The notes under the pieces: generated by a model
Told to the model about the DNA's origin: nothing
The model's input: the letters and a program-made list of their open reading frames with translations, nothing else
Database searches by the model: none
Program-made: the position numbers and the translations under genes
NCBI GenBank assembly: GCA_017625935.1
Contig: JAGALA010000015.1
Coordinates: 7,696 to 71,695 of the forward strand
Direction of reading: 5' to 3'
From: Clostridia bacterium
GTDB taxonomy: Bacteria > Bacillota > Clostridia > Oscillospirales > CAG-272
Length of the DNA: 64,000 nt
Part shown: one piece after another, positions 1-64,000 of the stretch
How the letters are laid out: each line of letters begins with the position of its first letter
Numbering within the stretch: position 1 is the first letter of the stretch

Positions 1-36
1 TAAATGGGATTTTACCGCGCTTTCACACAGCTTCCC

Positions 37-2400
37 TTATTTTGAGAAAACAAGTGTTAAAGCCTCGCCCTTTGTGAGAGATACCGTGTAATAGCCGTTT
101 TTGTCGGGGGTGGAGTTGAGTCCGTCAACGAGAGCTTTATACTCGGGGCTGAGGAGCTTGAAGGTTACGTCATCGCGCGCGGAAAGCGTGGCTTTAACGG
201 TTGATTTATCCCAAATTAGCGACACGCCCACGCCAATTTGCGTGCAAATGCCTGTTATGCTGCCGCACTCAAGCTCGGCGGGCAGAGCGGGCAAAATCTC
301 GATTTTCTCGGTTGTAGAATAAACGAGCGCTTCGTAAACTGCGGCGGTAAAGCCCATATTTGCATCTATTTGGAAGGGCGGCTTGCCTGCGTGCATAAAT
401 TTGAGCGTAACACCCATATTGCGCCAATCGTTGTGGTATGTAAAGAGGTTTTGTCCCGTGCAGAAGCGCAGGAGCAAATCAAGGCATTTTTTCACGCCGT
501 CCTTGTCCTTTAAGCGTGCATAAATGTTTGCCATATGGGAAAGCGACCAGCCCGTTTGCTCCTTGAGACCTATAACCAAGCGCTTGTCAACCGCAACGCG
601 GCACGCTTCAAAAAGCTCACGGTTATCTCTGTCAATTTCGTAGCCCGGGAAGAGAGGATATATATGTGACTGATGCCTGTGGTGGTAGTTGTCGAGGAAG
701 TCGGGGTGGAGCCATTCCTTCATTGCTCCGTCCTCGTTTATTTCATATTCGGGGATTGCATCTATCATTTTTTGATATCTTTCGGCGTCTGCTTCGTCAA
801 TTCCGAGCAGCTTTGATGAGAAAATGAGGTTGGAAAGCAGCTCCTTGAGCAGCGCAAAGTCCATTGTCGGATTGATGCACACGCTCATCTCTCCCGCGCC
901 CTCAAAATTGCCGTTTGGACGGTTTTCGGGTGAGTCGGCAGGGTAGGACTTCAGCTTGCCGTTTTCGTCGTAAACGTAAAAGTCCTCGTAGAAAAGCGCA
1001 CATTCCTTCATAAAGGGGTAAGCACGGTTCTTTAAAAACTCGGTGTCCTTGGTGAAAAGATAGTATTCAAAATAAATGGCACTAATCCAAGCAGAGCTAC
1101 CCGTCCAGTAGAGCACGTGCGGCTGCAAATTCTTCTTTTTGCCGCACCCGTTGTCCATAAACAGGGGCAGGAGCAATCCGCGGCAGCCGTATAGCTTGCG
1201 TGCGTTTTCGCGGTAATCCTCCTTGAAGCTATCGTAAAGATTGAATAGCGGCAAAAGCGCTTCGCTAAGACCGCCGCGGCACGCCTGCCAATATGCCATT
1301 TGGATGTTTTCGTTGTTAAAATAGGTGCAAGCCCACGCAGGGGAGTAGTCGCCGTTCCAAATTCCTTGAAGGTTAGCGGGAAATTCACAGCCGATGGATG
1401 AGGAAACAAGCAGGTATCTGCCAAAGTCCGCCATTTTTTCAATCAGTCGGTTGTCAACCGCACCGTCGTAGCTCTTTAGTAAAAGCTCCTCGGTGGAGAT
1501 GTTTTCCTCGTTTGAAAAGCTAAGCCCTGTGCGCTCGAAAAGTGAAGAAAACCTCACCCTGTGTCTGAATTTGATGGTTTGGTAGTCATCCTCAAAGGAA
1601 AGCGTCTTGTATAGATTTTTAGCACCCACGGGTGTTTTTTCACACTTTATTGCCAAAACAACCTCGGTTGCGCCGCTTATTCTTAAAAATCCGTCAAAGC
1701 AAGATTCGCCTGACATATCGATGTTGCGCTTTTTGTCCGTGCCGTCGGAAATTTCGCCGTCTGTTTTTATAACCTTTATCATACCCGAGTAGTGTAGACC
1801 GCCCCACGTTTCAAACTCGGAGTAGATTGATTTTTTGTATAGCTCGCGCGTTTGCTTTGATGCGCCGCCCTCGTCGGGTAAATCACAAAGGTCGTGCTTT
1901 TCAAGAGCAAGCTTTACGCCAAACGGCTCCTCGGCGCGCAGGCGCACGAACACCGCGCACTCCTTCCCCGATGCGAAAATTTCGCGCTTGAGCTTTTTGC
2001 CGTTTTCGCGGTATCTCACCGTACAGATGCCGTTTTTCATATCGAGGCTTCTTGAATAATCGGTGAATGCATTTTGGTTTTCAAAAAGCATATGCAAATC
2101 AAAGGCGGGGTAGTATTTTCCGCTTGACGGACGGTAATTTTCCGCCTCAAGAGCTTTTTTGTAGTATTGCTCCGCCGTTTTGTAATCTCCCTTGTCCATC
2201 AAGTCGCGCACGATGGGAAGGGATGCGGAGATATCGGGGATTTGTTTGTCCTCGCACCAGTTGAAAAGTGATTCGTGATTTATTAAAATCCTCTCGTCGT
2301 AAACCGCGCCGTAAACAAGCGCGCCCATAACGCCGTTTCCCACAGGCGTTGCGTCATTCCATCTTGTCGCAGGGTATTTATTAATAAGTATTTTTTCCAT
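37..2400 (-). CDS. GH95 alpha-1,2-L-fucosidase-like glycoside hydrolase
   Basis: N-terminal PVGNGxMGA, FGRYLLVSSS, PANLQGIWN, HHRHQSH and FQIDANMG motifs typical of GH95. Start moved to ATG 2400, which has a GAGGT RBS. Confidence 0.88.
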   Translation of the reverse strand: MEKILINKYPATRWNDATPVGNGVMGALVYGAVYDERILINHESLFNWCEDKQIPDISASLPIVRDLMDKGDYKTAEQYYKKALEAENYRPSSGKYYPAFDLHMLFENQNAFTDYSRSLDMKNGICTVRYRENGKKLKREIFASGKECAVFVRLRAEEPFGVKLALEKHDLCDLPDEGGASKQTRELYKKSIYSEFETWGGLHYSGMIKVIKTDGEISDGTDKKRNIDMSGESCFDGFLRISGATEVVLAIKCEKTPVGAKNLYKTLSFEDDYQTIKFRHRVRFSSLFERTGLSFSNEENISTEELLLKSYDGAVDNRLIEKMADFGRYLLVSSSIGCEFPANLQGIWNGDYSPAWACTYFNNENIQMAYWQACRGGLSEALLPLFNLYDSFKEDYRENARKLYGCRGLLLPLFMDNGCGKKKNLQPHVLYWTGSSAWISAIYFEYYLFTKDTEFLKNRAYPFMKECALFYEDFYVYDENGKLKSYPADSPENRPNGNFEGAGEMSVCINPTMDFALLKELLSNLIFSSKLLGIDEADAERYQKMIDAIPEYEINEDGAMKEWLHPDFLDNYHHRHQSHIYPLFPGYEIDRDNRELFEACRVAVDKRLVIGLKEQTGWSLSHMANIYARLKDKDGVKKCLDLLLRFCTGQNLFTYHNDWRNMGVTLKFMHAGKPPFQIDANMGFTAAVYEALVYSTTEKIEILPALPAELECGSITGICTQIGVGVSLIWDKSTVKATLSARDDVTFKLLSPEYKALVDGLNSTPDKNGYYTVSLTKGEALTLVFSK

Positions 2401-2493
2401 AGCTACCTCACAAAAAATCGGGGGGAGTGTCGCATTTTTGCGCTTTTTTGCCGCCGATTGCTTTTCAGCCGCCAAAAATTTACGGCTAAATTC

Positions 2494-2522
2494 AGTATAT
2501 CAAAAAAATAATCGATTGTCAA
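2494..2522 (-). promoter_or_regulatory. SigA-type promoter for the GH95 gene
   Basis: Minus strand TTGACA-17 nt-TATACT with a TG extension. Confidence 0.7.
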
Positions 2523-2534
2523 TTCCTTTATTGC

Positions 2535-2563
2535 TTGACATTTACATAAGTAAATGATAAAAT
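2535..2563 (+). promoter_or_regulatory. SigA-type promoter for the GH29 gene, with an overlapping palindrome
   Basis: TTGACA-17 nt-TAAAAT. The dyad CATTTAC-ATAA-GTAAATG (2539-2556) fills the spacer. Confidence 0.7.
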
Positions 2564-2637
2564 CAAATCAGATGCGGCTGATGCTTTATCTGTCGGTGCG
2601 CGTCTTACAATTTTGAGATTGTTTTGAGGAGAGAAAA

Positions 2638-3930
2638 ATGAGTATTCAAAGTGAAAGAGCAATGAGGACGAAGGGCTACTGCCACGACCGCTTCGGTATG
2701 TTTATACACTGGGGGCTTTATGCAATTTCCGCACGCGGTGAGTGGGTGCGCTCAACGGAGAGAATAACCGTCGAGGACTACCAAAAGTATTTTGACACCT
2801 TTGACCCTGTAAATTACGACCCGAAAAAATGGGCGCGTCTTGCTAAACAGGCAGGAATGAAATATGCGGTGCTTACAACGAAGCATCATGACGGCTTCTG
2901 CCTTTTTGACAGTAAGCTCACCGACTATAAGGCGACAAACACACCGGCAGGACGTGACCTTGTGCGCGAATACGTTGATGCCTTCCGCGCCGAGGGCATA
3001 AAGGTTGGCTTTTACTACTCACTCATTGACTGGCACCACCCCGACTACCCTGCATACAAGGATGCGCACCACCCGATGAGGGGCAACGAAGCGTATAAGC
3101 ACCAAAACGGAGAGCATTTTGAGCGTTACCTTGAATATATGCACGGACAGGTAAGAGAGCTGCTCACAAATTACGGCAAGATTGATATAATTTGGTTTGA
3201 CTTTTCATATGACGAAATGACCGCGGAGAAGTGGCGCGCAACCGATATGGTGAAAATGGCGCGTGAGCTTCAGCCCGGCATTATAATTGACAACCGTATG
3301 GGTGGCGACGTTTGTTCAGCCGAGCCTGAGATTTATTCGGGCGATTTCGCATCTCCCGAGCAAATGATTCCCGCGTGGGGCGTGCGTGACGTAAACGGCG
3401 ACCCTGTGCCGTGGGAAACCTGCATCACATTAAACGGCCATTGGGGCTACTGTGCGGGCGACCACAACTACAAGAGTGCAAGAAACGTAATAAATATGCT
3501 TATGGAATGCGTGAGCAAGGGCGGAAACCTCCTTCTTAACGTAGGACCCGATGCAAAGGGCAACATACCTGACGAGTCAATTGAGATTCTTTGCGAGGTT
3601 GGTGAGTGGATGCGCTTAAACTCCGAGGCGGTTTACGGCTGCGGCATTGCCGATATTCCAAAGCACGATTGGGGCAGAATCACAAAGGGCGACGGCGCAA
3701 TTTACCTCTACGTTCAGGATACCTGCTGTGAGGATATTGCAATTTACGATTGCCCGTACAAGACAAAGGGTGCAATTTTGCTTGGCGACGGAAGCGAGCT
3801 GATAACAAGCGAGCCGTGGAACGCGCATAGTTACAAGACAAACGGCAAGGTGCCCGTGTTTGTAAGAACGCCCGAGTTTAAGAACCTAAACGGAAACAAA
3901 AATGTAATTAAGGTGTTTATAGAGGAATAA
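2638..3930 (+). CDS. GH29 alpha-L-fucosidase
   Basis: RFGMFIHWGLY, TTKHHDGF, IIWFD (nucleophile), WETC, GGNLLLNVGP. Confidence 0.93.
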   Translation: MSIQSERAMRTKGYCHDRFGMFIHWGLYAISARGEWVRSTERITVEDYQKYFDTFDPVNYDPKKWARLAKQAGMKYAVLTTKHHDGFCLFDSKLTDYKATNTPAGRDLVREYVDAFRAEGIKVGFYYSLIDWHHPDYPAYKDAHHPMRGNEAYKHQNGEHFERYLEYMHGQVRELLTNYGKIDIIWFDFSYDEMTAEKWRATDMVKMARELQPGIIIDNRMGGDVCSAEPEIYSGDFASPEQMIPAWGVRDVNGDPVPWETCITLNGHWGYCAGDHNYKSARNVINMLMECVSKGGNLLLNVGPDAKGNIPDESIEILCEVGEWMRLNSEAVYGCGIADIPKHDWGRITKGDGAIYLYVQDTCCEDIAIYDCPYKTKGAILLGDGSELITSEPWNAHSYKTNGKVPVFVRTPEFKNLNGNKNVIKVFIEE

Positions 3931-3932
3931 AT

Positions 3933-3970
3933 AAAAAGCAGGATTTCGCCGCGGCGGAATTCTGCTTTTT
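3933..3970 (+). terminator. Intrinsic terminator
   Basis: AAAAGCAGGATTTCGCC-GC-GGCGGAATTCTGCTTTTT hairpin after the stop. Confidence 0.8.
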
Positions 3971-4055
3971 GCTTTGCAAGCTGTTGTGATTTTATTATTT
4001 TTTGTACAATTTTAGTCTAAATAATAAATAAAATGTAAACAGATGATAAATTCTA

Positions 4056-4084
4056 TTGACAAGCGCGTAATATTTTGCTAAACT
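4056..4084 (+). promoter_or_regulatory. SigA-type promoter of the MoxR operon
   Basis: TTGACA-17 nt-TAAACT with extended TG. Confidence 0.65.
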
Positions 4085-4166
4085 AAATCCGACTATATAT
4101 TTTTATATAAACTATTTAAATATTTAATATATAATTGTGAATTATGCATAAGGAAAGGATGATACA

Positions 4167-5771
4167 ATGCAAAGGGAACAAAACGTATCAGAAAAAATCC
4201 ACTCCGTAGGCGAAGATGCTTTGATAAACGGCGCAAGGGTGAGAGCTCTTGCAAGCGAAGATGGAAAGAGGAAAAAGGACGGCTTTGCTAAATTAAAGCG
4301 CCGTGCAAATGCGATGCATCTTATAAGGTCGCTGCTCCTCGGCTTTACCTCAGCTTGGCTGACAGGTGCGCTTGTCTTATCGATTGTCAGGTTTTTCCCA
4401 CTTTACGGGGATCAATATCAGCTAATTGACTTACTTTACACCGCGCTCCCATCAGGCCTTGCACAGCTTGTTGGCTTGGCGGTTGGCTTTGGCACTTGGT
4501 TTATTTTGAGGCGAAACGACAAGGTGCTGGCAAAGCGGTTTGACAGTCAGTTTGATTTCAAGGAGGGAATGCAAACCTCGCTTGAATACAAGGACGATAC
4601 GGGTGCTATGGCAACTCTTTTACGCGACAGCATGAAGGAGAAAACCGAGGCGGTAAACACGAAGGAAATTAAAATAAAGGCGCTTCCTGCTTACATAGTG
4701 GCGGCGGTGATCAGCTTTGTTCTTTGCGTTGTGATGCTGTTTATGCCGTATAACGTAATTGAGCGCCCCGGCGATAAGGTTGAGCCGTTTGAATTAAGCG
4801 AAATTCAAATTGCACAGATTGAGGCAATTATTTTGCGCGTTGAGTCCTCCGAGATGGAAGAGGGTGCGCGCGCTCAGGTGGCGACGGAATTAAAGGCGCT
4901 GCTTGATGTTTTGAAAATCACCAAGGAAAAGGACACAGCGCTTGAGTTGATTTCCTTAAGCGTACTGAAAATTGACGACATCACGGAAAAAACGGGTACA
5001 AGCTATGATTTGTACGATACCTTGGTCACGGGCGATACGATATTTACAAGGGACGTTGGCAGACTGCTCACGCTTCACAATTGGGAAAAATTCAAGATAA
5101 AGCGCGAGAGAATGAGAGCGTACTTTGAGCACGCGGAGTTCGGCACGGAAAATGCGGACATTGAAAAGATAAATACCGAAACAATAGGGCTTATCAAGGA
5201 CAGCGCGCTGAGCCTTAAAAATCAGCTTGCAAAAAGCGGAATTGATGAAAACGATGCATTATACAGTGAGCTTTTGAATCTTGCAAACGGGCTTGAGTCA
5301 ATAGCGTCCGACCTTGAAAACGGACTTATCAACTACCGCGCGGCGGTTGGCACCTCGGAGCAGGGTGAGATTTTCTTTTTGCTTGGTGACAAGATATATC
5401 AGGAGCTTGACAAGCAAAACAAAAACTACTCCGTTGGCTTCGGTGCAAGCGACGAGATAAGAGAAATGTTCGGCTTGCCGCCTGTGAACCGTGAGGACAA
5501 CAAAACCGAAAAGAAGCCGACAGACGTCGATGATCCCGACAATAAGGACGAGGAGGGCAATCACGGCGGCGGCTACGGTGACGGAGACGTTTTCGGCAGT
5601 AACGATGCAATCTACGACAGAGACGAGAACGCACACATTAAATACGGTCAAGTGCTTGATGCGTATTATCAGATAATGACAAATTCAAATTATACCGAAG
5701 AGGAAAAGAAAGCAATTCAAAGCTATTTTGAAATCCTATACAGAGGTCTTGAAGAAGAGAAAGGTGAGTAA
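4167..5771 (+). CDS. Membrane-anchored helical protein typical of MoxR/VWA operons
   Basis: Three N-terminal hydrophobic segments, a long helical region, a Gly/acidic linker and a C-terminal 'KAIQSYFEIL' helix. First gene of the moxR operon. Confidence 0.6.
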   Translation: MQREQNVSEKIHSVGEDALINGARVRALASEDGKRKKDGFAKLKRRANAMHLIRSLLLGFTSAWLTGALVLSIVRFFPLYGDQYQLIDLLYTALPSGLAQLVGLAVGFGTWFILRRNDKVLAKRFDSQFDFKEGMQTSLEYKDDTGAMATLLRDSMKEKTEAVNTKEIKIKALPAYIVAAVISFVLCVVMLFMPYNVIERPGDKVEPFELSEIQIAQIEAIILRVESSEMEEGARAQVATELKALLDVLKITKEKDTALELISLSVLKIDDITEKTGTSYDLYDTLVTGDTIFTRDVGRLLTLHNWEKFKIKRERMRAYFEHAEFGTENADIEKINTETIGLIKDSALSLKNQLAKSGIDENDALYSELLNLANGLESIASDLENGLINYRAAVGTSEQGEIFFLLGDKIYQELDKQNKNYSVGFGASDEIREMFGLPPVNREDNKTEKKPTDVDDPDNKDEEGNHGGGYGDGDVFGSNDAIYDRDENAHIKYGQVLDAYYQIMTNSNYTEEEKKAIQSYFEILYRGLEEEKGE

Positions 5772-5776
5772 TTAAA

Positions 5777-6784
5777 ATGGAAAACAAAGCACAAAACACA
5801 GAAAAGCAGCTTGAAAAGGTAAAAGCATTCAGCGAGAAGGTTGCTAAAATTAAGAATGAATTAAAAAAGGACGTTGTCGGACAAGCTGAAATTATCGATA
5901 ACGTAATCATTGCAATTGTTGCAGGCGGTAACGTGCTCCTCGAGGGTGTGCCCGGCGTTGGTAAGACACGTTTGGTTCGTTCCCTTGGCAGAGTTTTATC
6001 TCTCCCATTCTCACGTATTCAGTTTACCCCTGACCTAATGCCATCTGACGTTACGGGTGCAAACATCGTTGAAAAGGACGAAAACGGCAGACTCAACACA
6101 TCCTTCAGAAAGGGTCCTATCTTTGCAAACTTAGTGCTTGCGGACGAAATTAACCGTGCAACACCGAAGACACAGTCCGCTATGCTTGAGGTAATGCAGG
6201 AGCATAAGGTAACTGTCGGCAACGACGTACATAAAATCAGCGAGCCGTTCTTCGTGCTTGCAACGGAGAACCCGATAGAGCAGGACGGTACTTATCCGCT
6301 TCCCGAGGCTCAAATGGACCGTTTCGTTTTCAAGCTTATCGTTAATTTCCCATCCGATGACGAGCTTATCGACATCGTTAAAATGACACAAAAAACACTT
6401 GCCGAAACTGCCGAGGCAGTTATTAACGGTGAGGAAATTTTGGAGATGAGAGAGCTTGCAACGGAGGTTTTGGTTGCCGACGACGTGCTTGCTTACGCAA
6501 TTAAGCTCGTCTCGGGCACACACCCCGAGCTTCCCTCGGCTGCTCCTTCAACAAAGAAATACGTAAAATACGGTGCATCCCCCCGTGCGGCTCAGGCACT
6601 TATGACCTGTGCAAGAGTAAAGGCACTTATGGACGGCAGATACAACGTGTCCTACGACGATATCAGCGAGCTTGCTTATCCCGTGCTTCGCCACAGAATT
6701 AAGGTGAACTTCACGGCGATAAACGACAAGCTTGGCGTTGACGACGTAATTTCAATGATAATTAAGGAAACAAAGAAGGCGTAA
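5777..6784 (+). CDS. moxR: MoxR-family AAA+ ATPase
   Basis: Walker A GVPGVGKT, RIQFTPDLMPSD, Walker B LADEINRA, GTYPLPEAQMDRF, GASPRA. Confidence 0.95.
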   Translation: MENKAQNTEKQLEKVKAFSEKVAKIKNELKKDVVGQAEIIDNVIIAIVAGGNVLLEGVPGVGKTRLVRSLGRVLSLPFSRIQFTPDLMPSDVTGANIVEKDENGRLNTSFRKGPIFANLVLADEINRATPKTQSAMLEVMQEHKVTVGNDVHKISEPFFVLATENPIEQDGTYPLPEAQMDRFVFKLIVNFPSDDELIDIVKMTQKTLAETAEAVINGEEILEMRELATEVLVADDVLAYAIKLVSGTHPELPSAAPSTKKYVKYGASPRAAQALMTCARVKALMDGRYNVSYDDISELAYPVLRHRIKVNFTAINDKLGVDDVISMIIKETKKA

Positions 6785-6785
6785 A

Positions 6786-7670
6786 ATGGGTAAATTCACA
6801 ATAAACGAGGAGCTTTTGGCGCAGATTGAGTCGCTTCAAAGCATCCTTAAAAACAATGTTGCCGGTATGTTTGGCGGTAACCGCCAATCAAAAAGCTTCG
6901 GCTCATCCTGTGAATTTGCTGACTACCGCGATTATCTCCCCGGAGATGATATAAACAAGATAGACTGGAACGCATATGCGCGCTTTGATAAGCTTTATGA
7001 AAAGCTTTATTATGACGAAAGGCAGATGCACACAAGAATTTATATAGACGCAAGCCGTTCTATGATTCACGGAAGTGAGGAAAAGGCGGAGGCGGCGCTC
7101 AGGCTTGCCGCCGCCCTTGCATACCTCTCCGTTTGCGAAATGGAAAAGGTGTCTATATATGCCATTCACGGCAAAACGGTTGACTGCGTGGTTTCGGGTA
7201 TGGTAGGCAAGGAGTCCTATCTTACCGAAATAGGCAAATTAAACGATATAGAATTCTTTGGTGATTTTTGCTTAAGCGATGCGATTTTGCCAACCACGGT
7301 TGGCAGGGGCGACGGCTTCTCGGTGATTATTTCGGACTTTTTGACCGATGAAAACTTTGAGGGCGCTATTGACCATCTCGTTTCCAAGAAAAGAGACGTT
7401 ATGTGCTTGCAGGTTCTATCAAGCGACGAATTAAATCCGAAGCTCCGCGGTAAAATGCACCTTTTTGATTCAGAGGATTCGGCGAAAGCATACCGAAAAA
7501 AGATTGACAAGGATATTGTCAAGGCGTATAAGGAAGCGCTTCGCTTCATTATCGAAAGAGTTAAAAATTATTGCGAGGCAAGGGGCGCGACGTATCTCTT
7601 AGCTCCTGCGAGTGCAAGCATTTTTGATATATTCTTCGGAAAAATGGTAGATTTGGGGGTATTGAAATGA
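6786..7670 (+). CDS. DUF58 (VWA-like) MoxR partner
   Basis: EFADYRDYLPGDDINKIDWNAYAR, MIDAS-like DASRSM, IISDF. Confidence 0.9.
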   Translation: MGKFTINEELLAQIESLQSILKNNVAGMFGGNRQSKSFGSSCEFADYRDYLPGDDINKIDWNAYARFDKLYEKLYYDERQMHTRIYIDASRSMIHGSEEKAEAALRLAAALAYLSVCEMEKVSIYAIHGKTVDCVVSGMVGKESYLTEIGKLNDIEFFGDFCLSDAILPTTVGRGDGFSVIISDFLTDENFEGAIDHLVSKKRDVMCLQVLSSDELNPKLRGKMHLFDSEDSAKAYRKKIDKDIVKAYKEALRFIIERVKNYCEARGATYLLAPASASIFDIFFGKMVDLGVLK

Positions 7671-9547
7671 TATTAACGTATCCGCTTTGCCTCCTTGCCT
7701 TACTCGGCATTCCGGCGATAATCATTATTTATATTATAAAGAGCCAATATACGGAGCAAACCGTCAGCACAACGTATATCTGGACGCTTAGCGAAAAATT
7801 CTTAAAGAGGAGAAATCCACTAAGCGGCCTTTCGGGCATTATTGCGCTGATTTTACAGCTCCTTATGATACTTTTAATCTCACTTGCGCTCATTATGCCT
7901 ATTTTCACCTTGAAGGACAGGGCAAATGAGTACACCTTTATTCTTGACGCGTCAGCTTCTATGAATATGGAAAGCGCGGACGGCAAAACACGCTTTGAGC
8001 GCGGCAAGGAGGAGATTGATAAGCTCATTGAAAAAGCACCGAACGGCAGTGAATACACCTTGATTTACGCAGGTGGCGAAGCTTCGACCGTTTACGAGGG
8101 CTTAAAGAGCAAGGAAAATGCAAGAAAGCTTCTTTCCGACCTTGCCCCATCATACACAACAGCTGACATTACCGAGGCGACAGGTCTTGCACAAAAGAGA
8201 TTTGATGCGCGCCCCGGCACCTTAACCTACCTTGTTACCGATAAAACCTACCGTACACACCAAAACGTGACGATAGTGAACGTGTCGGGCAGTGAGGACA
8301 ACTTTGGCATTACCGCCCTTGAATGTGAAATGAAATCAGAGGGTGCGGACAAGAATGCGCTTTACGTCAACGGTATATTAAACTCCTACAAGAAGGGGAC
8401 AACCTTAAAGGTTGAAATTTTCGTTGACGGGGCAGAGACACCTGACGCAAGCGCGACCTTTGTTGTGCCGCTCGGCGCTGACTTCAAGTTTGAAATTCCG
8501 CCGATTATGCTGAAAAAGCCAAGCTACGCAAGCGTTAAGGCTGTGATTTCAAATGCGGATTCATACGGTGCTGACAGCGAGGCTATCGTATATAACCTCA
8601 AAAACGAAAAGCAGTACAAGACCATAATTGTCAGTGAAACACCGTTCTTCTTGCAGGCGGCTGTCGGCTCACTCGGCGATTACGACGTAACCACCGTTAC
8701 CCCTTCAGAGTATGAAGAAAAGTACGCGGAAAATGACTACGGCTTATACATTTTCGATTCCTATACTCCCGCTAACCTTCCCGACAGCGGTGCGGTTTGG
8801 ATGATAAACTCCGATAGCAGCCTTGAAAATACGGGCTTCAGCTATCGCTCCGACGTGGTTTTGAACGAGCCTGTTGTGATGGAAAAATCAACCTCGTCAC
8901 AAACCGCAGTAAGAAAGCTGCTTGACGGTCTTATCACAAAGGATATTTACTTAATTAAGTATTTAAGGTATAGCACCTACGGCGACTATATGACGCTTTA
9001 TTCGTATGATGGCGTGCCGCTTATTATGGCGGGCGAAAACCTATACGGAAACAGAACGGTTGTCTTTGCATTCGACCTTCACGACTCGAACCTGCCTGCA
9101 ACGGGCGATTTTGTAAATCTTGTGGGCAACCTGCTTGATTATTCGTTCCCATCCGTGCTTGACGGTTCAAGCTATACAGCGGGTGACGAGATAATTATTA
9201 ATACGGTTGCAAACAGCGAAAGCGTTAAGGTGACCGCGCCAAGCGGAAAGGTAAAATACCTTGACACGCAGAAAACAATGAATGAATACGTGCTTGATGA
9301 AATCGGCACGTACACAGTAGAGGTAGAGGCAGGCGGAAGCGTGCGCGAGCATAAGCTATTTGCCGAAGCACCGCGTGAGGAGCGCGTGCCTACTGTAATT
9401 GAACCGAATTTCTCCATAATAGGTACGCCGAGCGGCGACCGCCTTGATGGAGAGTTCAACCCCGCTATCATTATATTTATAGCTATAATGGTTATTTTTG
9501 CGGCAGATTGGATGGTGTATATGTATGAGAAGCGTCAACTTCGATAA
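7667..9547 (+). CDS. BatA-like N-terminal domain plus VWA domain membrane protein
   Basis: BatA-like hydrophobic N-terminus, MIDAS LDASASM, LVTD, C-terminal TM helix. ATGA overlap with DUF58. Confidence 0.8.
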   Translation: MILTYPLCLLALLGIPAIIIIYIIKSQYTEQTVSTTYIWTLSEKFLKRRNPLSGLSGIIALILQLLMILLISLALIMPIFTLKDRANEYTFILDASASMNMESADGKTRFERGKEEIDKLIEKAPNGSEYTLIYAGGEASTVYEGLKSKENARKLLSDLAPSYTTADITEATGLAQKRFDARPGTLTYLVTDKTYRTHQNVTIVNVSGSEDNFGITALECEMKSEGADKNALYVNGILNSYKKGTTLKVEIFVDGAETPDASATFVVPLGADFKFEIPPIMLKKPSYASVKAVISNADSYGADSEAIVYNLKNEKQYKTIIVSETPFFLQAAVGSLGDYDVTTVTPSEYEEKYAENDYGLYIFDSYTPANLPDSGAVWMINSDSSLENTGFSYRSDVVLNEPVVMEKSTSSQTAVRKLLDGLITKDIYLIKYLRYSTYGDYMTLYSYDGVPLIMAGENLYGNRTVVFAFDLHDSNLPATGDFVNLVGNLLDYSFPSVLDGSSYTAGDEIIINTVANSESVKVTAPSGKVKYLDTQKTMNEYVLDEIGTYTVEVEAGGSVREHKLFAEAPREERVPTVIEPNFSIIGTPSGDRLDGEFNPAIIIFIAIMVIFAADWMVYMYEKRQLR

Positions 9548-12209
9548 TCCGTATTTACTACTCCTTGCTATACCTCTTTTGCTCCTTGTTATAATTCCGT
9601 TTGTAATTGCGATAAGGAAGGAAAACAGACAAAAGAGCGCAGTTGCTTCACTTATTTTGCATATTGTTATCGTTTGCCTCGTGACCTTAGCGGCGGCGGG
9701 CACAAAGGTAACAACCGTGCTTACCGAAACAACGGTTTACGTTGTGGCGGACGTATCGTATTCATCCGAGCGAGAGCTTGACCGCGTTGACGGCTACATT
9801 AAGGAAATGTCCGAGAATTTGCCGAAGAACACAAAGCTCGGCGTTGTATGCTTCGGCGGTGACTCCGTGCTTCTTTACGAGGCGGGAGAGGAGCCAAGGA
9901 GCGTAAAGGAAGCCGTGGTTGATAAGAGCGCAACCGATATAGCAAGTGCGCTTAAGGAAACCGCACTTCTTTATAAGGATGACGTAATCAAGAAAATGGT
10001 TTTGATTTCGGACGGTAAATCAACTGACGAAAACAGCCGAGGCGCGCTTATCTCCGCTATGGAATCGCTTGAGCAGAAAAACATTTCACTTGATGCAATT
10101 TTTATTGACAGTACAATTGAGGAAAATGAGCGCGAGGTTCAGGTTTCCGATATAGACGCAACACAAAAGACGTATCTTGATACGGACAGCGAGGCGAAGG
10201 TGCTCCTTCAGTCAAGCTACGAGGGACAGGTAAAGATGACGCTTTACGTTAAGGGTCCCGACAGCGAGGAATACGAAGCAAGGCCGTTTACGGTTGAGCG
10301 CGTAACCTACGGCTACAATATGATAAGAATTCCGCTTGAAACGTCCGAATCAGGCGTATATAGCTACCGCGTGGAGATTTCCCCCGAGAGCGATATTTGC
10401 CCCGAGAACAACTCGTTTGTTTTCACGCAGGAAATAGACCCCGAAATTGATATTCTTTTAGTAACGGAAAAGCAGGACGATATTGACTCGCTCACCGCGC
10501 TTTACGGCGAACGCGCAAACGTCAACGCGGTTTTGGTAAGACCCGGCAAGCCGCTTACCACCCTGCCTTATACGGTTGAGGAGCTTTCCGCTTACGACGA
10601 GATTATCATTTCAAACGTCGATATAAGAGCACTACCTAACGTGACTTCGTTCTTATACGCGGTTGAAACCGTTGTTTCACAGCTCGGCAAGAATTTAACC
10701 ACGATGGGCAACCTTGAAATTCAGAATAAGGACGACAAAAATCTCGGCGCGCTTTCGGATATGTTAGCTGTAAGCTACGGCAACCAGAATAGCGACGTTA
10801 AGATGTACACGCTCGTGCTTGATACCTCACACAGTATGAACCAGGCATATAAGTTCAGGGCAATGAAGGAGGCGGCAAAGTCACTCCTTTCACTCCTTGC
10901 CGATGACGATATGGTATGCGTTATCACCTTCTCGGGCAACGTTGAAACGCTTCAACCGCCTGTAAGAGTGGGGGATAAGAGAAATCAAATTTCAGAGCTT
11001 ATTGACAACTTAAAGCCCGAGCAGGGCACGTTCCTTGGAACAGCTATGGCGCGCGCTTGCACTATTATGCAATCTTACGACTACAAGGAAAAGCAGATTA
11101 TGATTGTAACCGACGGTAAGACCAACGAGTACGACAAGAATCCGCTTCAGGTTGCACGTGAGCTTAGGGCATTCGGAATAGTTGCTTCAACGATTAATAT
11201 TTCAACACCCGATGAACAATCAATTGCAATACTTGAAAATATTGCAAAGACGGCGGGCGGAAATTATTTCTATCTTGAGGACGTTGACGAGGTAGAGGAT
11301 TTAATCTTTGCCGAGGTTGCCGACGAGGTGACAGAGGTGATGATTGAAAAGGATACACCTGTTCACATTGAGCAAATGAAGGATTCCTTGCTTACAGGCT
11401 TTAAGGGCGAGGACGACGACATTTTGGTTGTTCCAAACGTACAGGGCTACATTCAGACAAGTGCTAAGGTTGATGCAACCGTTGTTTTAAGCGTTGACTA
11501 CGAAAAGGAAAGCGCAACGGTAAGAGTTCCGCTTTATGCTTGGCGTGAATACGGAAACGGACGTGTTGCAACTCTTGCGACAAATCCGTCTGGCGAGTGG
11601 ATTCAGGGCTGGGATGACGAGTTTAAGACAGCTATCTTTGGAAATATGGTAAAATCCAACCTTCCCGTAAAGAAAATCGACTTCCCGTTTGAAATTACAA
11701 CAGAGGATAAGGGCACAACGAGCCATATTACCGTTACTCCGTCAAGCTTGCGTGCCGACGGCGTGGTGACAATGGTTGTGACAATGCCAAACGGCGAGGT
11801 TAGCGAGCCAATCACACTTACGTTTGATACACAAAAATACTTTACCGAGCTTGATATTACCGAGCGCGGCACATACAAGCTTTCATTTAATTATTCATAT
11901 GACGAAAATAGGGACGGTATAGATGCCACATTATATAAGACGGTATCGTACGAGCCCGAATACAATATGTTCGAGAGCTATTCGGCGTCCTCACTCCACT
12001 CATTTGTGAGCGGTGTTGTACGCGAGGAGAGCGGAATAATCATTGAAAGCGACGAGGATGACTTAGCAACCTACGAATACAGCTTTGTTATTCCTTTCAT
12101 GATTGCATCGCTTGTTATTTTCGTTTGCGACGTTGCAATACGTGTAATTAAATTAAAGAAAAAAGCAAAGGACGGCGCACACGCCAAGAAAAGAGAGGGG
12201 GCAAGATAA
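9525..12209 (+). CDS. Membrane protein with two VWA domains
   Basis: N-terminal TM pair, DVSYS...LISDG and DTSHSM...VTDG VWA motifs, YGNGRVA motif, C-terminal TM. Start at ATG 9525. Confidence 0.8.
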   Translation: MRSVNFDNPYLLLLAIPLLLLVIIPFVIAIRKENRQKSAVASLILHIVIVCLVTLAAAGTKVTTVLTETTVYVVADVSYSSERELDRVDGYIKEMSENLPKNTKLGVVCFGGDSVLLYEAGEEPRSVKEAVVDKSATDIASALKETALLYKDDVIKKMVLISDGKSTDENSRGALISAMESLEQKNISLDAIFIDSTIEENEREVQVSDIDATQKTYLDTDSEAKVLLQSSYEGQVKMTLYVKGPDSEEYEARPFTVERVTYGYNMIRIPLETSESGVYSYRVEISPESDICPENNSFVFTQEIDPEIDILLVTEKQDDIDSLTALYGERANVNAVLVRPGKPLTTLPYTVEELSAYDEIIISNVDIRALPNVTSFLYAVETVVSQLGKNLTTMGNLEIQNKDDKNLGALSDMLAVSYGNQNSDVKMYTLVLDTSHSMNQAYKFRAMKEAAKSLLSLLADDDMVCVITFSGNVETLQPPVRVGDKRNQISELIDNLKPEQGTFLGTAMARACTIMQSYDYKEKQIMIVTDGKTNEYDKNPLQVARELRAFGIVASTINISTPDEQSIAILENIAKTAGGNYFYLEDVDEVEDLIFAEVADEVTEVMIEKDTPVHIEQMKDSLLTGFKGEDDDILVVPNVQGYIQTSAKVDATVVLSVDYEKESATVRVPLYAWREYGNGRVATLATNPSGEWIQGWDDEFKTAIFGNMVKSNLPVKKIDFPFEITTEDKGTTSHITVTPSSLRADGVVTMVVTMPNGEVSEPITLTFDTQKYFTELDITERGTYKLSFNYSYDENRDGIDATLYKTVSYEPEYNMFESYSASSLHSFVSGVVREESGIIIESDEDDLATYEYSFVIPFMIASLVIFVCDVAIRVIKLKKKAKDGAHAKKREGAR

Positions 12210-12210
12210 A

Positions 12211-13836
12211 ATGAAAAACGTAAAAAGAATTTTATCACTTATTTTAGCTCTTGCCTTTATCTTGTCCTTGAGTGCGTGCGGTATATTCAAGCCGCCTGTT
12301 AATACGGACACAAATTCCGACACGTCAGGTGGCGACACAAATACCGACACCCCGGGAACGGGTGATGTTGAGCTTAGCGAGGACGCGTTTACCGTTTCCC
12401 TTCGCTACCACGGCACGCCGTATATACCGACAGAGGAAATCACCGTTTTTTGGACGGGAGAAAAGAACATTGCATCGGCTAAGATAAATTCCAAGGGAAT
12501 TGCGGGTGTTGAGGGTCTTGACGGCGACTATCGCGTTACGCTTTCAAATTTGCCCGCGCGCTTGGCGTACAACCCGAATATTTATACTGCCACGAATGAT
12601 GAAAGAAATATCGTAATCGATATTTACGATATTCAAAGGACAACGGGCAAGGGCACGGGAATTTATCAGTGCATTGAAATTACAAAAACCGCGGTTTATG
12701 AGGTGGAGCTGACGAGCCCCGAGCACATAGTTTACTATGAATTCCATCCAACCACACCCGGAAATTACACAATCGAGAGCTGGATGGACACAACGGCTGA
12801 AAAGTACAACCCCTACTGCGAGACATACACAGGCACGTTTGCGGCAAAGTGGTTTGACAAAACCGTTGACGGCGGCGGCAGTGAGGGAATTTACACCAAA
12901 AACTTCCTAAACGGTATCAATCTTTCACAGGATATGATAGGAAACGTCCTAACGTACGGCGTCAGGGTTGATGCAAAGAACCAGGATAACTACCCTGTAA
13001 AGGTTGTCTTTGCAATACAGGTTGACGGCGGCTTTGGAGATAGCGGTGCCTTTGCAGAGTACGATATGTACGTAAAGCAGGAGTCGGCAGAAACCTATCT
13101 TGCGGGCAAAATTGAGTACGATAAGACAAAATATGAGCTTGTCGGCCCCGAGAAGCCGCTTGAGGGCAGAGTTGACGCTTATATCTTTGACGAAACGATG
13201 TATAAGCTTTGGAAAAAGGAGGACGGAGGCGACAACTTCTACCACCTTTATAACGAGGAGGAGTACCCCGAAACGGGCGGCTACGGTCCTATTTTGTACG
13301 CTTATATTTCAACTGCACCGAGATTTATTGACAGAGCATTCACGTTTATCGAGCAGGAGTCAAAGCCACTCTCAATCAAGTTTCCCGACGGCACAAGGAT
13401 AAATTACAAGCACTTTATCGAGGGCTACACAGCGCTCGCAACGCGTAACGAGGCACAGTATAACGGCGGCAGCTACTACTGCGATGAGTACTGTCCGTGT
13501 CATTTGGGTCAGGATTACGGTCTTGCCTGCACGAGCGACTGTCCCGACGAGTTTTGCCGAAACAACTGCCGTCATATAAAGGCGGAGAACATCGGCTTTG
13601 AGGGAATTCAGTCCTATGCAAACAGCGACGGCTTAGTTGCGGTGACACAGGAGATAAAGGACTTCCTTTATCAGTTCAGCGTAAACCAAAGATACTTTGC
13701 CGACGGTGAGGGCTGGGTTGAAACAACAGGCTTTGTAATGTGGGACGAAAACGGAGTAGCCCACAAATGCACAATAGACTCAAACGATGCATCTCAATGG
13801 CTCTATGCGTGTGCATATTATAAGGAAATAAAATAA
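12211..13836 (+). CDS. Lipoprotein of unknown function with a Cys cluster
   Basis: Lipobox LSAC, Thr/Asp linker, Cys cluster CDEYCPCH...CTSDCPDEFCRNNCRH. Confidence 0.65.
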   Translation: MKNVKRILSLILALAFILSLSACGIFKPPVNTDTNSDTSGGDTNTDTPGTGDVELSEDAFTVSLRYHGTPYIPTEEITVFWTGEKNIASAKINSKGIAGVEGLDGDYRVTLSNLPARLAYNPNIYTATNDERNIVIDIYDIQRTTGKGTGIYQCIEITKTAVYEVELTSPEHIVYYEFHPTTPGNYTIESWMDTTAEKYNPYCETYTGTFAAKWFDKTVDGGGSEGIYTKNFLNGINLSQDMIGNVLTYGVRVDAKNQDNYPVKVVFAIQVDGGFGDSGAFAEYDMYVKQESAETYLAGKIEYDKTKYELVGPEKPLEGRVDAYIFDETMYKLWKKEDGGDNFYHLYNEEEYPETGGYGPILYAYISTAPRFIDRAFTFIEQESKPLSIKFPDGTRINYKHFIEGYTALATRNEAQYNGGSYYCDEYCPCHLGQDYGLACTSDCPDEFCRNNCRHIKAENIGFEGIQSYANSDGLVAVTQEIKDFLYQFSVNQRYFADGEGWVETTGFVMWDENGVAHKCTIDSNDASQWLYACAYYKEIK

Positions 13837-13857
13837 TTTAATTTGCAAAATTTTTAA

Positions 13858-13892
13858 TTTGTCTTAAGCGGGCGATTGCCCGCTTGGGCAAA
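13858..13892 (+). other. Intercistronic stem-loop without a U tail
   Basis: TTTGTCTTAAGCGGGC-GATT-GCCCGCTTGGGCAAA between co-oriented genes. Confidence 0.5.
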
Positions 13893-13909
13893 ATATTAAG
13901 GAGAGAAAA

Positions 13910-16900
13910 ATGAAAAGAAGAATAGCTTTAGCTATGGCACTTGTTTTCACGCTTGCTATTGTATTCGTGCTTGCGTCCTGCGGTGGTGATGAGGGCTGTA
14001 AAAATCATACATACAGCACCGAATATACAACCGACGCATACGGACACTGGTACGTTTCAACCTGTGGCTGTGAGGGCGAGGTTGCCAACTACGGCGCGCA
14101 TAAGGATGAGGACAAAAACGGCAAATGCGACGTTTGCGAGTACGTGATTTGTGCTCACACATTTGCAAACGAGTGGTCAAGTGACGAAAACGGACACTAC
14201 TACGCTTCGACCTGCGAATGCGCACCTCAAAAATCAAACGAATCAGCTCACGTTGATGAAAACAAGGACGGCGTTTGTGACGTTTGTAAGTACGTTGTTT
14301 GCTCACACGAGTACGCAACCGAATGGTCAAGTGACGAAACAAACCACTGGAAAGCACCTGTGTGCGGCTGCGAAATTGATTCAAAGAGCTTCGGCGCACA
14401 CGTCGACTCAAACAAGGACGGTAACTGTGACACCTGCGCTTACGTTGTTTGCGCTCACACCTACGAGAGTGAGTGGTCAAGCGACGGAGCATACCACTGG
14501 TACGAAGCAACCTGCGGCTGTGACGTTGTTAAGGACAAGAAAGAGCACGAGGCGGGTGAGGATGAAACAGTCTGCGGTACCTGCGGTGCAAATATTTGCA
14601 AGCATACCTACGAGGATACCCTTTCATATGACGATACCTACCACTGGTACGCATCAAGCTGCGGCTGTGACGTTGTCAAGGACAAGGCAGAGCATACCTG
14701 GTCAAGCGCGTGGGAAAAGGACGGCACAGGACACTGGCACAAGACAGAGTGCGGCTGTGATGTTATAAGCTCAGTCGAGGAGCACTTTGACAGCGACGAT
14801 GAGGACTCACGCTGTGACAAGTGCGGTCAGATCGACTTTGCGTCCCTCATTGGCAATATTGACGAATATGTTGGCGAGGAAAGAAACCAAATAGACAGTA
14901 AGGTTGACGAAAAGGATCCGATTTACGATAACAAAATTTCAACCTCTCAGTCAATCAAGATTTACGACGATTATATTTTAGTGTTAGATGGCTTTGGTAA
15001 CAAAAAGTACATCTCATACTGCGGAGAGAACAACTCTATTCCGTTCGTTGTTAACGTGGATTCGGGCAATTTGGCACAAAGAGAGCTTGACTATGACGAT
15101 TCAAGTCTTTTAAGCTTCTACGGCGTTTGCGAGATTGCAGCAGGCACTTCCCTCGAGGAATATTTGATTTCGCTTTACAATCTCGGCGTAAGTGAAAACG
15201 CAAGCAGCTTTAACTACCTTTGCGATGAGGAAAATTCCAAATATTCATTCTCATACTTCTACGATGCAGGCTACGTATATGCAGACGTTGTAGTTGAGTT
15301 TACCCTTGACGAAGAGAGAATGGGCGTTACCTCACTCACACTTGACGAAAAAAGATATGACCACGATACATACGTGATGGGCGAAACTAACGTAGTTACG
15401 TATACTGTAAAGCAGACGATAACTCAAGGCTTTGGCGACCCAATGGATTCAACTGATGCGAAAAATCCATACGCTGCAAGCAAATACTTGTTTAGCGAGC
15501 TTATTCTCTTTATTGCGGAGAAAAAATTTGACGGCACGTACGCTCCTACAAGCGAGCAAATTACCGAGGGCTGCACAGTAATTATTGCGCCTGAATACGC
15601 AAACGGCTTGCGCCTTATGCTCGGTACTAACCAAGCACACTATGCAGAGTTCAACCGCTACACCGTTGAATCAAACGGACTTGAGGCGGGCTGGACAAAC
15701 TACCCAATCTTTATGTACGCAACAAAGGGCGGCACGTACGAGGTTACGGTTTCTAACGAGCTTACCTCAATTTCATTTACAGTTGTTGCAGAATATAAGG
15801 CACCTACAACGCTCAGACCTGCCGTTGTGGTTGACGACGAAAAGGTAAGAGTGAAGGAATACTCAATTTATAGCGGTCTTGAATTTGTTGTCGGCGTTTT
15901 GGCAAACTCCGCAGCTGAAAGCCCGTTTGTAAATATGCCTACCGTATCAAAGGGTGACGCTTCAAAGATTACCTTCACTAAGGACGGTGAAAACTGGATT
16001 GCCGTTGCTTCCGAGGCGGGTGAATACGAGCTTACATTCGTTTCCGCGCTTGACGAAAGCATAACCGCAACACTCCCACTTACAGTTCTTGAAATTCCGA
16101 CAGCAGCTGATATCTTAAACGGCTACTATGAGCTTTCAGAAAACGATATGTCAATGATAGGTAGCATTAAGTTCACACCTGTCGAGGCAGGCGCATCAAG
16201 CGGTACAGCTGTTCTTAAGATCACAATCCCCGGCAACCCAATGCTCGGCATGCCTGATGAGGTATGGGAGGCGACCGTTTCATACGCATATGAAAACGGC
16301 GGAATCGTTCTTTCGGGCACAGAGGGTGACGACGTTTCACAGTTCGCACTTAAAATCAGCGACAGATACGTTCTTACTCTTGTAAGAACTCCTTACCCCG
16401 AAATGCCTGATTATATCGAGGAATACGAGTTCTTTGCAACCGAAGAGATTATCATAAAAGACCCAACCGAAAATCCGTTCACAATGAACGTTGTGGAAAC
16501 ATATCAATATCACGAGAGCAATGCGTTTATCTTCGTTGCGGGCGAGGCAGGCAAGTACGTATTTAACGTTCCTGCGGGCTACGGCTTGAAGGTAAATTCA
16601 TCCGAAAAGGTTCACTATCTCAATAATGTAAGCGGCTTTGAGTTCTCACTTGACTTGAAGGAGCGTCAGGAGGTAACGTTTATTCCTATGGCGGCTAAAG
16701 TCGGCGAGGTTACAATGTACTTCCACATTGAAAAGGAAACAGTATTGACTGACGCAAACGGCCTTGGCGGCACATATACCTTCGTGGCACTTTCTCAGTT
16801 TGAATTGACGTTCACTCCAAGTGCATCGGGCGCTACAAGCGGTGTTCTTACAGTTAAGGATCCTATCAACATCAACAGATCCGGCAGCTTCTCCTACACA

Positions 16901-17665
16901 ATCGTAGACGGTGACTACGTCTTTAGCGAGGATGCGGGCGTGTTCATCACAAAGGACGTAATCGGCAGCTGGTCCTTCCAAAACGCAAGCTTGAGTAAGC
17001 CCTATCAGTTCTCAGGTCCAACCTCATACGTTGAGCCAACCGTGCAAGAAATTCCGTATAACGGCTACAAGGACGAAAACAAGCTCGGCGGCATCTACAC
17101 AGTTACCGCCCTCGGAAATGAATATAAGCTTATCATCGTTCCTTCAGCTGACGGCGGCGACGGCAACGGTATGCTTCAAATATACAACCCCGCAAGCGGA
17201 AAGTATAGCGAGCCATATAGCTACTTGGAAATATGCAACGAATACTTCTTTGATGATGCAAGTGTTGCAATATACAGAGAAAATGACAAATGGCTTATAA
17301 AAGCAGAAGGTCTTAACGGTGTTGAATTTGCTGATGCGACAGTTGAGGTAAAACCGCAAAGTAACGTGCTTGTAATCGGTTCAAATACAATCAAGCTTAC
17401 CCCTGTGGACATAGCTAACGGCGGTAAGGAATTCACAATAACACCAAGCGCGAAGGGCGAATTTACCTTTGATGGCGACGTTGATGTTTATGTTAGATAT
17501 GGCGACAATCTCGTGAAAGTATCCGGCAAGATTGTTGTTGAAAAGGGTGTAACATATACGGTTGTTATCACTACAAACGGTCCTGCGGGTGCATATTTAC
17601 TCAATGTCAACTTCATTCAGTACACAGGCGGTGGAATGGGCGAATTACCTGACGATGAGCTTTAA
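13910..17665 (+). CDS. Large surface lipoprotein with N-terminal Cys/His repeats and beta-rich domains
   Basis: Lipobox LASC. Six D-x3-H(W/Y)-x4-C-x-C units, several followed by H-x-D-x3-(D/N)G-x-CD-x-C. Beta-rich remainder. Confidence 0.7.
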   Translation: MKRRIALAMALVFTLAIVFVLASCGGDEGCKNHTYSTEYTTDAYGHWYVSTCGCEGEVANYGAHKDEDKNGKCDVCEYVICAHTFANEWSSDENGHYYASTCECAPQKSNESAHVDENKDGVCDVCKYVVCSHEYATEWSSDETNHWKAPVCGCEIDSKSFGAHVDSNKDGNCDTCAYVVCAHTYESEWSSDGAYHWYEATCGCDVVKDKKEHEAGEDETVCGTCGANICKHTYEDTLSYDDTYHWYASSCGCDVVKDKAEHTWSSAWEKDGTGHWHKTECGCDVISSVEEHFDSDDEDSRCDKCGQIDFASLIGNIDEYVGEERNQIDSKVDEKDPIYDNKISTSQSIKIYDDYILVLDGFGNKKYISYCGENNSIPFVVNVDSGNLAQRELDYDDSSLLSFYGVCEIAAGTSLEEYLISLYNLGVSENASSFNYLCDEENSKYSFSYFYDAGYVYADVVVEFTLDEERMGVTSLTLDEKRYDHDTYVMGETNVVTYTVKQTITQGFGDPMDSTDAKNPYAASKYLFSELILFIAEKKFDGTYAPTSEQITEGCTVIIAPEYANGLRLMLGTNQAHYAEFNRYTVESNGLEAGWTNYPIFMYATKGGTYEVTVSNELTSISFTVVAEYKAPTTLRPAVVVDDEKVRVKEYSIYSGLEFVVGVLANSAAESPFVNMPTVSKGDASKITFTKDGENWIAVASEAGEYELTFVSALDESITATLPLTVLEIPTAADILNGYYELSENDMSMIGSIKFTPVEAGASSGTAVLKITIPGNPMLGMPDEVWEATVSYAYENGGIVLSGTEGDDVSQFALKISDRYVLTLVRTPYPEMPDYIEEYEFFATEEIIIKDPTENPFTMNVVETYQYHESNAFIFVAGEAGKYVFNVPAGYGLKVNSSEKVHYLNNVSGFEFSLDLKERQEVTFIPMAAKVGEVTMYFHIEKETVLTDANGLGGTYTFVALSQFELTFTPSASGATSGVLTVKDPININRSGSFSYTIVDGDYVFSEDAGVFITKDVIGSWSFQNASLSKPYQFSGPTSYVEPTVQEIPYNGYKDENKLGGIYTVTALGNEYKLIIVPSADGGDGNGMLQIYNPASGKYSEPYSYLEICNEYFFDDASVAIYRENDKWLIKAEGLNGVEFADATVEVKPQSNVLVIGSNTIKLTPVDIANGGKEFTITPSAKGEFTFDGDVDVYVRYGDNLVKVSGKIVVEKGVTYTVVITTNGPAGAYLLNVNFIQYTGGGMGELPDDEL

Positions 17666-17690
17666 TTTAATAAATTAACATTTTATTAGC

Positions 17691-17762
17691 AAAGAACCGA
17701 TTGACGCGTTTGCGTCAATCGGTTCTTTTGTAAAAAAGCCATCGGCAAACCGATGGCTTTTT
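17691..17762. terminator. Two adjacent terminator hairpins between convergent genes
   Basis: AAAGAACCGATTGACGC-GTTT-GCGTCAATCGGTTCTTT and AAAAAGCCATCGG-CAAA-CCGATGGCTTTTT. Confidence 0.85.
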
Positions 17763-17773
17763 ATATGTGTTAA

Positions 17774-19216
17774 TCAATTATCCTTTTCGCGCATTTCTTC
17801 CACCTTGAATTCAAACCAGAAGATGCTGCCAACGCCTATTTCGCTTGAAACGCCGAAGCGCGATTCGTGAATAAGCAGGATGTTTTTTACAATTGAAAGA
17901 CCGAGGCCCGTGCCGTGAATTGCACGCTTGTGCACCTTGTCAATTTTGTAGTAGCGGTCCCAGATGAGCGGCAAGTTTTCCTCGCTTATGCCCTCGCCCG
18001 AGTCGATAACCGAGATTCGGACAATACCGTCCGTCACCTCTTGCAAAATCCTTACCGTTTTGTCCTCGCCCGTGTAGTTTATCGCGTTGTTTACAAGGTT
18101 GTAAACAACCTGTAAAAGGCGTGTTTCGTCCGCGTTTATAAAGACCTCGCAGTCGTAGTCAAAGGTAACCGTGTAGCCCTTGTGCTCAAGCAGCTTTTCA
18201 TATCTCTTTACCGTTTCGACAACCGATTTGGTAAGTGAAATCTTGGTCATATTTATTGACTGCGTGCCCGACTGAAGCTTGGAAACGGTCAAAAGGTCGT
18301 TTACAAGTGAGTTTAGGCGCGCCGTTTCGTCAATGATAATTTGCATATTCTCGGGTGTTCGCTCGTCGGGAAAGTCACGCATAACCTCGCTGTAGCCCGA
18401 AATCATAGTTAAGGGCGTTCTTAAATCGTGCGAGATGTTTGCAATAAGCTCCTTTTGAGTTGCGCTAAGCTTTTTTAATTCCCCTGTGGCTGCGTTTAGC
18501 GCCTCGGCAAGCTCGCAAACCTCCTTAGGGCCCTTTTCCTCGAAGGTCACGTCGTAGTCATAAAGAGATAAGCTCTTTGCCTTCTTGTAAATTTGCGAAA
18601 TCGGGTTTGAAATCCTTCTTGAAATGATAAAGGAAAGCACCACCGAGATAACAAGCGCAAAAACGGAAATTAAAAGGAGTAGCAGCTGAAACGCAAACTT
18701 TGTGAGTGCGGGCGGCTGTGCATCTGTGTTTATTATAATCATATGCGAGGGAGTGCCGTCCTCAAATTCACCTGCGAGCTTTACGTAAATAAACTCGAAG
18801 TCGCCTCCCGTTATATATTCGCGGTTCTCGCTTTGATATGCAAAGCGCATAAGCTCGGTAAGCATTTCCTTGTTTTCCTCGCCGTTTACCGTCGAAATTA
18901 CGTTATTGCCGTAGAGGTATAAAAATTCCTCACTAAAATTCTCCGAAATCGGCACAATGGCAATTGAAATATCGTCGCCGTACTGCCCCGAGGCACTCTC
19001 AAGGTAGCTGCCAAGGTTGGGGTCGTCGATTTTAGATGAAATATCGTTTGAAATGTTCGTTACGGTGTTTTCCTTAACGGCTCTGAACACAATTCTTAAA
19101 AACATTGCTTGGAAAAGCCAAAGCGACGCAATTAAGACAAGGGAAAAGGCAATCATCGAAATAAAAATATGTAAATTAATCGACAGATGCTTTCTTTTTA
19201 CGGATTTAGCTTTCAT
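17774..19216 (-). CDS. Sensor histidine kinase (2 TM, HAMP, HisKA, HATPase)
   Basis: SHDLRTPLT H-box, NLVNNAINY, DSGEGI, GTGLGLSI. Confidence 0.93.
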   Translation of the reverse strand: MKAKSVKRKHLSINLHIFISMIAFSLVLIASLWLFQAMFLRIVFRAVKENTVTNISNDISSKIDDPNLGSYLESASGQYGDDISIAIVPISENFSEEFLYLYGNNVISTVNGEENKEMLTELMRFAYQSENREYITGGDFEFIYVKLAGEFEDGTPSHMIIINTDAQPPALTKFAFQLLLLLISVFALVISVVLSFIISRRISNPISQIYKKAKSLSLYDYDVTFEEKGPKEVCELAEALNAATGELKKLSATQKELIANISHDLRTPLTMISGYSEVMRDFPDERTPENMQIIIDETARLNSLVNDLLTVSKLQSGTQSINMTKISLTKSVVETVKRYEKLLEHKGYTVTFDYDCEVFINADETRLLQVVYNLVNNAINYTGEDKTVRILQEVTDGIVRISVIDSGEGISEENLPLIWDRYYKIDKVHKRAIHGTGLGLSIVKNILLIHESRFGVSSEIGVGSIFWFEFKVEEMREKDN

Positions 19217-19902
19217 TTTTCCTCAAAGCGGTAGCCCATACCGCGGATTGTAACTATAAAATCACTGTACTTGCCAAGGCTTTTTCTCAAAATCTTGATG
19301 TGAGTGTCAAGGGTTCGGTCATCGCCGAAAAAGTCGTAGCCCCATACGTCAGAGAGCAGCTTGTCACGTGAAAGGGCGATATTCTTGTTTCTTAGCATAT
19401 AGAAGAAAAGCTCGTATTCCTTTGGCGACATATTTGCGCGCTCACCGTCGATGTAAACAATTCTTGCGGTAAAATCCGCAACCAAGCCGCCGTTTGCCAA
19501 GGAAACTATCTCGTTTTTGTTTTCTTCCTTCTTTTCGCTTGCACGCGCACGCTTCATAATAGCGTCAACGCGGAGCATAAGCTCTTTTGGCGAAAACGGC
19601 TTAACAACATAATCGTCAATTCCGATTTCAAAGCCGTTTATCTTGTCGTATTCCTCACCGCGTGCGGAAAGCATAATGATAGGCACGTTGCTCGTTTCGC
19701 GAATCTTGCGTGAAGCGGAGAAGCCGTCAAGCTCGGGCATCATAATATCCATAATAACGATATCAAACTTATCCCTTGAGAATTTCATTACGGCGTCCAT
19801 ACCGTTAGACGCCTCGGTAACGGTGTGCCCTTCAAATTCGGCATATTTACGGATGAGCTTTCTTATCATATCCTCATCATCAACAATTAAAATATTGTAC
19901 AT
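19213..19902 (-). CDS. OmpR/PhoB-family response regulator
   Basis: ILIVDDE, MDIMMPELDG, DDYVVKPFSP, winged helix RTLDTHIKILR...TIRGMGY. ATG 19902 follows GAGGTG. Confidence 0.95.
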   Translation of the reverse strand: MYNILIVDDEDMIRKLIRKYAEFEGHTVTEASNGMDAVMKFSRDKFDIVIMDIMMPELDGFSASRKIRETSNVPIIMLSARGEEYDKINGFEIGIDDYVVKPFSPKELMLRVDAIMKRARASEKKEENKNEIVSLANGGLVADFTARIVYIDGERANMSPKEYELFFYMLRNKNIALSRDKLLSDVWGYDFFGDDRTLDTHIKILRKSLGKYSDFIVTIRGMGYRFEEK

Positions 19903-19920
19903 TATAATCACCTCTATAAT

Positions 19921-19949
19921 ATTTTATCATATATAAATTCAAATTTCAA
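19921..19949 (-). promoter_or_regulatory. SigA-type promoter of the two-component operon
   Basis: Minus strand TTGAAA-17 nt-TAAAAT with TG extension. Confidence 0.6.
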
Positions 19950-19983
19950 TATAGTATTTATTTGTGCCAAAAAGGTGTCAAGG

Positions 19984-20025
19984 AAACCAAAAACGCACCC
20001 CAAGTGAGAAGTGCGTTTTTGGTTT
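19984..20025. terminator. Terminator-like hairpin
   Basis: AAACCAAAAACGCAC-12 nt-GTGCGTTTTTGGTTT. Confidence 0.75.
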
Positions 20026-20029
20026 TATA

Positions 20030-20300
20030 TTTTGAAGGAGAGTAGATTGAGTCTATTTTAGTGCGCCCGTGCCACGGGCTTTAATCTCCAAAGCTTTTTT
20101 GCGTTACACTCGCAAAACCAAAGCGAGTGTAACAAAAGCTGATGCTAAGCATCTATGTTTAAGGAGAGAGATATGGTCTATATTTATTAACTCCTTAATG
20201 CGCTTTTTTGCTACACTCGTCGTTTTGACGAGTGCAACCAAAGCTCCCGCGCCGAAAAGATTCGGCTTGGGTGTGATTAAGGAGAGAGGGTGTAGTCAAA
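20030..20300 (-). ncRNA. Candidate tandem structured small-RNA array with anti-SD motifs
   Basis: AAGGAGAG...GTC motif at 20035, 20161 and 20279. Two related ACTCG...CGAGT hairpins inside AAAGC/GCTTT and CTCC/GGAG stems. Strand inferred from the upstream gene and terminator. Confidence 0.5.
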
Positions 20301-20301
20301 T

Positions 20302-21060
20302 TTAGTTTAGCTTTCTTTGATATTCAAGCTCGGTTAAGCGCAAATAAGCGCCGAATGCGATAGGACCGGGGATGTAGTTGATTTTTTCAACCTCACCGTC
20401 AGCGCCTATACCAACAAGCTCACCGTTTAGGTTGAAAACTCCGCCGCCTGCTGCGCCGATTATAATAAATCCGCTTGGCTGTGTATCTTCAGGACTTGCC
20501 CATTTTACACAGGGGAGCACCTTTGCATCCTCGTAAATTTTTAAAACCGCGATGCCTGAGGCGTTGTCCGCGCCGCAAAGCACTGCCTCATATTTATTTC
20601 CGTTTTCGCACGTTACGTCAGCGAGCAAGGCAGGAAGACCTGAGCGATGATTGCTGATAACGGCTGTTGTTGTTACAATGTAGTAGCCGTGTCTGTCGTT
20701 TGAGTCCGAAAACTCGCCCGCGATAACACCGCTGCCCGATGAACCTGTTTTTGTGTTAACCGATACAACGGATTTTTTGAGTGAATCAAATATATTTACT
20801 GAATTCTTGCCCTCGCTGAGCGCTGCCTGATCACCGCTTGAAACGTACGATGTGGAGTGTGTAACTCTTGGCGTATCGTTGTTCATTTTGCGTGAAATTG
20901 CGATAAAAGCAAGAATTGAGGTTGAAACAATTACTGACGTAGCTGCAAGCGATATACAAACTATAAGAACGATGGGAAGTGTTCTTTTCTTTTGAGAAAC
21001 TGCTTCGCCGTCTTGATTTTTGATACCGTTTAAGCTGTCGTTAAATATATAATTAGACAT
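20302..21060 (-). CDS. Membrane-anchored HtrA/trypsin-like protein lacking catalytic residues and PDZ domain
   Basis: One TM helix, SVVSV, GSGVI, YIVTTTAV (canonical TNxHV), GIAVLKI (canonical DxAVLKI), GAAGGGVFNLNGELVGI (canonical GNSGG). Confidence 0.75.
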   Translation of the reverse strand: MSNYIFNDSLNGIKNQDGEAVSQKKRTLPIVLIVCISLAATSVIVSTSILAFIAISRKMNNDTPRVTHSTSYVSSGDQAALSEGKNSVNIFDSLKKSVVSVNTKTGSSGSGVIAGEFSDSNDRHGYYIVTTTAVISNHRSGLPALLADVTCENGNKYEAVLCGADNASGIAVLKIYEDAKVLPCVKWASPEDTQPSGFIIIGAAGGGVFNLNGELVGIGADGEVEKINYIPGPIAFGAYLRLTELEYQRKLN

Positions 21061-21105
21061 AAAACCTGCCTATTAAAATCATTATTCTTTCCATGTTACG
21101 CTACT

Positions 21106-21137
21106 ATTCTACAACACGAATGTGAATTCTGTGTGAA
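21106..21137 (-). promoter_or_regulatory. OmpR-family-type direct repeat plus -10 box upstream of the HtrA-like gene
   Basis: Minus strand TTCACA-N5-TTCACA, 9 nt, then TAGAAT. No consensus -35. Confidence 0.6.
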
Positions 21138-21176
21138 GATGGTAAAAAAAATAATTGAAAAATCGCAAAAAGAATC

Positions 21177-21205
21177 TTGATTTTACGTAATTTTTATGAT
21201 ACAAT
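21177..21205 (+). promoter_or_regulatory. SigA-type promoter of the pheST leader
   Basis: TTGATT-17 nt-TACAAT with TG extension. Confidence 0.65.
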
Positions 21206-21241
21206 ACCGAATGAAGTATGCAATCTTGGCATATTTTTGGA

Positions 21242-21492
21242 AAAGCTATGATGAAGCCGGCAATTTCCAAGCTCCATTCACAGAGAGGGCGCACACGGCT
21301 GAGAGGTGCCTAATGGTAGGATGTTTGCATTTCCCTTCGGAGCTGATTTTCTGAAAATTGAGTAGGAAAATACGGGAGATCCCGTTATAGGTCGTGGAAG
21401 TGATAGCTTCCTTAAAGTGCCGCATTTGCGGAATTTGGGTGGTACCGCGGACTTTTGTTCGTCCCTTGCTAAAAAGCGAGGGGCTTTTTTTA
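21242..21492 (+). promoter_or_regulatory. T-box riboswitch (Phe)
   Basis: Stem I AGAGA and GCTGAGA motifs, TTC specifier candidates near 21331-21338, T-box AATTTGGGTGGTACCGCG (21432-21449), terminator 21461-21492, upstream of pheS. Confidence 0.93.
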
Positions 21493-21590
21493 TGCAACGC
21501 GGTGCGTTGATTTCATACAAGCAAAAGCTTGATTTGCGTGCGTGGCGCAATTATATATAATAATGTAGAAAAATCCGAGAGGAGAAAAAT

Positions 21591-22604
21591 ATGAAAGAAA
21601 AATTAAATCAAATAAGAAGCGAGGCATTTAAGCTTCTTGAAAACGAAAACTGCAACATCGAGGAGGTAAGAATTAAGTACCTTGGCAAAAAGGGCGAGCT
21701 TACCTCAGTTCTTCGTATGATGGGTCAGCTCTCGCCCGAGGAAAGACCTATTATGGGTCAGCTCGCAAACGAGGTCAGAGCCCAGATCGAGGAAAAAATC
21801 GCCGAGATGGCGGAATCAAACAAGGCAAGGGAGCTTGAGCGCGCGCTCGTTTCCGAAAAAATTGACGTAACCGCGTACGGCAAGGAGCAAAAGCTTGGCA
21901 AGCTTCACCCACTTACACAGGTGCAAAGAAAGATGGAGGATATCTTCATCGGCATGGGCTTCTCAATTGCTGAAGGACCCGAGGTAGAGTACGACTACTA
22001 CAACTTCAAGGCACTTAATATTCCCGAGAACCACCCTGCAAGAGATACGCAGGATACCTTCTACATTACGGACAACATTCTTCTCCGTTCACAAACCTCA
22101 CCTGTTCAGGCAAGAGTAATGGAAAAGACACAGCCACCGATAAGAATCATCTCCCCCGGCAGAGTTTACCGCTCTGACGAGGTTGACGGCTCGCACTCAC
22201 CGCTTTTCCATCAGCTTGAGGGACTTGTTGTTGACAAGGGCATTACAATGGGCAACCTTCGCGGTATGCTTGAAACCTTTGCAAAAACAATGTTCGGTGA
22301 AAGGACAAAAATCCGCTTCCGTCCTCACCACTTCCCATTTACAGAGCCAAGTGCCGAGGTTGACGTTTCCTGCTTTGTTTGCGGCGGCAAGGGCTGCCGT
22401 CTTTGCAAGGGCGAGGGCTGGATTGAAATTCTCGGTGCGGGTATGGTGCATCCAAACGTACTTAGAACCTGCGGCATTGACCCCGAGGTTTATAGCGGCT
22501 TTGCATTCGGTATGGGTATTGAAAGAATCACAATGTGCCAATACGGCATTGACGATATGCGTCTTCTTTACGAGAACAACATTAAGTTCTTGAAGCAGTT
22601 TTAA
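21591..22604 (+). CDS. pheS: Phenylalanine-tRNA ligase alpha subunit
   Basis: [35 protein letters not shown]. Confidence 0.98.
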
Positions 22605-22622
22605 TTAGGAGGCTATAAGATT

Positions 22623-25028
22623 ATGAATTTATCAAGAAAATGGCTTACCGATTACGTTGACGTAACAGAGGTAAATAACAAGGATTATTGCGACAGAATG
22701 ACCGACACAGGCTCTAAGGTTGAGGGCTTCGAGGTGTTGGCAAGCGATATTGACAACGTCGTTGTCGGCAAAATCACAAAAATTTCAAAGCACGAAAACT
22801 CCGACCATCTTCAAATTTGTATGCTTGACGTTGGAGAGGACGAGGAAATTCAGATAGTAACAGGCGCGCAAAACGTTTTTGAGGGCGCGATAGTTCCCGT
22901 GGCGAAAGCACCTGCAAAATTGCCCGGTGATATTGTAATTAAGGCGGGCAAGCTCCGCGGTGTTCCCTCAAACGGTATGCTTTGCTCAATTGCCGAGCTT
23001 GGCTTAACCACTCACGATATGCCAACCGCTATCGAGGACGGTATCTTTATTCTTAACGAGCTTGAGGAGTCTGTTGGCTTCACACTCGGTATGGACATTA
23101 AGGAAGCGCTTATGCTTTCCGATGACGTGGTTGAATTTGAAATCACACCGAACCGCCCCGACTGCTTAAGCGTTATAGGTCTTGCACGTGAAAGCGCGGC
23201 TTCCTTTGAAAAAGCACTCAATATTCCTACCCCAAGCGTAAAGGGAGTGGATGACGGCGACAAGGTTGAAAACTATATTAAGGTTGACATCAATTCACCG
23301 CTTTGCAAGCGTTATGCCGCAAGAGTGGTAAAGAATATCAAAATCGAGCCTTCCCCCTTGTGGCTCAGAATGCGCCTTCGCGCCTCGGGCGTGCGCCCAA
23401 TCAACAATATTGTAGATATCACGAACTACGTTATGCTCGAATACGGTCAGCCAATGCACGCCTTTGACTACAAGTGCCTTGACGGCTCACATATTATCGT
23501 AAGAGAAGCAAACGAGGGTGAAACCTTTAAGTCACTTGACGATATTGACCATACATTAAAGAGCGGTATGCTCGTTATTTCCGACGAGAAAAAGGCGGTT
23601 GCCTTGGCGGGTGTAATGGGCGGCGCGAACAGCGAAATCACCGACGGAACCAAAACGGTTGTATTTGAAAGTGCAAGCTTTGACGGACCAAGCGTGCGTG
23701 TTACCTCACGCGCCCTCGGTATGAGAACCGAGTCAAGCTCGCGCTTTGAAAAGGGACTTGACGAGGAAACGGTTATCCCCGCAATCGAGCGCGCCTGTGA
23801 GCTTGTTGAATTGCTCGGCGCAGGTGAGGTTGTCGCTAGTCTTATCGACGTTTATCCAAATCCAAAGAAAACACGCGAAATTCCACTTAACGCGGATAGA
23901 ATTAACGCGTTCCTCGGCACAAATATTTCCGAGGACGAAATGGTAAGAATCCTCAAATCTCTCTCCTTCAAGGTTGAAAACGGTACGGTTTACGTTCCGT
24001 CCTACCGTGATGACGTTGAGGGTATGCAGGACGTTGCCGAGGAGGTTGCAAGAATTTACGGCTACAACGAGATTGAAACAACTAACGTTGTGGCATCACT
24101 CACACAGGGTGAAAGAACACCGCGCCAAGCATTTGACGTAAAGGTGAAGGATTCACTTTGTGCAATGGGTATGTATGAGATTAACACCTTCTCATTTATC
24201 AGCCCGAAATACTATGATAAAATCAATATGCCATCAAATGACGCAAGAAGAAATTCCGTTGTTATTTCCAATCCGCTTGGCGAGGACACGAGCGTAATGC
24301 GCACAACCTCACTCCCGTCAATCTTAGAGGTGCTTAACAAAAACAGCAACCTAAAGAACGATGAGGCACTCCTTTACGAGGTTGCAACCATCTATATTCC
24401 AAATGAGGATAAGAGCCAGCTTCCGTCCGAGCCGAAGGAAATTTCGCTCGGTATGTACGGCGGAGTTGATTTCTATGACCTAAAGGGTGTAATTGAGGGA
24501 CTCTTTGCATCTACGGGAATTAAGGACGCATCCTTTGTAGCTGAAAGCGGCGACCCAACCTTCCATCCCGGCAGATGCGCAAAAATCTACGCGCAAGACG
24601 GCACATATCTTGGTATAATGGGCGAAATTCATCCACTTGTCGCACAAAATTACTCATTTAACAAGCGCGTTTATATCGCCGCACTTGATTTTGAAGCAAT
24701 GTTTGACTGCCACGAGGCTGAAGCAAAGTATCAGCCGCTTCCTAAGTTCCCAGCGCTCACCCGTGACTTCTCGTTCGTATGCGACGAGGGACTTGAGGTT
24801 GGCACAATCGAGGGCACAATCAAGAAGTCGGGCGTTAAGCTCCTTGAATCGGTTAAGCTCTTCGACGTATATAGAGGCGCACAGGTAGGCGAGGGCAAAA
24901 AGAGTGTTTCGTTCTCTGTTTCCTTGCGTGCCTCCGACAGAACTCTTAACGACGAGGAAGCAGACACCGCGGTTAAGAAGATTCTCAAAACCTTGGAAAA
25001 AGAGCTCGGCATAACACTCCGCGCATAA
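22623..25028 (+). CDS. pheT: Phenylalanine-tRNA ligase beta subunit
   Basis: OB-fold LRGVPSNGMLCS, ITPNRPDCLS, DVAEEVARIYGY, C-terminal FDVYRG anticodon-binding domain. Confidence 0.98.
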   Translation: MNLSRKWLTDYVDVTEVNNKDYCDRMTDTGSKVEGFEVLASDIDNVVVGKITKISKHENSDHLQICMLDVGEDEEIQIVTGAQNVFEGAIVPVAKAPAKLPGDIVIKAGKLRGVPSNGMLCSIAELGLTTHDMPTAIEDGIFILNELEESVGFTLGMDIKEALMLSDDVVEFEITPNRPDCLSVIGLARESAASFEKALNIPTPSVKGVDDGDKVENYIKVDINSPLCKRYAARVVKNIKIEPSPLWLRMRLRASGVRPINNIVDITNYVMLEYGQPMHAFDYKCLDGSHIIVREANEGETFKSLDDIDHTLKSGMLVISDEKKAVALAGVMGGANSEITDGTKTVVFESASFDGPSVRVTSRALGMRTESSSRFEKGLDEETVIPAIERACELVELLGAGEVVASLIDVYPNPKKTREIPLNADRINAFLGTNISEDEMVRILKSLSFKVENGTVYVPSYRDDVEGMQDVAEEVARIYGYNEIETTNVVASLTQGERTPRQAFDVKVKDSLCAMGMYEINTFSFISPKYYDKINMPSNDARRNSVVISNPLGEDTSVMRTTSLPSILEVLNKNSNLKNDEALLYEVATIYIPNEDKSQLPSEPKEISLGMYGGVDFYDLKGVIEGLFASTGIKDASFVAESGDPTFHPGRCAKIYAQDGTYLGIMGEIHPLVAQNYSFNKRVYIAALDFEAMFDCHEAEAKYQPLPKFPALTRDFSFVCDEGLEVGTIEGTIKKSGVKLLESVKLFDVYRGAQVGEGKKSVSFSVSLRASDRTLNDEEADTAVKKILKTLEKELGITLRA

Positions 25029-25047
25029 AACAAAATATACAAAAACC

Positions 25048-25083
25048 GCAACCACTCTTTACCGAAAGGTATTGAGTGGTTGC
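25048..25083 (+). terminator. Hairpin after pheT with a weak U tail
   Basis: GCAACCACTC...GAGTGGTTGC with an inner TACC-GAAA-GGTA stem. Confidence 0.55.
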
Positions 25084-25138
25084 TTGCGTTTGACTTCGCT
25101 CATCGAAAAATACGTTAAAATATGATTAAAGCATCGGG

Positions 25139-25269
25139 TTTACCTCGAACTTGTGTCAAAACCGTCGTAAGTTTTAGATAAGATTTTTGCAAAAGCCTTG
25201 ATATTTTCTCGAAACCGTGATATACTATACCTACAACTTACATCAATTTCGACACAAGTTGGAGGTAAA
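25139..25269. repeat. Imperfect ~39-bp inverted repeat flanking a SigA promoter
   Basis: Left arm 25139-25177 TTTACCTCGAACTTGTGTCAAAACCGTCGTAAGTTTTAG. Right arm 25231-25269 CTACAACTTACATCAATTTCGACACAAGTTGGAGGTAAA. TTGATA-17-TATACT (25198-25226) lies between. Confidence 0.75.
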
Positions 25270-25274
25270 ACGTT

Positions 25275-26552
25275 ATGATAAAAAGAGATTTTTACTTGGA
25301 TCGCATCATTCACAATATGTGGAACGGTGAGGTGAAGGTTATTACAGGAATCCGCAGATGCGGCAAATCAACGTTGCTTTTTGAGTTGTTTTTTGATTAT
25401 TTAACGAAAACCAAGGGCGTTGATGAAAATTTAATCATCAAGCTGGAGCTTGATCAGCGCAGATACTATAAATACAGAAATCCCATAGCTCTTTGTGAAT
25501 ATGTCGAGGGCATAGTGCTTCCCAACAAGGATAAGCAGTATTATTTGTTTATCGATGAGGTTCAATTTACAAAGAAAATCATTGACGAAGAAAACGGAGG
25601 CATTGAGATAACAATATACGATATGCTCAATGAGCTCAAATCGTATAAAAACCTTGATGTTTACGTAACAGGCAGCAATTCTCACGCGCTGTCACACGAT
25701 ATAGCTACCGAGTTTAGAGGCAGAGCTACGCAAATACACGTGTATCCCTTGTCGTTTAGTGAGTACTACGCTTACATTGGCGGCGATGAACGCGCGGCTC
25801 TTGACAGGTATATGCTATACGGCGGCTTGCCTCGCGTTTTGCTGATGGATGACGACAGGGACGTAAAATCGTATTTGACTTCTCTCTATAAGGAGATGTA
25901 TATCAAGGACATTGTAGAGCGACACGGTATTGAGCGTGAGGATATATTAAACGACATTCTCGATTTTCTTTCTTCACAAATCAGCTCCTTGACAAATCCT
26001 ACAAATATATCAAACGCTATTGCCGGTATGCGAGGCGAAAGGGTAAATCCCGCATTGGTATCTAACTACGTGACTTATATTATTGATTCCTTTTTAGTGC
26101 ATATGGCAAGAAGGTTTGACATTAAGGGCAAGACGTATTTTAATTATCCCAACAAATATTACTATACGGATATAGGGTTACGCAACGCACGCTTGAATTA
26201 CAGACAGTTTGACGTGGGACACATTATGGAAAATATTGTATACAACGAGCTGGTGCGCCGCGGATATTCAGTGGACATAGGCGTGGTTTATGACCGTTCA
26301 AACGGCAACAATACGCAAAAAGAAATTGATTTCGTTGTAAACGATGGGGATCATAAGCTATATATTCAATCGTCGTTTAGAATGGATACCGAACAAAAAT
26401 CATCGTCGGAGCTTGAATCGCTGAAGCTTACGAAGGATTTTTTCAAAAAAATCATCGTTCGTATGGATATTCCTCATAGCTTTTATGATGATAACGGAAT
26501 ATATCACTGCAATTTGATAGATCTGCTTTTGGGAAAAATTGAACTTTTTTGA
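25275..26552 (+). CDS. AAA_14/DUF4143-type ATPase with C-terminal PD-(D/E)xK-like region
   Basis: GIRRCGKS Walker A, LFIDEVQ, YVTGSNS, YGGLP, KYYYTDIGLRN, ENIVYNEL, EIDFV. Confidence 0.88.
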   Translation: MIKRDFYLDRIIHNMWNGEVKVITGIRRCGKSTLLFELFFDYLTKTKGVDENLIIKLELDQRRYYKYRNPIALCEYVEGIVLPNKDKQYYLFIDEVQFTKKIIDEENGGIEITIYDMLNELKSYKNLDVYVTGSNSHALSHDIATEFRGRATQIHVYPLSFSEYYAYIGGDERAALDRYMLYGGLPRVLLMDDDRDVKSYLTSLYKEMYIKDIVERHGIEREDILNDILDFLSSQISSLTNPTNISNAIAGMRGERVNPALVSNYVTYIIDSFLVHMARRFDIKGKTYFNYPNKYYYTDIGLRNARLNYRQFDVGHIMENIVYNELVRRGYSVDIGVVYDRSNGNNTQKEIDFVVNDGDHKLYIQSSFRMDTEQKSSSELESLKLTKDFFKKIIVRMDIPHSFYDDNGIYHCNLIDLLLGKIELF

Positions 26553-26617
26553 GATGTTATTGAAATAAGTCTAAAATAGTGGTAAAATTAACATATAATA
26601 CCGTTTTGGAGGAATTT

Positions 26618-27151
26618 ATGGAAATTAAGGAATGTATTGAGGGGCGCAGAAGCATAAGAAAATTTAACGGTGCGCCGATTTCGCGTGAGGATATTGAAGA
26701 AATAATCAAAGCAGGGCAATGCGCGCCGTCGTGGAAGAACTCGCAAACCGCAAGATATTACGTTGCGCTTTCGCCCGAGGCGATTGAAAGGGTGAACGCT
26801 TGCCTGCCCGATTTTAACGCGGAGAGGACACAGGGCGTGGGTGCTTACATTGTAACAACCGTTTCAAAGGGACAAAGCGGCTGCAACTCCGACGGGGAAT
26901 ATTTCAGCCATCTCGGCAACGGCTACGAGTGCTTTGACAATGGCTTGGCTGTTGAAAATATCGCGCTTTACGCACACTCCCTCGGCTATTCTACGCTTAT
27001 TATGGGGCTTTTTGACGAGGGTGCGCTTCGCTCATACCTCGGTGTACCGAGCGGCGAGGATATCGTGGTGGCCATAGCAATAGGCAAGACGGACAAAAAG
27101 CCGAGAATGCCCGAGAGAAAACCGCTTGACGAAGTATTGAAGATATTTTGA
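26618..27151 (+). CDS. Nitroreductase family protein
   Basis: RRSIRKF, APSWKNSQ, AHSLGYST, PERKPLDE. ATG 26618 follows GGAGG. Confidence 0.9.
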   Translation: MEIKECIEGRRSIRKFNGAPISREDIEEIIKAGQCAPSWKNSQTARYYVALSPEAIERVNACLPDFNAERTQGVGAYIVTTVSKGQSGCNSDGEYFSHLGNGYECFDNGLAVENIALYAHSLGYSTLIMGLFDEGALRSYLGVPSGEDIVVAIAIGKTDKKPRMPERKPLDEVLKIF

Positions 27152-27159
27152 GGTGAAAA

Positions 27160-28113
27160 ATGAAAGCATCAAGACAAACTCTTAAAAAATTTATAAAGGG
27201 CGCTCTTTTCATAAGAGACGAGGGCGCGTATATTTGCCCGCTTAAATACGAGGAGGAGCAAATAAAAATGTTTGAGGCGGCGGACTGGGGCTGGCATTGG
27301 CGCTCACAGTTTTCCTCAGGCACAAGAATTGAACTGAAAACCGACGCAACCGAGCTTTATTTTGACGTTTACGCGCAGGAGTTCTCCTCGCCCGATTGCA
27401 CCTTTGACCTTTACGTTGACGGGGTTTTGCACGCGGTTACCAAAATCGAAAAGCCAAAGCTAAACAGAATTTGCTATCAAATGGGCGAGGGCTGGAAGCT
27501 CGTTCAGATTTATTTGCCGACAGACTGCCATATAGGCATTAAAAACTTTAATATTAACGGCGCATATAAGACGGTTAAGGACAAGGGTGAAAAGGTTCTT
27601 ATCGTCGGCGACTCTATTACGCAGGGCTACGGCACATTTATGTCGGGCGCAACGTACGCAAACGCGCTTCAAAGAAAAACGGGCTACAATTTAGTCGCGC
27701 AGGGAATCGGCGGCTTGCCGTTTAAGGATTGCGCACTCTATAAGGGCGAGTACGAGCCCGACAAAATTATCGTCGCGCTCGGCACAAACTACTACGATGC
27801 AATAGACGTTTACGATTACGAAAAGGAAACGGTTAGCTTCTTTAAAAAGCTGAACGAGCTTTGGGGCGACAAGGAGATAGTTTATATCTCGCCGCTTTGG
27901 CGCGACAATGACGTTGACTGGCAGAGGTTTAATTGGTGCATTGAAACCGCGGTAAACGAGGCACTCAAGTATGATAACATAACGGTTATCGACGGCTTCG
28001 ACCTCGTTCCCCACGTCCACGAATGCTACGCTGATAAAATCCACCCAAACGCATACGGCTCAGAGCTTTACGCTTCAAACCTTGCGTTTGTGTTAAAGGA
28101 AATTGGCTTCTAA
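27160..28113 (+). CDS. SGNH/GDSL hydrolase
   Basis: GDSITQG, GIGG, LGTN, DKIHPN catalytic blocks. Confidence 0.88.
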   Translation: MKASRQTLKKFIKGALFIRDEGAYICPLKYEEEQIKMFEAADWGWHWRSQFSSGTRIELKTDATELYFDVYAQEFSSPDCTFDLYVDGVLHAVTKIEKPKLNRICYQMGEGWKLVQIYLPTDCHIGIKNFNINGAYKTVKDKGEKVLIVGDSITQGYGTFMSGATYANALQRKTGYNLVAQGIGGLPFKDCALYKGEYEPDKIIVALGTNYYDAIDVYDYEKETVSFFKKLNELWGDKEIVYISPLWRDNDVDWQRFNWCIETAVNEALKYDNITVIDGFDLVPHVHECYADKIHPNAYGSELYASNLAFVLKEIGF

Positions 28114-28121
28114 AATCAAAC

Positions 28122-28152
28122 AAAACAGGGTGCGAAAATCGCACCCTGTTTT
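28122..28152. terminator. Bidirectional terminator
   Basis: AAAACAGGGTGCGA-AAA-TCGCACCCTGTTTT between convergent genes. Confidence 0.85.
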
Positions 28153-28158
28153 TATATT

Positions 28159-31100
28159 TTAATTTTCAGTCCTTCCACAAACGCACTCGCCGTTTTCGTA
28201 TGTATGTGTGTGTCCCCATACAACGGGGCAGTTTGAATAGTTCCACTGGTCTGACCAGTTGCTTGGTTGTTCCTCTGCTTCACAGTAAATTGTAAGTGAC
28301 GAACATTTTGAGAATGCGCTGGTGTTTATTTTTGTAACACTACTAGGAATTATTATTTTTTCAAGCGAGAAACATCCACTAAATGCAAAATCTCCAATAG
28401 TCGTTACATTTTTGCCAAGAGTTATGCTTGTTAAAGAACTACAGTTTCTAAATGAATATCCCCTTATTTCTTTCACGCTATCGCCGATAATTACGTTTGT
28501 TAACGAAGAGCAATTTTCAAAAGCCCATTCATAAATAGTTGTTATTCCGTTTCCAACAGTTACAGTAGTTAATTTATTGTAATTTTGCAAACGTGAATCA
28601 AGGATATAGTCTTTATTTTTTGTATTAGCACTTATATTAAGAATGCTTAGATGATATGATGAAAAATGTCCAATTGCATTTACTGGAACAGATGCTTCCT
28701 TGATTGGAGAATTATAGAATGCTTGGGACCCGATGCTGGATATATTATTTCCAATCGTTATATTTGTCAGAGAAGCACAGTATGAAAATGCATTTGAGCC
28801 GATATTAGTAACACTGTCTGGAATTGTAACATTTGTCAAACTTTCGCAATAATAAAATGCAGAATTGTCAATAGTTGTTATGCTTGTGGGGAATACTATG
28901 CTTTTTAACCTTCTGCATTTTTCGAATGCAGAAGGTCCAATAGCTGTTACGTTATCCCCTATTGTTACATTTGATAAAGCAGTGCAATCTTTAAATGCGT
29001 TTGTTTCTATAGTTGTTATGCTGTTAGGAATTTTTACATTTATAAGCGAATCGTTGCCGGAAAATGCTTCCGCTGATATAATCGTTACAGGAAAACCGTT
29101 GACAGAAGAAGGTATTATTAAGTCATTATCATTACAGCTACCGATACCTTTTACTGCTAAGGTTGCAGCATCGCTATTTAATGCGTATTCTAAACCTTCA
29201 CTTATGTATAAGTAGCCACAATTTATACACTCTTTTTCTTCGTTATATTGATGTCCAAGTGCGGAAATAACCTTTTGTTCAACTAAGAATTCACCGCAGA
29301 CGATACATCTTTTGCCTTCGGCAAGACCGGCTTTGGTGCACGTTGGTGCAACAGATGCTAGAATCTCTTCTGTGTGGCAAGCTAACACTTCGCACGGTTC
29401 GAGCAAAATTTCTTCGCAAACGGTACATTTAATTCCCATAGTGCAACCATTTTCGGTACAAGTTGGCTTAATTTCGGGAATTATTTCCATATTGTGTCCG
29501 AGTGCGTCAATGAATTGTTGCGCTACTAAAATTTCACCGCAAGTGAAACATTTTTTGCCTTCAGCAAGACCCGATGCAGTACACGTTGGTGCAACAGCAA
29601 CTATTGTTTCTTCGGTGTGTCCAAGCGCATTTACAGTTTCTTGCTTTGCCAAAATATCGCCACAAACAGAGCATTTTTTGCCTGCTGTGAGTCCTGATTC
29701 GGTACAGGTTGGAGCAACCGCAGAAATCGTTTCTTCGGTGTGCCCAAGAGCAACTACAGTTTCTTGTGCCGATAAAATCTCTCCACAAATAGAGCATTTC
29801 TTGCCTTCTGAAAGACCTGTTTCGGTACAGGTTGGGGCTATTGCAGGGATAATTTCTTCGCTGTGACCAAGTGCGTCTATCTCACCCGGTTCAAGTAAAG
29901 TTTCTTCGCAAACAGTGCAGCTGATTCCGTAAGAAAAACCGCCTTCTGTGCAAGTTGGAAGCTTTTCGGGGAGTGCTGACAAGGTATGTCCGAGTGCGTC
30001 AATGAATTGTTGTGCTACTAAAATCTCACCGCAGGCGGAGCATTTCTTGCCTTCGGAAAGACCAGATGTAGTGCAAGTGGGTACAATTGCTTCGATTTTC
30101 TGTTCGGTATGACCGAGAGCGTCGACTGTTTCTTGCTTTGCCAAAATATCGCCACAAACAGAGCATTTTTTGCCTGCTGTGAGTCCTGATTCGGTACAGG
30201 TTGGAGCAACCGCAGAAATCGTTTCTTCGGTGTGCCCAAGAGCAGCTAAAGTTTCTTGTGCCGATAAAATCTCTCCACAAATAGAGCATTTCTTGCCTTC
30301 TGAAAGACCTGATTCGGTACAGGTTGGCGCTATTGCTGGAATAATCTCTTCGCTGTGACCAAGTGCGTCTATCTCACCCGGTTCAAGTAAAGTTTCTTCG
30401 CAAACAGTGCAGCTGATTCCGTAAGAAAAACCGCCTTCTGTGCAAGTTGGAAGCTTTTCGGGGAGTGCAGACAAGGTATGTCCGAGCGCGTCGATGAATT
30501 GTTGCGCTACTAAAATTTCACCGCAGGCGGAACATTTCTTGCCTTCGGAAAGACCTGATGTAGTACACGTTGGTGCAACTGCAACGATTATTTCTTCGGC
30601 GTGTCCGAGCGCATTTACGGTTTCTTGCTTTTCCAAAATTTCGTCACAAATGAAGCATTTTTTGCCTTCTGTGAGACCTGACGATGTGCAGGTTGGAGCA
30701 ATTGCTTCAATTTTTTCTTCCGTATGACCGAGTTCGGCAACGGACTCTTGTGCCGTTAAAATCCCTCCACAAACAGAGCATTTCTTGCCTTCTGTGAGAC
30801 CTGTTTTGGTACAAGTTGGTAATATTGCTGGAATAATCTCTTCGCTGTGACCAAGTGCGCCTATCTCACCCGGTTCAAGTAAAGTTTCTTCGCAAACGAC
30901 ACATTTAATTCCCATAGTATAACCGTTTTCGGTACAGGTTGGCTTGACTTCGGAAATAATTTCCATATCGTGACCTAACGCATCAACAAACTCCTGTTCC
31001 GTTAATATTTCATTACACTCAGAGCACTTTTTGCCTTCGGTAAGACCTGATTTGGTGCACGTCGGTGCAGTCGCTGGAATTATTTCCTCGGTGTGAGTGT

Positions 31101-31185
31101 GCGGTTCCTCTCCACAGGAAGCAAGCAAAAGCCCTCCTAAAAGACACAGTATAAGCGACAAAACTAATAATGGTATTCTTTTCAT
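28159..31185 (-). CDS. Surface lipoprotein with 15 Cys/His repeats of ~41 aa and BspA-type leucine-rich repeats
   Basis: Lipobox LASC. Repeats H-x9-PTC-x3-G-x5-C-x2-C. C-terminal TpLRR (IP.SVT.IG..AF..C.SL). Confidence 0.85.
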   Translation of the reverse strand: MKRIPLLVLSLILCLLGGLLLASCGEEPHTHTEEIIPATAPTCTKSGLTEGKKCSECNEILTEQEFVDALGHDMEIISEVKPTCTENGYTMGIKCVVCEETLLEPGEIGALGHSEEIIPAILPTCTKTGLTEGKKCSVCGGILTAQESVAELGHTEEKIEAIAPTCTSSGLTEGKKCFICDEILEKQETVNALGHAEEIIVAVAPTCTTSGLSEGKKCSACGEILVAQQFIDALGHTLSALPEKLPTCTEGGFSYGISCTVCEETLLEPGEIDALGHSEEIIPAIAPTCTESGLSEGKKCSICGEILSAQETLAALGHTEETISAVAPTCTESGLTAGKKCSVCGDILAKQETVDALGHTEQKIEAIVPTCTTSGLSEGKKCSACGEILVAQQFIDALGHTLSALPEKLPTCTEGGFSYGISCTVCEETLLEPGEIDALGHSEEIIPAIAPTCTETGLSEGKKCSICGEILSAQETVVALGHTEETISAVAPTCTESGLTAGKKCSVCGDILAKQETVNALGHTEETIVAVAPTCTASGLAEGKKCFTCGEILVAQQFIDALGHNMEIIPEIKPTCTENGCTMGIKCTVCEEILLEPCEVLACHTEEILASVAPTCTKAGLAEGKRCIVCGEFLVEQKVISALGHQYNEEKECINCGYLYISEGLEYALNSDAATLAVKGIGSCNDNDLIIPSSVNGFPVTIISAEAFSGNDSLINVKIPNSITTIETNAFKDCTALSNVTIGDNVTAIGPSAFEKCRRLKSIVFPTSITTIDNSAFYYCESLTNVTIPDSVTNIGSNAFSYCASLTNITIGNNISSIGSQAFYNSPIKEASVPVNAIGHFSSYHLSILNISANTKNKDYILDSRLQNYNKLTTVTVGNGITTIYEWAFENCSSLTNVIIGDSVKEIRGYSFRNCSSLTSITLGKNVTTIGDFAFSGCFSLEKIIIPSSVTKINTSAFSKCSSLTIYCEAEEQPSNWSDQWNYSNCPVVWGHTHTYENGECVCGRTEN
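29636..30567. repeat. Near-identical intragenic duplication with 492-bp period
   Basis: The anchor CTGTGACCAAGTGCG recurs at 29861, 30353 and 30845. The period equals 4 x 123 bp repeat units. Confidence 0.85.
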
Positions 31186-31367
31186 ATATCTCTCCTGTTT
31201 TCGGATTTATAATCCGACATTCTATGTTTTTATTATACTATTATAATTGTGGTTTGTCAATTATATAAAACTGAAACACAGTTAAACTTGATAAGGCGAT
31301 TGCCGCGTTCTTTGGCAACTTTTGTGCTATGCGCATATCATATAAATGAGAAAAAGAGGTGATTATT

Positions 31368-32393
31368 ATGAAAAAGCCTACCCTGTGTCTGATTTTCGGA
31401 GGAAAAAGCAACGAATATGAGGTTTCCTTGCGCTCGGCTTACAATGTGCTTTGTGCAATTGAGCGCGAAAAATATAAGGTAATAAAGATAGGGATAACTA
31501 AAGGCGGCGAATGGTATCTATTCTCGGGGTGTGAGTGCGAAATTGCAGACGGAAGCTGGGAAAAGGGAAATTGCAAACGAATTTCTATTGACTTTGCAAG
31601 AAAAATGCTATATGCAGGGCGCAAAAAAATCAAGCCCGATATTGTTTTTCCCGTGATGCACGGTGAATACGGCGAGGATGGCAGAATACAGGGGATTTTT
31701 GAAGCACTTGGGATTAAGTGTGCAGGGTGTGACGCGTTTTGCTCACACACATCAATGGATAAGCACCTGACAAAGCTGATAGCAAGCGAGGCGGGTGTGG
31801 CGGTTGCAAAATACATAGTATTATATAAAAACATCAAGGAAAACGGCGAAAAGGCGCGCCAGTTTGCAGGGGAAATTGGCTACCCTGTGTTCGTAAAGCC
31901 CGCATTTGGCGGCTCGAGCGTGGGGGTGAGCATGGTGAAAAGCGAGGGTGAGCTTGACATCGCGATAAAAAACGCCTTCGCGGTCTCAAGTAAGATTTTA
32001 GTCGAGGAAAAAATAGATGGCGTGGAAACGGAGGTTGGTGTGCTTGAAATTGAGGGCGAGGCGGTTTCTTCCGTTGCGGGTCAGCTTTGCCACGGCGGCG
32101 AGTTTTATTCCTATGATGAGAAATACAAAAACGGAAAAACGAAGTATATTATCCCTGCCGAAATAGGCGAGAAAACCAAAAAAGAGCTGGAGGAGTGTCT
32201 GAAAAAGCTATATTCAGCACTCGGAATTCGCGGGCTTTGCCGCTTTGATTTCTTTGTCACGAGCGATGGGGCGCTTGTCTTTAACGAGGTGAACACCATG
32301 CCCGGCTTCACCCACGACAGTCTGTTCCCAATGCTTTGGCAGTATAGCGGCTACTCGACTGCGCAAATTCTTAATATTATATTAAATATATAA
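31368..32393 (+). CDS. ddl: D-alanine-D-alanine ligase
   Basis: FGGKSNEYEVS, HGEYGEDG, VKPAFGGSS, FYSYDEKY, NEVNTMPG. Confidence 0.93.
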   Translation: MKKPTLCLIFGGKSNEYEVSLRSAYNVLCAIEREKYKVIKIGITKGGEWYLFSGCECEIADGSWEKGNCKRISIDFARKMLYAGRKKIKPDIVFPVMHGEYGEDGRIQGIFEALGIKCAGCDAFCSHTSMDKHLTKLIASEAGVAVAKYIVLYKNIKENGEKARQFAGEIGYPVFVKPAFGGSSVGVSMVKSEGELDIAIKNAFAVSSKILVEEKIDGVETEVGVLEIEGEAVSSVAGQLCHGGEFYSYDEKYKNGKTKYIIPAEIGEKTKKELEECLKKLYSALGIRGLCRFDFFVTSDGALVFNEVNTMPGFTHDSLFPMLWQYSGYSTAQILNIILNI

Positions 32394-32400
32394 TTTAATC

Positions 32401-32429
32401 TTGAAAACGCGCAAAGATTAATGTATAAT
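32401..32429 (+). promoter_or_regulatory. SigA-type promoter for the murD-M42 cluster
   Basis: TTGAAA-17 nt-TATAAT with TG extension. Confidence 0.65.
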
Positions 32430-32444
32430 TATAAGGTGGTAGAG

Positions 32445-33743
32445 ATGAATATTGACTCTCTTTACGGAAAAAGCGTAGCCCTCATCGGCTACGGCGTGTC
32501 TAACCGCGCCCTGCTTGAGTATCTTACCGAAAACGGTATTTATCCAACCGTACGGTGTCCCGAGGCGGTAGCTTTGCCCGAGGGTGTGCGCGGTATTTTT
32601 GGCGACGGCTACTTAAATTTATGTGAGGAAATTGCGTTTCGCTCCCCGTCCGTCCATCCCGACAAAATTTCGGGTTGTGCGCGCGTATATACCGATTGTG
32701 AGCTGTTCCTTGGCAATGAAAATGCGTATAAAATCGGCATCACGGGCTCTGACGGCAAGACCACAACCACAACCTTGATAGGTGAAATCTTAAGGTGCAC
32801 AGGCAAGTGCGCGCACGTGTGCGGTAATATAGGAGTTCCGCTTGCAAGCGTTTTTCCGAGGGTGAAGCGCGGCGACTTTGTCGCTTGTGAGCTTTCGTCC
32901 TTTCAGCTACACCGCGCCGAAATTCCGCTTGACTGTGCGGTTGTAACCTCTATCAGCGAAAATCACCTTGATTACCACGCGGATATGTATGACTACATAA
33001 CGGCTAAGCGAAACATTCTGAAAAAAGCCAAGCGCGCGGTTGTCAACTATGATATGCGCTACCGCGACATGTTTACCCACCCCGAAATTACGTATTTTTC
33101 ACAAAATGATTTATCGGGGCAGCTTAGCGCAAGGAAAAATTACGTTTATATAAAAAACGGCTTTATTTACTATAACGAAAAGCGCCTTTCCCCCGCGGAA
33201 ATTATAAAAATGCGCGGCGCACACAACGTATATAACGTCCTTGGTGCTGTCGGCGCGCTATACGGTAAAATTCCGCTTGAAAGCATTATTTTGGCGGTGT
33301 CGTGCTTTTCGGGCGTTGAGCATAGAAACGAGGAAATTACGACACTCGGTGGGGTGAAATTTATAAATTCCTCGGCTGACACCTCTCCTGCGCGCACGGT
33401 AACCACGCTTGGTAGCTATCTTGGCAAGCGCGTTGTGGCAATAATGGGCGGAGGGGAAAAGAACCTTGATTACTCACCCCTTAGGGAAGCGGCGAAGCAG
33501 CTACACGCGGCGGTCTTACTTGGCGAAAACCGCGAAAAAATTGCAAGGGAAATAAGTGCTTTTACAAAAGTAATTACATCAAATGATATATATGAGGCAA
33601 CGAAAATAGCGTACACACAGGCGCGCCCTGACGGCTACGTCATTTTAACGCCTGCCTCAACAAGCTTTGATATGTTTGAAAATTATAAGGATCGGGCAGA
33701 AAAATTTAAGGATGCGGTATCGCGCCTTGATTTGAATGATTAA
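32445..33743 (+). CDS. murD: UDP-N-acetylmuramoyl-L-alanine-D-glutamate ligase
   Basis: GITGSDGKTTT, GNIG, ELSSFQL, NHLDYH, HRxE, PASTSFDMF. Start 32445 chosen because 32421 overlaps the -10 box. Confidence 0.9.
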   Translation: MNIDSLYGKSVALIGYGVSNRALLEYLTENGIYPTVRCPEAVALPEGVRGIFGDGYLNLCEEIAFRSPSVHPDKISGCARVYTDCELFLGNENAYKIGITGSDGKTTTTTLIGEILRCTGKCAHVCGNIGVPLASVFPRVKRGDFVACELSSFQLHRAEIPLDCAVVTSISENHLDYHADMYDYITAKRNILKKAKRAVVNYDMRYRDMFTHPEITYFSQNDLSGQLSARKNYVYIKNGFIYYNEKRLSPAEIIKMRGAHNVYNVLGAVGALYGKIPLESIILAVSCFSGVEHRNEEITTLGGVKFINSSADTSPARTVTTLGSYLGKRVVAIMGGGEKNLDYSPLREAAKQLHAAVLLGENREKIAREISAFTKVITSNDIYEATKIAYTQARPDGYVILTPASTSFDMFENYKDRAEKFKDAVSRLDLND

Positions 33744-33757
33744 GAAACGAGGCAGAA

Positions 33758-34786
33758 ATGGAAAAAATAAAGGAAATACTAAACATCTTGATAAGCGCGA
33801 CCTCGCCCTCGGGCTACGAATGCTTGGGTGCGGATGCGCTCGAAAATCTTGTAGGTGACACCTTCGACAAAATCTATACCGACAATCTCGGTACGGTGGT
33901 GCTGCTTAAAAAATCAAAAAAGGAAAACGCAAAAAAGCTCCTTGTTGACGCGCATTTTGACACGGTTGGTCTTATGGTAACGCGAGTATATGAGGGCGGC
34001 TTCCTTGGCGTTTGCTCCCTTGGCGGTCTTGACACGTCTGTTCTCCCATCGGGTGAGGTGACGGTTTACGGAAACGAGGAAATTTACGGCATAATTACCT
34101 CAACTCCGCCGCACTTAAAGACAGGCGACAGCTCCGCACCGAAATTGAAGGAGCTTTATATCGACACGGGACTTACAAAGGAGGAGGCGGAGAAGAAAAT
34201 TCCCGTCGGCTCCGTTGCGACCTTTAGAAATAAGGTTGAATATATAAACGGCGACTACGTAATAAGTGCAGGGCTTGACGACAAATCGTGCCTTTGTGCG
34301 CTTCTTTATGCCGCACAAGCGCTTGACCCCGAAAAAATGGAGTTTGACCTCTATATTACCGCCTCGGCACAGGAGGAAACGGGCAAGTGCGGCCCATCTC
34401 GCGCCGCATACGATATCGCCCCCGATCTTGCAATTGTAACGGACGTGAACTTTGCAAAAACGGGCAAGGACGAGGACTTTGAAGCTATTGAGTGCAAAAA
34501 GGGTGCATCAATTGACATTTCATCTGTTTGCACGCGCAAAACCGTAAAAAGCATTATGAAGCATCTAACGAGCGAAAAAATTCCTTACCAGGTGGTTTGC
34601 GAGCCGAGAGCGACCTCGACAAACGCGGATGCACTTTCAATAAGCACCCTCGGATTTCCGACGGTTTTAATGAGCATACCGCTTAAAGCAATGCACACAC
34701 CGAGCGAGATTGTAAATTTAAAAGATATCAAGTCACTTGCCGATATTGTTTCGTCTATCGCTACGTGCAAGGATATAATTGACTAA
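33758..34786 (+). CDS. M42 family aminopeptidase (paralog 1)
   Basis: SPSGYE, AHFD, LDDK, QEE, MHTPSE. Confidence 0.88.
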   Translation: MEKIKEILNILISATSPSGYECLGADALENLVGDTFDKIYTDNLGTVVLLKKSKKENAKKLLVDAHFDTVGLMVTRVYEGGFLGVCSLGGLDTSVLPSGEVTVYGNEEIYGIITSTPPHLKTGDSSAPKLKELYIDTGLTKEEAEKKIPVGSVATFRNKVEYINGDYVISAGLDDKSCLCALLYAAQALDPEKMEFDLYITASAQEETGKCGPSRAAYDIAPDLAIVTDVNFAKTGKDEDFEAIECKKGASIDISSVCTRKTVKSIMKHLTSEKIPYQVVCEPRATSTNADALSISTLGFPTVLMSIPLKAMHTPSEIVNLKDIKSLADIVSSIATCKDIID

Positions 34787-34799
34787 AAGGAGCGAAAAA

Positions 34800-35840
34800 A
34801 TGAAGGAGCTTTTGAAAAATCTTTCCCTCGCCTTCGGCCCGAGCGGCTGTGAGGACGCGGTAAGAGAGCTTGTATACGAAGAAATTAAGGATTATATAGA
34901 TAAAGACTCGGCAACCGTTGACGCTCTTGGCAACCTCATTGTGCATATGGGCGGTGATGGACCTAAGATGATGATATGCGCGCATATGGACGAGGTCGGC
35001 TTTATGGTAACGGGCATAGGGGAAAACGGCAGTTTGAAATTCGGCACGGTCGGCGGCATTGACCCTATCTCTTTGGGAGCTAAGCGCGTTATCTCCGAAA
35101 GCGGCGTGCGCGGCGCGATTAGTGCAAAGCCGATACACCTCTTAACAAAAGAGGAGCGCGAGGCAGGCCCGAAAATTAAAAATATGACGATAGACATCGG
35201 CGCTGACACAAGGGAAGAAGCAGAGGAGCTTACCTTTATCGGTGATTATTTCACCTTCGACTCGGGTTACGAGGAATACGGAAACGGCTATATAAAATGC
35301 AAGGCGCTTGATGACCGCCTTGGCTGTGCAATAATGTGTCAGCTTATAAAGGATATAAAAAACGGCGCAATTGACCTAAAGTACGATACCTATTTTGCGT
35401 TTACCACAAGAGAGGAAATAGGCTATTCGGGTGCGTTCTCGGCGAGCGCAAGGATAAATCCCGATTACGCTATTGTAATAGAGTCCAAGGCGGTTGCCGA
35501 CATTTACGGCGTTGAGGGCTCAAAAAAGGTATCCGTCCTTGGCGACGGCGTGATAATTTCATATGCCGACCGCGGTACAATCTACGACCGCACGTTAATT
35601 TCCCACATAAAGAGAATAGCGGACGAAAACGAGATAAAAAATCAGGTTAACCTATATATTTCGGGCGGTAACGACTCCGCAAATATTCAAAAAAATGCGT
35701 GCGGCGCGCGAGTATCAACGCTTTCCTGCGCATCACGCTATATTCACTCACAAAGTGACGTCATTCACGAAACTGACTTTTTTGCAGCCTATGAGGTAGT
35801 GAAAAAGGTGCTTAACGAAAACCCACCGACAAAGGAGTAA
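34800..35840 (+). CDS. M42 family aminopeptidase (paralog 2)
   Basis: GPSGCE, AHMDEVG, KALDDRLG, REEIG, RYIHS. ATG 34800. Confidence 0.9.
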   Translation: MKELLKNLSLAFGPSGCEDAVRELVYEEIKDYIDKDSATVDALGNLIVHMGGDGPKMMICAHMDEVGFMVTGIGENGSLKFGTVGGIDPISLGAKRVISESGVRGAISAKPIHLLTKEEREAGPKIKNMTIDIGADTREEAEELTFIGDYFTFDSGYEEYGNGYIKCKALDDRLGCAIMCQLIKDIKNGAIDLKYDTYFAFTTREEIGYSGAFSASARINPDYAIVIESKAVADIYGVEGSKKVSVLGDGVIISYADRGTIYDRTLISHIKRIADENEIKNQVNLYISGGNDSANIQKNACGARVSTLSCASRYIHSQSDVIHETDFFAAYEVVKKVLNENPPTKE

Positions 35841-35843
35841 AAA

Positions 35844-36818
35844 ATGAGAGATTTACTTAAAAAGCTTATGTACACCCCATCTGTTTCGGGCAGAGAGGAC
35901 AGGGTAAGAGAGGTTATATATAACGAAATTAAAGACTATTGCGACGAAATTTCGACCGACGCTATGGGCAATTTAATTGCACGCAAAATAGGTAACGGCA
36001 AGAAAATTATGTTCTGCGCGCATATGGACGAGATAGGCTTCTTTGCAACGTATATCACGGGCGACGGAGATATTAAGGTTAGCCCCGTTGGCGGCATAAA
36101 CACCCTTAGCGCGTCCCATCAGTGCGTCGTTTCCGAAAGCGGCGTGCGCGGTGTTTTAGTGCCTAATTCCTCAAAGGACAAGCCAAAATGCGAGGATATG
36201 TATATTGATATTGGCGCAAAGAACAAAAAGCAAGCAGAAAAGATTGTAAAAATCGGCGATTTCTTCGTTTGCGAGCCGAAACTTGAAAAGCTTCAAAATC
36301 AAAGATATATTGGCAGACCGTTTGACGACAGAGTTGGCTGCGCTATTATGATTGATGCAATAAAGAAGGTAAAGAGTGAAAACGATTTATACTTTGTTTT
36401 CTCCGTGCAGGAGGAGGTTGGCGGCAGAGGTGCAAAGCCCGCCGCATTTGCAATAGCCCCCGATTACGGAATTGCAATTGACGTAACTATGGTTGGCGAA
36501 AAGGGCGGCCCCGGTGAAATGGACGTTAAGCTCGGACGCGGCTGTGCTATCAAAATCAAGGACTCAAGCGTGATTTCCTCACCTGAGCTTGTTAAGAAAA
36601 TGCGCGAGATTGCAATGGACGGAAAAATCAAGTATCAAGATGAGATTTTACCTGCGGGCGGCACAGACGCATCCCCTATGCAAATTGCGGGCAGGGGAGC
36701 AAAGGTCAGCGTAATTTCAATTCCGACAGCACATATTCACACAAGCTGTGAAATGATTGATATGTTCGATGTAAAGGAGGCAGTAAAGCTCACGGTTGCT
36801 TTGGCTGAAAAGCTATAA
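35844..36818 (+). CDS. M42 family aminopeptidase (paralog 3)
   Basis: SVSGRE, AHMDEIG, FDDRVG, QEEVG, GGTDA, HIHT. Confidence 0.9.
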   Translation: MRDLLKKLMYTPSVSGREDRVREVIYNEIKDYCDEISTDAMGNLIARKIGNGKKIMFCAHMDEIGFFATYITGDGDIKVSPVGGINTLSASHQCVVSESGVRGVLVPNSSKDKPKCEDMYIDIGAKNKKQAEKIVKIGDFFVCEPKLEKLQNQRYIGRPFDDRVGCAIMIDAIKKVKSENDLYFVFSVQEEVGGRGAKPAAFAIAPDYGIAIDVTMVGEKGGPGEMDVKLGRGCAIKIKDSSVISSPELVKKMREIAMDGKIKYQDEILPAGGTDASPMQIAGRGAKVSVISIPTAHIHTSCEMIDMFDVKEAVKLTVALAEKL

Positions 36819-36833
36819 GCGAGCTGAAAAAAG

Positions 36834-37457
36834 ATGAAAAAAAGAATTATTTTACTTGTACTTGCAGCTATACTTTTGGTGCTTCCGCTTACCGCATGCG
36901 GCAAGGATACGGACGTGCCGAAGGGAATGAAGAAGGCATCGAATACCGAATTTTACACAATGTTCGTGCCGGAGGACTGGTACGTGGTGGAAACAAACTC
37001 CGACGTTACTCTTGCACAGTCAAAGAGCAATATTCTCGGCACGACCGAGCTTGAGCCCGTTACCGTAAACGCAATGTTTTGGTCGGTTGATAAGGAGCTT
37101 TGGGGCAAGGATGACGAGGCACAGGCCGCGTTTTATAAGAAATACGAGGAGGATATGAAGGGCACGTTTTCCGAGTTTACACATATTGAAACAAAGGAAT
37201 CGGGCTATTACACAGGCGCAAAGGAGCACACCTTCGGCGCAAAATACGGCGATATTTACTATAAATACAATATGACCGTTATTATCCACAACCAAATTTA
37301 TTACGTTATCACGTTTAATTTCCCGCAAAGCAACCTCACAAAGGATGCAGACGGCAACTTAAAGCCAAGCGAGAGCTTTGATAAGGCAGAGTTTGAGGAT
37401 TCAAAGTACGCGGGTGCAATTGAGGACGTGGTATCCAACTTCAAGCCGGAAAAGTAA
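36834..37457 (+). CDS. Lipoprotein of unknown function
   Basis: Signal peptide with lipobox LTAC, and a VPEDW motif. Confidence 0.65.
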   Translation: MKKRIILLVLAAILLVLPLTACGKDTDVPKGMKKASNTEFYTMFVPEDWYVVETNSDVTLAQSKSNILGTTELEPVTVNAMFWSVDKELWGKDDEAQAAFYKKYEEDMKGTFSEFTHIETKESGYYTGAKEHTFGAKYGDIYYKYNMTVIIHNQIYYVITFNFPQSNLTKDADGNLKPSESFDKAEFEDSKYAGAIEDVVSNFKPEK

Positions 37458-37458
37458 T

Positions 37459-38619
37459 ATGTCAGTTATTTATTTTGATAACAGCGCAACGACCAAAATG
37501 AGCAAGGGCGCGCTTGATGCTTTGAACGAAATGGCGGGGTGTCATTTTGGAAATCCATCTTCCCTGCACGCGTTGGGTCTTGATGCGGAAAAGAAGCTTT
37601 CTTTGGCAAGAGATACACTTGCAAAAAGCGTAGGGCTCCTTCGCTATACGCGCGCTGAGGTTATATTTACCTCGGGCGGCACGGAGTCAAACAATATTGC
37701 GATTTTTGGCTCGGTATTTGCAAAGAAAAGACAGGGAAACGAAAAAATCCTTACTACCGTTGGTGAGCATTCCTCAGTTGAGGAACCGCTTGCATTTCTT
37801 GAAAGAATGGGCTATAATATTGTGCGCGTGCCTACAACGGGCGGAGAGCTTGACCTTGAATTTATAAAGAAGAACGCGCGTGGCTGTATTCTTGCCACGT
37901 TTATGCACGTAAATAACGAAACGGGTGCGCTTTATGACCTGCCCCGTGCCTTCGAGGCGGTGAGAGAGCAGTCGCCCGATGCGGTTTTGCACGCGGACTG
38001 CGTTCAATCCTATCAAAAGGTTAAATTTACAAAGAAATCACTCGGCGCTGATTTGATTTCGGTGAGCGGCCATAAGGTAAACGGCCCTAAGGGCGTTGGC
38101 GCGCTTTTCGTTGGCGCGGATATAATCAAAGCAAAGAAGCTCTCACCGCTTTTCCTCGGCGGCGGACAGGAGTCGGGACTGCGCTCGGGCACGGAGAATT
38201 TATATTCCGTGTGTGCGTTTGCCAAGGCGGTATCCGAGCATATGGAAAATAAATGCGAGGCGGAGAAAATCGCCGCCCTTCGCGATTACATAGTAGAGGG
38301 AGCGACGAAAATTGACGGTGTGCGCGCAAATTTGCCAAAAAACCGTGCGCCTCATATTGTCAACCTCACCGTTTTCGGAATAAGGAGCGAAACCTTGCTT
38401 CACTACCTCTCGCGTGAGGGAATTTACGTATCGAGCGGCTCTGCGTGTGCTTCAAACGCGCCGAAAAAAGCAAGCGCCGCGCTCCTTGGCTTCGGGCTGA
38501 GCGAGGACGAGGCGGACTCGTCGGTTAGAATTTCACTCTCGTGGGAGAACACAAAAGAGGAGGCGGACAAGCTCTTTTGCGCGCTTGAAAATGCGACAAA
38601 AGCACTTGTTAAACGCTGA
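37459..38619 (+). CDS. Cysteine desulfurase (NifS/IscS class I)
   Basis: YFDNSATT, FTSGGTESNN, NNETG, SGHK (PLP Lys), RSGTEN, SSGSAC. Confidence 0.92.
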   Translation: MSVIYFDNSATTKMSKGALDALNEMAGCHFGNPSSLHALGLDAEKKLSLARDTLAKSVGLLRYTRAEVIFTSGGTESNNIAIFGSVFAKKRQGNEKILTTVGEHSSVEEPLAFLERMGYNIVRVPTTGGELDLEFIKKNARGCILATFMHVNNETGALYDLPRAFEAVREQSPDAVLHADCVQSYQKVKFTKKSLGADLISVSGHKVNGPKGVGALFVGADIIKAKKLSPLFLGGGQESGLRSGTENLYSVCAFAKAVSEHMENKCEAEKIAALRDYIVEGATKIDGVRANLPKNRAPHIVNLTVFGIRSETLLHYLSREGIYVSSGSACASNAPKKASAALLGFGLSEDEADSSVRISLSWENTKEEADKLFCALENATKALVKR

Positions 38620-38721
38620 AAAACGTACACGTGTCGCGCTATTTTGCGCGTGCGGTAGAAAATAAGTTAAATTTAGCGAGGCACGTATCGCGTCCGAGCT
38701 GTAAAAAATAAAGGAGACAAA

Positions 38722-39849
38722 ATGAATTTCGATTTAAGTGTTTTATGGGAAAACATCGCCGAGCTGTTTCGTGACGGCGGATGGAAAATGCCCGTAATGT
38801 GGATAATAGGCGGCGTGCTTATTTTCCTTGCAATCAAAAAAGAAATGGAGCCGACGCTCCTTTTGCCAATGGGCTTTGGCGCGATTTTGGTGAACCTGCC
38901 GAACTCGGGTGCGCGTGAGGTTATTGACCACCTCTTTGAAATAGGTATCAACTCGCACGAGCTGTTCCCGCTTATTCTGTTTATCGGTATAGGTGCAATG
39001 ATAGACTTTGAGCCGCTTTTGACCAATCCGAAGCTTATGCTCTTTGGCGCGGCGGCACAGTTCGGTATTTTCTTTACACTCTGCGCAGCTTCCCTTATCG
39101 GCTTTGATATTAAGGATGCGGCATCAATTGCAATTATCGGTGCGGCAGACGGCCCAACCTCAATCTTCGTTGCAAATATGCTCAACTCCAACTACACCGC
39201 GGCAATTATGGTGGCGGCGTACTCGTATATGGCGCTCGTCCCCGTTGTCCAACCGCCGATTATCAAGCTTTGCACAACCAAGAAGGAAAGAATGATCCGT
39301 ATGGACTACAAGGGCAGAAAGGTTTCAAAGCTCACAAAGATTCTTTTCCCTATCGTAGTTACGGTAATTGTCGGTCTTGTAGCGCCCGATGCGGTTGCTC
39401 TTATAGGATTTTTAATGTTCGGTAACTTGATTCGCGAATGCGGAGTTCTCAACTCACTTTCCGAAACGGCACAAAAGGTGCTTGCAAACCTCATTACAAT
39501 CTTCCTTGGCATCACAATTGCTTCAAGAATGACCGCAAACGAGTTCTTGAAATGGGAAACAATTGTAATTATCGCACTTGGCTTAGTTGCATTTACGTTT
39601 GATACCTTCGCCGGCATTATGCTCGCTAAGTTTATGAACCTCTTTACAAAGAAGAAGATCAACCCAATGATAGGCGCGGCAGGTATTTCCGTGTTCCCAA
39701 TGTCGGCGCGTGTTGTTCACAAGCTCGGACTTGAGGCGGACAACCAAAACTTCCTGCTTATGCACTCGATAGGCGTTAACGTGTCGGGTCAGGTTGCGTC
39801 CGTTATCGCAGGCGGCTTGCTCCTTGCATTCGTGCAAGCGGTACTCTAA
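38722..39849 (+). CDS. oadB: Sodium ion-translocating decarboxylase beta subunit
   Basis: EPTLLLPMGFG, GAAAQFGIF, IIGAADGPT, AYSYMALVP, NPMIGAAG. Confidence 0.93.
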   Translation: MNFDLSVLWENIAELFRDGGWKMPVMWIIGGVLIFLAIKKEMEPTLLLPMGFGAILVNLPNSGAREVIDHLFEIGINSHELFPLILFIGIGAMIDFEPLLTNPKLMLFGAAAQFGIFFTLCAASLIGFDIKDAASIAIIGAADGPTSIFVANMLNSNYTAAIMVAAYSYMALVPVVQPPIIKLCTTKKERMIRMDYKGRKVSKLTKILFPIVVTVIVGLVAPDAVALIGFLMFGNLIRECGVLNSLSETAQKVLANLITIFLGITIASRMTANEFLKWETIVIIALGLVAFTFDTFAGIMLAKFMNLFTKKKINPMIGAAGISVFPMSARVVHKLGLEADNQNFLLMHSIGVNVSGQVASVIAGGLLLAFVQAVL

Positions 39850-39863
39850 GGAGGTGGCGTGAA

Positions 39864-40379
39864 ATGAAAAAGAGAATTTTATCTATTGTAGTTTTAGCGC
39901 TCATTGTTCTTTCGGCTTTTGCACTTAGCGCGTGCGGCAAAAACGGCGAAAAGGAAAAAATTTATTGCCCCGTGGAAAATTGCGGCGGCGAATTACTCGA
40001 TACATCGGCTGAGTCAAACGCGGTTTATTGCGATAAGAACCCACTCCATATGTACAAAATTTGTGCAAACGAGGAGTGCGGCGATACAATAGGTCTTGGT
40101 GATGCTTATTGCCCCGACTGCGGTGCAAGCCAAGTTGCTTGCCCTGAGTGCGGTGATGGCGAAATCGACGGCGTTTACTGCACAAGCTGCGGAAGACAAG
40201 TGCAAAAGGACGGAAAAATGAAGTTCAAGCTCGACTTCGGCGCCCTCGGCGAGAGTGCAATGATCCTTTGCAAGGGCATGCTCGGCATCTTTATCGTAAC
40301 AGGCGTTATAATTGCCTTTATCTTAGTCCTCAACACAGTTGTTGAAAAAATCAGACAGTCTAAGGAAAACAAGAAATAG
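39864..40379 (+). CDS. Lipoprotein with zinc-ribbon-like Cys pairs fused to an OadG-like TM segment
   Basis: Lipobox LSAC, several CxxC-type pairs, C-terminal KGMLGIFIVTGVII helix. Directly after oadB. Confidence 0.6.
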   Translation: MKKRILSIVVLALIVLSAFALSACGKNGEKEKIYCPVENCGGELLDTSAESNAVYCDKNPLHMYKICANEECGDTIGLGDAYCPDCGASQVACPECGDGEIDGVYCTSCGRQVQKDGKMKFKLDFGALGESAMILCKGMLGIFIVTGVIIAFILVLNTVVEKIRQSKENKK

Positions 40380-40532
40380 AATTATCTATACCATTCTTTG
40401 CAGAACAGCATAAGGGGGACGGAGTATTTTATGCCTCCTTTACAAAGGAGCCTAAAAATCAAATTAACAAATCAAACGGGGCTGGCTCATTAAGAATCCA
40501 GCAAAATCAATAGGTTTCGTCTAAATAATGAC

Positions 40533-40567
40533 AAAAAGCAGAATTTCACCGTGAAATTCTGCTTTTT
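40533..40567 (+). terminator. Intrinsic terminator
   Basis: AAAAAGCAGAATTTCAC-C-GTGAAATTCTGCTTTTT. Confidence 0.8.
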
Positions 40568-40596
40568 ATTCTTAATGAGCTGCCCAAAAAAGGACT

Positions 40597-40797
40597 CGGG
40601 GGTTGACAGATTAAGAGCAGAAATCGTCGATTTTTAAGCGTCGGCGTACTTGTGTACGGTAGAGCAAAAATCGGCGATAATAAACCACAATAACGAAGAA
40701 AAGCGGAGCTTTTCAACTTTATTTTTCAAACGATACTGTATATAGGTAGTTTTTGTCCTTTTGTGGTTTATGCTTGTGCCTTAATGTGTCACCCCCG
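40597..40797. mobile_element. Candidate MITE-like or structured non-coding element
   Basis: Ends CGGGGGTTGACAGATTAAG and CTTAATGTGTCACCCCCG are inverted repeats, with two internal stems and no ORF. Confidence 0.4.
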
Positions 40798-40822
40798 TTT
40801 TAATATATTTTGAAAAAAGGTA

Positions 40823-40853
40823 TTGACATTGACCTTACGTCAAGTGATATAAT
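40823..40853 (+). promoter_or_regulatory. MerR-type promoter/operator
   Basis: TTGACA-19 nt-TATAAT with the dyad TTGAC-CTTAC-GTCAA in the spacer, upstream of a MerR gene. Confidence 0.85.
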
Positions 40854-40875
40854 GTAACTAAAGGGTGGTGAGACT

Positions 40876-41580
40876 ATGGAAAACGAAAAGCTCACGGATA
40901 TAAACGAGGTGTGCAGGGCGCTTGGCTGTACCTCGCGCACGCTGCGCTTTTACGAGGAAAAGGGAATTATAAAAAGCACGAAATCACCAAATAAGAGTCG
41001 TAGGCAATATAACGACATGCAGATAAAGGAAATAAAGGACGTGTTGGTTTTGCGCTCGCTCGGCTTGCCTGTTGCTAAAATTAAAATGCTCAAATCAAGC
41101 AGTCGGCCGCTTGCGGATTTAATAGCGGAAAGAAAGGCGGAGCTTATTGCAACAATTGCTTCAAAAAGCAAGGAATACAATTTGCTTTGCGAAGCACTCG
41201 CAACTATTGAAGACGGCGGAAGCATATTTGAAAATAAGAAAAAGAACCCGATTGTTGCAGACAAAAGAAGATTAGATATAGTTAAGCACATAACGGAGTG
41301 CTTTTCGAATGAGTATTACGATTTAATATATGACAAATTTTCCGATATGCTAAAGGAATATATCTCTCTTGCCGCGTTTAAAAGGGTAATTTGTGATACC
41401 CTTGAGCCGATTGGCAAATTTATCGAAGTGGAAAAAATCACGCGCGACGAGGACTTGAATAATGTTTATTACAGCTATTTGAAGCACGAAAAGCTCGGGC
41501 TTTATATAAAGACGGTTTTCCACAAGGAGCAAATAAACGGATTTTGGTTGAATTATTATCATTATAAGGGGGAGAAATGA
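40876..41580 (+). CDS. MerR-family transcriptional regulator
   Basis: INEVCRALGCTSRTLRFYEEKGII...RRQY HTH. The C-terminal domain resembles DUF3887. Confidence 0.88.
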   Translation: MENEKLTDINEVCRALGCTSRTLRFYEEKGIIKSTKSPNKSRRQYNDMQIKEIKDVLVLRSLGLPVAKIKMLKSSSRPLADLIAERKAELIATIASKSKEYNLLCEALATIEDGGSIFENKKKNPIVADKRRLDIVKHITECFSNEYYDLIYDKFSDMLKEYISLAAFKRVICDTLEPIGKFIEVEKITRDEDLNNVYYSYLKHEKLGLYIKTVFHKEQINGFWLNYYHYKGEK

Positions 41581-41897
41581 AAGGAATATCATTGTTGTCG
41601 GTGCTTGCCTTGACACTTGCTTTAACCTCGTGCGATGTGCATTTCGGTGATGTACATTATGACGTGCCTTGGTGGGTTGTTGCAATACCAACAGCGCTTA
41701 TTTTGCTAACAGCGTTTATTGTGGGCGGCATTATAATATCAAAAAAGAAATACGTTTGCCCCAATTGCGGTCACGTATTTTCACCCAAATTTTATAAGGC
41801 AGCATATTCTGTCCATCTAAACGACGATAGAGTTTTTAAGTGTCCGCATTGCAAGAAAAGAGACCTTTGCAGCCCCGTGCGGAGCAACAAAAAATAA
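41577..41897 (+). CDS. Small membrane protein with C-terminal zinc ribbon
   Basis: Lipobox-like LTSC, a second TM helix, CPNC...CPHC. ATGA overlap with the MerR gene. Confidence 0.65.
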   Translation: MKGISLLSVLALTLALTSCDVHFGDVHYDVPWWVVAIPTALILLTAFIVGGIIISKKKYVCPNCGHVFSPKFYKAAYSVHLNDDRVFKCPHCKKRDLCSPVRSNKK

Positions 41898-41928
41898 AAG
41901 CATCAAGCAAAACAGCTTGATGCTTTTT
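41896..41928. terminator. Bidirectional terminator
   Basis: AAAAGCATCAAGC-AAAACA-GCTTGATGCTTTT. Confidence 0.8.
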
Positions 41929-41935
41929 GTGTATT

Positions 41936-41960
41936 GTAGGGGAGACATTCTCCCTCCCGC
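41936..41960 (+). repeat. GTAG-type REP-like palindrome
   Basis: GTAGGGGAGACATTCTCCCTCCCGC. Similar copies at 44400 and 54408. Confidence 0.45.
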
Positions 41961-41993
41961 CTCTAATGAGGGATTGGTTAATTACGTTTGATG

Positions 41994-43172
41994 TTAAAAA
42001 ATCCAAAGCCACAAGAGGTTGAAAATGAGCAGAATGAATAAAAAGCCGAAGTTGAAGGCGCTGAATTTGAGAATGTACTTGATTGCTCCTTTTGGGTTGT
42101 GGCTGATATACTCGCGCAGGGTGATAAGACTTGCAAGGGATGAAATGAGCGTGCCGACACCGCCGATGTTGACGCCGATAAGCAGCTCTCGGTAGTTACT
42201 TGCAAACTGCGAGAGCAAAATTGCGCTTGGCACGTTACTGATAATCTGGCAGGAAAGGGTAGAGAAAATGAGCGTGTCTTTCTCCAAAAGGAAGCCGAAA
42301 AAGTCCTTTACCGCATCTATCCTTGCCATATTTCCCGCAAAAATGAAGAAGAAAACGAAGGTGAGGAGCAACAGGTAGTCAACCTTGGCAAGCGCGCGTC
42401 TGTCCATGAAAATCAGCACAAGCGGAATTAAAATAAGTCCGACAATGTAAGGAATTCCACGGAAAACGATGAGAATTGAAACCAAAAAAAGCACAAGATA
42501 AATCGCTGTACGGACAGGCGGTAGCTTAACCTCCTCGTTTTGAATTTCGAGCACCTCGCCCTTGACAAAAATCAAGCAGCACACGGTGATAAGCAAAACG
42601 GAGAGGATAAACGACGGGAGCATAATTCCCATAAATTCAAGCGTTGGAATTTTGAAAAACGAGTAGAGGTACAAATTTTGCGGATTTCCAAACGGTGTGA
42701 GCATACCGCCAAGGTTTGCCGCGATATTTTGCATAATGAATGTAAACGGCATATATTTTTCCTTGCCCGTTGAGTGCAGAACAAAGAAGCCGAGCGGCAA
42801 AAACGTGAGCAGTGCCATATCGTTGGCAATAAGCATTGAGCCTAAAAACGTGATGTAAATGAGTGCCAAAACCGAAACACGTGCGGTTTTGAAAACGGAA
42901 ACTATTTTCCTTGCGATTATATAGAAAAACTTGATGTTCTTAAGCGCGCAAACAACCGCCAAGACGGTAAAGAGGCAGGAAAGCGTCTTAAAATCAAAAT
43001 AGGAAAGGTATTCTTTGTCGGGCGGGACGATAAAGCAGGTGATAGATGCTAAGATAAGCGCGATAACCATAACGACGTTGCGCTTGATAAAATTAAACGT
43101 GCGAAGACGAATTTGCACCAAAAGCTCCTTAAACGAGGCGTGGCGCACTCTTTTTTCGTTAACTTCCTTCAT
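41994..43172 (-). CDS. ArsB/NhaD/CitMHS-type (IT superfamily) permease
   Basis: Many TM helices, ANDMALL, AANLGGMLTPFGNPQN, ISNVP, GVNIGG...SLAS. Confidence 0.85.
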   Translation of the reverse strand: MKEVNEKRVRHASFKELLVQIRLRTFNFIKRNVVMVIALILASITCFIVPPDKEYLSYFDFKTLSCLFTVLAVVCALKNIKFFYIIARKIVSVFKTARVSVLALIYITFLGSMLIANDMALLTFLPLGFFVLHSTGKEKYMPFTFIMQNIAANLGGMLTPFGNPQNLYLYSFFKIPTLEFMGIMLPSFILSVLLITVCCLIFVKGEVLEIQNEEVKLPPVRTAIYLVLFLVSILIVFRGIPYIVGLILIPLVLIFMDRRALAKVDYLLLLTFVFFFIFAGNMARIDAVKDFFGFLLEKDTLIFSTLSCQIISNVPSAILLSQFASNYRELLIGVNIGGVGTLISSLASLITLREYISHNPKGAIKYILKFSAFNFGFLFILLIFNLLWLWIF

Positions 43173-43203
43173 TCTTTTCCCCCTCAAAATAAAATCCTTA
43201 TGC

Positions 43204-43268
43204 AGTATAATATTTTATTCTATATTTGTCAAGTAGCACTTGCCAAAAAAATCAAAATAATATATAAT
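43204..43268. promoter_or_regulatory. Divergent SigA-type promoters
   Basis: Minus TTGACA-17-TATACT (43232-43204). Plus TTGCCA-17-TATAAT (43240-43268). Confidence 0.7.
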
Positions 43269-43303
43269 GAGTTTAAGAAAGAATTTTTTTAGCGGAGAGA
43301 GAA

Positions 43304-44194
43304 ATGAAGAAGATATTTATTGTCGGCAGCTTAAACTACGACCTTGTAATAAACGCGCCGTATATGCCCGTCGGCGGTGAAACAATAAAGGGTAGCGATT
43401 TTATGACAAATGCGGGTGGCAAGGGCGCAAACCAAGCGTACGCATCAGCTAAGCTCGGCGGTACAGTTTATATGTGCGGCGCGGTGGGAAACGACTCCTT
43501 CGGGGAAGCGTTGCTTGATAGCTTATGTAGCGTTGGCGTAAACACCGATTATATTAAAAAAGTGGAAAAAACATCCACAGGTGTGGCTGTAATTGTGGTG
43601 ACGGAGGGCGAAAACCGCATTATTATCGATAGCGGAGCAAACGCACTTATAACAAAGGACGATATAGACAAATTCCTTGAAAACGCAAGCGAGGGCGACG
43701 TTTTCTTGACCCAGCTTGAAAGCCCTATTGACGTTGTTGGCTACGCGCTATCTCTTGCAAAGAAAAAGGGACTTTTGGTGATGCTAAACCCTGCGCCCGC
43801 AAACGTGGAAATTAAAAAATATTTACCCTGTGTCGATATTATCACGCCAAATGAAACCGAGCTTGAAATTTTGGGCGGAGTGGATGCGCTCCTTGAATGC
43901 GGTATAAGCACGGTTATTACAACACTTGGCGCGCGCGGCTACGAGATTGCAACAAAGGAAGGCGCGAAAATCTACCCCTGCATTAAGGTGAAAGCAGTTG
44001 ATACCACTGCCGCAGGCGATACCGCATCGGGTGGCCTTGCCGTAAAGCTTGCAAGCGGTGAAACAGTTGAGGAAGCAATGAAATTCGGCTCGCTCTGCGC
44101 GTCCATTGCCTGCACCAAGCGCGGCGCACAAATGTCCGTGCCGTCGCTCAATGAATTGAGCGAATACACCTGCGGTGATTCCATGCAAGCATAG
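43304..44194 (+). CDS. rbsK: Ribokinase
   Basis: VGSLNYD, GGKGANQA, LNPAPA, PNETE, VDTTAAGD. Confidence 0.92.
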   Translation: MKKIFIVGSLNYDLVINAPYMPVGGETIKGSDFMTNAGGKGANQAYASAKLGGTVYMCGAVGNDSFGEALLDSLCSVGVNTDYIKKVEKTSTGVAVIVVTEGENRIIIDSGANALITKDDIDKFLENASEGDVFLTQLESPIDVVGYALSLAKKKGLLVMLNPAPANVEIKKYLPCVDIITPNETELEILGGVDALLECGISTVITTLGARGYEIATKEGAKIYPCIKVKAVDTTAAGDTASGGLAVKLASGETVEEAMKFGSLCASIACTKRGAQMSVPSLNELSEYTCGDSMQA

Positions 44195-44362
44195 TTTGAT
44201 TCCATACAATGCGTTGCATTGATTCCATACCGCCTTTGGCGGATTCCATACAACCTGCGGTTGATAATATACACATCTGCGATGTGATGATATGCACGCA
44301 AAAATGCGTGATTCCATACAATGCGTTGCATTGATTCCATACAACCTGCGGTTGATAATATA
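44167..44362. repeat. Array of 8-nt linkers alternating with variable mini-hairpins
   Basis: Nine hairpins with 4-6 bp stems and 3-4 nt loops, separated by ATTCCATA, ATTCCATG, ATAATATA or ATGATATG. Confidence 0.85.
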
Positions 44363-44399
44363 GCACCCTGTGTCGATTTTAGACACAGGGTGCTGTTTT
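44363..44399 (+). terminator. Terminator hairpin
   Basis: GCACCCTGTGTC-GATTTTA-GACACAGGGTGC followed by TGTTTT. Confidence 0.75.
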
Positions 44400-44424
44400 G
44401 TAGGGGAGGGGCTTGCTCCTCCCG
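44400..44424 (+). repeat. GTAG-type REP-like palindrome
   Basis: GTAGGGGAGGGG-CTTG-CTCCTCCCG. Confidence 0.55.
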
Positions 44425-44430
44425 TCTTTG

Positions 44431-46128
44431 TTATTTGTTCAATTTCTCCATCGTTGTGCGCACGCGCTCGCTGTTTACCTTTAGCACGCGGCGGTCGTAG
44501 GTTAAAAAGCCGTTTGTTTCGTCCTCAACGTCGGAGAGCTGGGTGTAGATTGCACCGCACAAGCCGTTTTTCACGTTTGGGATAACCTCATTTTCATATA
44601 GATCAATCAGCGCGTTTTCAAACTCATCTTGGTTTTCAAATTTTTTGTAGCCGTATGTCTTTTGTAGGTTGGCGGAATGCTCCTTGATTTTGTAGGAATA
44701 ACCGCCAAATTCCGAAAGAATTATAGGCTTTTCTCCCTTCGCCCCCTTGAGCTTGACAGCCTTGAAATAAACGTGCAGACTGTTTACGTCGCTTTCGTTT
44801 TTCCTAAACCAGCCCGAGGTTGTATCAATTATGCGCGTGGAGTCAAGCTCACGCATAAGGCGGTACATTTTGTCAGCCTCAAATTGCCCCCAGCCCTCGT
44901 TAAAAATAGTGTAATAAACGACACAGGGGTGGCTATAAAGCTGAGAAACGGTGCGCTTCATCCCCTCGTAAAACGCATCACGCTCGCGTGGTGTGCGCTT
45001 CTTTTCACGCAGGTTTTTGATGCCTATTGTGGGCAGGGCAGTATCGCGGAAAAATGAGTATTTTCCGTTGTTTACCATATCCTGAAAAACAATCATTCCA
45101 AGCTTGTCGCATTGGTAGTAAAATTCCTCGGGCTCAACCTTTATATGCTTTCTTAATGTGTTGAAGCCGAGGGACTTCATAGCTAAAATATCGCGCGCAT
45201 ACTCATTTGGCGAGGCGGGAGTGTAAATTCCGTCGCTGAAATAGCCTTGGTCAAGCACGCCGTTAAAGAAATATACCTTTCCGTTTAGTAAAATGCGCGG
45301 AATACCGTCGATTTTTTTAATTTCAACTGTGCGAAGCGCAAAATACGAGTCTATTTTGTCCTCACCGCTTCTTGCCGTGAAGTAATATAGGTGTGGACTT
45401 TCGGGCGACCAAAGGGTGGGTGAGTCGATTTTTATTTCGCATTTGCCGTTTTCGATAGTGTATATTTTGTCACCCTCGGGTAAGTGGAGCTCAACCTCAC
45501 CGCCTTCAATTCCGTCAAAGAAAATACGGCAAAAGTCCGACCCTGTGTCGATTTTAAGCGATTTTATATACTCGCTCGGCACGCTTTCCAGCCACACGCT
45601 CTGCCAAATTCCCGAAATGGGAGTGTACCACATTCCGCCGCGCGCAAGGCGCTGCTTACCGTATGGGTAAATATGCGAGCTTAAATCGTCAACCACCTCT
45701 AAGCACAGCTCGTTTTCTTTCTTTAGCTTATCGGTAATATCAAACGAAAACGCATCGTAGCCGCCTGCGTGCGTACCGAGAAGTGTGCCGTTTAAGTAAA
45801 TAGCCGCGACGCCGTCGATAGCACCGAAATGCAAGATAACGCGCTCCTTGATAAAGCCGTCATTAAGCGAAAAGCGCTTTTTATAGACAAGGGGTGCGCC
45901 GTTTTTATAGACACGGCATACGCCGGATAGGAGGGACTCGGGTGCAAACGGCACGTTTATCTTGCCTGAAAAGTCCTCACATTCAAAGTCCCATTCGCCG
46001 TTTAACGAGAAAAACGAATATCTTACGAGCATTTTTCTTGGGTAATAGCTGTCGTATTCTCTTGCGGGATTGCCGCTATTTAGAAGCGCCTCGCCCTCTT
46101 TAGTTGTAAGATGCTTGATTTCTGTCAT
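44431..46128 (-). CDS. GH2 glycoside hydrolase
   Basis: SLNGEWDF, SGIWQSVWLE, GFNTLRKHIK, FNEGWGQ (acid/base), LSEFGG (nucleophile). Confidence 0.88.
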   Translation of the reverse strand: MTEIKHLTTKEGEALLNSGNPAREYDSYYPRKMLVRYSFFSLNGEWDFECEDFSGKINVPFAPESLLSGVCRVYKNGAPLVYKKRFSLNDGFIKERVILHFGAIDGVAAIYLNGTLLGTHAGGYDAFSFDITDKLKKENELCLEVVDDLSSHIYPYGKQRLARGGMWYTPISGIWQSVWLESVPSEYIKSLKIDTGSDFCRIFFDGIEGGEVELHLPEGDKIYTIENGKCEIKIDSPTLWSPESPHLYYFTARSGEDKIDSYFALRTVEIKKIDGIPRILLNGKVYFFNGVLDQGYFSDGIYTPASPNEYARDILAMKSLGFNTLRKHIKVEPEEFYYQCDKLGMIVFQDMVNNGKYSFFRDTALPTIGIKNLREKKRTPRERDAFYEGMKRTVSQLYSHPCVVYYTIFNEGWGQFEADKMYRLMRELDSTRIIDTTSGWFRKNESDVNSLHVYFKAVKLKGAKGEKPIILSEFGGYSYKIKEHSANLQKTYGYKKFENQDEFENALIDLYENEVIPNVKNGLCGAIYTQLSDVEDETNGFLTYDRRVLKVNSERVRTTMEKLNK

Positions 46129-46228
46129 AATTTACCTCGCTTGCCGAGGGGTATCGCGGATAAGCCGTGATTGCCTCGCGTAAATTCTATGTAATTATTT
46201 TATCACCCGCGCGCGCTTTTTTCAATAC

Positions 46229-46257
46229 TTGACAAAGTATTTTTAGTATTATATAAT
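46229..46257 (+). promoter_or_regulatory. SigA-type promoter
   Basis: Perfect TTGACA-17 nt-TATAAT. Confidence 0.75.
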
Positions 46258-46336
46258 AAAATCGAAAAGGTATGACGTGATGTAGCCACATCACGTTTGA
46301 AACAAGGCTTTTATAGCTAACTATATAGGAGGCATA

Positions 46337-47422
46337 ATGGAAGAAAGCAAGAATTTAACGCCCACCGAGGGCGAAAGCCAAGCGGAGCTAACCCCCGCGG
46401 TTGAGGGCGCAGAGAAGGAAAAGCACCCAAAGGTTAAAAAGAAAATAAACCTCAAATGGCTTGACGGAATTGAGGAAAAGCCAAGAAAATTAAAGGAAAC
46501 GCCCGACGTCAACGCCTTGCCGCAAACGCGCGGTGCAAAATTTTGGCGCGGTGTCTGGTCGTATCTTCTAATCACCTTTGGCACAGCGCTCATAGCGGCG
46601 GGAATTTATTTCTTCAAGTTCCCCAACCACTTTACAATCGGCGGCGTCAGCTCAATGGCGGTTTTGCTTGCGGAGCTTTTCGGCGGCGTAATCTCGGAAT
46701 CGTGGATTATGTCGATACTCAATATTGTGCTGCTTGTTGTTGCACTTATCATTTTCGGCAAAAAATTCGCAATTAAAACCGTATATTCGAGCTTGCTTTT
46801 GAACGTAATCGTTGTCGCGCTTGAATATATCTTCCCTATGAAGGATGCAAGCGGTAATTACGTAACGCTCACGAGTGAGCCGTTTCTTGAAATGCTCCTT
46901 ACCATCGGCGGCATTGCCGTCGGCAGTGCAATTCTTTTCAGCCAGGGCGCGTCCTCGGGCGGCACGGATATCATCGCTATGATTTTTAAGCGCTTCACCA
47001 ACCTAAATATCGGCACGGCGCTTATTATTTCCGATGCGGTTATCGTTGCGCTTTCTCCGTTTGTTTTCCACGGACTTGAAAACTATATGACTATATTCCT
47101 TTGCTCGGTAACGGGACTGCTCTTAAAATCGTTTATTGTCGATAACGTAATGGACGGCATCAACCTAAACAGATGCTTTATTATCGTAACCGACAAGCAC
47201 GATGAGGTGTGCGAGTTTATACACACAAAGCTCCACCGCGGAGCAACGGTTTCAAGCTGCGAGGGCTCGTTTACACACGAGGAAAAGAAAATGATTATAA
47301 CTGTCTTAAACAGAACACAGGCATCGATTTTGAAGGCGTACCTAAAGCAAACAGACCCACACGCGTTTACAATAATAACGAACTCAAGTGACATTCAAGG
47401 CAAGGGCTTCAGAATGGTATAA
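46337..47422 (+). CDS. YitT-family membrane protein
   Basis: GGVSS, GASSGGTDIIA, LHRGAT, DPHAF...GKGF C-terminus. Confidence 0.9.
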   Translation: MEESKNLTPTEGESQAELTPAVEGAEKEKHPKVKKKINLKWLDGIEEKPRKLKETPDVNALPQTRGAKFWRGVWSYLLITFGTALIAAGIYFFKFPNHFTIGGVSSMAVLLAELFGGVISESWIMSILNIVLLVVALIIFGKKFAIKTVYSSLLLNVIVVALEYIFPMKDASGNYVTLTSEPFLEMLLTIGGIAVGSAILFSQGASSGGTDIIAMIFKRFTNLNIGTALIISDAVIVALSPFVFHGLENYMTIFLCSVTGLLLKSFIVDNVMDGINLNRCFIIVTDKHDEVCEFIHTKLHRGATVSSCEGSFTHEEKKMIITVLNRTQASILKAYLKQTDPHAFTIITNSSDIQGKGFRMV

Positions 47423-47433
47423 AGGAGAAGACA

Positions 47434-50400
47434 ATGAAAAAGATTTACTTTGCGATTATAGTAATAGCTACGGTGCTTCTTGCGCTTATGCTTTCTTCCT
47501 GCGCGTGCAAGCACGAGTTTGGTGAGTGGCAGGAAACAAAAGCCCCCACCTGCAAGGACTACGGCACGAGCGAGCGCGTTTGCGCAAAATGCGGCGAGGT
47601 TGACTCAAAAATGCTTCAACCGACCGATTCCCACGTGTATGGCGATTGGGAAACAACCGAAAAAGCAACCTGCATTGGCTTAGGCATCGAGACGCGCACC
47701 TGCTCCGTTTGCGAAAAAACCGAGGAGCGCGGCTTACCTATCGATATTGGTGCGCACGTTTTTGGCGAATGGGTTGAAACGAAGGCACCAACCTGCTCCA
47801 AAAACGGAGCTAAGGAAAGGACCTGCACGCTTTGCGAAACGAAGGAAAATGCGGTTGTACCAAAGCTTGAGAATGGCGGACACTCCTTTGGAGAATGGAA
47901 AATTTCGATAGAGCCAACCTGTTCCGCCGAGGGACAAAGGGTGAAATTCTGCGCGTATTGCGAAAAGCCCGAATATGAAACACTTTCCCCGCTTGACAAG
48001 GGCGGCCACTCATACGGCGAGTGGTACACGGTAAGCGAGCCAACCTGCGTATCGGAGGGAACAGAGGCACGAGATTGCGTTTACTGCGATAATAAGGAGG
48101 AGAGGGCAATACCCGTAAACGAGGATGCGCACTCCTTTGGCGACTGGGAAGTTTCCGTTGAGCCAACGTGCTCGACCAAGGGCGAAAGAAAAAGACAGTG
48201 CGAATATTGCAAAATTTTTGACGTTGAGGAAACAGCTCCGCTTGATGAGGGCGGACATGCCTTTGGCGCTTGGCAAACTACGGTAAAGCCAAGCTGCGAG
48301 AGCGAGGGAAAGGAGGCGCGTGAGTGTGTTCTTTGCGGTATCATTGAGACAAACGTGCTCCCAAAATTACCTATTGTATATACGATAACATTAGATATTG
48401 ACGGCGAAAAGAGAGTTGTAAATCTCCCCGAGGACGGCATTTACTCGCTTGATGCTCCAACGAAGCTCGGCTACGATTTCGTCGCTTGGTACGAGGGCGA
48501 AAACGAGTTTGCCGCAAGCGGTAAAATAAGCGAAAGCAAGGAAATATCAGCGCGCTTCGAGGTTGCCCCAACTCTCACCTTTAACGAGCTTAAGACAAGA
48601 CTTGAGGGCGGCTGTGATAAGATTTTACTCTCGGCAGACATTGAAATCACCGACACGGTTTACGTGCTCGGTCAAACAGTAATTACATCAAACGGCGACT
48701 ACACCTTGACAAGAGGCGCGGATTTTTACGGCGATATTTTCGTGCTCGGAGAGGATGAAAACGGCAGAAATACAATTTTAAGCGGCAAATTCCCGTCACT
48801 CACCTTAAAGCCCGAGGGTGGCACGGTGACAATCGACGGTAACCGCGACAATGTAAGCGGCACGGTTCACGGCACGGTGTTCTTTATGCTCAACGGCACA
48901 ACCTTGAATATTTACGATGGCGTAACGGTAAAGAACAACCTTAAGCTTTCAAACGAGCGCGCACTTAACACAAAGTACGCCTTGAATGGCGAACCGCTTA
49001 TCGGCGGTAGCGTAATGATAATTGACGACGGCGTTTTCAATATGTACGGCGGCGAAATTTCGGGCAACGCAGTTAACCTAAAGTATTCATCCGCGACACC
49101 CGAGGAGGAAAGAGTGGAGGGCTACCGCGATTCAAGCTACGGCGGTGCGATTTACTCAATAGGCGCGATAAATATCTACGGCGGCAAAATTTCGGACAAC
49201 GAGGCAAGCTACGGCGGTGCAATCTTTACCTCGCGCACCTTCAATATAGAGGGCGGCACGTTTGAGGGCAACCACGCAAGCTCATACGGCGGTGCGCTCT
49301 TTGGCTCGAACAACGGCTCGGGCATTCACTATATCGGCTCGCCAAACGGCGACAAAAAGGAAATAAGCGTTGTTTTCCGCGGCAACACAGCCAAAGGCGG
49401 CGGCGCGATTTACCACCAATACAATAACGCAACGGTTATTTACGGAAACACACTATTTGAAGAAAACCAAGCACTTGGTAAAATGGGCGGCGCAATCTTC
49501 ACAGGCGGCGAGCTTATTATTTACTATGCGGAATTTAAAAACAACATAGCGGCAGACCGCGGCGGCGCGCTTTACGGCACGTATTCGGCGGCGGACAAGG
49601 CGGTACGCGTTATCGACATCAAGGAAGCAATCTTTGAGGGTAACTCGGCGGCGCGCGGAGGCGCAATTGCCGCATCAGCCACACAGGATGCAGAGGATAC
49701 AGGCGCGATTTTCGAGCTTGGAAACGTAACGTTTAAGAACAATACCGCATTCAAAACCGAGCATTCAACCCCGACCTTTATCGATAACTGCGACAGAGAG
49801 GGCGTATCAAGGAATTATAACGGTAACGGTGCGGTTGCACACTTCACCGCTAAGTGCGAAATCCATTTTGGCGGAAGAGTAGTATTTGAGGGCAACGCGG
49901 CAGAGTCCAAGGGCGGCGCGCTGTACCTCACCAACCAAGCAAAGCTCAAATCCATTGACGGCTCGTCCTTGCTCTTTAAGGACAACCAAAGCGCAGGCTA
50001 CGGCGGTGCAATTTACTTAACAAACGCATCAAGCGCGACACTTTTTGACGTAGAGTTTATCTCAAATAAGGCGCAAAGCGGCGGTGCACTTGCACTCTTT
50101 GCGTCCTCGGCGGTATCTCTTTGCGACGTGACTGCAAGCGCAAATGAAGCAAGCGGAGCGGGCGGCTTTGCAAGGGCAGAGCTTTCCGAGCTTGAAATTT
50201 CATCAAGCAAAATAGAATCAAGCATTAAAAACAATACCTCAAAGAATTCAAGCGCGGGCGCATTTTATCTTGAGGGCGCGGTGCTCGAGTTAAAGGGTAA
50301 CGAAAATACAGGTATTCTCATCGAGGGCAACACGTCAGATGCACAGGGCGGTGTAGTATGCGCATATATCGGCTCGCGCGAAATTACCGTGACTAACGCG

Positions 50401-52632
50401 GAAACAGGCGAGGAAACAACCGAAACCGAGAGCGTGCGTTCAACGGTAAACGCAAGCTACGTAACGTTTAAGTCAAACGTAGCAAACGCGCCCGAGCAAT
50501 ACGGCGGCGGTGCAATTTACGCATCCAACACAGACTTAGTTATCGAAAATTCAAGCTTTGACTCCAACTCCGCGGTTTACGGCGGTGCGGTTTCGCTTTA
50601 TTCGGGCTCTGAATTCAAGGCGATCAATACCGTATTTACAAACAACACAGCAAAAGCAAACGGCGGTGTTATGTACACCTCAAAATCAAATGCTATCTTT
50701 GAAAACGTAACGGTAAACGGCAACTCGGCAACAGGCTATACAAAGACGGAAACGACAACCAACGAGGAAACGGGCGAACAAACAACAACCGAAAAATACG
50801 TAAACGGTCAGGGCGGCGCTTTCTTCTTTAACTCCACCTCAACCGCTACCTTCACGGGTGTATCGGCAAGTATCAACTCAGCTGATGTCGGCGGCGTTGT
50901 ATTCGTTGCGTACTCCACGGTTACTGTAAACGGAGAGGAGAATGCGTTCAGCGAAAATACCGCAATCACAAACGGCGGTGCGTTCTACCTATCAAGCGAT
51001 TCAAGCTTGACACTTGAATTCATCAGCGCGACCAAAAACCAAGCTGAAAACGGCGGCTTTATCTATGCTGACGAGGCAACGTTAATTAAAATCAGCGGTG
51101 AGGGCAACGTAATTTCAGAAAACAAGGCAACCTCAGAAGCAAATCAATACGGTGCGGGCGCAATTTATATTTACAAGACCGAGACGCAAATTTTTGGTGT
51201 GACCTTTGAGAAAAACACAGGCAACTGTGGCGGCGCTATCGGCGTGCGCGGTTCAAATTTGGAAATTAGCGGCTGTATCTTCAAGGATAACTCGGGCACA
51301 GGCACGGGTGGTACAATTTACGTAAACACCTCTGACGTAACGCTTGACGGCTGTACCGTGAGCGGCAGCGTATCGGGCGGCAACGGCGGCGCGATTTATT
51401 CAACCACGTCAACCGTTAACACAAGCAATACGGTATTTGAAAATAACTCCTGCGGATCAAATTACGGCGGTGTTATTTACTTAACAAAGACAAGCTACAC
51501 CTCGGTTGATGATACCTTTAAGGGTAATACCTCAAAGCACGGCGGCGCGGTAGCTGTTAACTCAAATTCAAGCTTTGTCGTAAGCGGCGCGGAATTTGCA
51601 AACAATACATCAAGTGCAAACGGCGGTGCAATTTGGGTAGGCGGCACGTCCCTTGAAATCACCGAAAGCGTAATTAAAGGAAACGAGGCAAGCCTCGGCG
51701 GCGGTATTTACGTAACAGGCGCATCAACAACCGTTATTGGTAACGACATTGAAATTTCACAAAATATCGCAAACGAAAATTCATTAGATGGCTACGGCGG
51801 CGGTATTTATATTACAAACGGCGCACAGGTGACACTAACCGACCTTACAATAAATCAAAATAAAGCCGCAAACGGCGGCGCGATAGGTGTGCTTAACGGT
51901 GCATCCCTTACCGTAAACGGAATAAGCGCAAGCGGAAACGAAGCACACGGCTACACCGTTGACGGCGTAACGTCGGGCGGTAACGGCGGCGTTATTCACG
52001 CGGGCGCGGTAAAAGCAACCGATGAAATTGTGGGTGCAAAATCTATCACAATTGGCAAGGGCACAAAAATAACGTCAAATACCTTTGTGGGCAACTCGGC
52101 AAACAACGGCGGCGGTGCAATTTATATCTATAATACCGAAACTGCCTTTACAGCAAATGAAATTGTGGCAAGCGGTAACGAGGCAACGAAAAACTACGGC
52201 GGTGCGCTTTATATTAGAGGCGCATCAATTACCGTAAATATCGGCACAATTGAATCAAGCGATAACCACGCGGGCTCAAACGGCGGTGCGGTTTACCTTT
52301 ACGCATTTAAGGGTGGCAAGATTGACAAGCTGACTGCAAACGGAAACACCACTAACACCTCGGGCGGCGCACTCTATATTGCGGGAAGCGCCGAGGTTAC
52401 AATCGGCGAGCTTTACGGCTCAGGTAACACAGCGACGACAGACGGCGGATATGCATATATCGGCACATCGACAGTTATAATCAACGGCGGTGAGATAGGC
52501 GACAGTAACGATGCAAACGGATATTCGCTTTATTTGGGCTATAAGGTGAGCATAAACACAAGCAAATTTACTTACCCCGAGGGTGAGCTTTTTGAGAAAA
52601 AAGCGGGCAATCTCGTTGAAATAACGGGTTAA
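47434..52632 (+). CDS. Giant surface lipoprotein with Cys/His repeats and a Pmp-like beta-helix
   Basis: Lipobox LSSC. Seven H-x-(F/Y)G-x-W-x5-(P/A)(T/S)C-x3-G-x5-C-x2-C repeats, a PTKLGYDFVAWY module, then many GGA(I/L/V) and FxxN repeats. Confidence 0.8.
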   Translation: MKKIYFAIIVIATVLLALMLSSCACKHEFGEWQETKAPTCKDYGTSERVCAKCGEVDSKMLQPTDSHVYGDWETTEKATCIGLGIETRTCSVCEKTEERGLPIDIGAHVFGEWVETKAPTCSKNGAKERTCTLCETKENAVVPKLENGGHSFGEWKISIEPTCSAEGQRVKFCAYCEKPEYETLSPLDKGGHSYGEWYTVSEPTCVSEGTEARDCVYCDNKEERAIPVNEDAHSFGDWEVSVEPTCSTKGERKRQCEYCKIFDVEETAPLDEGGHAFGAWQTTVKPSCESEGKEARECVLCGIIETNVLPKLPIVYTITLDIDGEKRVVNLPEDGIYSLDAPTKLGYDFVAWYEGENEFAASGKISESKEISARFEVAPTLTFNELKTRLEGGCDKILLSADIEITDTVYVLGQTVITSNGDYTLTRGADFYGDIFVLGEDENGRNTILSGKFPSLTLKPEGGTVTIDGNRDNVSGTVHGTVFFMLNGTTLNIYDGVTVKNNLKLSNERALNTKYALNGEPLIGGSVMIIDDGVFNMYGGEISGNAVNLKYSSATPEEERVEGYRDSSYGGAIYSIGAINIYGGKISDNEASYGGAIFTSRTFNIEGGTFEGNHASSYGGALFGSNNGSGIHYIGSPNGDKKEISVVFRGNTAKGGGAIYHQYNNATVIYGNTLFEENQALGKMGGAIFTGGELIIYYAEFKNNIAADRGGALYGTYSAADKAVRVIDIKEAIFEGNSAARGGAIAASATQDAEDTGAIFELGNVTFKNNTAFKTEHSTPTFIDNCDREGVSRNYNGNGAVAHFTAKCEIHFGGRVVFEGNAAESKGGALYLTNQAKLKSIDGSSLLFKDNQSAGYGGAIYLTNASSATLFDVEFISNKAQSGGALALFASSAVSLCDVTASANEASGAGGFARAELSELEISSSKIESSIKNNTSKNSSAGAFYLEGAVLELKGNENTGILIEGNTSDAQGGVVCAYIGSREITVTNAETGEETTETESVRSTVNASYVTFKSNVANAPEQYGGGAIYASNTDLVIENSSFDSNSAVYGGAVSLYSGSEFKAINTVFTNNTAKANGGVMYTSKSNAIFENVTVNGNSATGYTKTETTTNEETGEQTTTEKYVNGQGGAFFFNSTSTATFTGVSASINSADVGGVVFVAYSTVTVNGEENAFSENTAITNGGAFYLSSDSSLTLEFISATKNQAENGGFIYADEATLIKISGEGNVISENKATSEANQYGAGAIYIYKTETQIFGVTFEKNTGNCGGAIGVRGSNLEISGCIFKDNSGTGTGGTIYVNTSDVTLDGCTVSGSVSGGNGGAIYSTTSTVNTSNTVFENNSCGSNYGGVIYLTKTSYTSVDDTFKGNTSKHGGAVAVNSNSSFVVSGAEFANNTSSANGGAIWVGGTSLEITESVIKGNEASLGGGIYVTGASTTVIGNDIEISQNIANENSLDGYGGGIYITNGAQVTLTDLTINQNKAANGGAIGVLNGASLTVNGISASGNEAHGYTVDGVTSGGNGGVIHAGAVKATDEIVGAKSITIGKGTKITSNTFVGNSANNGGGAIYIYNTETAFTANEIVASGNEATKNYGGALYIRGASITVNIGTIESSDNHAGSNGGAVYLYAFKGGKIDKLTANGNTTNTSGGALYIAGSAEVTIGELYGSGNTATTDGGYAYIGTSTVIINGGEIGDSNDANGYSLYLGYKVSINTSKFTYPEGELFEKKAGNLVEITG

Positions 52633-52643
52633 AGGAGAAAAAA

Positions 52644-54326
52644 TTGAAAAAAAGAATAATATCATTTCTTCTCTGTGCCCTTATTTTGCTATCAACGCTT
52701 TTGACGGCAGCCTGCAATACCGCTGACACAAGCAGCGGCACATCAAGCGATACAAGCAGCGACACCTCAAGTGATACAAATAGCGACACAAGCACTGACT
52801 CGGGTGGGACAAAGCCACCCGAGCAGGAAAAGCCGCCAACGGTTGACGAGCTTAATAGGCGCGACGAGGTTATCTCGATTAAGGACAACAACTACCTCAG
52901 TCGAAACGAGGTCGTTTATGAAAATATAAACGGCAAGGACGTGAGCGTTTACGTGTCGTTCCGCGTTAAGGGCGAGGTGCAAAACAACCCGAACTTTGCA
53001 CAAATACAAATGGTTTGGCAGGCAATAAAGTATAAGGATAAGTATCCCGAAAAGGACGTTTACGTAACGCTTACCTCATATCGCTTATCGGGCACACTTG
53101 CCGCTTGTCTTGACGAAAGCAGCGAGGACTACGGCAAGCTGAAATGTCTGTACGACAAGGACTACGACGAGGAAACGGGATACTACCGCTTAAGCCATCT
53201 TCTTTGCGAGGCGGCAAGAAAGGGAATTTACGTAACCGTTATCGGTCACGCAAACGCAAGCTCGGTTAAAATTTCCCCAACAAAGAAGAAGGGCGACGAG
53301 CCGTTTTATACGTATTTTTCAAAGCATCTAAATGACCCCTGCTACATTGAGGGCAAGGTGATTTCCGACTATATGGTTGTTCAAAAATCCGAGTGGACGC
53401 TTGATAAGGGCGGCACGGATATGATGCACCTAAAGTCCTGCACGGTCTCAAACTATATCGATAGAGAGGGCAATGACAGAGGATGTGCCGTTTGGCTCGG
53501 CTGTACCAATGTTGACGGCGTTGACTATCAGGGCAAAAACGGTCTTGACTACGTTCAAAGCGGCGCGGTAATTTGCGACCACGACGAAATTTACCGTGTG
53601 ACGTACAATTTCACACAGCTGATGGCACAGTACAAGGGGCAGGAAGAGATTTTGATTTTCCGCCGCTTGGCTCAGCTAAGAACGCGCGACCAAATTGACC
53701 TGATAAAGGCGGGCAGAGGCGACGAAATTCCATATGACGAGCAAATTGTGTATATCGGAAGTGAGAGCGACGAGGTTTTCGAGCTTTATTTCACTCCGCT
53801 TGCAAGTGAGGCGTCGATTTGGGACACGGAATATAACCCCTATTGCAAGTACATAACAAAGCTTGTAAATTCTCACGATGACGATGGCTACATTGAACTG
53901 CTTTGGAACAATCCAAAGTACGTGGTGAAGGGCTTTAGCGTTGGCAAAATTATTCTTGACTTGCTCTCGGTTAAGTTTTACGAAAGCGGCAACCCCGAAA
54001 ACAACCTGCATATGCAAACCCCCGGGCCTGACTGGTCAATCTTTGACGGACTTGTCGAGGGCGAGAATATCGGTGTTAAGGCACTGAACAGATACCGCTC
54101 ACGAAACTACCACTCAAAGGACGTGCAGGTGACGTACGTTGAAAACGGAGTCAGATACTACGTGACGCTCTTTAATTCGCTCAATATGCACGAGGGCGCA
54201 ATGTTCTTCCAAACAAACTCAATCCTTGTTATTAAGGAAACGGAAAAAACAGGCAACGATTTCTACATCGATTACGCAATTATGACAGTTCCGGGAATAG
54301 AGTTTGAAAGCCACAGATACAAATAA
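52644..54326 (+). CDS. Lipoprotein with two phospholipase D-like HxK motifs
   Basis: TTG start after AAGGAG, lipobox TAAC, SSDT-repeat linker, MHLK...WLGCTN and YHSK...FNSLN. Confidence 0.6.
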   Translation: MKKRIISFLLCALILLSTLLTAACNTADTSSGTSSDTSSDTSSDTNSDTSTDSGGTKPPEQEKPPTVDELNRRDEVISIKDNNYLSRNEVVYENINGKDVSVYVSFRVKGEVQNNPNFAQIQMVWQAIKYKDKYPEKDVYVTLTSYRLSGTLAACLDESSEDYGKLKCLYDKDYDEETGYYRLSHLLCEAARKGIYVTVIGHANASSVKISPTKKKGDEPFYTYFSKHLNDPCYIEGKVISDYMVVQKSEWTLDKGGTDMMHLKSCTVSNYIDREGNDRGCAVWLGCTNVDGVDYQGKNGLDYVQSGAVICDHDEIYRVTYNFTQLMAQYKGQEEILIFRRLAQLRTRDQIDLIKAGRGDEIPYDEQIVYIGSESDEVFELYFTPLASEASIWDTEYNPYCKYITKLVNSHDDDGYIELLWNNPKYVVKGFSVGKIILDLLSVKFYESGNPENNLHMQTPGPDWSIFDGLVEGENIGVKALNRYRSRNYHSKDVQVTYVENGVRYYVTLFNSLNMHEGAMFFQTNSILVIKETEKTGNDFYIDYAIMTVPGIEFESHRYK

Positions 54327-54360
54327 GTATAAAATGTGACAAAATGTTATATATACAAAC

Positions 54361-54388
54361 AAAAAACGCGACCACGTGTCGCGTTTTT
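54361..54388. terminator. Bidirectional terminator
   Basis: AAAAACGCGAC-CACGT-GTCGCGTTTTT. Confidence 0.75.
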
Positions 54389-54445
54389 GTTATTAATATG
54401 GTTTTGTGTAGGGGAGTTCTACCTCACGTTTTTATGTATCGGTGA

Positions 54446-55528
54446 CTATATTCCAAAGAAACAAAGCACTTTATCAAACCATTTTGCGCGCTTGCGTATT
54501 GCGTAAAGGACAAGGAGCACCAAGATGAAAAGGACGGTGATGAAAACGCCCTCGCGCATGCCAAGGTGAAGCGCGGCTTCCCATTTTCCCGCCTTCCACG
54601 ATGGGGTGGTGTGGAATTTTGAGAGGAAAAAGAAATAGTGCGTTGACATAATGAAAAACGAGCTTGACGACATCATTCTTATTACGTGGTTGCGCGGCAA
54701 AAGTGCGCAGGTGAGTGTAAGAGAAACAATTATAGTCAGCGCAATCGGAATATAAAGAAAAATATTGTTGTAGTTCAAATTCAAAACGCTGAGCCCGAAA
54801 TATCCGCCCGGGCGAGATGGGTCGCGGTTTACAAGCGCGCTTACTATAATCGAGGTGATGAAAACGCCGAGTGCGATATAAAGCATATAGTTCTTGTATG
54901 GCTTTTCCTTTCGCTCGGCAATGTAGCGAATTGCGCCCGAAAGGCAGAAGCCGAAGGCGAAAAATCCGAAAAGCAAAAGCACGTTGTGGGCACTGAAAAT
55001 GTTGGTAAAGCCGAAAAGGTTTACCGTTTTGTCAACCGCCTCAAGCTTGACAATTCCCAAAAACGAAACACAGCCGACGGCGAAAATGATAAATTTATTT
55101 CCTTTTGCAAAATAGCTTGTAAAAAGGAACAGCAGCGAAACGATAAAGTAGCAGGGGATAAACCAAAGCGCCGCGTTCCAGTTGGGTCTGCCGCCGAGCA
55201 AAAAGAAGATTTTGACAAGCTCCCAAAAGCCGTAATCTGTTTTGAAGGGACAGTTTTTCACCATATAGGGTATGCAGGAAACCAAATACCAAATGAGGTA
55301 TGGGATTCCAAGGCGCATAAGCAGGCGCAAAACGGATTTTCCAAGCTCACGCGCGGTTTTCGGCGTTTTGGAAAGAAGTCCGCCCGCAAAGGCGAAAAGC
55401 GGCACGTGGAATGAATAAATAACCGTTCTTAGAATTGTATAAGCAGGCAGGCAATGTCCGAGCACAACCAAAAAAATGCCGATTGCTTTTATATAATCGA
55501 TGTAGTCAAGACGCTTTTTTTCTTCCAT
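54446..55528 (-). CDS. Acyltransferase-3 family membrane O-acyltransferase
   Basis: RLDYIDYIKAIGIFLVVLGH, YSFHVPLF, LWFIP, many TM helices. Confidence 0.9.
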   Translation of the reverse strand: MEEKKRLDYIDYIKAIGIFLVVLGHCLPAYTILRTVIYSFHVPLFAFAGGLLSKTPKTARELGKSVLRLLMRLGIPYLIWYLVSCIPYMVKNCPFKTDYGFWELVKIFFLLGGRPNWNAALWFIPCYFIVSLLFLFTSYFAKGNKFIIFAVGCVSFLGIVKLEAVDKTVNLFGFTNIFSAHNVLLLFGFFAFGFCLSGAIRYIAERKEKPYKNYMLYIALGVFITSIIVSALVNRDPSRPGGYFGLSVLNLNYNNIFLYIPIALTIIVSLTLTCALLPRNHVIRMMSSSSFFIMSTHYFFFLSKFHTTPSWKAGKWEAALHLGMREGVFITVLFILVLLVLYAIRKRAKWFDKVLCFFGI

Positions 55529-55705
55529 TTTTCGCTCCTTTTTATAAAATTTGGAAAATTTAGCCATGCTATCAACTCTATTATAAGTTTCCCCGCGTAA
55601 TATTTCAATAAAAATTTGTAAAATAAGCTCGAATATTAAAAAGCTCTTGAAAAAACAATGCGCGTGTATTATAATAAATCATATATTTTAAGCAAGGAGA
55701 GAAAA

Positions 55706-56923
55706 ATGGAAAAGATTAAGATGACAACTCCGCTTGTTGAAATGGACGGAGACGAAATGACGAGAATTATTTGGCAAATGATAAAGGACGAGCTTCTTTT
55801 ACCGTTTGTTGATTTGAAAACAGAATATTACGACTTAGGTCTTCCCGAGCGTGAGCGCACAAAGGACAAGGTTACCTTCGACGCGGCGTACGCAAACCAA
55901 AAATACGGCGTTAGCGTAAAGTGCGCGACAATTACACCTAACAAGCAAAGAGTTGAGGAATATAACCTCAGCGAAATGTGGAAGAGCCCTAACGGTACAA
56001 TCCGTGCAATTTTGGACGGTACGGTTTTCCGCGCGCCTATTCTTATTGACTCGGTTAAGCCCGCGGTTCGCAACTGGAAAAAGCCTATCACAATCGCGCG
56101 TCACGCATACGGCGACGTATATAAGGCAACGGAGTACAGATGCGAGGAAAAGGGCAAGGCGTACCTTTCATTTGTAGATGAAAACGGAGAAGAAAAATTC
56201 CGCGAGCAGATTTACGATTTTGAGTGCGCAGGCGTTTTACAGGGTCAGTACAACAAGGACTCCTCAATCCGCTCCTTTGCACATTCCTGCTTCAAGTACG
56301 CGATAAACACAAAGCAGGACCTTTGGTTCTCAACCAAGGACACAATCTCCAAAAAGTACGACCAGACCTTCAAGCTCATTTTCCAAGAGATTTACGATGA
56401 GTGCTACAAGGAGGAGTTTGAAAAGCTCGGAATTACCTACTTCTATACGCTCATTGACGATGCCGTGGCAAGAGTAATTCGCTCCGAGGGCGGCTACATC
56501 TGGGCTTGCAAGAACTATGACGGTGACGTAATGTCCGATATGGTTTCAACTGCATTCGGTTCACTTGCGATGATGACGTCCGTGCTTGTTTCTCCCGACG
56601 GAAAATTTGAATACGAGGCGGCACACGGCACGGTTACAAGACACTACTACCGCTACTTAAAGGGTGAGGACACCTCAACAAACCCAATGGCAACGATTTT
56701 CGCGTGGAGCGGCGCATTAAAGAAGCGCGGCGAGCTTGACTCGCTTGACTCCCTCGTTGATTTTGCTACCAAGCTTGAGGAAGCGTGCATTGAAACCTTA
56801 AACGACGGAATTATGACAAAGGACCTTGTCGGCCTTGTCGAGGCAGGCACTAAGGCGAAGGCGGTGAACACGATAACCTTTATTAAGGAGATCCGCGCGC
56901 GTCTTGAAAAGAAATTAGCGTAA
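55706..56923 (+). CDS. icd: NADP-dependent isocitrate dehydrogenase (type II, eukaryote-like)
   Basis: [48 protein letters not shown]. Confidence 0.96.
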
Positions 56924-56940
56924 AATACCGCTTGCGCGTA

Positions 56941-57015
56941 ATGAATTGCGCAGGCGCATAAATTGACACTCCGTGTCATAAATTGTAACCTTGTTACATG
57001 AATTGCCTTTAGGCA
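56941..57015. repeat. Second linker/mini-hairpin array
   Basis: T(G/A)AAT linkers separate TGCG-CAGG-CGCA, TGACAC-TCC-GTGTCA, TGTAAC-CTT-GTTACA and TGCC-TTTA-GGCA. Confidence 0.75.
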
Positions 57016-57032
57016 TTATATAAATAATTTGC

Positions 57033-57063
57033 GGCGAGGGCTTTGCTCTCGCCTTGTTTTTTT
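57033..57063 (+). terminator. Intrinsic terminator after icd
   Basis: GGCGAGGGC-TTT-GCTCTCGCC followed by TTGTTTTTT. Confidence 0.7.
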
Positions 57064-57158
57064 CAAAAAAATAATATTTACAAATTAAAAAACATTATTT
57101 ACACGCGCGTGCGTTTGTGCTATTATATAAATGTATTTTGAAAATGCGGAGGGAAAAT

Positions 57159-58160
57159 ATGGTAGTTAACGTCAAAGATATGTCGGGCTTGGTTTTCGGC
57201 GTGCCGAATTTTGAAAAAACAAGAACCTTTGAGCGCGTGCCAGCACAGGTGCGCGAAAAAATACCGTCCCTTTCATTCCTCGGCAGGCGCACGCCCGGGG
57301 CAAGGGTTTGCTTTAGGACCGCGTCCCCTTGGTTCAAAATCATAATGGAGCTTGAAACGCTCTCAATAGATATCGGAATGTCGATTTATTCCGCCCAGAG
57401 TGCGCACGTTTATCTTGGCAACCGCCAAAGCGCACGCTTTTTGGGGCTTGTGAATCCGCCAAATTATGAAACCAAAAAATTTGAGAGAACCTTCAAAAAA
57501 GGCGAGGGCGTGGATGAAATTACGGTCTTTTTGGTGCGAAACGAGATAATAAAGTCCGTTGAAATTGAGGTTGAGGACGGCTACACCGTAGATTTACCCA
57601 CACCGTATAAATACGAGAAGCCCGTTTTGTTCTACGGCTCGTCAATTACCGAGTGCGCACATGCCGCAAACCCGTGCGCCTCGTATATAAACCTCTCATC
57701 ACGCCATCTTGATTTTGACTATATTAATTTCGGATTTTCGGGCAGCTGTCTTGCAGAGGACGAAATGGCGGAGTATATAAACACGCTTGATTTTTCCGTT
57801 TTCGTTTACGATTACGATCACAATTCACCAAACCCCGAGTATCTTGAAAGGACACACGAGAAGTTTTATAAAAAAATCAGAGCTGCGCATCCCACCGTGC
57901 CGATTGTGATGATTTCGCGCCCTGTTGCTGTTTTTGATGATGACGCGCGCAAACGGCGCGATATCATAAAGGCAACGTACGAAAATGCGCTTAAAAATGG
58001 GGACAAAAACGTATATTTTGTTGACGGAGAGCTGTTTTTTAAGGACTTTTCAGACAGAAACGTCTGCTTTACGGATACAATTCACCCGACGGACTTGGGA
58101 TTTTATATAATGGCGCGACAAATTGAGCCTGTCATTCAAAGGGCGTTGACACAGGCGTAA
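57159..58160 (+). CDS. SGNH/GDSL hydrolase
   Basis: FYGSSIT, NFGFSG, YDHN, DTIHP. Confidence 0.88.
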   Translation: MVVNVKDMSGLVFGVPNFEKTRTFERVPAQVREKIPSLSFLGRRTPGARVCFRTASPWFKIIMELETLSIDIGMSIYSAQSAHVYLGNRQSARFLGLVNPPNYETKKFERTFKKGEGVDEITVFLVRNEIIKSVEIEVEDGYTVDLPTPYKYEKPVLFYGSSITECAHAANPCASYINLSSRHLDFDYINFGFSGSCLAEDEMAEYINTLDFSVFVYDYDHNSPNPEYLERTHEKFYKKIRAAHPTVPIVMISRPVAVFDDDARKRRDIIKATYENALKNGDKNVYFVDGELFFKDFSDRNVCFTDTIHPTDLGFYIMARQIEPVIQRALTQA

Positions 58161-58188
58161 AACCACAGTCAAAAACTAAGGAGAAAAA

Positions 58189-59430
58189 ATGACTAAGGTA
58201 AAAGGCAGGGTAAGAGCTATATCGTGGCTCTTATCCTTGGTATATTTTTCAAGCTATGTAATGCGGATAAACTTTACTGTTTTATTAGTAAAGGTTTGCT
58301 CCGAATTAGGAAAAGAAAAGGGCGAGCTTGCCGTAATTGTAACCGCCTTGACCGTCACCTACGGCATCGGGCAGATTGTGTGCGGCGTGCTTGGTGACAA
58401 AATAAAGCCGCGAATTATGATAAGCTGCGGTATTGCGCTTGCCGCGGTGTGCAATATTTCGTTTTTCTTTACGTCAAGCGTGTCTCTTATGACGGTGATT
58501 TGGGGCATAAACGGCTTTGCGCACGCAATGTTTTGGCCACCTATTGTGCGACTTATGTCCTTAAACCTCACCGATGCGGAATATTCGTATGCTTCTGTGC
58601 GCGTTACCTGGGGCTCGTCAATTGCAACAATTCTTTTGTATCTTTTGTGCCCCGTGCTGCTTCTTTTTATGAGCTGGCGTGTTATAATGCTGCTATGTGC
58701 CACGGTTGGACTTGCAATTATGGTTGTCTGGCTCATTTTTGCACCAAAGCTTTTTGAGTCAAAATCGTCAAATTTAGACACTCCCCCGCCTAAAATGCAA
58801 AAAACAGATGCAAAAAACGCACAAAAAGCACCAAAATACGTTATTTTGCCGCTTATTCTTATTATGATAGCAATTGTAATACAGGGTGCGCTTCGTGACG
58901 GAGTGACCACCTGGATGCCATCGTATCTGCACGAGGTTTTCTCACTCCCAGAGGAGTTTTCCATCTTTATAACGGTGATTCTGGCAATCTTCAGTATGAT
59001 AAGCTTTTCGGTATTTGATTTTGTAAACCGCCGCTTCTTTAAGGACGAAATTGCATCGAGCGTCTTTATTTTCGTCCTCGCCTCGGTCTTTGGCGTTTTA
59101 CTTTATTTTTCAAATATTTTTTCTCTTGCAATTCCGTCGGTTTTATTTATGTCACTGCTCGTTGCCTGTATGCACGGCTCAAACCTTATGCTCATTGCAA
59201 TTGCGCCGAAGCGCTTCAAGGGTACGGGCAAGGTGGCAACGTATTCGGGCATTATGAACGCCTGCACCTACGTTGGCGCGGCAGCCTCGATTTACATTTT
59301 CTCAGCAATTGCCGACTGGGGCGCAACAATAATAATTTGGGCAATAATAGCCATTTTGGCTTCGATAATTTGCTTTGCGGCAATCAAAAAATGGCGAAAA
59401 TTCAGAATAGAGTTTGATAAGGAGAACTAA
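58189..59430 (+). CDS. MFS transporter
   Basis: About 12 TM helices, YGIGQIVCGVLGDK motif A. Confidence 0.88.
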   Translation: MTKVKGRVRAISWLLSLVYFSSYVMRINFTVLLVKVCSELGKEKGELAVIVTALTVTYGIGQIVCGVLGDKIKPRIMISCGIALAAVCNISFFFTSSVSLMTVIWGINGFAHAMFWPPIVRLMSLNLTDAEYSYASVRVTWGSSIATILLYLLCPVLLLFMSWRVIMLLCATVGLAIMVVWLIFAPKLFESKSSNLDTPPPKMQKTDAKNAQKAPKYVILPLILIMIAIVIQGALRDGVTTWMPSYLHEVFSLPEEFSIFITVILAIFSMISFSVFDFVNRRFFKDEIASSVFIFVLASVFGVLLYFSNIFSLAIPSVLFMSLLVACMHGSNLMLIAIAPKRFKGTGKVATYSGIMNACTYVGAAASIYIFSAIADWGATIIIWAIIAILASIICFAAIKKWRKFRIEFDKEN

Positions 59431-59431
59431 A

Positions 59432-61591
59432 ATGAAAGCACAAGAAATTCTATCCAAAATGACACTTGAGGAAAAGATATATCATCTTGTCCAAATGACA
59501 ACAATGACGTACCTAAAGACGGACGGAACGAATATTGTAACAGGTCCTGACAGCACAATGAAGCTCGATAAGGAGTACATATACGACGTAGGCACGCTTC
59601 TTAACCTTGTTGGCGCGCAAACGATGATTGATGCACAAACCAACTTTCTAAACGGCAGTAAAAGAAAGGTGCCGCCCGTGTTTATGCAGGACGTTATCCA
59701 CGGGCACAGAACACTTTATCCGATAAACCTCGGCGTTGCCGCATCCTTTGACCCAAAGCTTGCCCATGATGTTGCGAAAATGGCGGCAAAGGAAGCATCG
59801 CTTGACGGTGTTGGCGTGACCTTTGCGCCAATGGTTGACCTCGTGCGTGATCCACGCTGGGGACGCGTTATGGAGTCAAGCGGAGAGGACCCGTATCTAA
59901 ACAGCCAAATGGCGAAGGCGACCGTTGAGGGCTACCAGGGCGATATGGGCAAATATAATATTGCAGCTTGCGTGAAGCACTTTGCAGCATACGGCGCTGC
60001 AGAGGCAGGCAGAGATTACAACACGGTTGACGTAAGTGAAAGAATGCTTCGCGAATATTACTTGCCTTCATATAAGGCGGCGGTTGATGCAGGAGTAAAG
60101 ATGGTTATGACCGCGTTTAATATTGTTGACAGCGTTCCTTGCTCAGGCAACAAGTGGCTTGTTAAGGACGTTTTGCGCGGTGAGTGGGGCTTTGACGGCG
60201 TAGTAATCAGCGATTATAGCGCGTTTGAGGAAATGATCGACCACGGCTACTGCGAGGACAAAAAGGAATGTGCATATAGGGCAATGGAGGCGACCTCCGA
60301 CATTGAAATGATGTCACCCTGCTATGCAAATCACCTAAAGGAGCTTGTCGAGGAGGGCAAAATCTCCGTCGAGCAAATCGATGCGGCAGTTTTGCGCGTG
60401 CTTAAATTAAAGGAAGAGCTTGGCGTGCTTGATAATCCCTACCGCTCGGTTAACGTAGAGGAAGCAAAGCGCGTACAGGTAGGACCTGAGCACAGGGCGA
60501 TTGCAAGATACGCGGCTGAAGAGAGCGCGGTGCTTCTTAAAAACAACTTCATTTTGCCGCTTTCAAAGGATATAAAGAGCGTTGCGGTTATCGGTCCAAA
60601 TGCCGATACAGGTGCAATCCACGGTGATTGGCCGTGCGGCGGTAAGGTTGACGAAACTATTACCGTTTTGGAGGGTGTAAAGAATATTGTCGGCGACAGA
60701 GCTGTATATGCAAAGGGCTGTAATATTGAATACGATTCAACCGATGAATCAATGATTGACGAGGCGGTAGAGGTGGCAAGGGAAGCCGATGCGGTAATTT
60801 TGTGCCTTGGCGAGCATCAAAGCTATTCAGGTGAGGGCAATTGCCGCACGAATATTGAAATTCCGCGCGTACAGTATAAGCTCCTTGACAAAATTTTAGA
60901 GGTAAACAAAAACGTAGTTGTTGCGCTTTTTACAGGCAGACCGCTTGCAATTTCCGAGCTTGACGAAAAAGCACCTGCAATTTTAAATATGTGGATGCCG
61001 GGCACAGAGGCGGGAAATGCAACCGCAAACCTTATTTTCGGCAACGCAAACCCATCGGGTAAGATAACAATGACATTCCCGCGCTCGCTCGGTCAAGTGC
61101 CGATTTATTATAACGCATTTAACACGGGCAGACCGAAGCTCCCCGAGTATGACTTCAACCGCGTGCGCTTCACCTCATCGTATCTTGATTCTCCAAACAG
61201 TCCGCTTTACCCATTCGGCTACGGTCTTTCATATACAGAGTTTGAGTATAGTGACCTTAAATTAAGCGCTGACACCTTAACCCGCGGCGGCAAAATTATC
61301 GCCTCGGCAAAGATAAAGAACGTGGGCAAATACAAGGGCAAAGAAGCGGTTCAGTTCTACATTCACGACCTTTTCGGCTCCGTTGTAAGACCTGTGAAGG
61401 AATTAAAGGGCTTTGAAAAAATCGAGCTTGACGTGGGTGAAGAGAAGACCGTCGAGTTTGAAATTACCGAAGAAACCTTGAAGTTCTGGACAAAGGATAT
61501 GAAATTCGAGGCGGAAAACGGCAAATTCGATGTGTTTATTGGTAAGAGCTCAGCTTGCAAGCCATTCGCAACCTTTGAGCTTGTTGACTAA
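59432..61591 (+). CDS. bglX: GH3 beta-glucosidase (BglX-like)
   Basis: DVIHG, RDPRWGRVMESSGEDP, KHFAAYG, VISDY nucleophile, PLYPFGYGLSYT, RPVKELKGF. Confidence 0.92.
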   Translation: MKAQEILSKMTLEEKIYHLVQMTTMTYLKTDGTNIVTGPDSTMKLDKEYIYDVGTLLNLVGAQTMIDAQTNFLNGSKRKVPPVFMQDVIHGHRTLYPINLGVAASFDPKLAHDVAKMAAKEASLDGVGVTFAPMVDLVRDPRWGRVMESSGEDPYLNSQMAKATVEGYQGDMGKYNIAACVKHFAAYGAAEAGRDYNTVDVSERMLREYYLPSYKAAVDAGVKMVMTAFNIVDSVPCSGNKWLVKDVLRGEWGFDGVVISDYSAFEEMIDHGYCEDKKECAYRAMEATSDIEMMSPCYANHLKELVEEGKISVEQIDAAVLRVLKLKEELGVLDNPYRSVNVEEAKRVQVGPEHRAIARYAAEESAVLLKNNFILPLSKDIKSVAVIGPNADTGAIHGDWPCGGKVDETITVLEGVKNIVGDRAVYAKGCNIEYDSTDESMIDEAVEVAREADAVILCLGEHQSYSGEGNCRTNIEIPRVQYKLLDKILEVNKNVVVALFTGRPLAISELDEKAPAILNMWMPGTEAGNATANLIFGNANPSGKITMTFPRSLGQVPIYYNAFNTGRPKLPEYDFNRVRFTSSYLDSPNSPLYPFGYGLSYTEFEYSDLKLSADTLTRGGKIIASAKIKNVGKYKGKEAVQFYIHDLFGSVVRPVKELKGFEKIELDVGEEKTVEFEITEETLKFWTKDMKFEAENGKFDVFIGKSSACKPFATFELVD

Positions 61592-61607
61592 AATTGTAAA
61601 CATAACC

Positions 61608-61644
61608 AAAAAGACAGAATTTCGTGCGAAATTCTGTCTTTTTT
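61608..61644. terminator. Bidirectional terminator
   Basis: AAAAAGACAGAATTTCG-TG-CGAAATTCTGTCTTTTT. Confidence 0.85.
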
Positions 61645-61696
61645 GTTTAATATGAAAATGCGAATGATTGCGGATTTTATGAATTGAAGTTTGCGA

Positions 61697-62047
61697 TTAT
61701 TTTGTAAGAAGCTCGTCGCTAAGCGCGATAATCTTTTCAGCATACTTCTTCTTGCGTGATTTCATAATTGCAAGGAAGATTGGGTAGTTTACTGAAACGA
61801 GCGCGATACCGATAACACCTATCACAATACCAAGCACCATAAGCGGAATGCCCGTGCCGATAACCTGCATTGCAAGGCACATGCCAAGACCGAGAATGAG
61901 TGATGCGATAATACCGAAGGTGTATGCAAAGATGTAGGCGGGAAGCTCTACGCGCTTGTTAAGTGCGATAAGCTCGTCGTACTTCGTTTTTGTTTTTGGC
62001 TCGTAGACCTCTTTGATTTGCTTTACTATTTTTTCTTTTTCTGACAT
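61697..62047 (-). CDS. Small 2-TM membrane protein
   Basis: Charged N-terminus, LILGLGMCLAM...GIVIGVIG...YPI, KKKYAEKIIALSDELL. Confidence 0.75.
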   Translation of the reverse strand: MSEKEKIVKQIKEVYEPKTKTKYDELIALNKRVELPAYIFAYTFGIIASLILGLGMCLAMQVIGTGIPLMVLGIVIGVIGIALVSVNYPIFLAIMKSRKKKYAEKIIALSDELLTK

Positions 62048-62090
62048 TGTTTTGTCCTCCGTTTTTGTTTTGTTTATTTTTTACGGTTAC

Positions 62091-62164
62091 ATTATATCGG
62101 CACATTGTTTTTGAATTTGCAAAGAATTGTAAGTGTTTTGTAAAAGAATGTTAAAATAACGTAA
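62091..62164 (-). promoter_or_regulatory. -10 box with upstream phased TTACA-like repeats
   Basis: Minus TATAAT at 62096-62091, poor -35, and TTGCA/TTACA/TTACA/TAACA/TTACG at 10-11 bp spacing. Confidence 0.5.
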
Positions 62165-62165
62165 A

Positions 62166-62194
62166 AGTGCGCGATTTTTCAAAAATCGCGCACT
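62166..62194 (-). terminator. Hairpin between the paralogous small membrane protein genes
   Basis: AGTGCGCGATTTTT-C-AAAAATCGCGCACT, followed by T's on the minus strand. Confidence 0.65.
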
Positions 62195-62221
62195 AATTTG
62201 TCTTGAAAAAATGTTTGTGCC

Positions 62222-62623
62222 TTAATTCGCACCCTCGTTGTTTTCACCGAGTAGCTCGCTTGACAGCTCCAAAATTCTTGCGCCGTACTTTTTCTTGCCC
62301 TTTTTCATTGAAAGAAGGTAAATCGGCATAGCAAGCGCGCAAGGGATGGCACCGATGAGCCCAACCAAAATGCCCCATAGGTATATTTGCCATTCAAGCA
62401 CCATTGTAAGTCCAAGCCCGAATATTAAAAGCCCGATTGTGCCAACCGAGATTGCAAGCGCCATAGCGGTGCTTTTTACCTTTTTGTCAAGGCGCACAAT
62501 TTCCTCGTAAGCACCCGCAGGCGTTTCCGCTTTAACGTCGTATTGTCCCTTGATGCTTGAAATCACGCGCTTTTGCTCCTCGCTTAAAGCGCGGTATGTG
62601 TATTCAAATTTATTCTCGTTCAT
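62222..62623 (-). CDS. Small 2-TM membrane protein, paralog of 61697-62047
   Basis: LIFGLGLTMVL...GILVGLIG...MPIY, KKKYGARILELSSELL. Confidence 0.75.
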   Translation of the reverse strand: MNENKFEYTYRALSEEQKRVISSIKGQYDVKAETPAGAYEEIVRLDKKVKSTAMALAISVGTIGLLIFGLGLTMVLEWQIYLWGILVGLIGAIPCALAMPIYLLSMKKGKKKYGARILELSSELLGENNEGAN

Positions 62624-63485
62624 TATTACTTCCTATATTATTATTTCGTTTGTTTTCAAGGACCACCATTACAATCATTGAAATGCCAAGTCCAAGCGTC
62701 AAGGCGCATACAACAGCACCCGTTGCCGCGTTAAATGCGCCCTTGTTCACTCCGTCACCGCCAAAGGTGTAGAGCAGAGAGGTTTGAAGCGTCAGAATTG
62801 AAACCGACGCGTCGGCAAGACCCACAAAGCGGAGCGCGCGTGTTGTGAGTGCATTTTTTCTTGATTTGAAAAAGCTGATTGTTGCCATTGTGATTTTGTA
62901 AAATGCGAATGCGGCGTAAGCATAAATCGTCCAGCCAAAGCGCACAAACGCAAGGTCCTTTGCAACCATCTGCCAAACCGCAAGGGACAGGAAAAAGGAA
63001 AGGAGCGTTAAAAGCGAAGCGCACCTTATGTAGCTTGCTAAGCTCTCTTTTTTTCGGCTGAGCAGCACGTCCGAGCGCATTCCAACCAGCAAAAGATGAT
63101 AAACGCCTATCGCGCCGTACCAAAGCGAGCGCGAAATTATTGCGATTACTATATTAAATACAGCGTATGAAATATTAAGTGCCAAGGATGCTGTCGATGT
63201 GATAAGCGTGCGAAAATCGTATTCGCTTGTGAATTTTTTTGTAAAGCCAAAGCGGTATATCGCTGCCATTATTCCTCTTTTTATTTTCGGCGTAAATCTG
63301 ACAACGGTGTAAACGGAGTAGCCAAGCAGGCAAGCGGCAATGCCGTAGGCAATGTAGGTTGGCACGCCGTCAATTTTCAAGCAGAGCAGGGTTATTGCGC
63401 CTGCGCACGCAAGCACGGTCAGAAAATAAATAAGGAAAATAAACCATATGCGCGGCTTTTTGAAAAGAAAGTCAATTATTTTCAT
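62610..63485 (-). CDS. Multi-pass membrane protein
   Basis: About 8 hydrophobic helices. Overlaps the kinase stop codon. Confidence 0.7.
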   Translation of the reverse strand: MKIIDFLFKKPRIWFIFLIYFLTVLACAGAITLLCLKIDGVPTYIAYGIAACLLGYSVYTVVRFTPKIKRGIMAAIYRFGFTKKFTSEYDFRTLITSTASLALNISYAVFNIVIAIISRSLWYGAIGVYHLLLVGMRSDVLLSRKKESLASYIRCASLLTLLSFFLSLAVWQMVAKDLAFVRFGWTIYAYAAFAFYKITMATISFFKSRKNALTTRALRFVGLADASVSILTLQTSLLYTFGGDGVNKGAFNAATGAVVCALTLGLGISMIVMVVLENKRNNNIGSNNERE

Positions 63486-64000
63486 TTTATTCTCACAGTA
63501 AAGGTCGTCCCCTTGCCAACCTCGCTCTTTACTGAAATTTCACCACCCAACGTGTCAATTACCCGCTTTACGAGTGCAAGCCCGAGCCCGTTGCCCTCGC
63601 CCGAGTGCGAGGTGTCGCCTTGATAAAATTTATCAAAGATGTGCTTGCCCGTCTCGGCGTCAATTCCGCAACCCGTGTCGCTCACCTCCACCGTGGCGTA
63701 GCCGTCCTCAAAGCGCGAGCGAACTCTTACCGTACCGCCGTTTTCGGTAAATTTTATCGCGTTTGAAATTAGGTTGTTCCAAACTATCTCAAGGTGGCTT
63801 TCCGATGAAACTATCGTCATTTCGTCAAGCTCACATTCAAGGTTGATTTCCTTTTTGTCAAGCTCGCTCTCAAAGGCAAGAATTGCGTTTGTTAATGCTT
63901 CGTCAAGGCGAAAAGCTTTTTTCTCAACGAGCAGCTCCTGATTTTCAAGCTTATTCAGCTTCAAAATATTGCCAACGAGGCTTGAAAGGCGGTTTGACGC
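63482..64000 (-). CDS. Sensor histidine kinase, C-terminal part (truncated by window edge)
   Basis: NLISNAIKF, DTGCGI, IFDKFYQGD, GNGLGLALV. The frame is open to the window end. Confidence 0.9.
   Translation of the reverse strand, partial: ASNRLSSLVGNILKLNKLENQELLVEKKAFRLDEALTNAILAFESELDKKEINLECELDEMTIVSSESHLEIVWNNLISNAIKFTENGGTVRVRSRFEDGYATVEVSDTGCGIDAETGKHIFDKFYQGDTSHSGEGNGLGLALVKRVIDTLGGEISVKSEVGKGTTFTVRIK

Follow-up and report, generated by a model that had tools for sequence, protein, structure and literature searches.

Conserved CU-rich RNA modules between an HtrA-derived pseudoprotease gene and a CssRS-like two-component system in an uncultured genus of gut Clostridia

Gene order, promoters and the two-component system

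The window, i.e. the whole stretch of DNA analysed here, comprises 64,000 nt from the genome (2.08 Mb, 95% complete) of a member of an uncultured gut Clostridia genus. On its minus strand a regulator box, a −10 element, an htrA-like open reading frame (ORF), three modules with the CU-rich motif CTCTCCTT, a terminator, a regulator gene and a kinase gene follow each other in this order (Table 1). These elements had been listed by an initial annotation made from the sequence letters, and every one of them was recovered at the position and on the strand assigned to it.

Table 1. Features of the locus (window coordinates)
Feature	Position	Strand	Details
Two-way terminator	17733..17762	.	13-bp stem; closes the kinase gene and a convergent 1251-aa gene
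Sensor histidine kinase	17774..19216	-	HAMP, HisKA and HATPase_c, all above Pfam cut-offs
OmpR-family response regulator	19213..19911	-	Pfam Response_reg 105.2 bits, Trans_reg_C 82.1 bits
Predicted sigma-A-type promoter of the regulator-kinase operon	19921..19949	-	TTGAAA-17-(TG)TAAAAT; promoter scan
Terminal module, candidate 3′UTR-derived small RNA (sRNA)	19980..20058	-	Single-stranded seed (..GACTCAATCTACTCTCCTTCAAAATA), then intrinsic terminator
Array module 2	20059..20184	-	CU-rich CTCTCTCCTT 20170-20161, hairpins, GA-rich TGGAGAT 20090-20084, small GC hairpin 20079-20065
Array module 1	20185..20301	-	CU-rich CTCTCTCCTT 20288-20279, two hairpins, GA-rich TTAAGGAG 20198-20191
Membrane-anchored HtrA-derived pseudoprotease, 252 aa	20302..21060	-	TM helix ~30-60; truncated trypsin-like domain 90-250
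−10 hexamer TAGAAT	21106..21111	-	9 nt past the repeat
Direct repeat TTCACA-N5-TTCACA (TTCACAcagaaTTCACA)	21121..21137	-	Putative CssR-type regulator box, in −35 position
Upstream octamer TTTTCAAT	21154..21161	-	TTCAAT begins 22 bp (two helical turns) ahead of the first TTCACA

The direct repeat upstream of htrA occurs once in the window, and none of 100 shuffled versions contained any match. Three copies exist in the genome, of which only the htrA copy is followed by TAnnnT at a distance of 7–11 nt, rendering the combination of box and −10 element unique genome-wide. This fits a role of the htrA transcript as the main direct output of the system. Within the genus, the arrangement TTTTCAAt-N14-tcTTCAtA-N3-ttTTCACA-N9-TAnAAT is kept in 20 of 21 loci, and the upstream octamer is probably a third regulator half-site. 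In the other genera of the family, 15 of 29 loci likewise have the repeat and the −10 element ahead of htrA. The canonical CssR box is given as TTTTCACA (PMC6749698), an octamer that is matched by the htrA direct repeat. Together with the conservation of the repeat in the genus, this match makes the likening to CssRS, CiaRH and LisRK in the initial annotation an apt one.

The regulator probably starts with the ATG at 19902. Two hydrophobic segments were read from the kinase sequence (approximately residues 13–40 and 171–197), separated by a loop of ~130 aa. As judged from their domains, the two proteins resemble a CssRS-type pair, consisting of an OmpR-family regulator and a membrane kinase with a predicted extracytoplasmic loop, HAMP, HisKA and HATPase domains. 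NCBIfam searches yielded only matches below the cut-offs for the two proteins (PhoB, RpaB, CseB, YycF and others). The promoter of their operon recurs as TTGnnn-17-TGnTAnAAT in 18 of 22 genus loci. At the level of sequence, an htrA-type gene preceded by repeated TTTTCACA-like octamers thus adjoins the two-component genes. The box is identical to the published CssR octamer, and its linkage with htrA and the regulator extends across many genera in the family; on sequence grounds, two-component system, htrA and box together make up a CssRS-like system.

The HtrA-derived pseudoprotease

The 252-aa protein reached 28.3 bits against Pfam Trypsin_2 (cut-off 27.6). Its fold was predicted confidently (pLDDT ~90 over residues 90–250) and the best Foldseek matches of the model were the protease domains of HtrA, DegS and DegQ, with E values from 7e-9. 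Score, model and structural matches point to an HtrA-type trypsin-like fold. The catalytic triad of HtrA/DegP (S1C) proteases is missing: in alignments with 12 full-length relatives and with an intact HtrA paralogue encoded elsewhere in the same genome, His is replaced by Ala, Asp by Gly and Ser by Ala. Moreover, the protease domain has lost about 43–50 residues of its second barrel, and the PDZ domain is missing altogether; Pfam gave no PDZ match in the ORF, and the alignment stops ~100 residues short of the full-length relatives.

Among 12 short relatives, Asp and Ser are missing in all and His in 11. The short forms comprise 12 protein clusters of 252–263 aa, which are 55–94% identical, lack frame breaks and form one clade in the tree with a support of 100/100. 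Their dN values of 0.26–0.32 compare with dS values of 0.93–1.25, giving a dN/dS of about 0.25–0.3. This comparison of sequences contradicts a reading of the locus as decayed: the "dead" HtrA is no pseudogene but belongs to a monophyletic short-form clade, and the pseudoprotease itself is under selection. The initial annotation had proposed that the RNA units are carried by a pseudoprotease mRNA; a view of the pseudoprotease as a mere carrier was not upheld by these data. Nor does the RNA tail depend on a dead protease being present, as most genomes possessing the tail encode an intact 400-aa HtrA.

The CU-rich modules and their terminal unit

On the minus strand, the CTCTCCTT motif is located at 20286–20279, 20168–20161 and 20042–20035. 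The window contains six copies against 1.06 expected, and none of 100 shuffles reached six. The modules are spaced by ~118–126 nt and have further mutual similarity (repeat families D2, D3 and D5; alignment); they were too diverged to be reported by Tandem Repeats Finder. Loci of the genus possess one to four modules. Single-module loci account for 13 of 22 and lack the GA-rich segment throughout. In only 4 of 18 internal modules did the pairing of the CU motif with GA-rich segments beat that in shuffled sequences. In two further DNA data sets, variation between strains spared all three CTCTCCTT motifs.

The terminal module ends in an intrinsic terminator with perfect 15-nt arms (20025–20011 and 19998–19984) and a T-run on the minus strand, which was missing from a simple terminator scan because its 12-nt loop exceeds the limit of that scan. 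The conserved CU-rich motif of the genus reads CTCTCCTT(C)AAAAT, is predicted to be single-stranded and stands directly ahead of this strong terminator. For the seed, the predicted probability of being unpaired was 0.96 in the isolated unit; over the loci compared it averaged 0.81, and 13 of the 22 reached 0.8 or more. In an alignment of 20 terminal units, seed columns were invariant or at least 90% conserved and 12 of 13 terminator stem pairs showed compensatory changes, while the HtrA proteins encoded beside these units were only ~30–40% identical.

The covariance model R1 scored 77.5 bits over 19980–20067, and the next match in the genome scored 28.4 bits. Of the 50 species genomes representing the genus, 40 gave an R1 match, with the unit 3′ of htrA; they include 19 of the 23 high-quality ones. 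Half of the 40 matches (20) came from genomes that had not entered model building; 17 of those 20 were located directly 3′ of the HtrA match on the same contig and strand. The presence of the array in relatives, on which the initial annotation had staked its proposal beforehand, was borne out by these matches, the near-invariant seed and the covarying terminator stem. By this pattern of conservation, the RNA element is under selection. The common gene order in the family is htrA followed by an OmpR-type regulator gene, and in other genera the gap between the two often measures only ~40–100 nt and lacks the CU-rich element. Motif plus terminator were absent from all other genera of the family that were sampled (0 of 96); in this sample the sequence element 3′ of htrA is limited to the genus. 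The element is new, as is the conserved short-form HtrA. Rfam gave no match at E values up to 1 within 20030–20300 and, at the loci of six relatives, none up to 0.1 except for a T-box; the csRNA and LhrC covariance models were not matched in these searches.

No internal promoter was evident in the module region, suggesting that the units are co-transcribed with htrA. The only RNA data set yielded a single 219-nt contig that covers just 20860–21078, and contigs cannot show RNA ends. Genome-wide duplex scans for seed targets gave no outlier. Outside the array, the seed-complementary 12-mer occurs about 30 times in the 50 genus genomes, with no shared gene downstream of its sites; 2 of the 12 sites inspected were start regions, belonging to different genes. 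Start regions of proteins with hydrophobic N-termini were not enriched for seed complementarity, and the seed did not pair in excess with the htrA 5′UTR (mean z −0.24) or with the regulator start region (mean z +0.57; 19 loci each). Family searches for Hfq and CsrA found no match in the 95%-complete genome. Hfq is not required in Gram-positives; the lack of a match removes one line of support for reading the unit as an sRNA.

Related systems, a possible mechanism and its alternatives

CssRS of B. subtilis, with htrA/htrB, likewise combines an OmpR-type regulator with a membrane kinase next to an htrA-type gene, and target promoters contain repeated TTTTCACA-type octamers. The published passages compared describe no anti-Shine-Dalgarno (anti-SD) element in the 3′UTR of htrA or htrB, and the linked HtrA studied here is non-catalytic in one subclade; the likeness comes from domains, box and gene neighbourhood. 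Streptococcal CiaRH shares a hexamer-N5-hexamer direct repeat ~10 nt ahead of the −10 element, and its outputs are htrA and small RNAs (csRNAs) with an unpaired anti-SD stretch. However, its hexamer is TTTAAG rather than TTCACA, and csRNAs are separate genes with their own CiaR promoters, whereas our units lie in the htrA 3′UTR and have the htrA promoter in common, a single box serving the whole transcript. LisRK of Listeria monocytogenes is an envelope-stress system with multicopy sRNAs, LhrC1-5, that do not need Hfq and have redundant CU-rich target-binding sites; LhrC copies possess their own promoters and three CU sites per RNA, while here one site per module is co-transcribed behind a protein gene.

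In E. coli and Salmonella, a single transcript that an envelope two-component system induces under stress supplies both an extracytoplasmic protein and CpxQ, an sRNA from the cpxP 3′UTR that has its terminator in common with the mRNA. The terminal module has the same position in a 3′UTR with the mRNA's own terminator, and its seed is more conserved than the flanks. CpxQ differs in being a Gram-negative, single unit without an anti-SD seed or sequence relation, and it depends on Hfq and RNase E. For the protein, the published description of MamO from magnetotactic bacteria offers a parallel, as a fold of the HtrA/trypsin family was kept without catalysis for another role (PMC4794232); lineage and role (metal binding, biomineralisation) are unrelated, and the protein described here additionally lacks the second-barrel residues and the PDZ domain.

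In the best reading of the locus, to which we assign an even chance, a secretion or envelope-stress module of the CssRS kind produces a stress-induced, 3′UTR-derived anti-SD sRNA analogous to CpxQ, csRNA and LhrC. For this mechanism we infer regulator binding, stress induction, processing and trans action on ribosome binding sites. The kinase would detect extra-membrane stress and phosphorylate the OmpR-type regulator, which would bind the phased TTCAnA repeats standing in for a −35 element and activate a single transcript. This transcript would encode the membrane-anchored HtrA derivative, which in this species and its nearest relatives is non-catalytic yet under selection, and would end in a 3′UTR of one to four modules, each with the pyrimidine motif CUCUCCUU. 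This motif is complementary to SD sequences of the AAGGAGAG type. With its free seed and terminator, the terminal module may be released or persist as a small RNA of ~70–80 nt that would pair with other mRNAs at their ribosome binding sites, lowering translation under stress. Internal modules would present the same seed, partly masked by the GA-rich segment at the module end, and could give rise to further sRNAs after processing or tune the amount of free seed. A more elaborate variant, which we put forward tentatively and consider rather unlikely, is a modular, self-masking RNA regulator of a new kind, with n anti-SD seeds and n−1 SD-mimic GA-rich segments, each able to pair with a seed on either flank; the amount of free seed would then depend on folding, on temperature or on processing by RNases, and the RNA would have become the main effector of the stress system in the short-form clade, with HtrA as a non-catalytic partner (chaperone or kinase co-sensor).

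Alternatively, the modules may act only in cis, as a stability, processing or insulation element of the htrA message without trans targets, an explanation to be taken seriously even if we consider it clearly less probable than the sRNA. The element is always placed between htrA and the regulator gene with a strong terminator at its end and, given the short gaps without it in other genera, the insert uncouples htrA from the regulator-kinase operon in this genus. Neither the duplex scans nor the 12-mer survey revealed a trans target. In B. subtilis, ribosomes stalled at SD-like sequences were described to block RNase J1 (PMC5737220), and by analogy the GA-rich segments could act in the same way. 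However, these segments are absent from all single-module loci and the seed showed no excess pairing with the two local start regions; moreover, a terminator by itself would insulate, leaving a near-invariant single-stranded pyrimidine motif of 14–26 nt amid drifting stems unexplained. It is less probable still that the array is a sponge or platform whose CU-rich or GA-rich motifs are bound by an RNA-binding protein. Short motifs repeated in one to four copies in a structured RNA would suit such a function, and the GA-rich AAGGA/GGAG segments presumably resemble CsrA sites, but the genome search found neither CsrA nor Hfq, and the commonest and most conserved form, one CU motif without a GA motif, would make a poor sponge.

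The two remaining explanations have very little to recommend them. That the locus is decaying, with a pseudogene in place of the 252-aa ORF and a 390-nt spacer made of a PDZ-coding remnant or junk repeats, finds some backing in the intact paralogue elsewhere in the genome; yet the single clade, the unbroken frames, the substitution rates and the confident domain model contradict it, and the spacer is no PDZ remnant since its modules are homologous to arrays behind intact 400-aa htrA genes. Hardest to credit is a plus-strand function, in which AAGGAGAG would be a genuine ribosome binding site for mini-ORFs or an antisense transcript. Behind each AAGGAGAG, at SD spacing, there is indeed a GTG, ATG or TTG, giving ORFs of 1, 5 and 4 codons, but the start codon is not conserved (GACTCAATCT alternates with GACTCTATCT in relatives, TTG becoming TAG), upstream there is no promoter or gene, just the antisense of the regulator gene, and where a locus has a single module, the motif directly adjoins the stop codon of htrA.

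The pairing of a quality-control protein with a translation-blocking sRNA in envelope stress is known from few model organisms (Cpx/CpxQ, CiaRH/csRNAs, LisRK/LhrC). The locus, read as favoured here, suggests that an uncultured genus of animal-gut Clostridia came to this logic independently, with an RNA that is physically joined to the htrA mRNA and has been built up into arrays. With one to four modules and an intact or non-catalytic HtrA, the genus offers a natural series in which the contribution of each part may be traced. In addition, the locus defines an RNA motif without an Rfam family and a conserved bacterial pseudoenzyme derived from HtrA.

Organization of the htrA-like locus

The initial annotation had described a box, a −10 element, an HtrA-like ORF, an array, a terminator and a two-component system with its own promoter, and each of these items was confirmed at its position (see table).

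Features of the htrA-like locus and its neighborhood (window coordinates)
Feature	Position	Strand	Basis or remark
T-box leader for pheST	21239-21469	+	Rfam, 101.3 bits; opposite direction to htrA-like gene
TTTTCAAT	21161-21154	-	sequence
TTCACAcagaaTTCACA direct repeat	21137-21121	-	two helical turns after TTTTCAAT
-10 TAGAAT	21111-21106	-	9 nt after direct repeat
252-aa HtrA-like ORF	21060-20302	-	ORF call
390-nt spacer with three CTCTCCTT motifs	20286-20279, 20168-20161, 20042-20035	-	
Terminator (perfect 15-bp inverted repeat + T-run)	20025-19984	-	closes 390-nt spacer
Regulator-kinase promoter TTGAAA-17-TG-TAAAAT	19949-19921	-	promoter scan
OmpR-type regulator	19911-19213	-	Pfam
HAMP-HisKA-HATPase kinase	19216-17774	-	Pfam
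Predicted lipoprotein, 1251 aa (N-terminus ...VLASCGG)	13910-17665	+	

The direct repeat, from here on the box, occurs once in the window and in 0 of 100 shuffles, and only one of its three copies in the 2.08-Mb genome is followed by a −10 element at the right distance. It is no chance match. The promoter TTTTCAAt-N14-tcTTCAtA-N3-ttTTCACA-N9-TAnAAT was found in 20 of the 21 genus loci with a readable upstream region. Most genus loci read have the order pheS <-> htrA -> regulator in common, with another gene replacing pheS in a few, and in 18/22 the regulator-kinase pair possesses its own extended −10 promoter behind the terminator. At the family level, 58 of 61 genomes gave a match to a full-length HtrA query. 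Among 29 loci read from other genera, an OmpR-type regulator was located immediately 3′ of htrA in approximately 21, and the same repeat plus −10 element preceded htrA in 15. The octamer of the box is identical to the CssR box of B. subtilis, TTTTCACA, as published in PMC6749698. A review (PMC12826053) states that CssRS adjoins htrA2 and that CiaRH controls htrA. Based on this identity, the linkage of htrA and regulator and the occurrence of the box across genus and family, the protein-coding part of the locus is classified as a putative CssRS-like system, a kind already known.

The T-box is the sole Rfam family above the gathering score in the whole window. Its promoter, driving pheST, is divergent from the htrA-like promoter, and both share an intergenic region of ~180 nt. 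The stretch just after the −10 element (21060-21099), which reads AGTAGCGTAA here and ATATCGTAA in most relatives, is a conserved feature with which the htrA 5′UTR begins. On the other side, the genes for the predicted lipoprotein and the kinase converge on a two-way terminator at 17733-17762 that is common to both. A Cys/His-rich module, H.Y..EWSSD..GH......C.C ... NKDG.CD.C.YV.C.H, is repeated about six times in the predicted lipoprotein, for which there was no Pfam match.

The short HtrA-like protein

The score of the window's HtrA-like protein for Trypsin_2 is barely over the Pfam cut-off, and its DegP/DegS matches in NCBIfam are partial and far under the cut-off. Proteins at the same position in relatives of the genus have a length of ~400 aa. 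When 12 of them and the intact paralogue from this genome were aligned with the window's protein, the latter had Ala, Gly and Ala in place of His, Asp and Ser, its second barrel is short by ~43–50 residues and the PDZ domain is absent; the family N-terminus (MSNYIFND) and the membrane anchor are retained. The paralogue (460 aa; TNYHV, DIAVL, GNSGG) is encoded elsewhere in the genome without a box. AlphaFold2 yielded a pLDDT of ~90 for residues 90–250 of the short protein, and the top Foldseek matches of the model were the protease domains of HtrA, DegS and DegQ.

Among 5.8 billion proteins searched, 12 clusters of 252–263 aa matched with 55–94% identity and identical deletions, as did four longer proteins with 32–35% identity but without mention of these deletions. 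Asp and Ser are gone in 12/12 clusters and His in 11/12. Since the clusters share the same deletions, the short ORF is not the result of recent decay. The short form is present in three of the genus's 50 species genomes, and the two of these that were read fully both have the box, an array of three or four modules and the regulator. Among three short-form coding sequences dN was 0.26–0.32 and dS 0.93–1.25, with neither stops nor frame shifts. In a maximum-likelihood tree, the nine short forms included are monophyletic (100/100) and branch off on a long stem, with the His-retaining form basal. This clade is nested with full-length HtrAs of multi-module genomes (82/100 support, drawn unresolved inside). 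From these sequence comparisons we conclude that the ORF encodes a selected, non-catalytic HtrA derivative. MamO is a precedent for such a bacterial HtrA-type pseudoprotease. The initial annotation had proposed an envelope-stress circuit in analogy to known systems, with the RNAs as possible main output and the pseudoprotease mRNA as their carrier. This reading is supported in part. The circuit and its analogies stood and the array is conserved; the role as mere carrier had to be given up in view of the 12 clusters and the dN and dS values, by which the dead protease is itself conserved.

Complex prediction with the outer loop of the kinase (residues 40–172) and the pseudoprotease (88–252) gave scores of 0.23, 0.46 and 0.01, compared with a mark of 0.32. 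In locus L022 (contig C52 of genome G000), HtrA motifs are missing from two secreted trypsin-like ORFs that lie side by side (319 and 460 aa), one of them with a weak Trypsin_2 match. In locus L013 (992-2202) of G009, a genome 74% complete, htrA is broken into two ORFs (269 and 152 aa) overlapping near the GNSGG region, owing either to a frame shift or to faulty assembly; the CU-rich unit 3′ of it is intact.

The RNA element 3′ of htrA

The motif CTCTCCTT occurs six times in the window, compared to 1.06 expected, with three instances in the 390-nt spacer. In all 19 relatives' loci of a first search, a pyrimidine motif with a hairpin after it was present between htrA and the regulator, one of them with the variant ATCTCCTT. 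Most genomes with the tail encode an intact ~400-aa HtrA; its occurrence is not confined to the dead protease. Twenty aligned terminal units, i.e. the last module with the CU motif (seed) and the terminator, have ..GACTCnATCTnCTCTCCTT(C)AAAAT in common, with core conservation of 90% or more up to invariance, and the stem after the seed exhibits compensatory changes in 12 of 13 pairs.

A covariance model built from these 20 units, R1, had a single strong match in this genome, at 77.5 bits (runner-up 28.4 bits). It matched 40 of the 50 genus genomes, including 19 of 23 high-quality ones, which bears out the expected conservation in relatives. Half of these 40 matches belong to genomes outside model building, and in 17 of these 20 the R1 match shares contig and strand with the HtrA match and immediately follows it on the 3′ side. 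With stricter filters, 151 genomes of 97 family genera gave only two matches, both in this genus. No motif comparable to the CU element was found 3′ of htrA in the 29 loci from other genera; one contains ATCTCCTT inside a hairpin. No Rfam family was found for the element in the window or in six relatives' loci.

A single module was counted in 13 of 22 loci, two in one, three in seven and four in one; the multi-module arrays all fall inside the clade that also contains the short forms. Tandem Repeats Finder reported nothing for 19900-20400 because the modules are too diverged, and they were detected by repeat search and alignments instead. Internal modules, clearly homologous within the short-form subclade, consist of TTGACyATATCTCTCTCCTTAAA, a long hairpin (GCTTTGGTTACACTCG...CGAGTGTAAC..AAAGC) that an additional small one precedes in some cases, and a GA-rich segment (TTTAAGGA/TTAAGGAG). 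In the relatives' loci and the alignment, a TAAAAT-like hexamer often precedes the terminal unit; neither a −35 element nor a TG extension of an internal promoter was seen there. The array also contains mini-ORFs on the plus strand and one ORF of 45 aa on the minus strand. These were rejected as coding candidates: they are unconserved in relatives and module lengths are no multiples of three.

Other repeats were noticed in single relatives. In locus L008 (483-628), the sRNA-like terminator has its descending arm repeated in 7.7 head-to-tail copies of the 19-nt unit CAAAGACGCGCCCCGAAAA (stored strand), a run of half-terminators between array and regulator promoter. A repeated terminator arm is also present behind the terminator in L002 and L007. 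In L010 (704-772), about 10 copies of the 7-nt GTCAGCA (stored strand) are located between the htrA terminator and the regulator promoter.

Possible modes of action

The seed would be a free pyrimidine stretch complementary to ribosome binding sites of the AAGGAGAG type. It is placed directly before the mRNA terminator, on what would be the sole transcript with the regulator's box, a design that would match a 3′UTR-derived, translation-blocking sRNA. CpxQ, from the cpxP 3′UTR, the CiaR-dependent csRNAs and the LisRK-dependent, CU-rich LhrC RNAs are functional precedents. We give a trans-acting sRNA about an even chance, and infer translation blocking as its function. A purely cis role of the tail is less likely. 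Two cis models found no support: seeds of 19 loci paired no better than shuffled seeds with either the htrA 5′UTR (mean z −0.24) or the regulator start region (mean z +0.57). That the tail binds a protein is improbable; a CsrA-type sponge is unlikely because CsrA was not found in the genome. Hfq was not found there either.

Regarding a trans-acting sRNA, terminal seeds have a predicted unpaired probability of 0.81 (≥0.8 in 13/22) and internal seeds one of 0.52 (n = 18). Pairing of the GA segment is possible with the CU motif in either its own module or the next, and minimum-energy folds usually leave one CU motif free. Compared with shuffles this CU/GA pairing is weak (z < −2 in 4/18 internal modules), and masking of the seed by the GA segment is suggestive only. 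Duplex scans of this genome with three seeds, restricted to GGAGA/AGGAG sites, gave no target outlier, nor did 1731 crude start regions. Proteins with hydrophobic N-termini showed no enrichment of seed complementarity in this genome (Fisher p 0.19–1.0; one Mann-Whitney p 0.035), and a genus-wide search with the 12-mer complement of the seed gave no shared target gene. Of 24 public runs listed, 20 contain the DNA (animal gut samples). The one RNA run with a match yielded a single 219-nt contig (20860-21078) from the 5′ part of the ORF and none over the 3′UTR, and is uninformative on tail expression.

Beside the known CssRS-like protein part, we found no description of an htrA 3′UTR element of this type in the papers searched on htrA, 3′UTR-derived sRNAs, secretion stress or anti-Shine-Dalgarno sequences. 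Since R1 occurs genus-wide and a comparable motif is absent 3′ of htrA in the loci read from other genera, the RNA element is a strongly constrained acquisition of this genus, added to an htrA-cssRS-like operon that is older.

Follow-up and report, generated by a model that had tools for sequence, protein, structure and literature searches.

In the window, by which we mean the whole 64,000-nt stretch of Clostridia DNA that was analysed, three tandem units follow an htrA-like gene. Our main reading, to which we give a probability of roughly 45%, is that they form the 3' untranslated region (UTR) of the htrA-like mRNA, folded into modules with a CUCUCCUU core that would act as a riboregulator against ribosome-binding sites (RBSs) of the AAGGAGAG type. 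Because the core is complementary to this RBS type, the module probably yields small RNAs that damp translation. Judged on the sequence evidence from the genus, the element is best read as a genus-specific, 3'-UTR-embedded anti-Shine-Dalgarno (anti-SD) RNA that has been tandemly amplified in the window.

The array first attracts attention on the plus strand. There, AAGGAG starts at 20035, 20161 and 20279 (periods of 126 and 118 nt); after gaps of 6, 6 and 5 nt come TTG, ATG and GTG, respectively, and then (A/-/TA)GTC; the frames thus opened comprise 4, 5 and 1 codons. A recount confirmed these positions, periods, spacings and short frames, all of which had been given in a first-pass annotation of the window. 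With both strands counted, the 2.08-Mb genome contains 106 copies of the AAGGAGAG 8-mer, a frequency from which ~0.007 copies are calculated for 271 nt; the three copies observed are therefore not due to chance. A repeat finder recovered the motif copies (families D1, D2 and D5), the GCTTT...ACACTCG / CGAGTG...AAAGC hairpins at 20093-20139 and 20202-20244 (D3, D4, I3, I8) and, within units, the outer stems GGAGA/TCTCC and TTAAGGAG/CTCCTTAA, so that the repeats, hairpins and outer stems described earlier were all found again. A BLAST search revealed no second copy of the region elsewhere in the host genome; the mobile or dispersed repeat against which the first-pass annotation had cautioned is rejected accordingly, the region being a single locus.

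The gap that holds the array (19912-20301) lies between two minus-strand genes, and the order on that strand is htrA-like gene, three units, terminator and regulator promoter-like site; the units therefore constitute the 3' UTR of the htrA-like gene. In minus-strand order, the features are:

21106-21137, minus: putative htrA promoter, with direct repeat TTCACA-N5-TTCACA, 9 nt and TAGAAT
20302-21060, minus: HtrA-like gene (252 aa), TAA stop at 20302-20304; its 3' UTR holds the array
20274-20304, minus: motif copy 3, abutting and overlapping the TAA stop of the htrA-like gene (20302-20304); predicted unpaired
20246-20271, minus: hairpin a3, 3' of motif 3 (inverted repeat I16 and folding)
20202-20244, minus: long hairpin b of unit 2, with two positions that form G.U on minus and the mismatches C-A and A-C on plus
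20191-20198, minus: UUAAGGAG on the RNA, a 5' arm predicted to mask the anti-SD of motif 2
20157-20187, minus: motif copy 2, whose CUCCUUAA end is predicted to pair with UUAAGGAG at 20191-20198
20141-20153, minus: hairpin a2, 3' of motif 2 and followed by AGCUUUUGUU on minus; weakly terminator-like
20093-20139, minus: long hairpin b of unit 1 (repeat finder and folding)
20085-20089, minus: GGAGA on the RNA, pairing with UCUCC of motif 1 as the outer stem of unit 1
20065-20079, minus: small G+C hairpin a1, flanked by the 5' arm and motif 1
20030-20061, minus: motif copy 1, terminal unit, RNA reading ...GACUCAAUCUACUCUCCUUCAAAA, directly 5' of the terminator
19984-20025, minus: terminator hairpin closing the htrA-like transcript, with perfect 15-nt arms (inverted repeat I1); bidirectional in form
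19949-19921, minus: regulator promoter-like site TTGAAA-17-TAAAAT (sigma-70 consensus scan)
19213-19911, minus: OmpR-type response regulator gene, downstream of the terminator
17774-19216, minus: HAMP/HisKA/HATPase histidine kinase gene, following the response regulator gene

A scan for the sigma-70 consensus, the only promoter type covered, detected no promoter-like site inside the array (20030-20300). The units had initially been regarded as free-standing sRNAs; this view gives way to one in which they occupy the 3' UTR of the htrA-like gene. The TTCA(C/T)A-N5-TTCACA repeat at the htrA promoter is kept in all ten relatives whose promoter sequence was compared, and the arrangement of TTCACA-N5-TTCACA, 9 nt and TAGAAT resembles, by analogy, the layout of OmpR-family-activated promoters. 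A near-identical layout (CTCACA-N5-TTCACA, 9 nt, TAAAAT) was noted on contig C30 of G000, near 29359 on the plus strand, ahead of a second OmpR-type regulator gene. On sequence grounds, htrA may be under the control of this second regulator and not of the one next to it.

The carrier gene itself is unusual. The 252-aa ORF (20302-21060) scored 28.3 bits against Trypsin_2 (cut-off 27.6), and its product is the ortholog of HtrA proteins of 388-423 aa in relatives, from which it departs in having neither the His and Ser of the catalytic triad nor the C-terminal third. Alignment with the G019 ortholog shows TTAV for NAHV and GAAGGG for GNSGGG, with ~43 residues missing ahead of the GAAGGG motif; the coding ends of the htrA-like genes in G064 and G053 resemble that of the window. 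The window's HtrA-like protein is probably a catalytically dead, PDZ-less HtrA.

Which strand carries the element was addressed through folding and through the pattern of base changes. The 279-nt region 20026-20304 folds at -94.1 kcal/mol on the minus strand (shuffles -57.9 +/- 4.7, z = -7.69) and at -98.2 kcal/mol on the plus strand (shuffles -69.4 +/- 4.9, z = -5.88), with none of 200 dinucleotide shuffles reaching the native energy on either strand. Folding energy of the whole array was lower on plus in all nine arrays, although by less than composition shuffles predict, and for this reason the energy does not decide the strand. Across the seven copies of hairpin b (from G000, G064 and G053), 99.0% of cells pair on the minus strand, where all eight one-sided changes produce G.U, whereas on the plus strand 90.7% pair and the identical eight cells are C-A or A-C mismatches. 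Both sides have changed at two pairs. Because the seven copies are related, there are fewer independent events than counted; independent changes are estimated at at least six positions. Similarly, the terminator stems of 46 genomes contain 26 G.U pairs read as minus versus 4 read as plus, many of them common by descent, while the GGAUAAC hairpin of the second array clade is about even, with one wobble per strand. We conclude that the element has been selected as an RNA on the htrA (minus) strand, and the assignment of a candidate RNA's strand from wobble asymmetry alone may serve as a worked example. The minus-strand reading put forward at the start is thereby borne out by hairpin b and the G.U bias of the terminators, and the G-U-compatible changes mentioned with it proved to be real and strand-specific in the hairpin b counts.

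Within the modules, exposure of the core is predicted to depend on position. In terminal units, the core has a mean predicted unpaired probability of 0.6-0.9; in internal units, it is predicted to be partly base-paired. A GGA-containing 5' arm situated 15-30 nt upstream pairs with the end of the core in ~10 of the 18 units that do not adjoin the stop, and arm and core covary between clades, the G000 clade having UUAAGG/CCUUAA and the G019 clade UGAAGG/CCUUCA. The structured units of the first-pass annotation thus correspond to modules folded at the RNA level, whose arms covary among homologs. In three species (G017, locus L045; G014, L046; G044, L048), a hairpin of ~28 nt is inserted within the motif, ~100-140 nt from the regulator start and between GGAGAG and GGGATAG (plus sense); the inserted hairpins differ in sequence, and their two-stem layout is alike.

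The region was matched in 11 of 24 same-genus genomes, while 16 genomes representing other families of the order gave no match. A strict 20-nt pattern gave 14 matches in 10 of 50 genus genomes, all 14 at this locus, no more than a few hundred bases from the regulator ortholog; the reversed pattern, used as a control, gave none. The regulator ortholog was found in 49 of the 50 genomes, and its upstream region was read in all 49; in 46 of these loci, a TCTCC[A/T] core (htrA strand) lies beside the terminator, a count that includes two loci anchored by hand (G024 and G060), and in the other three (G046, G050 and G058) the core was missing there. Two genomes (G013 and G043) keep motif and terminator with no htrA gene at that place. 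In an ungapped alignment of the 46 loci, anchored on the core, identity reaches 80-100% in the core columns, to which the anchoring itself contributes in part, compared with 30-50% in the flanks. The relevant genomes derive from uncultured Clostridia/Eubacteriales, mostly from herbivore gut and faecal samples.

Most species hold a single copy that starts a few bases from the htrA stop and ends 6-10 nt before the terminator. Arrays occur in nine genomes and comprise 27 units: three each in G000, G064, G019, G006, G016, G001 and G010, four in G053 and two in G004. The copy kept genus-wide is motif copy 1 (20030-20061), and the window's own clade is represented by three genomes (G000, G064 and G053). 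The comparison shows, at the level of sequence, an ancestral form with one copy, whose core is predicted to be single-stranded and lies immediately 5' of the htrA terminator, a module that was tandemly amplified to three copies in the window's lineage, and an element that is under selection across the genus.

Covariance modelling, proposed in the first-pass annotation as a check, was carried through with a model (R1) built from 28 of 42 prepared terminal units. With R1, the locus is recovered in 34 of 50 genus genomes (28 of them the training set), always on the htrA strand; elsewhere in the genus genomes the model gave only seven weak matches (E 1e-4 to 9e-3). When R1 was run on the regions upstream of the regulator in 20 other genera of the family, it did not find the element, the sole match being weak (E 0.12) and on the opposite strand. 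A metagenome protein scan with the HtrA-like gene identified no relative. In environmental contigs, the 20-nt pattern produced 49 single matches, only one of which was scored by R1 (E 0.011) and proved unrelated on reading; all 49 are taken as chance matches. Among the weak R1 matches, one in G001 (L184, 1508-1597, plus strand; E 1e-4 per genome) is a motif-like module after a FakA-like gene, and one in G015 (L185, 901-985, minus strand; E 4e-4) a motif-like module after a gene for a 405-aa lipoprotein-like protein with no Pfam match. Both modules show the succession stop codon, A/U-rich stretch, ...AUCU..CUCC.., A-run and terminator. A further weak match, in G007, corresponds to a real gene start that follows a terminator, read in reverse complement.

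What the core might pair with was examined in the window's genome. There, AAGGAGAG stands ahead of 59 ORFs with a minimum length of 60 codons, and the CUCUCCUU core is therefore the exact complement of a frequent RBS type. At the place of the start triplet, the 27 array units read CAA/CAU/CAC in 17 cases and CUA/UAU in 10, and the triplet is also lost in most single-copy species. Thus, the originally proposed complementarity to an SD plus a start codon holds for the SD, where the CUCUCCUU core matches 59 RBSs and is genus-conserved, and is not conserved for the start codon, for which 10 of 27 units lack the complement. Among 8151 candidate start regions, with crudely defined gene starts, the three window cores form 11, 23 and 34 duplexes of -22 kcal/mol or stronger, compared with 0-5 for six composition-matched shuffles against the identical set; the best duplexes reach -26 to -29 kcal/mol with the cores versus -21.5 to -24.2 kcal/mol with the six shuffles. 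Any anti-SD sequence would produce such an excess of strong duplexes, and the scan yielded no outstanding single trans target among these 8151 regions. A 13-nt identity at contig C49, tried as a target, was within calculated chance, and a second AAGGAGAG-like site on contig C9 was set aside as a chance match, lying within pheT on the antisense strand.

Pairing in cis fared poorly as well. Duplexes with the own htrA start region range from -7.4 to -11.6 kcal/mol (-8.6 to -9.7 kcal/mol in the window) and are no stronger than average in all ten genomes, with a fraction of 0.37-0.89 of background start regions pairing with the motif at least as stably. For the start regions of htrA, the regulator and the kinase alike, pairing in cis was rejected, since the regulator and kinase starts in the window also pair worse than most. 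By a crude test, genes with a GGAGAG-type SD more often have a hydrophobic first segment (32/94 versus 429/1790 for others; Fisher p 0.036), a figure that we regard only as a hint of enrichment. Neither Hfq (PF17209) nor CsrA (PF02599) was found in the 95%-complete host genome, while control genomes scored for CsrA. One metatranscriptome run contained 9% of the sampled words; only fragments 90-95% alike matched, in parts of the coding regions of the regulator and htrA, and the run did not cover 19770-20847.

If the main reading is correct, the array would be transcribed together with htrA from the promoter carrying the OmpR-family direct repeat, such that stress-induced transcription of htrA would also deliver one to four anti-SD modules. 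Release of the modules might proceed by partial termination at the U-tailed internal hairpins or by RNase cleavage, and exposed cores could then pair in trans with the SD regions of GGAGAG-type mRNAs, lowering translation initiation. The GGA-containing 5' arm of internal units would partly mask the core. The outcome would be an Hfq-independent anti-SD riboregulator coupled to the HtrA quality-control response; if expression is confirmed, it would exemplify how translation initiation can be damped in general, by a chaperone-independent route coupled to protein quality control.

A bolder form of this proposal, which we consider doubtful, would cast the htrA 3' UTR as a polycistronic precursor of up to four anti-SD RNAs that mimic the 3' tail of 16S rRNA and titrate AAGGAGAG-type RBSs genome-wide whenever the HtrA stress promoter fires. 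The locus would then be turning into a dedicated sRNA operon, because the carrier gene in the window's clade has probably decayed to a catalytically dead, truncated HtrA. Were this precursor reading true, the genus would show arrays of sibling sRNAs being born stepwise, as a 'seed plus terminator' module in a 3' UTR is duplicated in tandem.

Among the explanations that compete with a trans-acting anti-SD RNA, the one we take most seriously, rather unlikely as we judge it, confines the element to cis: it would be a 3'-end module of the htrA mRNA, acting in stability, termination or read-through into the regulator-kinase operon, and its likeness to an anti-SD would be incidental. Such a role would suit an element that always sits between stop codon and terminator, that recurs in motif-like form in two relatives, after the stop of a fakA-like gene in one and of a lipoprotein gene in the other, and for which the start-region duplex scan found no specific trans target. 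It would also suit the U-rich tails kept by internal hairpins a2 and a3, which suggest graded termination. However, the invariant part is precisely the anti-SD heptamer, and tandem amplification is hard to explain for a pure stability element. As for read-through, the sequence reading disclosed no antiterminator-forming complementarity between the motif and the 5' arm of the terminator, the regulator gene has a promoter-like site of its own, and the regulator, kinase and htrA start regions pair with the motif worse than average. An array serving as a tether or sponge for an RNA-binding protein or RNase, through either its C/U-rich sites or its GGA-containing 5' arms, appears improbable to us. 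The 30-nt conserved stretch does exceed a typical seed, the copy number ranges from 1 to 4 and the sites are displayed between hairpins, all as one might expect of protein binding; against this, the ancestral state is one site, no candidate protein gene adjoins the element, and CsrA and Hfq were not found in the 95%-complete genome.

Two further explanations, which would remove the function from the minus-strand RNA altogether, both strike us as highly implausible. Were the plus strand functional, the copies would be true RBSs with micro-ORFs, or an antisense RNA to the htrA 3' end. Indeed, read on plus in the window, each copy is a perfect SD with a start codon, each is preceded by a hairpin and a T-run, and the strand folds well. 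But the start codon is lost in 10 of the 27 array units and in most single-copy species, the helix changes favour minus, and the motif stands directly behind the bidirectional terminator, where the nearest promoter-like sequence is a weak 9-of-12 match overlapping the hairpin. The micro-ORFs that the first-pass annotation had offered as an alternative were rejected because their start codons are not conserved (TAG or ATA replaces the start triplet in 10/27 units), and their peptide lengths and sequences vary as well. Its other alternative, a plus-strand GGA sponge for CsrA, is unlikely given that AAGGAG is on plus while the helix changes point to minus, and that a search of the 95%-complete genome did not find PF02599. 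An equally faint prospect is that the element works as DNA (regulator-binding sites or a recombination site) or has no function, as a mobile repeat or neutral tandem duplication. Its position upstream of a regulator gene and the differing copy number between species could be accommodated in this way; however, the genome holds no further copy, the OmpR-type repeat of the htrA promoter (the TTCACA-type direct repeat) is absent from the motif, and three species have the motif split by hairpin insertions that a dimer site would not tolerate. Wobble changes that are asymmetric between strands, together with a core kept in 46 of 49 loci amid unalignable flanks, likewise speak against a DNA-level or neutral origin.

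With the trans-acting anti-SD RNA as the preferred reading, the element invites comparison with two multicopy sRNA groups. The streptococcal csRNAs are present as several homologous copies per genome, measure 51-202 nt and carry, between two stem-loops, an unpaired stretch complementary to the SD and often the start codon (PMC3091779). They are tied to an OmpR-type two-component system, the direct repeat for CiaR lying ~10 bp upstream of the -10 region, and each csRNA is intergenic and has its own CiaR promoter (NTTAAG-N5-TTTAAG) (PMC3091779). The CiaR regulon is described as also including htrA. In so far as the published account describes the csRNAs, they and the present element have in common the multicopy state, an anti-SD stretch, an OmpR-type system with a link to htrA and a similar layout of promoter and repeat. 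By the same account, the csRNAs have their own promoters in intergenic regions, whereas the units here lie in the htrA 3' UTR with no internal promoter-like site, and the csRNA repeat TTTAAG-N5-TTTAAG contrasts with TTCAYA-N5-TTCACA at the htrA promoter. In addition, the anti-start codon of the csRNAs is not conserved here (present in 17 and absent from 10 of 27 array units), and their unpaired anti-SD stretch has its counterpart in a core predicted to be unpaired in terminal units and partly paired in internal ones. The csRNAs belong to streptococci, and the host of the element to a different class, Clostridia.

LhrC1-5 of Listeria monocytogenes are likewise multicopy; redundant C/U-rich sites in these sRNAs pair with the SD region, their induction by envelope stress runs via the OmpR-type LisRK, and their action does not need Hfq (PMC4132741). 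Their motif is UCCC, with three per molecule, and they have their own LisR-dependent promoters (PMC4132741). As far as that account goes, the element differs in bearing CUCUCCUU once per unit instead of three UCCC motifs per molecule, and in having no internal promoter-like sites where the LhrC copies each use LisR-dependent ones. It also bears no sequence or Rfam similarity to LhrC. Indeed, Rfam 15 at gathering thresholds recovered only a T-box, elsewhere in the window, and at E values up to 10 the interval 19850-20450 gave seven chance-level matches, with no sRNA family over the units. The Rfam search suggested in the first-pass annotation has thus returned no known sRNA family for them, up to E 10. 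The best reading of these parallels is that the element would work like the csRNAs and LhrC yet belongs to neither, as it lacks promoters of its own, differs in activator repeat and in motif, and matches no family model.

CpxQ is reportedly an sRNA cut from the 3' UTR of the mRNA of cpxP, an envelope-stress gene. In general, 3'-UTR-derived sRNAs share the promoter and terminator of the parent gene, and their conserved seed is more constrained than the flanks. To our knowledge, the processed 3'-UTR sRNAs of the CpxQ kind described so far are single-copy, Hfq-dependent and Gram-negative. The element resembles this type in its place on the mRNA strand of an envelope-stress gene, downstream of the stop codon and ahead of the terminator, with a conserved seed (80-100% identity) in a variable 3' UTR (30-50%), and it would likewise share the promoter and terminator of that gene. 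It departs from the type in having up to four tandem modules in one 3' UTR rather than a single copy, and in a host genome in which Hfq was not found, whereas the CpxQ type is Hfq-dependent. A bacterial 3' UTR with an anti-SD motif is also known from icaR of Staphylococcus aureus, where a C-rich motif pairs with the SD of its own mRNA (PMC3868564). To the extent that the icaR account covers it, the anti-SD motif in a 3' UTR is common to both; icaR pairs with its own SD, whereas own-start pairing of the element is no better than average in 10/10 genomes. Sponges of the CsrB/RsmZ type differ in carrying GGA sites on the transcribed strand and acting on CsrA, while here AAGGAG is on plus and CsrA was not found.

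Taken by analogy with these systems, the element is best filed as a candidate 3'-UTR-embedded, tandemly amplified form of the anti-SD sRNA kind. Known anti-SD sRNAs associated with envelope-stress systems, in streptococci and Listeria, are free-standing multicopy genes; here, the seed lies inside the htrA 3' UTR of gut Clostridia. Within the full-text searches made, no description of an htrA 3'-UTR sRNA in Firmicutes was found. For the origin of families of sibling anti-SD sRNAs, the related species studied here, with 1, 2, 3 or 4 copies, would provide a natural series of 3'-UTR seed duplication into an array if expression is confirmed.

Several features of the surroundings were recorded in passing. 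The T-box leader in the window (21239-21469, plus strand; 101.3 bits, gathering threshold 93) lies upstream of pheS (21591-22604) and pheT (22623-25028), and a 1251-aa ORF (13910-17665, plus strand) has no Pfam match at E 0.001. On contig C19 of G000 (~5740-5880, plus strand), an intergenic AAGGAGAGTATTTTAG is situated within a ~75-nt loop closed by a 12-nt long-range inverted repeat, CACAGCGGAGTG / CACTCCGCTGTG; this site has only a short stretch in common with the htrA element. In some relatives, the gap between regulator promoter and terminator contains ~20-nt tandem repeats that copy the 5' half of the terminator (...GAAAACAAAGACGCGCC... several times), as in G016 (L016, ~1350-1500) and also at L010 and L013. 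Runs of GCCGTCAGCAGTCAGC-like repeats occupy the same interval in G007, G054 and G057 (L070, L062 and L063).

Follow-up and report, generated by a model that had tools for sequence, protein, structure and literature searches.

An array of mini-hairpins and fixed linkers at the end of rbsK in a gut Clostridia genome, and the dispersed repeat family to which it belongs

Architecture of the array

The ribokinase gene rbsK in the 64-kb stretch of Clostridia DNA analysed here (the window) runs into an array of mini-hairpins separated by short linkers. The locus raises the question of what such an array is: a repeat element in its own right, a substrate or platform for some protein, or an RNA with a task in rbsK expression. 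Direct reading of the sequence confirmed the fixed 8-nt linkers and variable mini-hairpins reported in the initial annotation, with nine of each (Table 1). The stems are 4-6 bp long and the loops 3-4 nt across all nine hairpins, and each of the nine is closed by a C-G pair, as had also been stated. The description of the hairpins as perfect holds apart from unit 2, which has one G-T pair. One linker follows each hairpin, namely ATTCCATA five times, ATAATATA twice, and ATTCCATG and ATGATATG once each; the array is of the ATTCCATA type, with ATAATATA and ATGATATG interspersed.

Table 1. Features in and around the array, in window coordinates
Feature	Position	Strand	Basis or remark
rbsK (ribokinase) ORF	43304-44194	+	TIGR02152, 306.4 bits (cut-off 299.65), residues 4-286 of 296
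Hairpin-and-linker array	44167-44362	+	9 C-G-closed mini-hairpins and 9 eight-nt linkers; direct reading, motif statistics, folds
Unit 1, CACC-TGC-GGTG	44167-44177	+	direct reading
Unit 2, CAAGC-ATA-GTTTG	44186-44198	+	direct reading
Unit 3, CAATGC-GTT-GCATTG	44207-44221	+	direct reading
Unit 4, CCGCC-TTT-GGCGG	44230-44242	+	direct reading
Unit 5, CAACC-TGC-GGTTG	44251-44263	+	direct reading
Unit 6, CACATC-TGC-GATGTG	44272-44286	+	direct reading
Unit 7, CACGCA-AAAA-TGCGTG	44295-44310	+	direct reading
Unit 8, CAATGC-GTT-GCATTG	44319-44333	+	direct reading
Unit 9, CAACC-TGC-GGTTG	44342-44354	+	direct reading
Block 1: linker, CAATGC unit, linker, CCGCC unit, linker, CAACC unit, ATAATATA	44199-44271	+	direct reading
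Block 2: block 1 minus the CCGCC unit	44311-44362	+	direct reading
12-bp hairpin GCACCCTGTGTC / GACACAGGGTGC, 7-nt loop, then TGTTTT	44363-44399	.	read by eye
REP-like element, GTAG + hairpin GGGAGG-GGCTTGCT-CCTCCC	44400-44423	+	same strand as array, downstream; hairpin in terminator-consensus scan
GH2 beta-galactosidase/glucuronidase-like gene, convergent, downstream	44431-46128	-	weak NCBIfam matches, best NF052611 1.3e-28, far below cut-off

At no more than one mismatch, the motif GATTCCATAC has six matches in 44177-44342, compared to 2.38 expected for the whole 64-kb window; its whole-window total of nine matches was reached in 0/100 shuffles, and within the window the linker motif is restricted to the plus strand (44177-44342). 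Folding of the array gave z-scores of -5.15 and -4.29 as RNA, and of -4.73 and -4.83 as DNA. Tandem Repeats Finder reported only 44248-44297 (period 23, score 58), because the units of the array differ. The chain parser used for the genome-wide counts read the array as one nine-unit chain, the last “unit” of which is the terminator hairpin. Two units had been reported to recur out of order, from which simple slippage was excluded. Both recur as one block, which is the pattern expected from segmental duplication or deletion between identical linkers; such internal rearrangement explains the seemingly disordered recurrence, and the argument against slippage falls with it.

The rbsK site in related species

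The codons of rbsK from 44167 onward are array sequence, in agreement with the initial annotation. This part comprises the last nine codons (44167-44194; T-C-G-D-S-M-Q-A-stop, i.e. eight residues and the stop), and the stop codon TAG at 44192-44194 straddles the boundary between loop and 3' arm in unit 2. In relatives, rbsK terminates one to four codons past a conserved Tyr. The 12-bp hairpin that follows the array likely serves both convergent genes, rbsK and the GH2-like gene, as an intrinsic terminator, a call that comes from direct reading, the hairpin being absent from the output of the terminator consensus scan. The REP-like element begins 37 nt past the array.

Comparison of the rbsK site among related species revealed filled as well as empty sites. 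Three species have an array there (the window, L001 and L002), in each case between rbsK and the same terminator, with the hairpin kept behind the arrays of L001 and L002. The three arrays have nine, ten and four units, respectively, and their linkers differ; unit 2 of the window resembles unit 1 of the L001 array. In a fourth species (L005) the site is empty and consists of the stop and terminator only, followed by the same downstream gene. The filled and empty sites align too loosely for any target-site duplication to be visible. Among metagenome contigs, a 28-nt pattern of the rbsK end had no match, and a conserved 23-mer of the downstream gene was found in five contigs, none of which is syntenic or has an array. 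Neither polymorphism between strains nor a direct sign of mobility emerged, which weighs against the explanation preferred below.

A repeat family resembling the Gut-1 motif

A pattern search showed that the array belongs to a genuine repeat family, as had been proposed. The source genome (2.08 Mb) has 36 A/B-linker arrays of at least two units, a count that leaves out one AT-rich false positive (C27:3429) from the 37 parsed, and the linker pattern matches 37 of 151 genomes of the same taxonomic family, compared to one match for a reversed control pattern; with so many other arrays, the possibility that the array is unique fails. Chains of at least four hairpins number 48 at 8-nt spacing, versus 2-10 at control spacings of 2-4 and 13-14. 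At least 119 such stretches were found in public genomes, nearly all of them gut Clostridia MAGs. The hairpins had been taken as the freely variable part; instead, their stems are drawn from a small vocabulary common to the arrays (CAACC, CACGC, CACAC, CAATGC, CAACGC and others), and one five-hairpin order was found again at many loci. The linker types in this genome comprise GTGAAAT, GTGATAT, ATGATATA, ATGACATA, ATGCCATA and ATTCCATA. An ATR precedes the first hairpin of an array, and the end is G-ATT(T/A). The array ends have no terminal inverted repeats of the kind that define a MITE. A CRISPR array has a constant repeat of about 23-50 nt and unique spacers, whereas here 8-12 nt are constant and the palindromes that vary measure 11-16 nt. 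Viral contigs gave no sign that phages generally carry such arrays: a real hairpin between linkers is present in only 8 of 62 viral-contig loci, the rest being unrelated coding or satellite repeats. Uncultured gut Clostridia with such arrays number hundreds; gene callers and Rfam overlook the arrays, which also break assemblies.

An Rfam search at permissive thresholds returned chance-level matches only. The architecture, which the initial annotation considered undescribed, is that of the Gut-1 RNA motif (RF01706), although the Gut-1 model misses this variant. Gut-1 is presented in Weinberg et al. (2010, PMC2864571) as a non-coding RNA of unknown function, from uncultured gut bacteria only. 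Its consensus has three hairpins joined by GUGAAAU, and the window array likewise consists of consecutive, varying small hairpins on one constant short linker. They also share the loop polarity with respect to the linker, in that loops read in the linker sense are T-rich (TTC or TTGC type), and linker types from GTGAAAT to ATTCCATA coexist in the source genome. However, the family linker has 8 nt, ATTCCATA or ATGATATA, in place of GUGAAAU, which is not among the four linker sequences of the window; in addition, the hairpins are always C-G-closed, the window has nine units compared to three, and the family counts point to DNA-type palindromes, whereas Gut-1 is classed as non-coding RNA. The Gut-1 covariance model found no match in 43000-45500 of the window at E up to 10, and at E up to 1 it found none in L149-L151, which are ATTCCATA-type loci. 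Two ATGATATA-type arrays, C61:30358 and C5:8821, scored 25.1 and 24.3 bits against a gathering threshold of 50, and four other loci of the source genome are true Gut-1 matches (55.7-76.8 bits). Judged by sequence comparison, the repeat family appears to be a linker variant (G-ATKMYATR-C, 8 nt, C-G-closed hairpins) of the Gut-1 architecture.

Our literature search, at the level of titles and abstracts, found no publication on such arrays beyond Weinberg et al. (2010); supplements may add to this on Gut-1. New here are the strict Watson-Crick stems, the polar loops and the absence of an orientation bias relative to genes or replication, together with the REP adjacency and RAYT-like genes, the 23S_rRNA_IVP genes in all eight array-rich genomes, and the filled and empty rbsK sites.

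Stem pairing and loop polarity

The statement that the stems differ yet stay paired is borne out by strong covariation across the family. In 70 distinct 15-nt units, 96.2% of cells are paired, compared to 65.0% after shuffling (0/500 shuffles reach 96.2%), and double-sided changes number 130 versus 33.4 in shuffled units. Only one G-U pair was found among the 420 cells. Pairing this close to complete, with so many compensated changes, must reflect selection or else a dedicated mechanism, and it weighs against the explanation preferred below. A wobble test for an RNA strand showed no bias, with G:T versus A:C defects of 17:12 in relatives and 6:8 in the source genome. On that preferred explanation, the stems are not upheld by the need of an RNA in one orientation. 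The family is a clean natural case of varying palindromes that remain perfectly paired.

The loops are polar. C-TNC-G loops account for 37/70, 15/31 and 17/34 units in three unit sets, versus 2, 0 and 0 for the complement. On the complement of the linker-sense strand, roughly half of the units read C-GNA-G or C-GNNA-G; in the window array, C-GCA-G is found in units 1, 5, 6 and 9 on the strand opposite rbsK. These one-stranded loops resemble the stable mini-hairpin DNA GCGNAGC or GCGNNAGC described in a review (PMC13037366), where the motif is defined on synthetic oligonucleotides, whereas the genomic units are known from sequence alone. Such polarity constrains one strand specifically, which is not expected of a neutral palindrome, and it counts against the explanation that we prefer below.

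Probable origin of the array

The best explanation, to which we assign a probability of roughly 0.55, is that the array represents the dispersed hairpin-and-linker family as a “solo” copy without a gene, a DNA-level and REP/BIME-like repeat remodelled by recombination. In an ancestor of the genus, the array would have inserted where the rbsK stop codon meets the terminator and overwritten the last codons; the ATAC at the join resembles a linker end. Units may then have been gained and lost via recombination or slippage between identical linkers, and linkers swapped with dozens of other genomic copies. The Watson-Crick palindromes are likely upheld by hairpin-templated correction, by selection for a hairpin or cruciform, or by both. 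Transcription of the array, as a 3' UTR of rbsK in front of the terminator, is probably passive, and the most that its stacked, stable hairpins would do there is slow down 3' exonucleases. The function of the arrays is unproven, and no locus-specific job for rbsK was seen; the practical message at this locus is modest, namely a repeat insertion rather than an rbsK-specific regulator. Arrays rewrite gene ends; this one provides ribokinase with its stop codon and final eight residues.

A parallel exists with E. coli REP/BIME clusters such as REP325, which in the account of Qian et al. (2015, PMC4550694) are found mostly at gene 3' ends in many dispersed copies, are passively transcribed and have cruciform capacity. 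The 36 arrays are likewise extragenic, dispersed and mostly at gene 3' ends: by crude gene calls, the 35 arrays with an assigned gap type comprise 20 between tandem, 12 between convergent and three between divergent genes. They differ in the units, which in E. coli are ~35 nt long, imperfect, GTAG-tagged and of alternating orientation, whereas each unit of the array is a perfect 11-16-nt palindrome that lacks the tag, and all units are in direct orientation, joined by linkers of a constant 8 nt.

The 23S_rRNA_IVP protein as a possible partner

Gene-bearing relatives of the array suggest another reading. In relatives, two-armed ATTCCATA-type elements are located directly upstream of an RBS and a ~117-aa ORF, which in L087 (13-363) matches PF05635 (23S_rRNA_IVP) at 2.7e-18; L050 and L083 carry look-alike ORFs, assigned by likeness and not by profile match. 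In L154, a two-armed ATGATATA-type array adjoins an IVP-like ORF, recognised by the likeness of its N-terminus alone, and L157 and L159 have IVP genes at matching places. In the two-armed element, pairing between left and right linkers is predicted to give a branched rod. Accordingly, the arrays might be multivalent binding platforms, of RNA or single-stranded DNA, for 23S_rRNA_IVP, a small Avd-like four-helix-bundle protein; the arrays of the two-armed element would be the cis partner of the IVP gene, and solo arrays would be trans sites or sponges.

We regard this reading as unlikely, though not negligible. IVP genes are present in 31/37 array-positive versus 51/114 array-negative genomes, which are related and not independent, and in 8/8 array-rich genomes (at least 10 pattern matches). 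This co-occurrence hints at a trans partner, hence at a function, and counts against a solo repeat; the tie to these orphan four-helix-bundle proteins also provides a testable partner. However, IVP genes are common anyway (82/151 genomes), and six array-positive genomes have no IVP match. The source genome has three IVP genes (C60:8821, C25:67896 and C27:12), none of them in the window. Those at C60 and C25 do have arrays on their flanks, with different linker types, but none of the 36 A/B arrays is within 1 kb of an IVP gene, and the local IVPs are just 39-42% identical to the IVP linked with ATTCCATA arrays elsewhere. The window has neither a mirror arm with complementary linkers nor an adjacent four-helix-bundle gene. 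A gene-less two-armed form is present in the source genome at C13:1184-1457, where a tRNA search returned none despite a GGTTCAAATCC stretch.

A bolder version, which we consider more doubtful still, holds that the arrays are the cis-acting ends of an unrecognised small genetic element, whose sole protein, 23S_rRNA_IVP/Avd-like, would bind linker-hairpin junctions on the C-GNA-G single strand, with solo arrays as its MITE-like offspring. If true, an Rfam motif and a Pfam family that are both orphans would acquire a function, and DNA would have a further mode of spread that needs no classical transposase.

REP elements and RAYT-like genes

The REP-like neighbour of the window array is one of 146 GTAGGG-plus-hairpin elements in the source genome. 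Within 60 nt of 20 of the 36 arrays lies such a REP, compared to only 0.9% of the genome within that distance of one. All 20 array-adjacent REPs are downstream of the array; 18 share its strand and 13 are spaced exactly 9 nt from it, and tandem REP-connector-array-REP mosaics were found on C22, C31, C37 and C61. Three RAYT-like genes match NF047646 (77, 62.7 and 72.2 bits, cut-off 80), one of which, C36:17459-17974, is flanked by three direct and one inverted REP in the layout of a REPtron. The GTAG tag and 6-bp stem of the neighbour agree with the GTAG REPs, REPINs and RAYT system as described in Di Nocera et al. (2013, PMC3733652). That survey names Proteobacteria, Cyanobacteria, Chloroflexi and PVC as groups with GTAG REPs, and the words Firmicutes and Clostridi- are absent from its main text. 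The head-to-tail fusion of arrays with GTAG REPs in the source genome brings to light a REP/RAYT system in gut Clostridia, of a phylum unnamed in the main text of the 2013 survey.

These observations, together with the mini-hairpin-DNA loop motif on one strand, would fit arrays that are BIME-like mosaic modules spread by a REP-associated tyrosine (HUH) transposase, the mini-hairpins being auxiliary single-stranded structures or passengers of the GTAG REP. We find this improbable. The GTAG (or CGTC) tag of REP units is on no mini-hairpin unit and marks only the element at 44400-44423, 16 of the 36 arrays have no nearby REP, and in the window the terminator stands between array and REP. RAYT matches were found in 20/37 array-positive genomes but in only 3/8 array-rich genomes; none was found in two same-genus genomes (97% complete; 23 and 17 array pattern matches), nor in G058 (65 pattern matches), G072 (27) and G048 (10). 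Moreover, neither the arrays (18/31 by skew, 20/31 by gene bias) nor the REPs (77 and 82 of 146) have a replication-strand bias. The initial proposal of a single-stranded hairpin substrate for an HUH enzyme survives in part: the Watson-Crick stems, the loop motif, the REP 37 nt downstream and the RAYT-like HUH genes lend some support to single-stranded DNA, whereas the two same-genus genomes with arrays and no RAYT match speak against dependence on HUH.

Transcription, coding potential and binding sites

A metatranscriptome contig covers 43903-44227, from rbsK into the first units, but it is a relative's contig with possible DNA carry-over; the RNA data as a whole cover part of the stretch in two runs only, both as contigs of 90-95% relatives that give no ends, strand or levels. 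With RNA data of this kind, the arrays may still have a role at the RNA level. We give very little credence to a cis-acting RNA selected for rbsK expression, as a 3'-UTR stabiliser, a terminator helper or a processed small-RNA array: the position between stop codon and terminator on the rbsK strand and the preference for gene 3' ends speak for it, as this contig does weakly, but arrays between tandem genes are 9 sense versus 11 antisense (crude gene calls), G-U pairs are near absent, orthologous arrays vary in unit number, order and linker with one relative having no array, and the units are followed by a linker rather than a T-run, the sole terminator-like site inside the array being a weak one on the minus strand (44286-44272).

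Three further candidates were considered. A CsrA sponge, suggested by a GGA in the antisense linker TATGGAAT, was dismissed because GGA is missing from the ATGATATA and ATAATATA linkers. With a period that ranges between 19 and 24 bp, the array is unlikely to consist of iteron-like double-stranded binding sites. As for a coding reading, one frame in the C31 mosaic runs from an ATG after GGGAGG through a ATTCCATA-type array to the TAG of GTAG; it was ruled out, as the next copy is out of frame and the ATGATATA-type linkers contain TGA.

Organization of the array at the end of rbsK

Direct reading of the array revealed the layout described in the initial annotation, namely mini-hairpins with stems of 4-6 bp and loops of 3-4 nt, all nine closed by C-G and each with an 8-nt linker behind it (ATTCCATA in five cases, ATAATATA in two, ATTCCATG and ATGATATG in one each). 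The stems are perfect, as had been claimed, except for CAAGC/GTTTG with one G-T pair. The reported recurrence of units is real; they recur as a block rather than out of order, 44311-44362 being equal to 44199-44271 minus the CCGCC unit. The sequence GATTCCATAC, at ≤1 mismatch, occurs six times in the array, against 2.38 expected for the whole window. Compared with shuffles, the array region folds far more stably both as RNA (z -5.15 and -4.29) and as DNA (z -4.73 and -4.83). We favor, with a probability of roughly 0.55, a solo DNA-level REP/BIME-like hairpin-and-linker repeat, built like Gut-1 but with a variant linker, in which recombination between linkers would remodel the array and transcription would be passive, along with rbsK.

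Features at the end of rbsK in the window
Feature	Position	Strand	Remark
rbsK ORF	43304-44194	+	ribokinase, TIGR02152 306.4 bits (cut-off 299.65), residues 4-286
Hairpin-and-linker array	44167-44362	+	nine mini-hairpins, nine linkers (direct reading)
12-bp hairpin with T-run	44363-44399	.	downstream of array
GTAG-tagged hairpin (REP-like)	44400-44423	+	downstream of array
Stop of convergent GH2-like gene	44431	-	downstream of array

The array indeed supplies the last codons and the stop of rbsK: all codons beyond the conserved Tyr (44164-66) are array sequence, and the TAG stop lies within unit 2; RbsK of relatives stops 1-4 codons past this Tyr. The array joins rbsK at ...ATAC, which resembles a linker end. 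We read the 12-bp hairpin as a terminator shared by the convergent genes, although the terminator scan did not list it. Between rbsK and this same hairpin lie nine units in the window, ten at locus L001 and four at L002. The linkers are mostly ATTCCATA in the window and of B type, mostly ATGATATA and GTGATATA, at the other two loci; unit 2 of the window matches unit 1 of L001, both encoding M-Q-A. At a further locus, L005, which has the same downstream gene, rbsK is followed by a stop and the terminator alone. RbsK identity to the window is 85% for L001 and L002, and 79% for L005. Three filled sites with differing units and linkers, together with one empty site, make the array look like one old insertion with rapid turnover of units and linkers.

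A patchy repeat family with the architecture of Gut-1

The source genome (2.08 Mb, 61 contigs, 43.5% G+C) belongs to an uncultured lineage of gut Clostridia. When chains of perfect hairpins were sought without bias and grouped by spacing, 48 chains of at least four hairpins turned up at 8-nt spacing, compared to 2-10 at control spacings of 2-4 and 13-14. Their linkers fall into type A (ATTCCATA), type B (ATGATATA/G) and type C (CATGAATTG). Types A and B are one family, because the window array mixes both and ATGACATA and ATGCCATA occur elsewhere in the genome. An A/B-linker parser found 37 arrays of at least two units, of which 36 were retained and counted below after excluding an AT-rich false positive (C27:3429). 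The stem vocabulary is small (CAACC, CACGC(A), CACAC/CACAT, CAATGC, CAACGC, CCGC) with more variable loops, and one five-hairpin order is repeated at many loci.

The two-linker A pattern occurs in at least 119 stretches of public genomes, nearly all animal-gut Clostridia MAGs. A degenerate A/B pattern matched 37 of 151 same-family genomes (a reversed control pattern gave one match) with a very patchy distribution: the source genome has 69 matches, seven further genomes have 65, 27, 27, 23, 17, 11 and 10, and the rest have few or none. One relative bears at a contig end (G058:C1:1-362) a nearly homogeneous satellite of at least 16 units of a single hairpin, CACGC-NNNN-GCGTG, with ATGATATG and ATTACATA linkers in alternation; the family can expand into true tandem satellites.

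The initial annotation called the element undescribed, which is not wholly so. Its architecture of small hairpins and a constant linker is that of Gut-1 (RF01706; consensus of three hairpins with joiner GUGAAAU). The RF01706 model has four matches above threshold in the source genome; it gave only 24-25 bits on B arrays and no match on the window array or other A loci, and therefore the architecture is common to both but the window array lies outside the formal family. The available text of Weinberg et al. 2010 (PMC2864571) classes Gut-1 as a probable non-coding RNA from human gut sequence only; beyond this, the literature, at the level of titles and abstracts, offered no other account of such arrays. 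It is a real and abundant element, poorly understood and not unique.

Stem pairing, orientation and loop polarity

Pairing was assessed on 70 distinct 15-nt units, picked solely by their linkers and outer C...G. Stem cells are paired in 96.2%, versus 65.0% when shuffled (reached by 0/500 shuffles) and 22-43% when slid, with 130 double-sided changes against 33.4 expected and a single G-U pair among 420 cells. Single stem defects fall about equally on A:C and G:T, with 12 and 17 cases in relatives, and 8 and 6 in the source genome. Judged from crude ORF-based genes, arrays between co-directional genes are sense in 9 cases and antisense in 11, and the gaps of 35 arrays include 12 convergent and three divergent ones. 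None of this is as expected of an orientation-specific RNA helix.

The loops are polar: the linker-sense strand reads C-TNC-G or C-TNNC-G in 37/70, 15/31 and 17/34 units, and the complement in only 2, 0 and 0, respectively. The opposite strand therefore bears C-GNA-G/C-GNNA-G, the motif termed mini-hairpin DNA in the available text of a review (PMC13037366); in the window this is the strand opposite rbsK. The arrays show no replication-strand bias (18/31 by skew, 20/31 by gene bias).

Candidate protein partners

The liveliest alternative is that the arrays are putative binding sites for the four-helix-bundle protein 23S_rRNA_IVP (IVP). Many relatives carry a two-armed mirror form, whose left arm has TATGGAAT-type linkers and whose right arm has ATTCCATA linkers, followed by a conserved non-coding tail or an ORF of ~117 aa that encodes IVP (PF05635, 2.7e-18). 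IVP genes occur in 31/37 array-positive versus 51/114 array-negative same-family genomes, with array status resting on the pattern for one linker class and kinship ignored among genomes that are not independent, and in 8/8 array-rich ones. However, the three IVP genes of the source genome have no A/B array within 1 kb. They share 39-42% identity with the A-linked IVP of locus L087. Both complete ones (C60:8500-9120, C25:67770-68470) bear hairpin arrays with linkers of their own, AATGAAG and ATGAATT, and the C60 one is preceded by a tRNA-like stretch and a terminator.

The two-armed copy of the source genome (C13:1184-1457) has complementary linkers, whose pairing is predicted to give a branched rod. 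There (C13:1100-1460, loci L149 and L229), the SpoVG-like gene at C13:700-1104 precedes, in this order, a tail of ~65 nt whose GGTTCAAATCC stretch resembles a tRNA T-loop, a terminator, the two-armed ATTCCATA array and a second copy of the tail. The direct repeats (43 and 33 nt, separated by 273 nt) look like a duplication or insertion footprint; tRNA and Rfam searches of the element found no family.

The proposed link to an HUH enzyme is possible within the source genome but not general. The genome has 146 REP-like elements (GTAGGG plus hairpin) and three genes resembling the HUH transposase RAYT (NF047646 at 77, 62.7 and 72.2 bits; cut-off 80), one of which (within L146, C36:17100-18300) has a REPtron layout with three direct and one inverted REP. 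A REP lies within 60 nt of 20/36 arrays, always downstream, on the same strand in 18 and at exactly 9 nt in 13; only 0.9% of the genome is as near to a REP. Across the family, RAYT matches occur in 20/37 array-positive versus 41/114 array-negative genomes, kinship again ignored, yet in only 3/8 array-rich genomes and in neither of the two same-genus genomes.

The window holds a second REP at 41936-41960. The phyla named in the available text of a 2013 REP survey (PMC3733652) are others than that of gut Clostridia; a GTAG REP system is present in this gut Clostridia genome. REP, connector, array and REP also form tandem mosaics (C22:5400-6000, C31:17500-18400, C37:380-900, C61:30100-30500), in which the array has 4-5 hairpins and the conserved ~40-nt connector (...GGTACGCACCCAACAATGCGGGAGGAAATATG) ends in an RBS-like GGGAGG and ATG, with frames differing between copies. 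Elsewhere, Tandem Repeats Finder detected at 29495-30897 of the window a repeat of 492-bp period in 2.9 copies, with an inner period of 123 bp.
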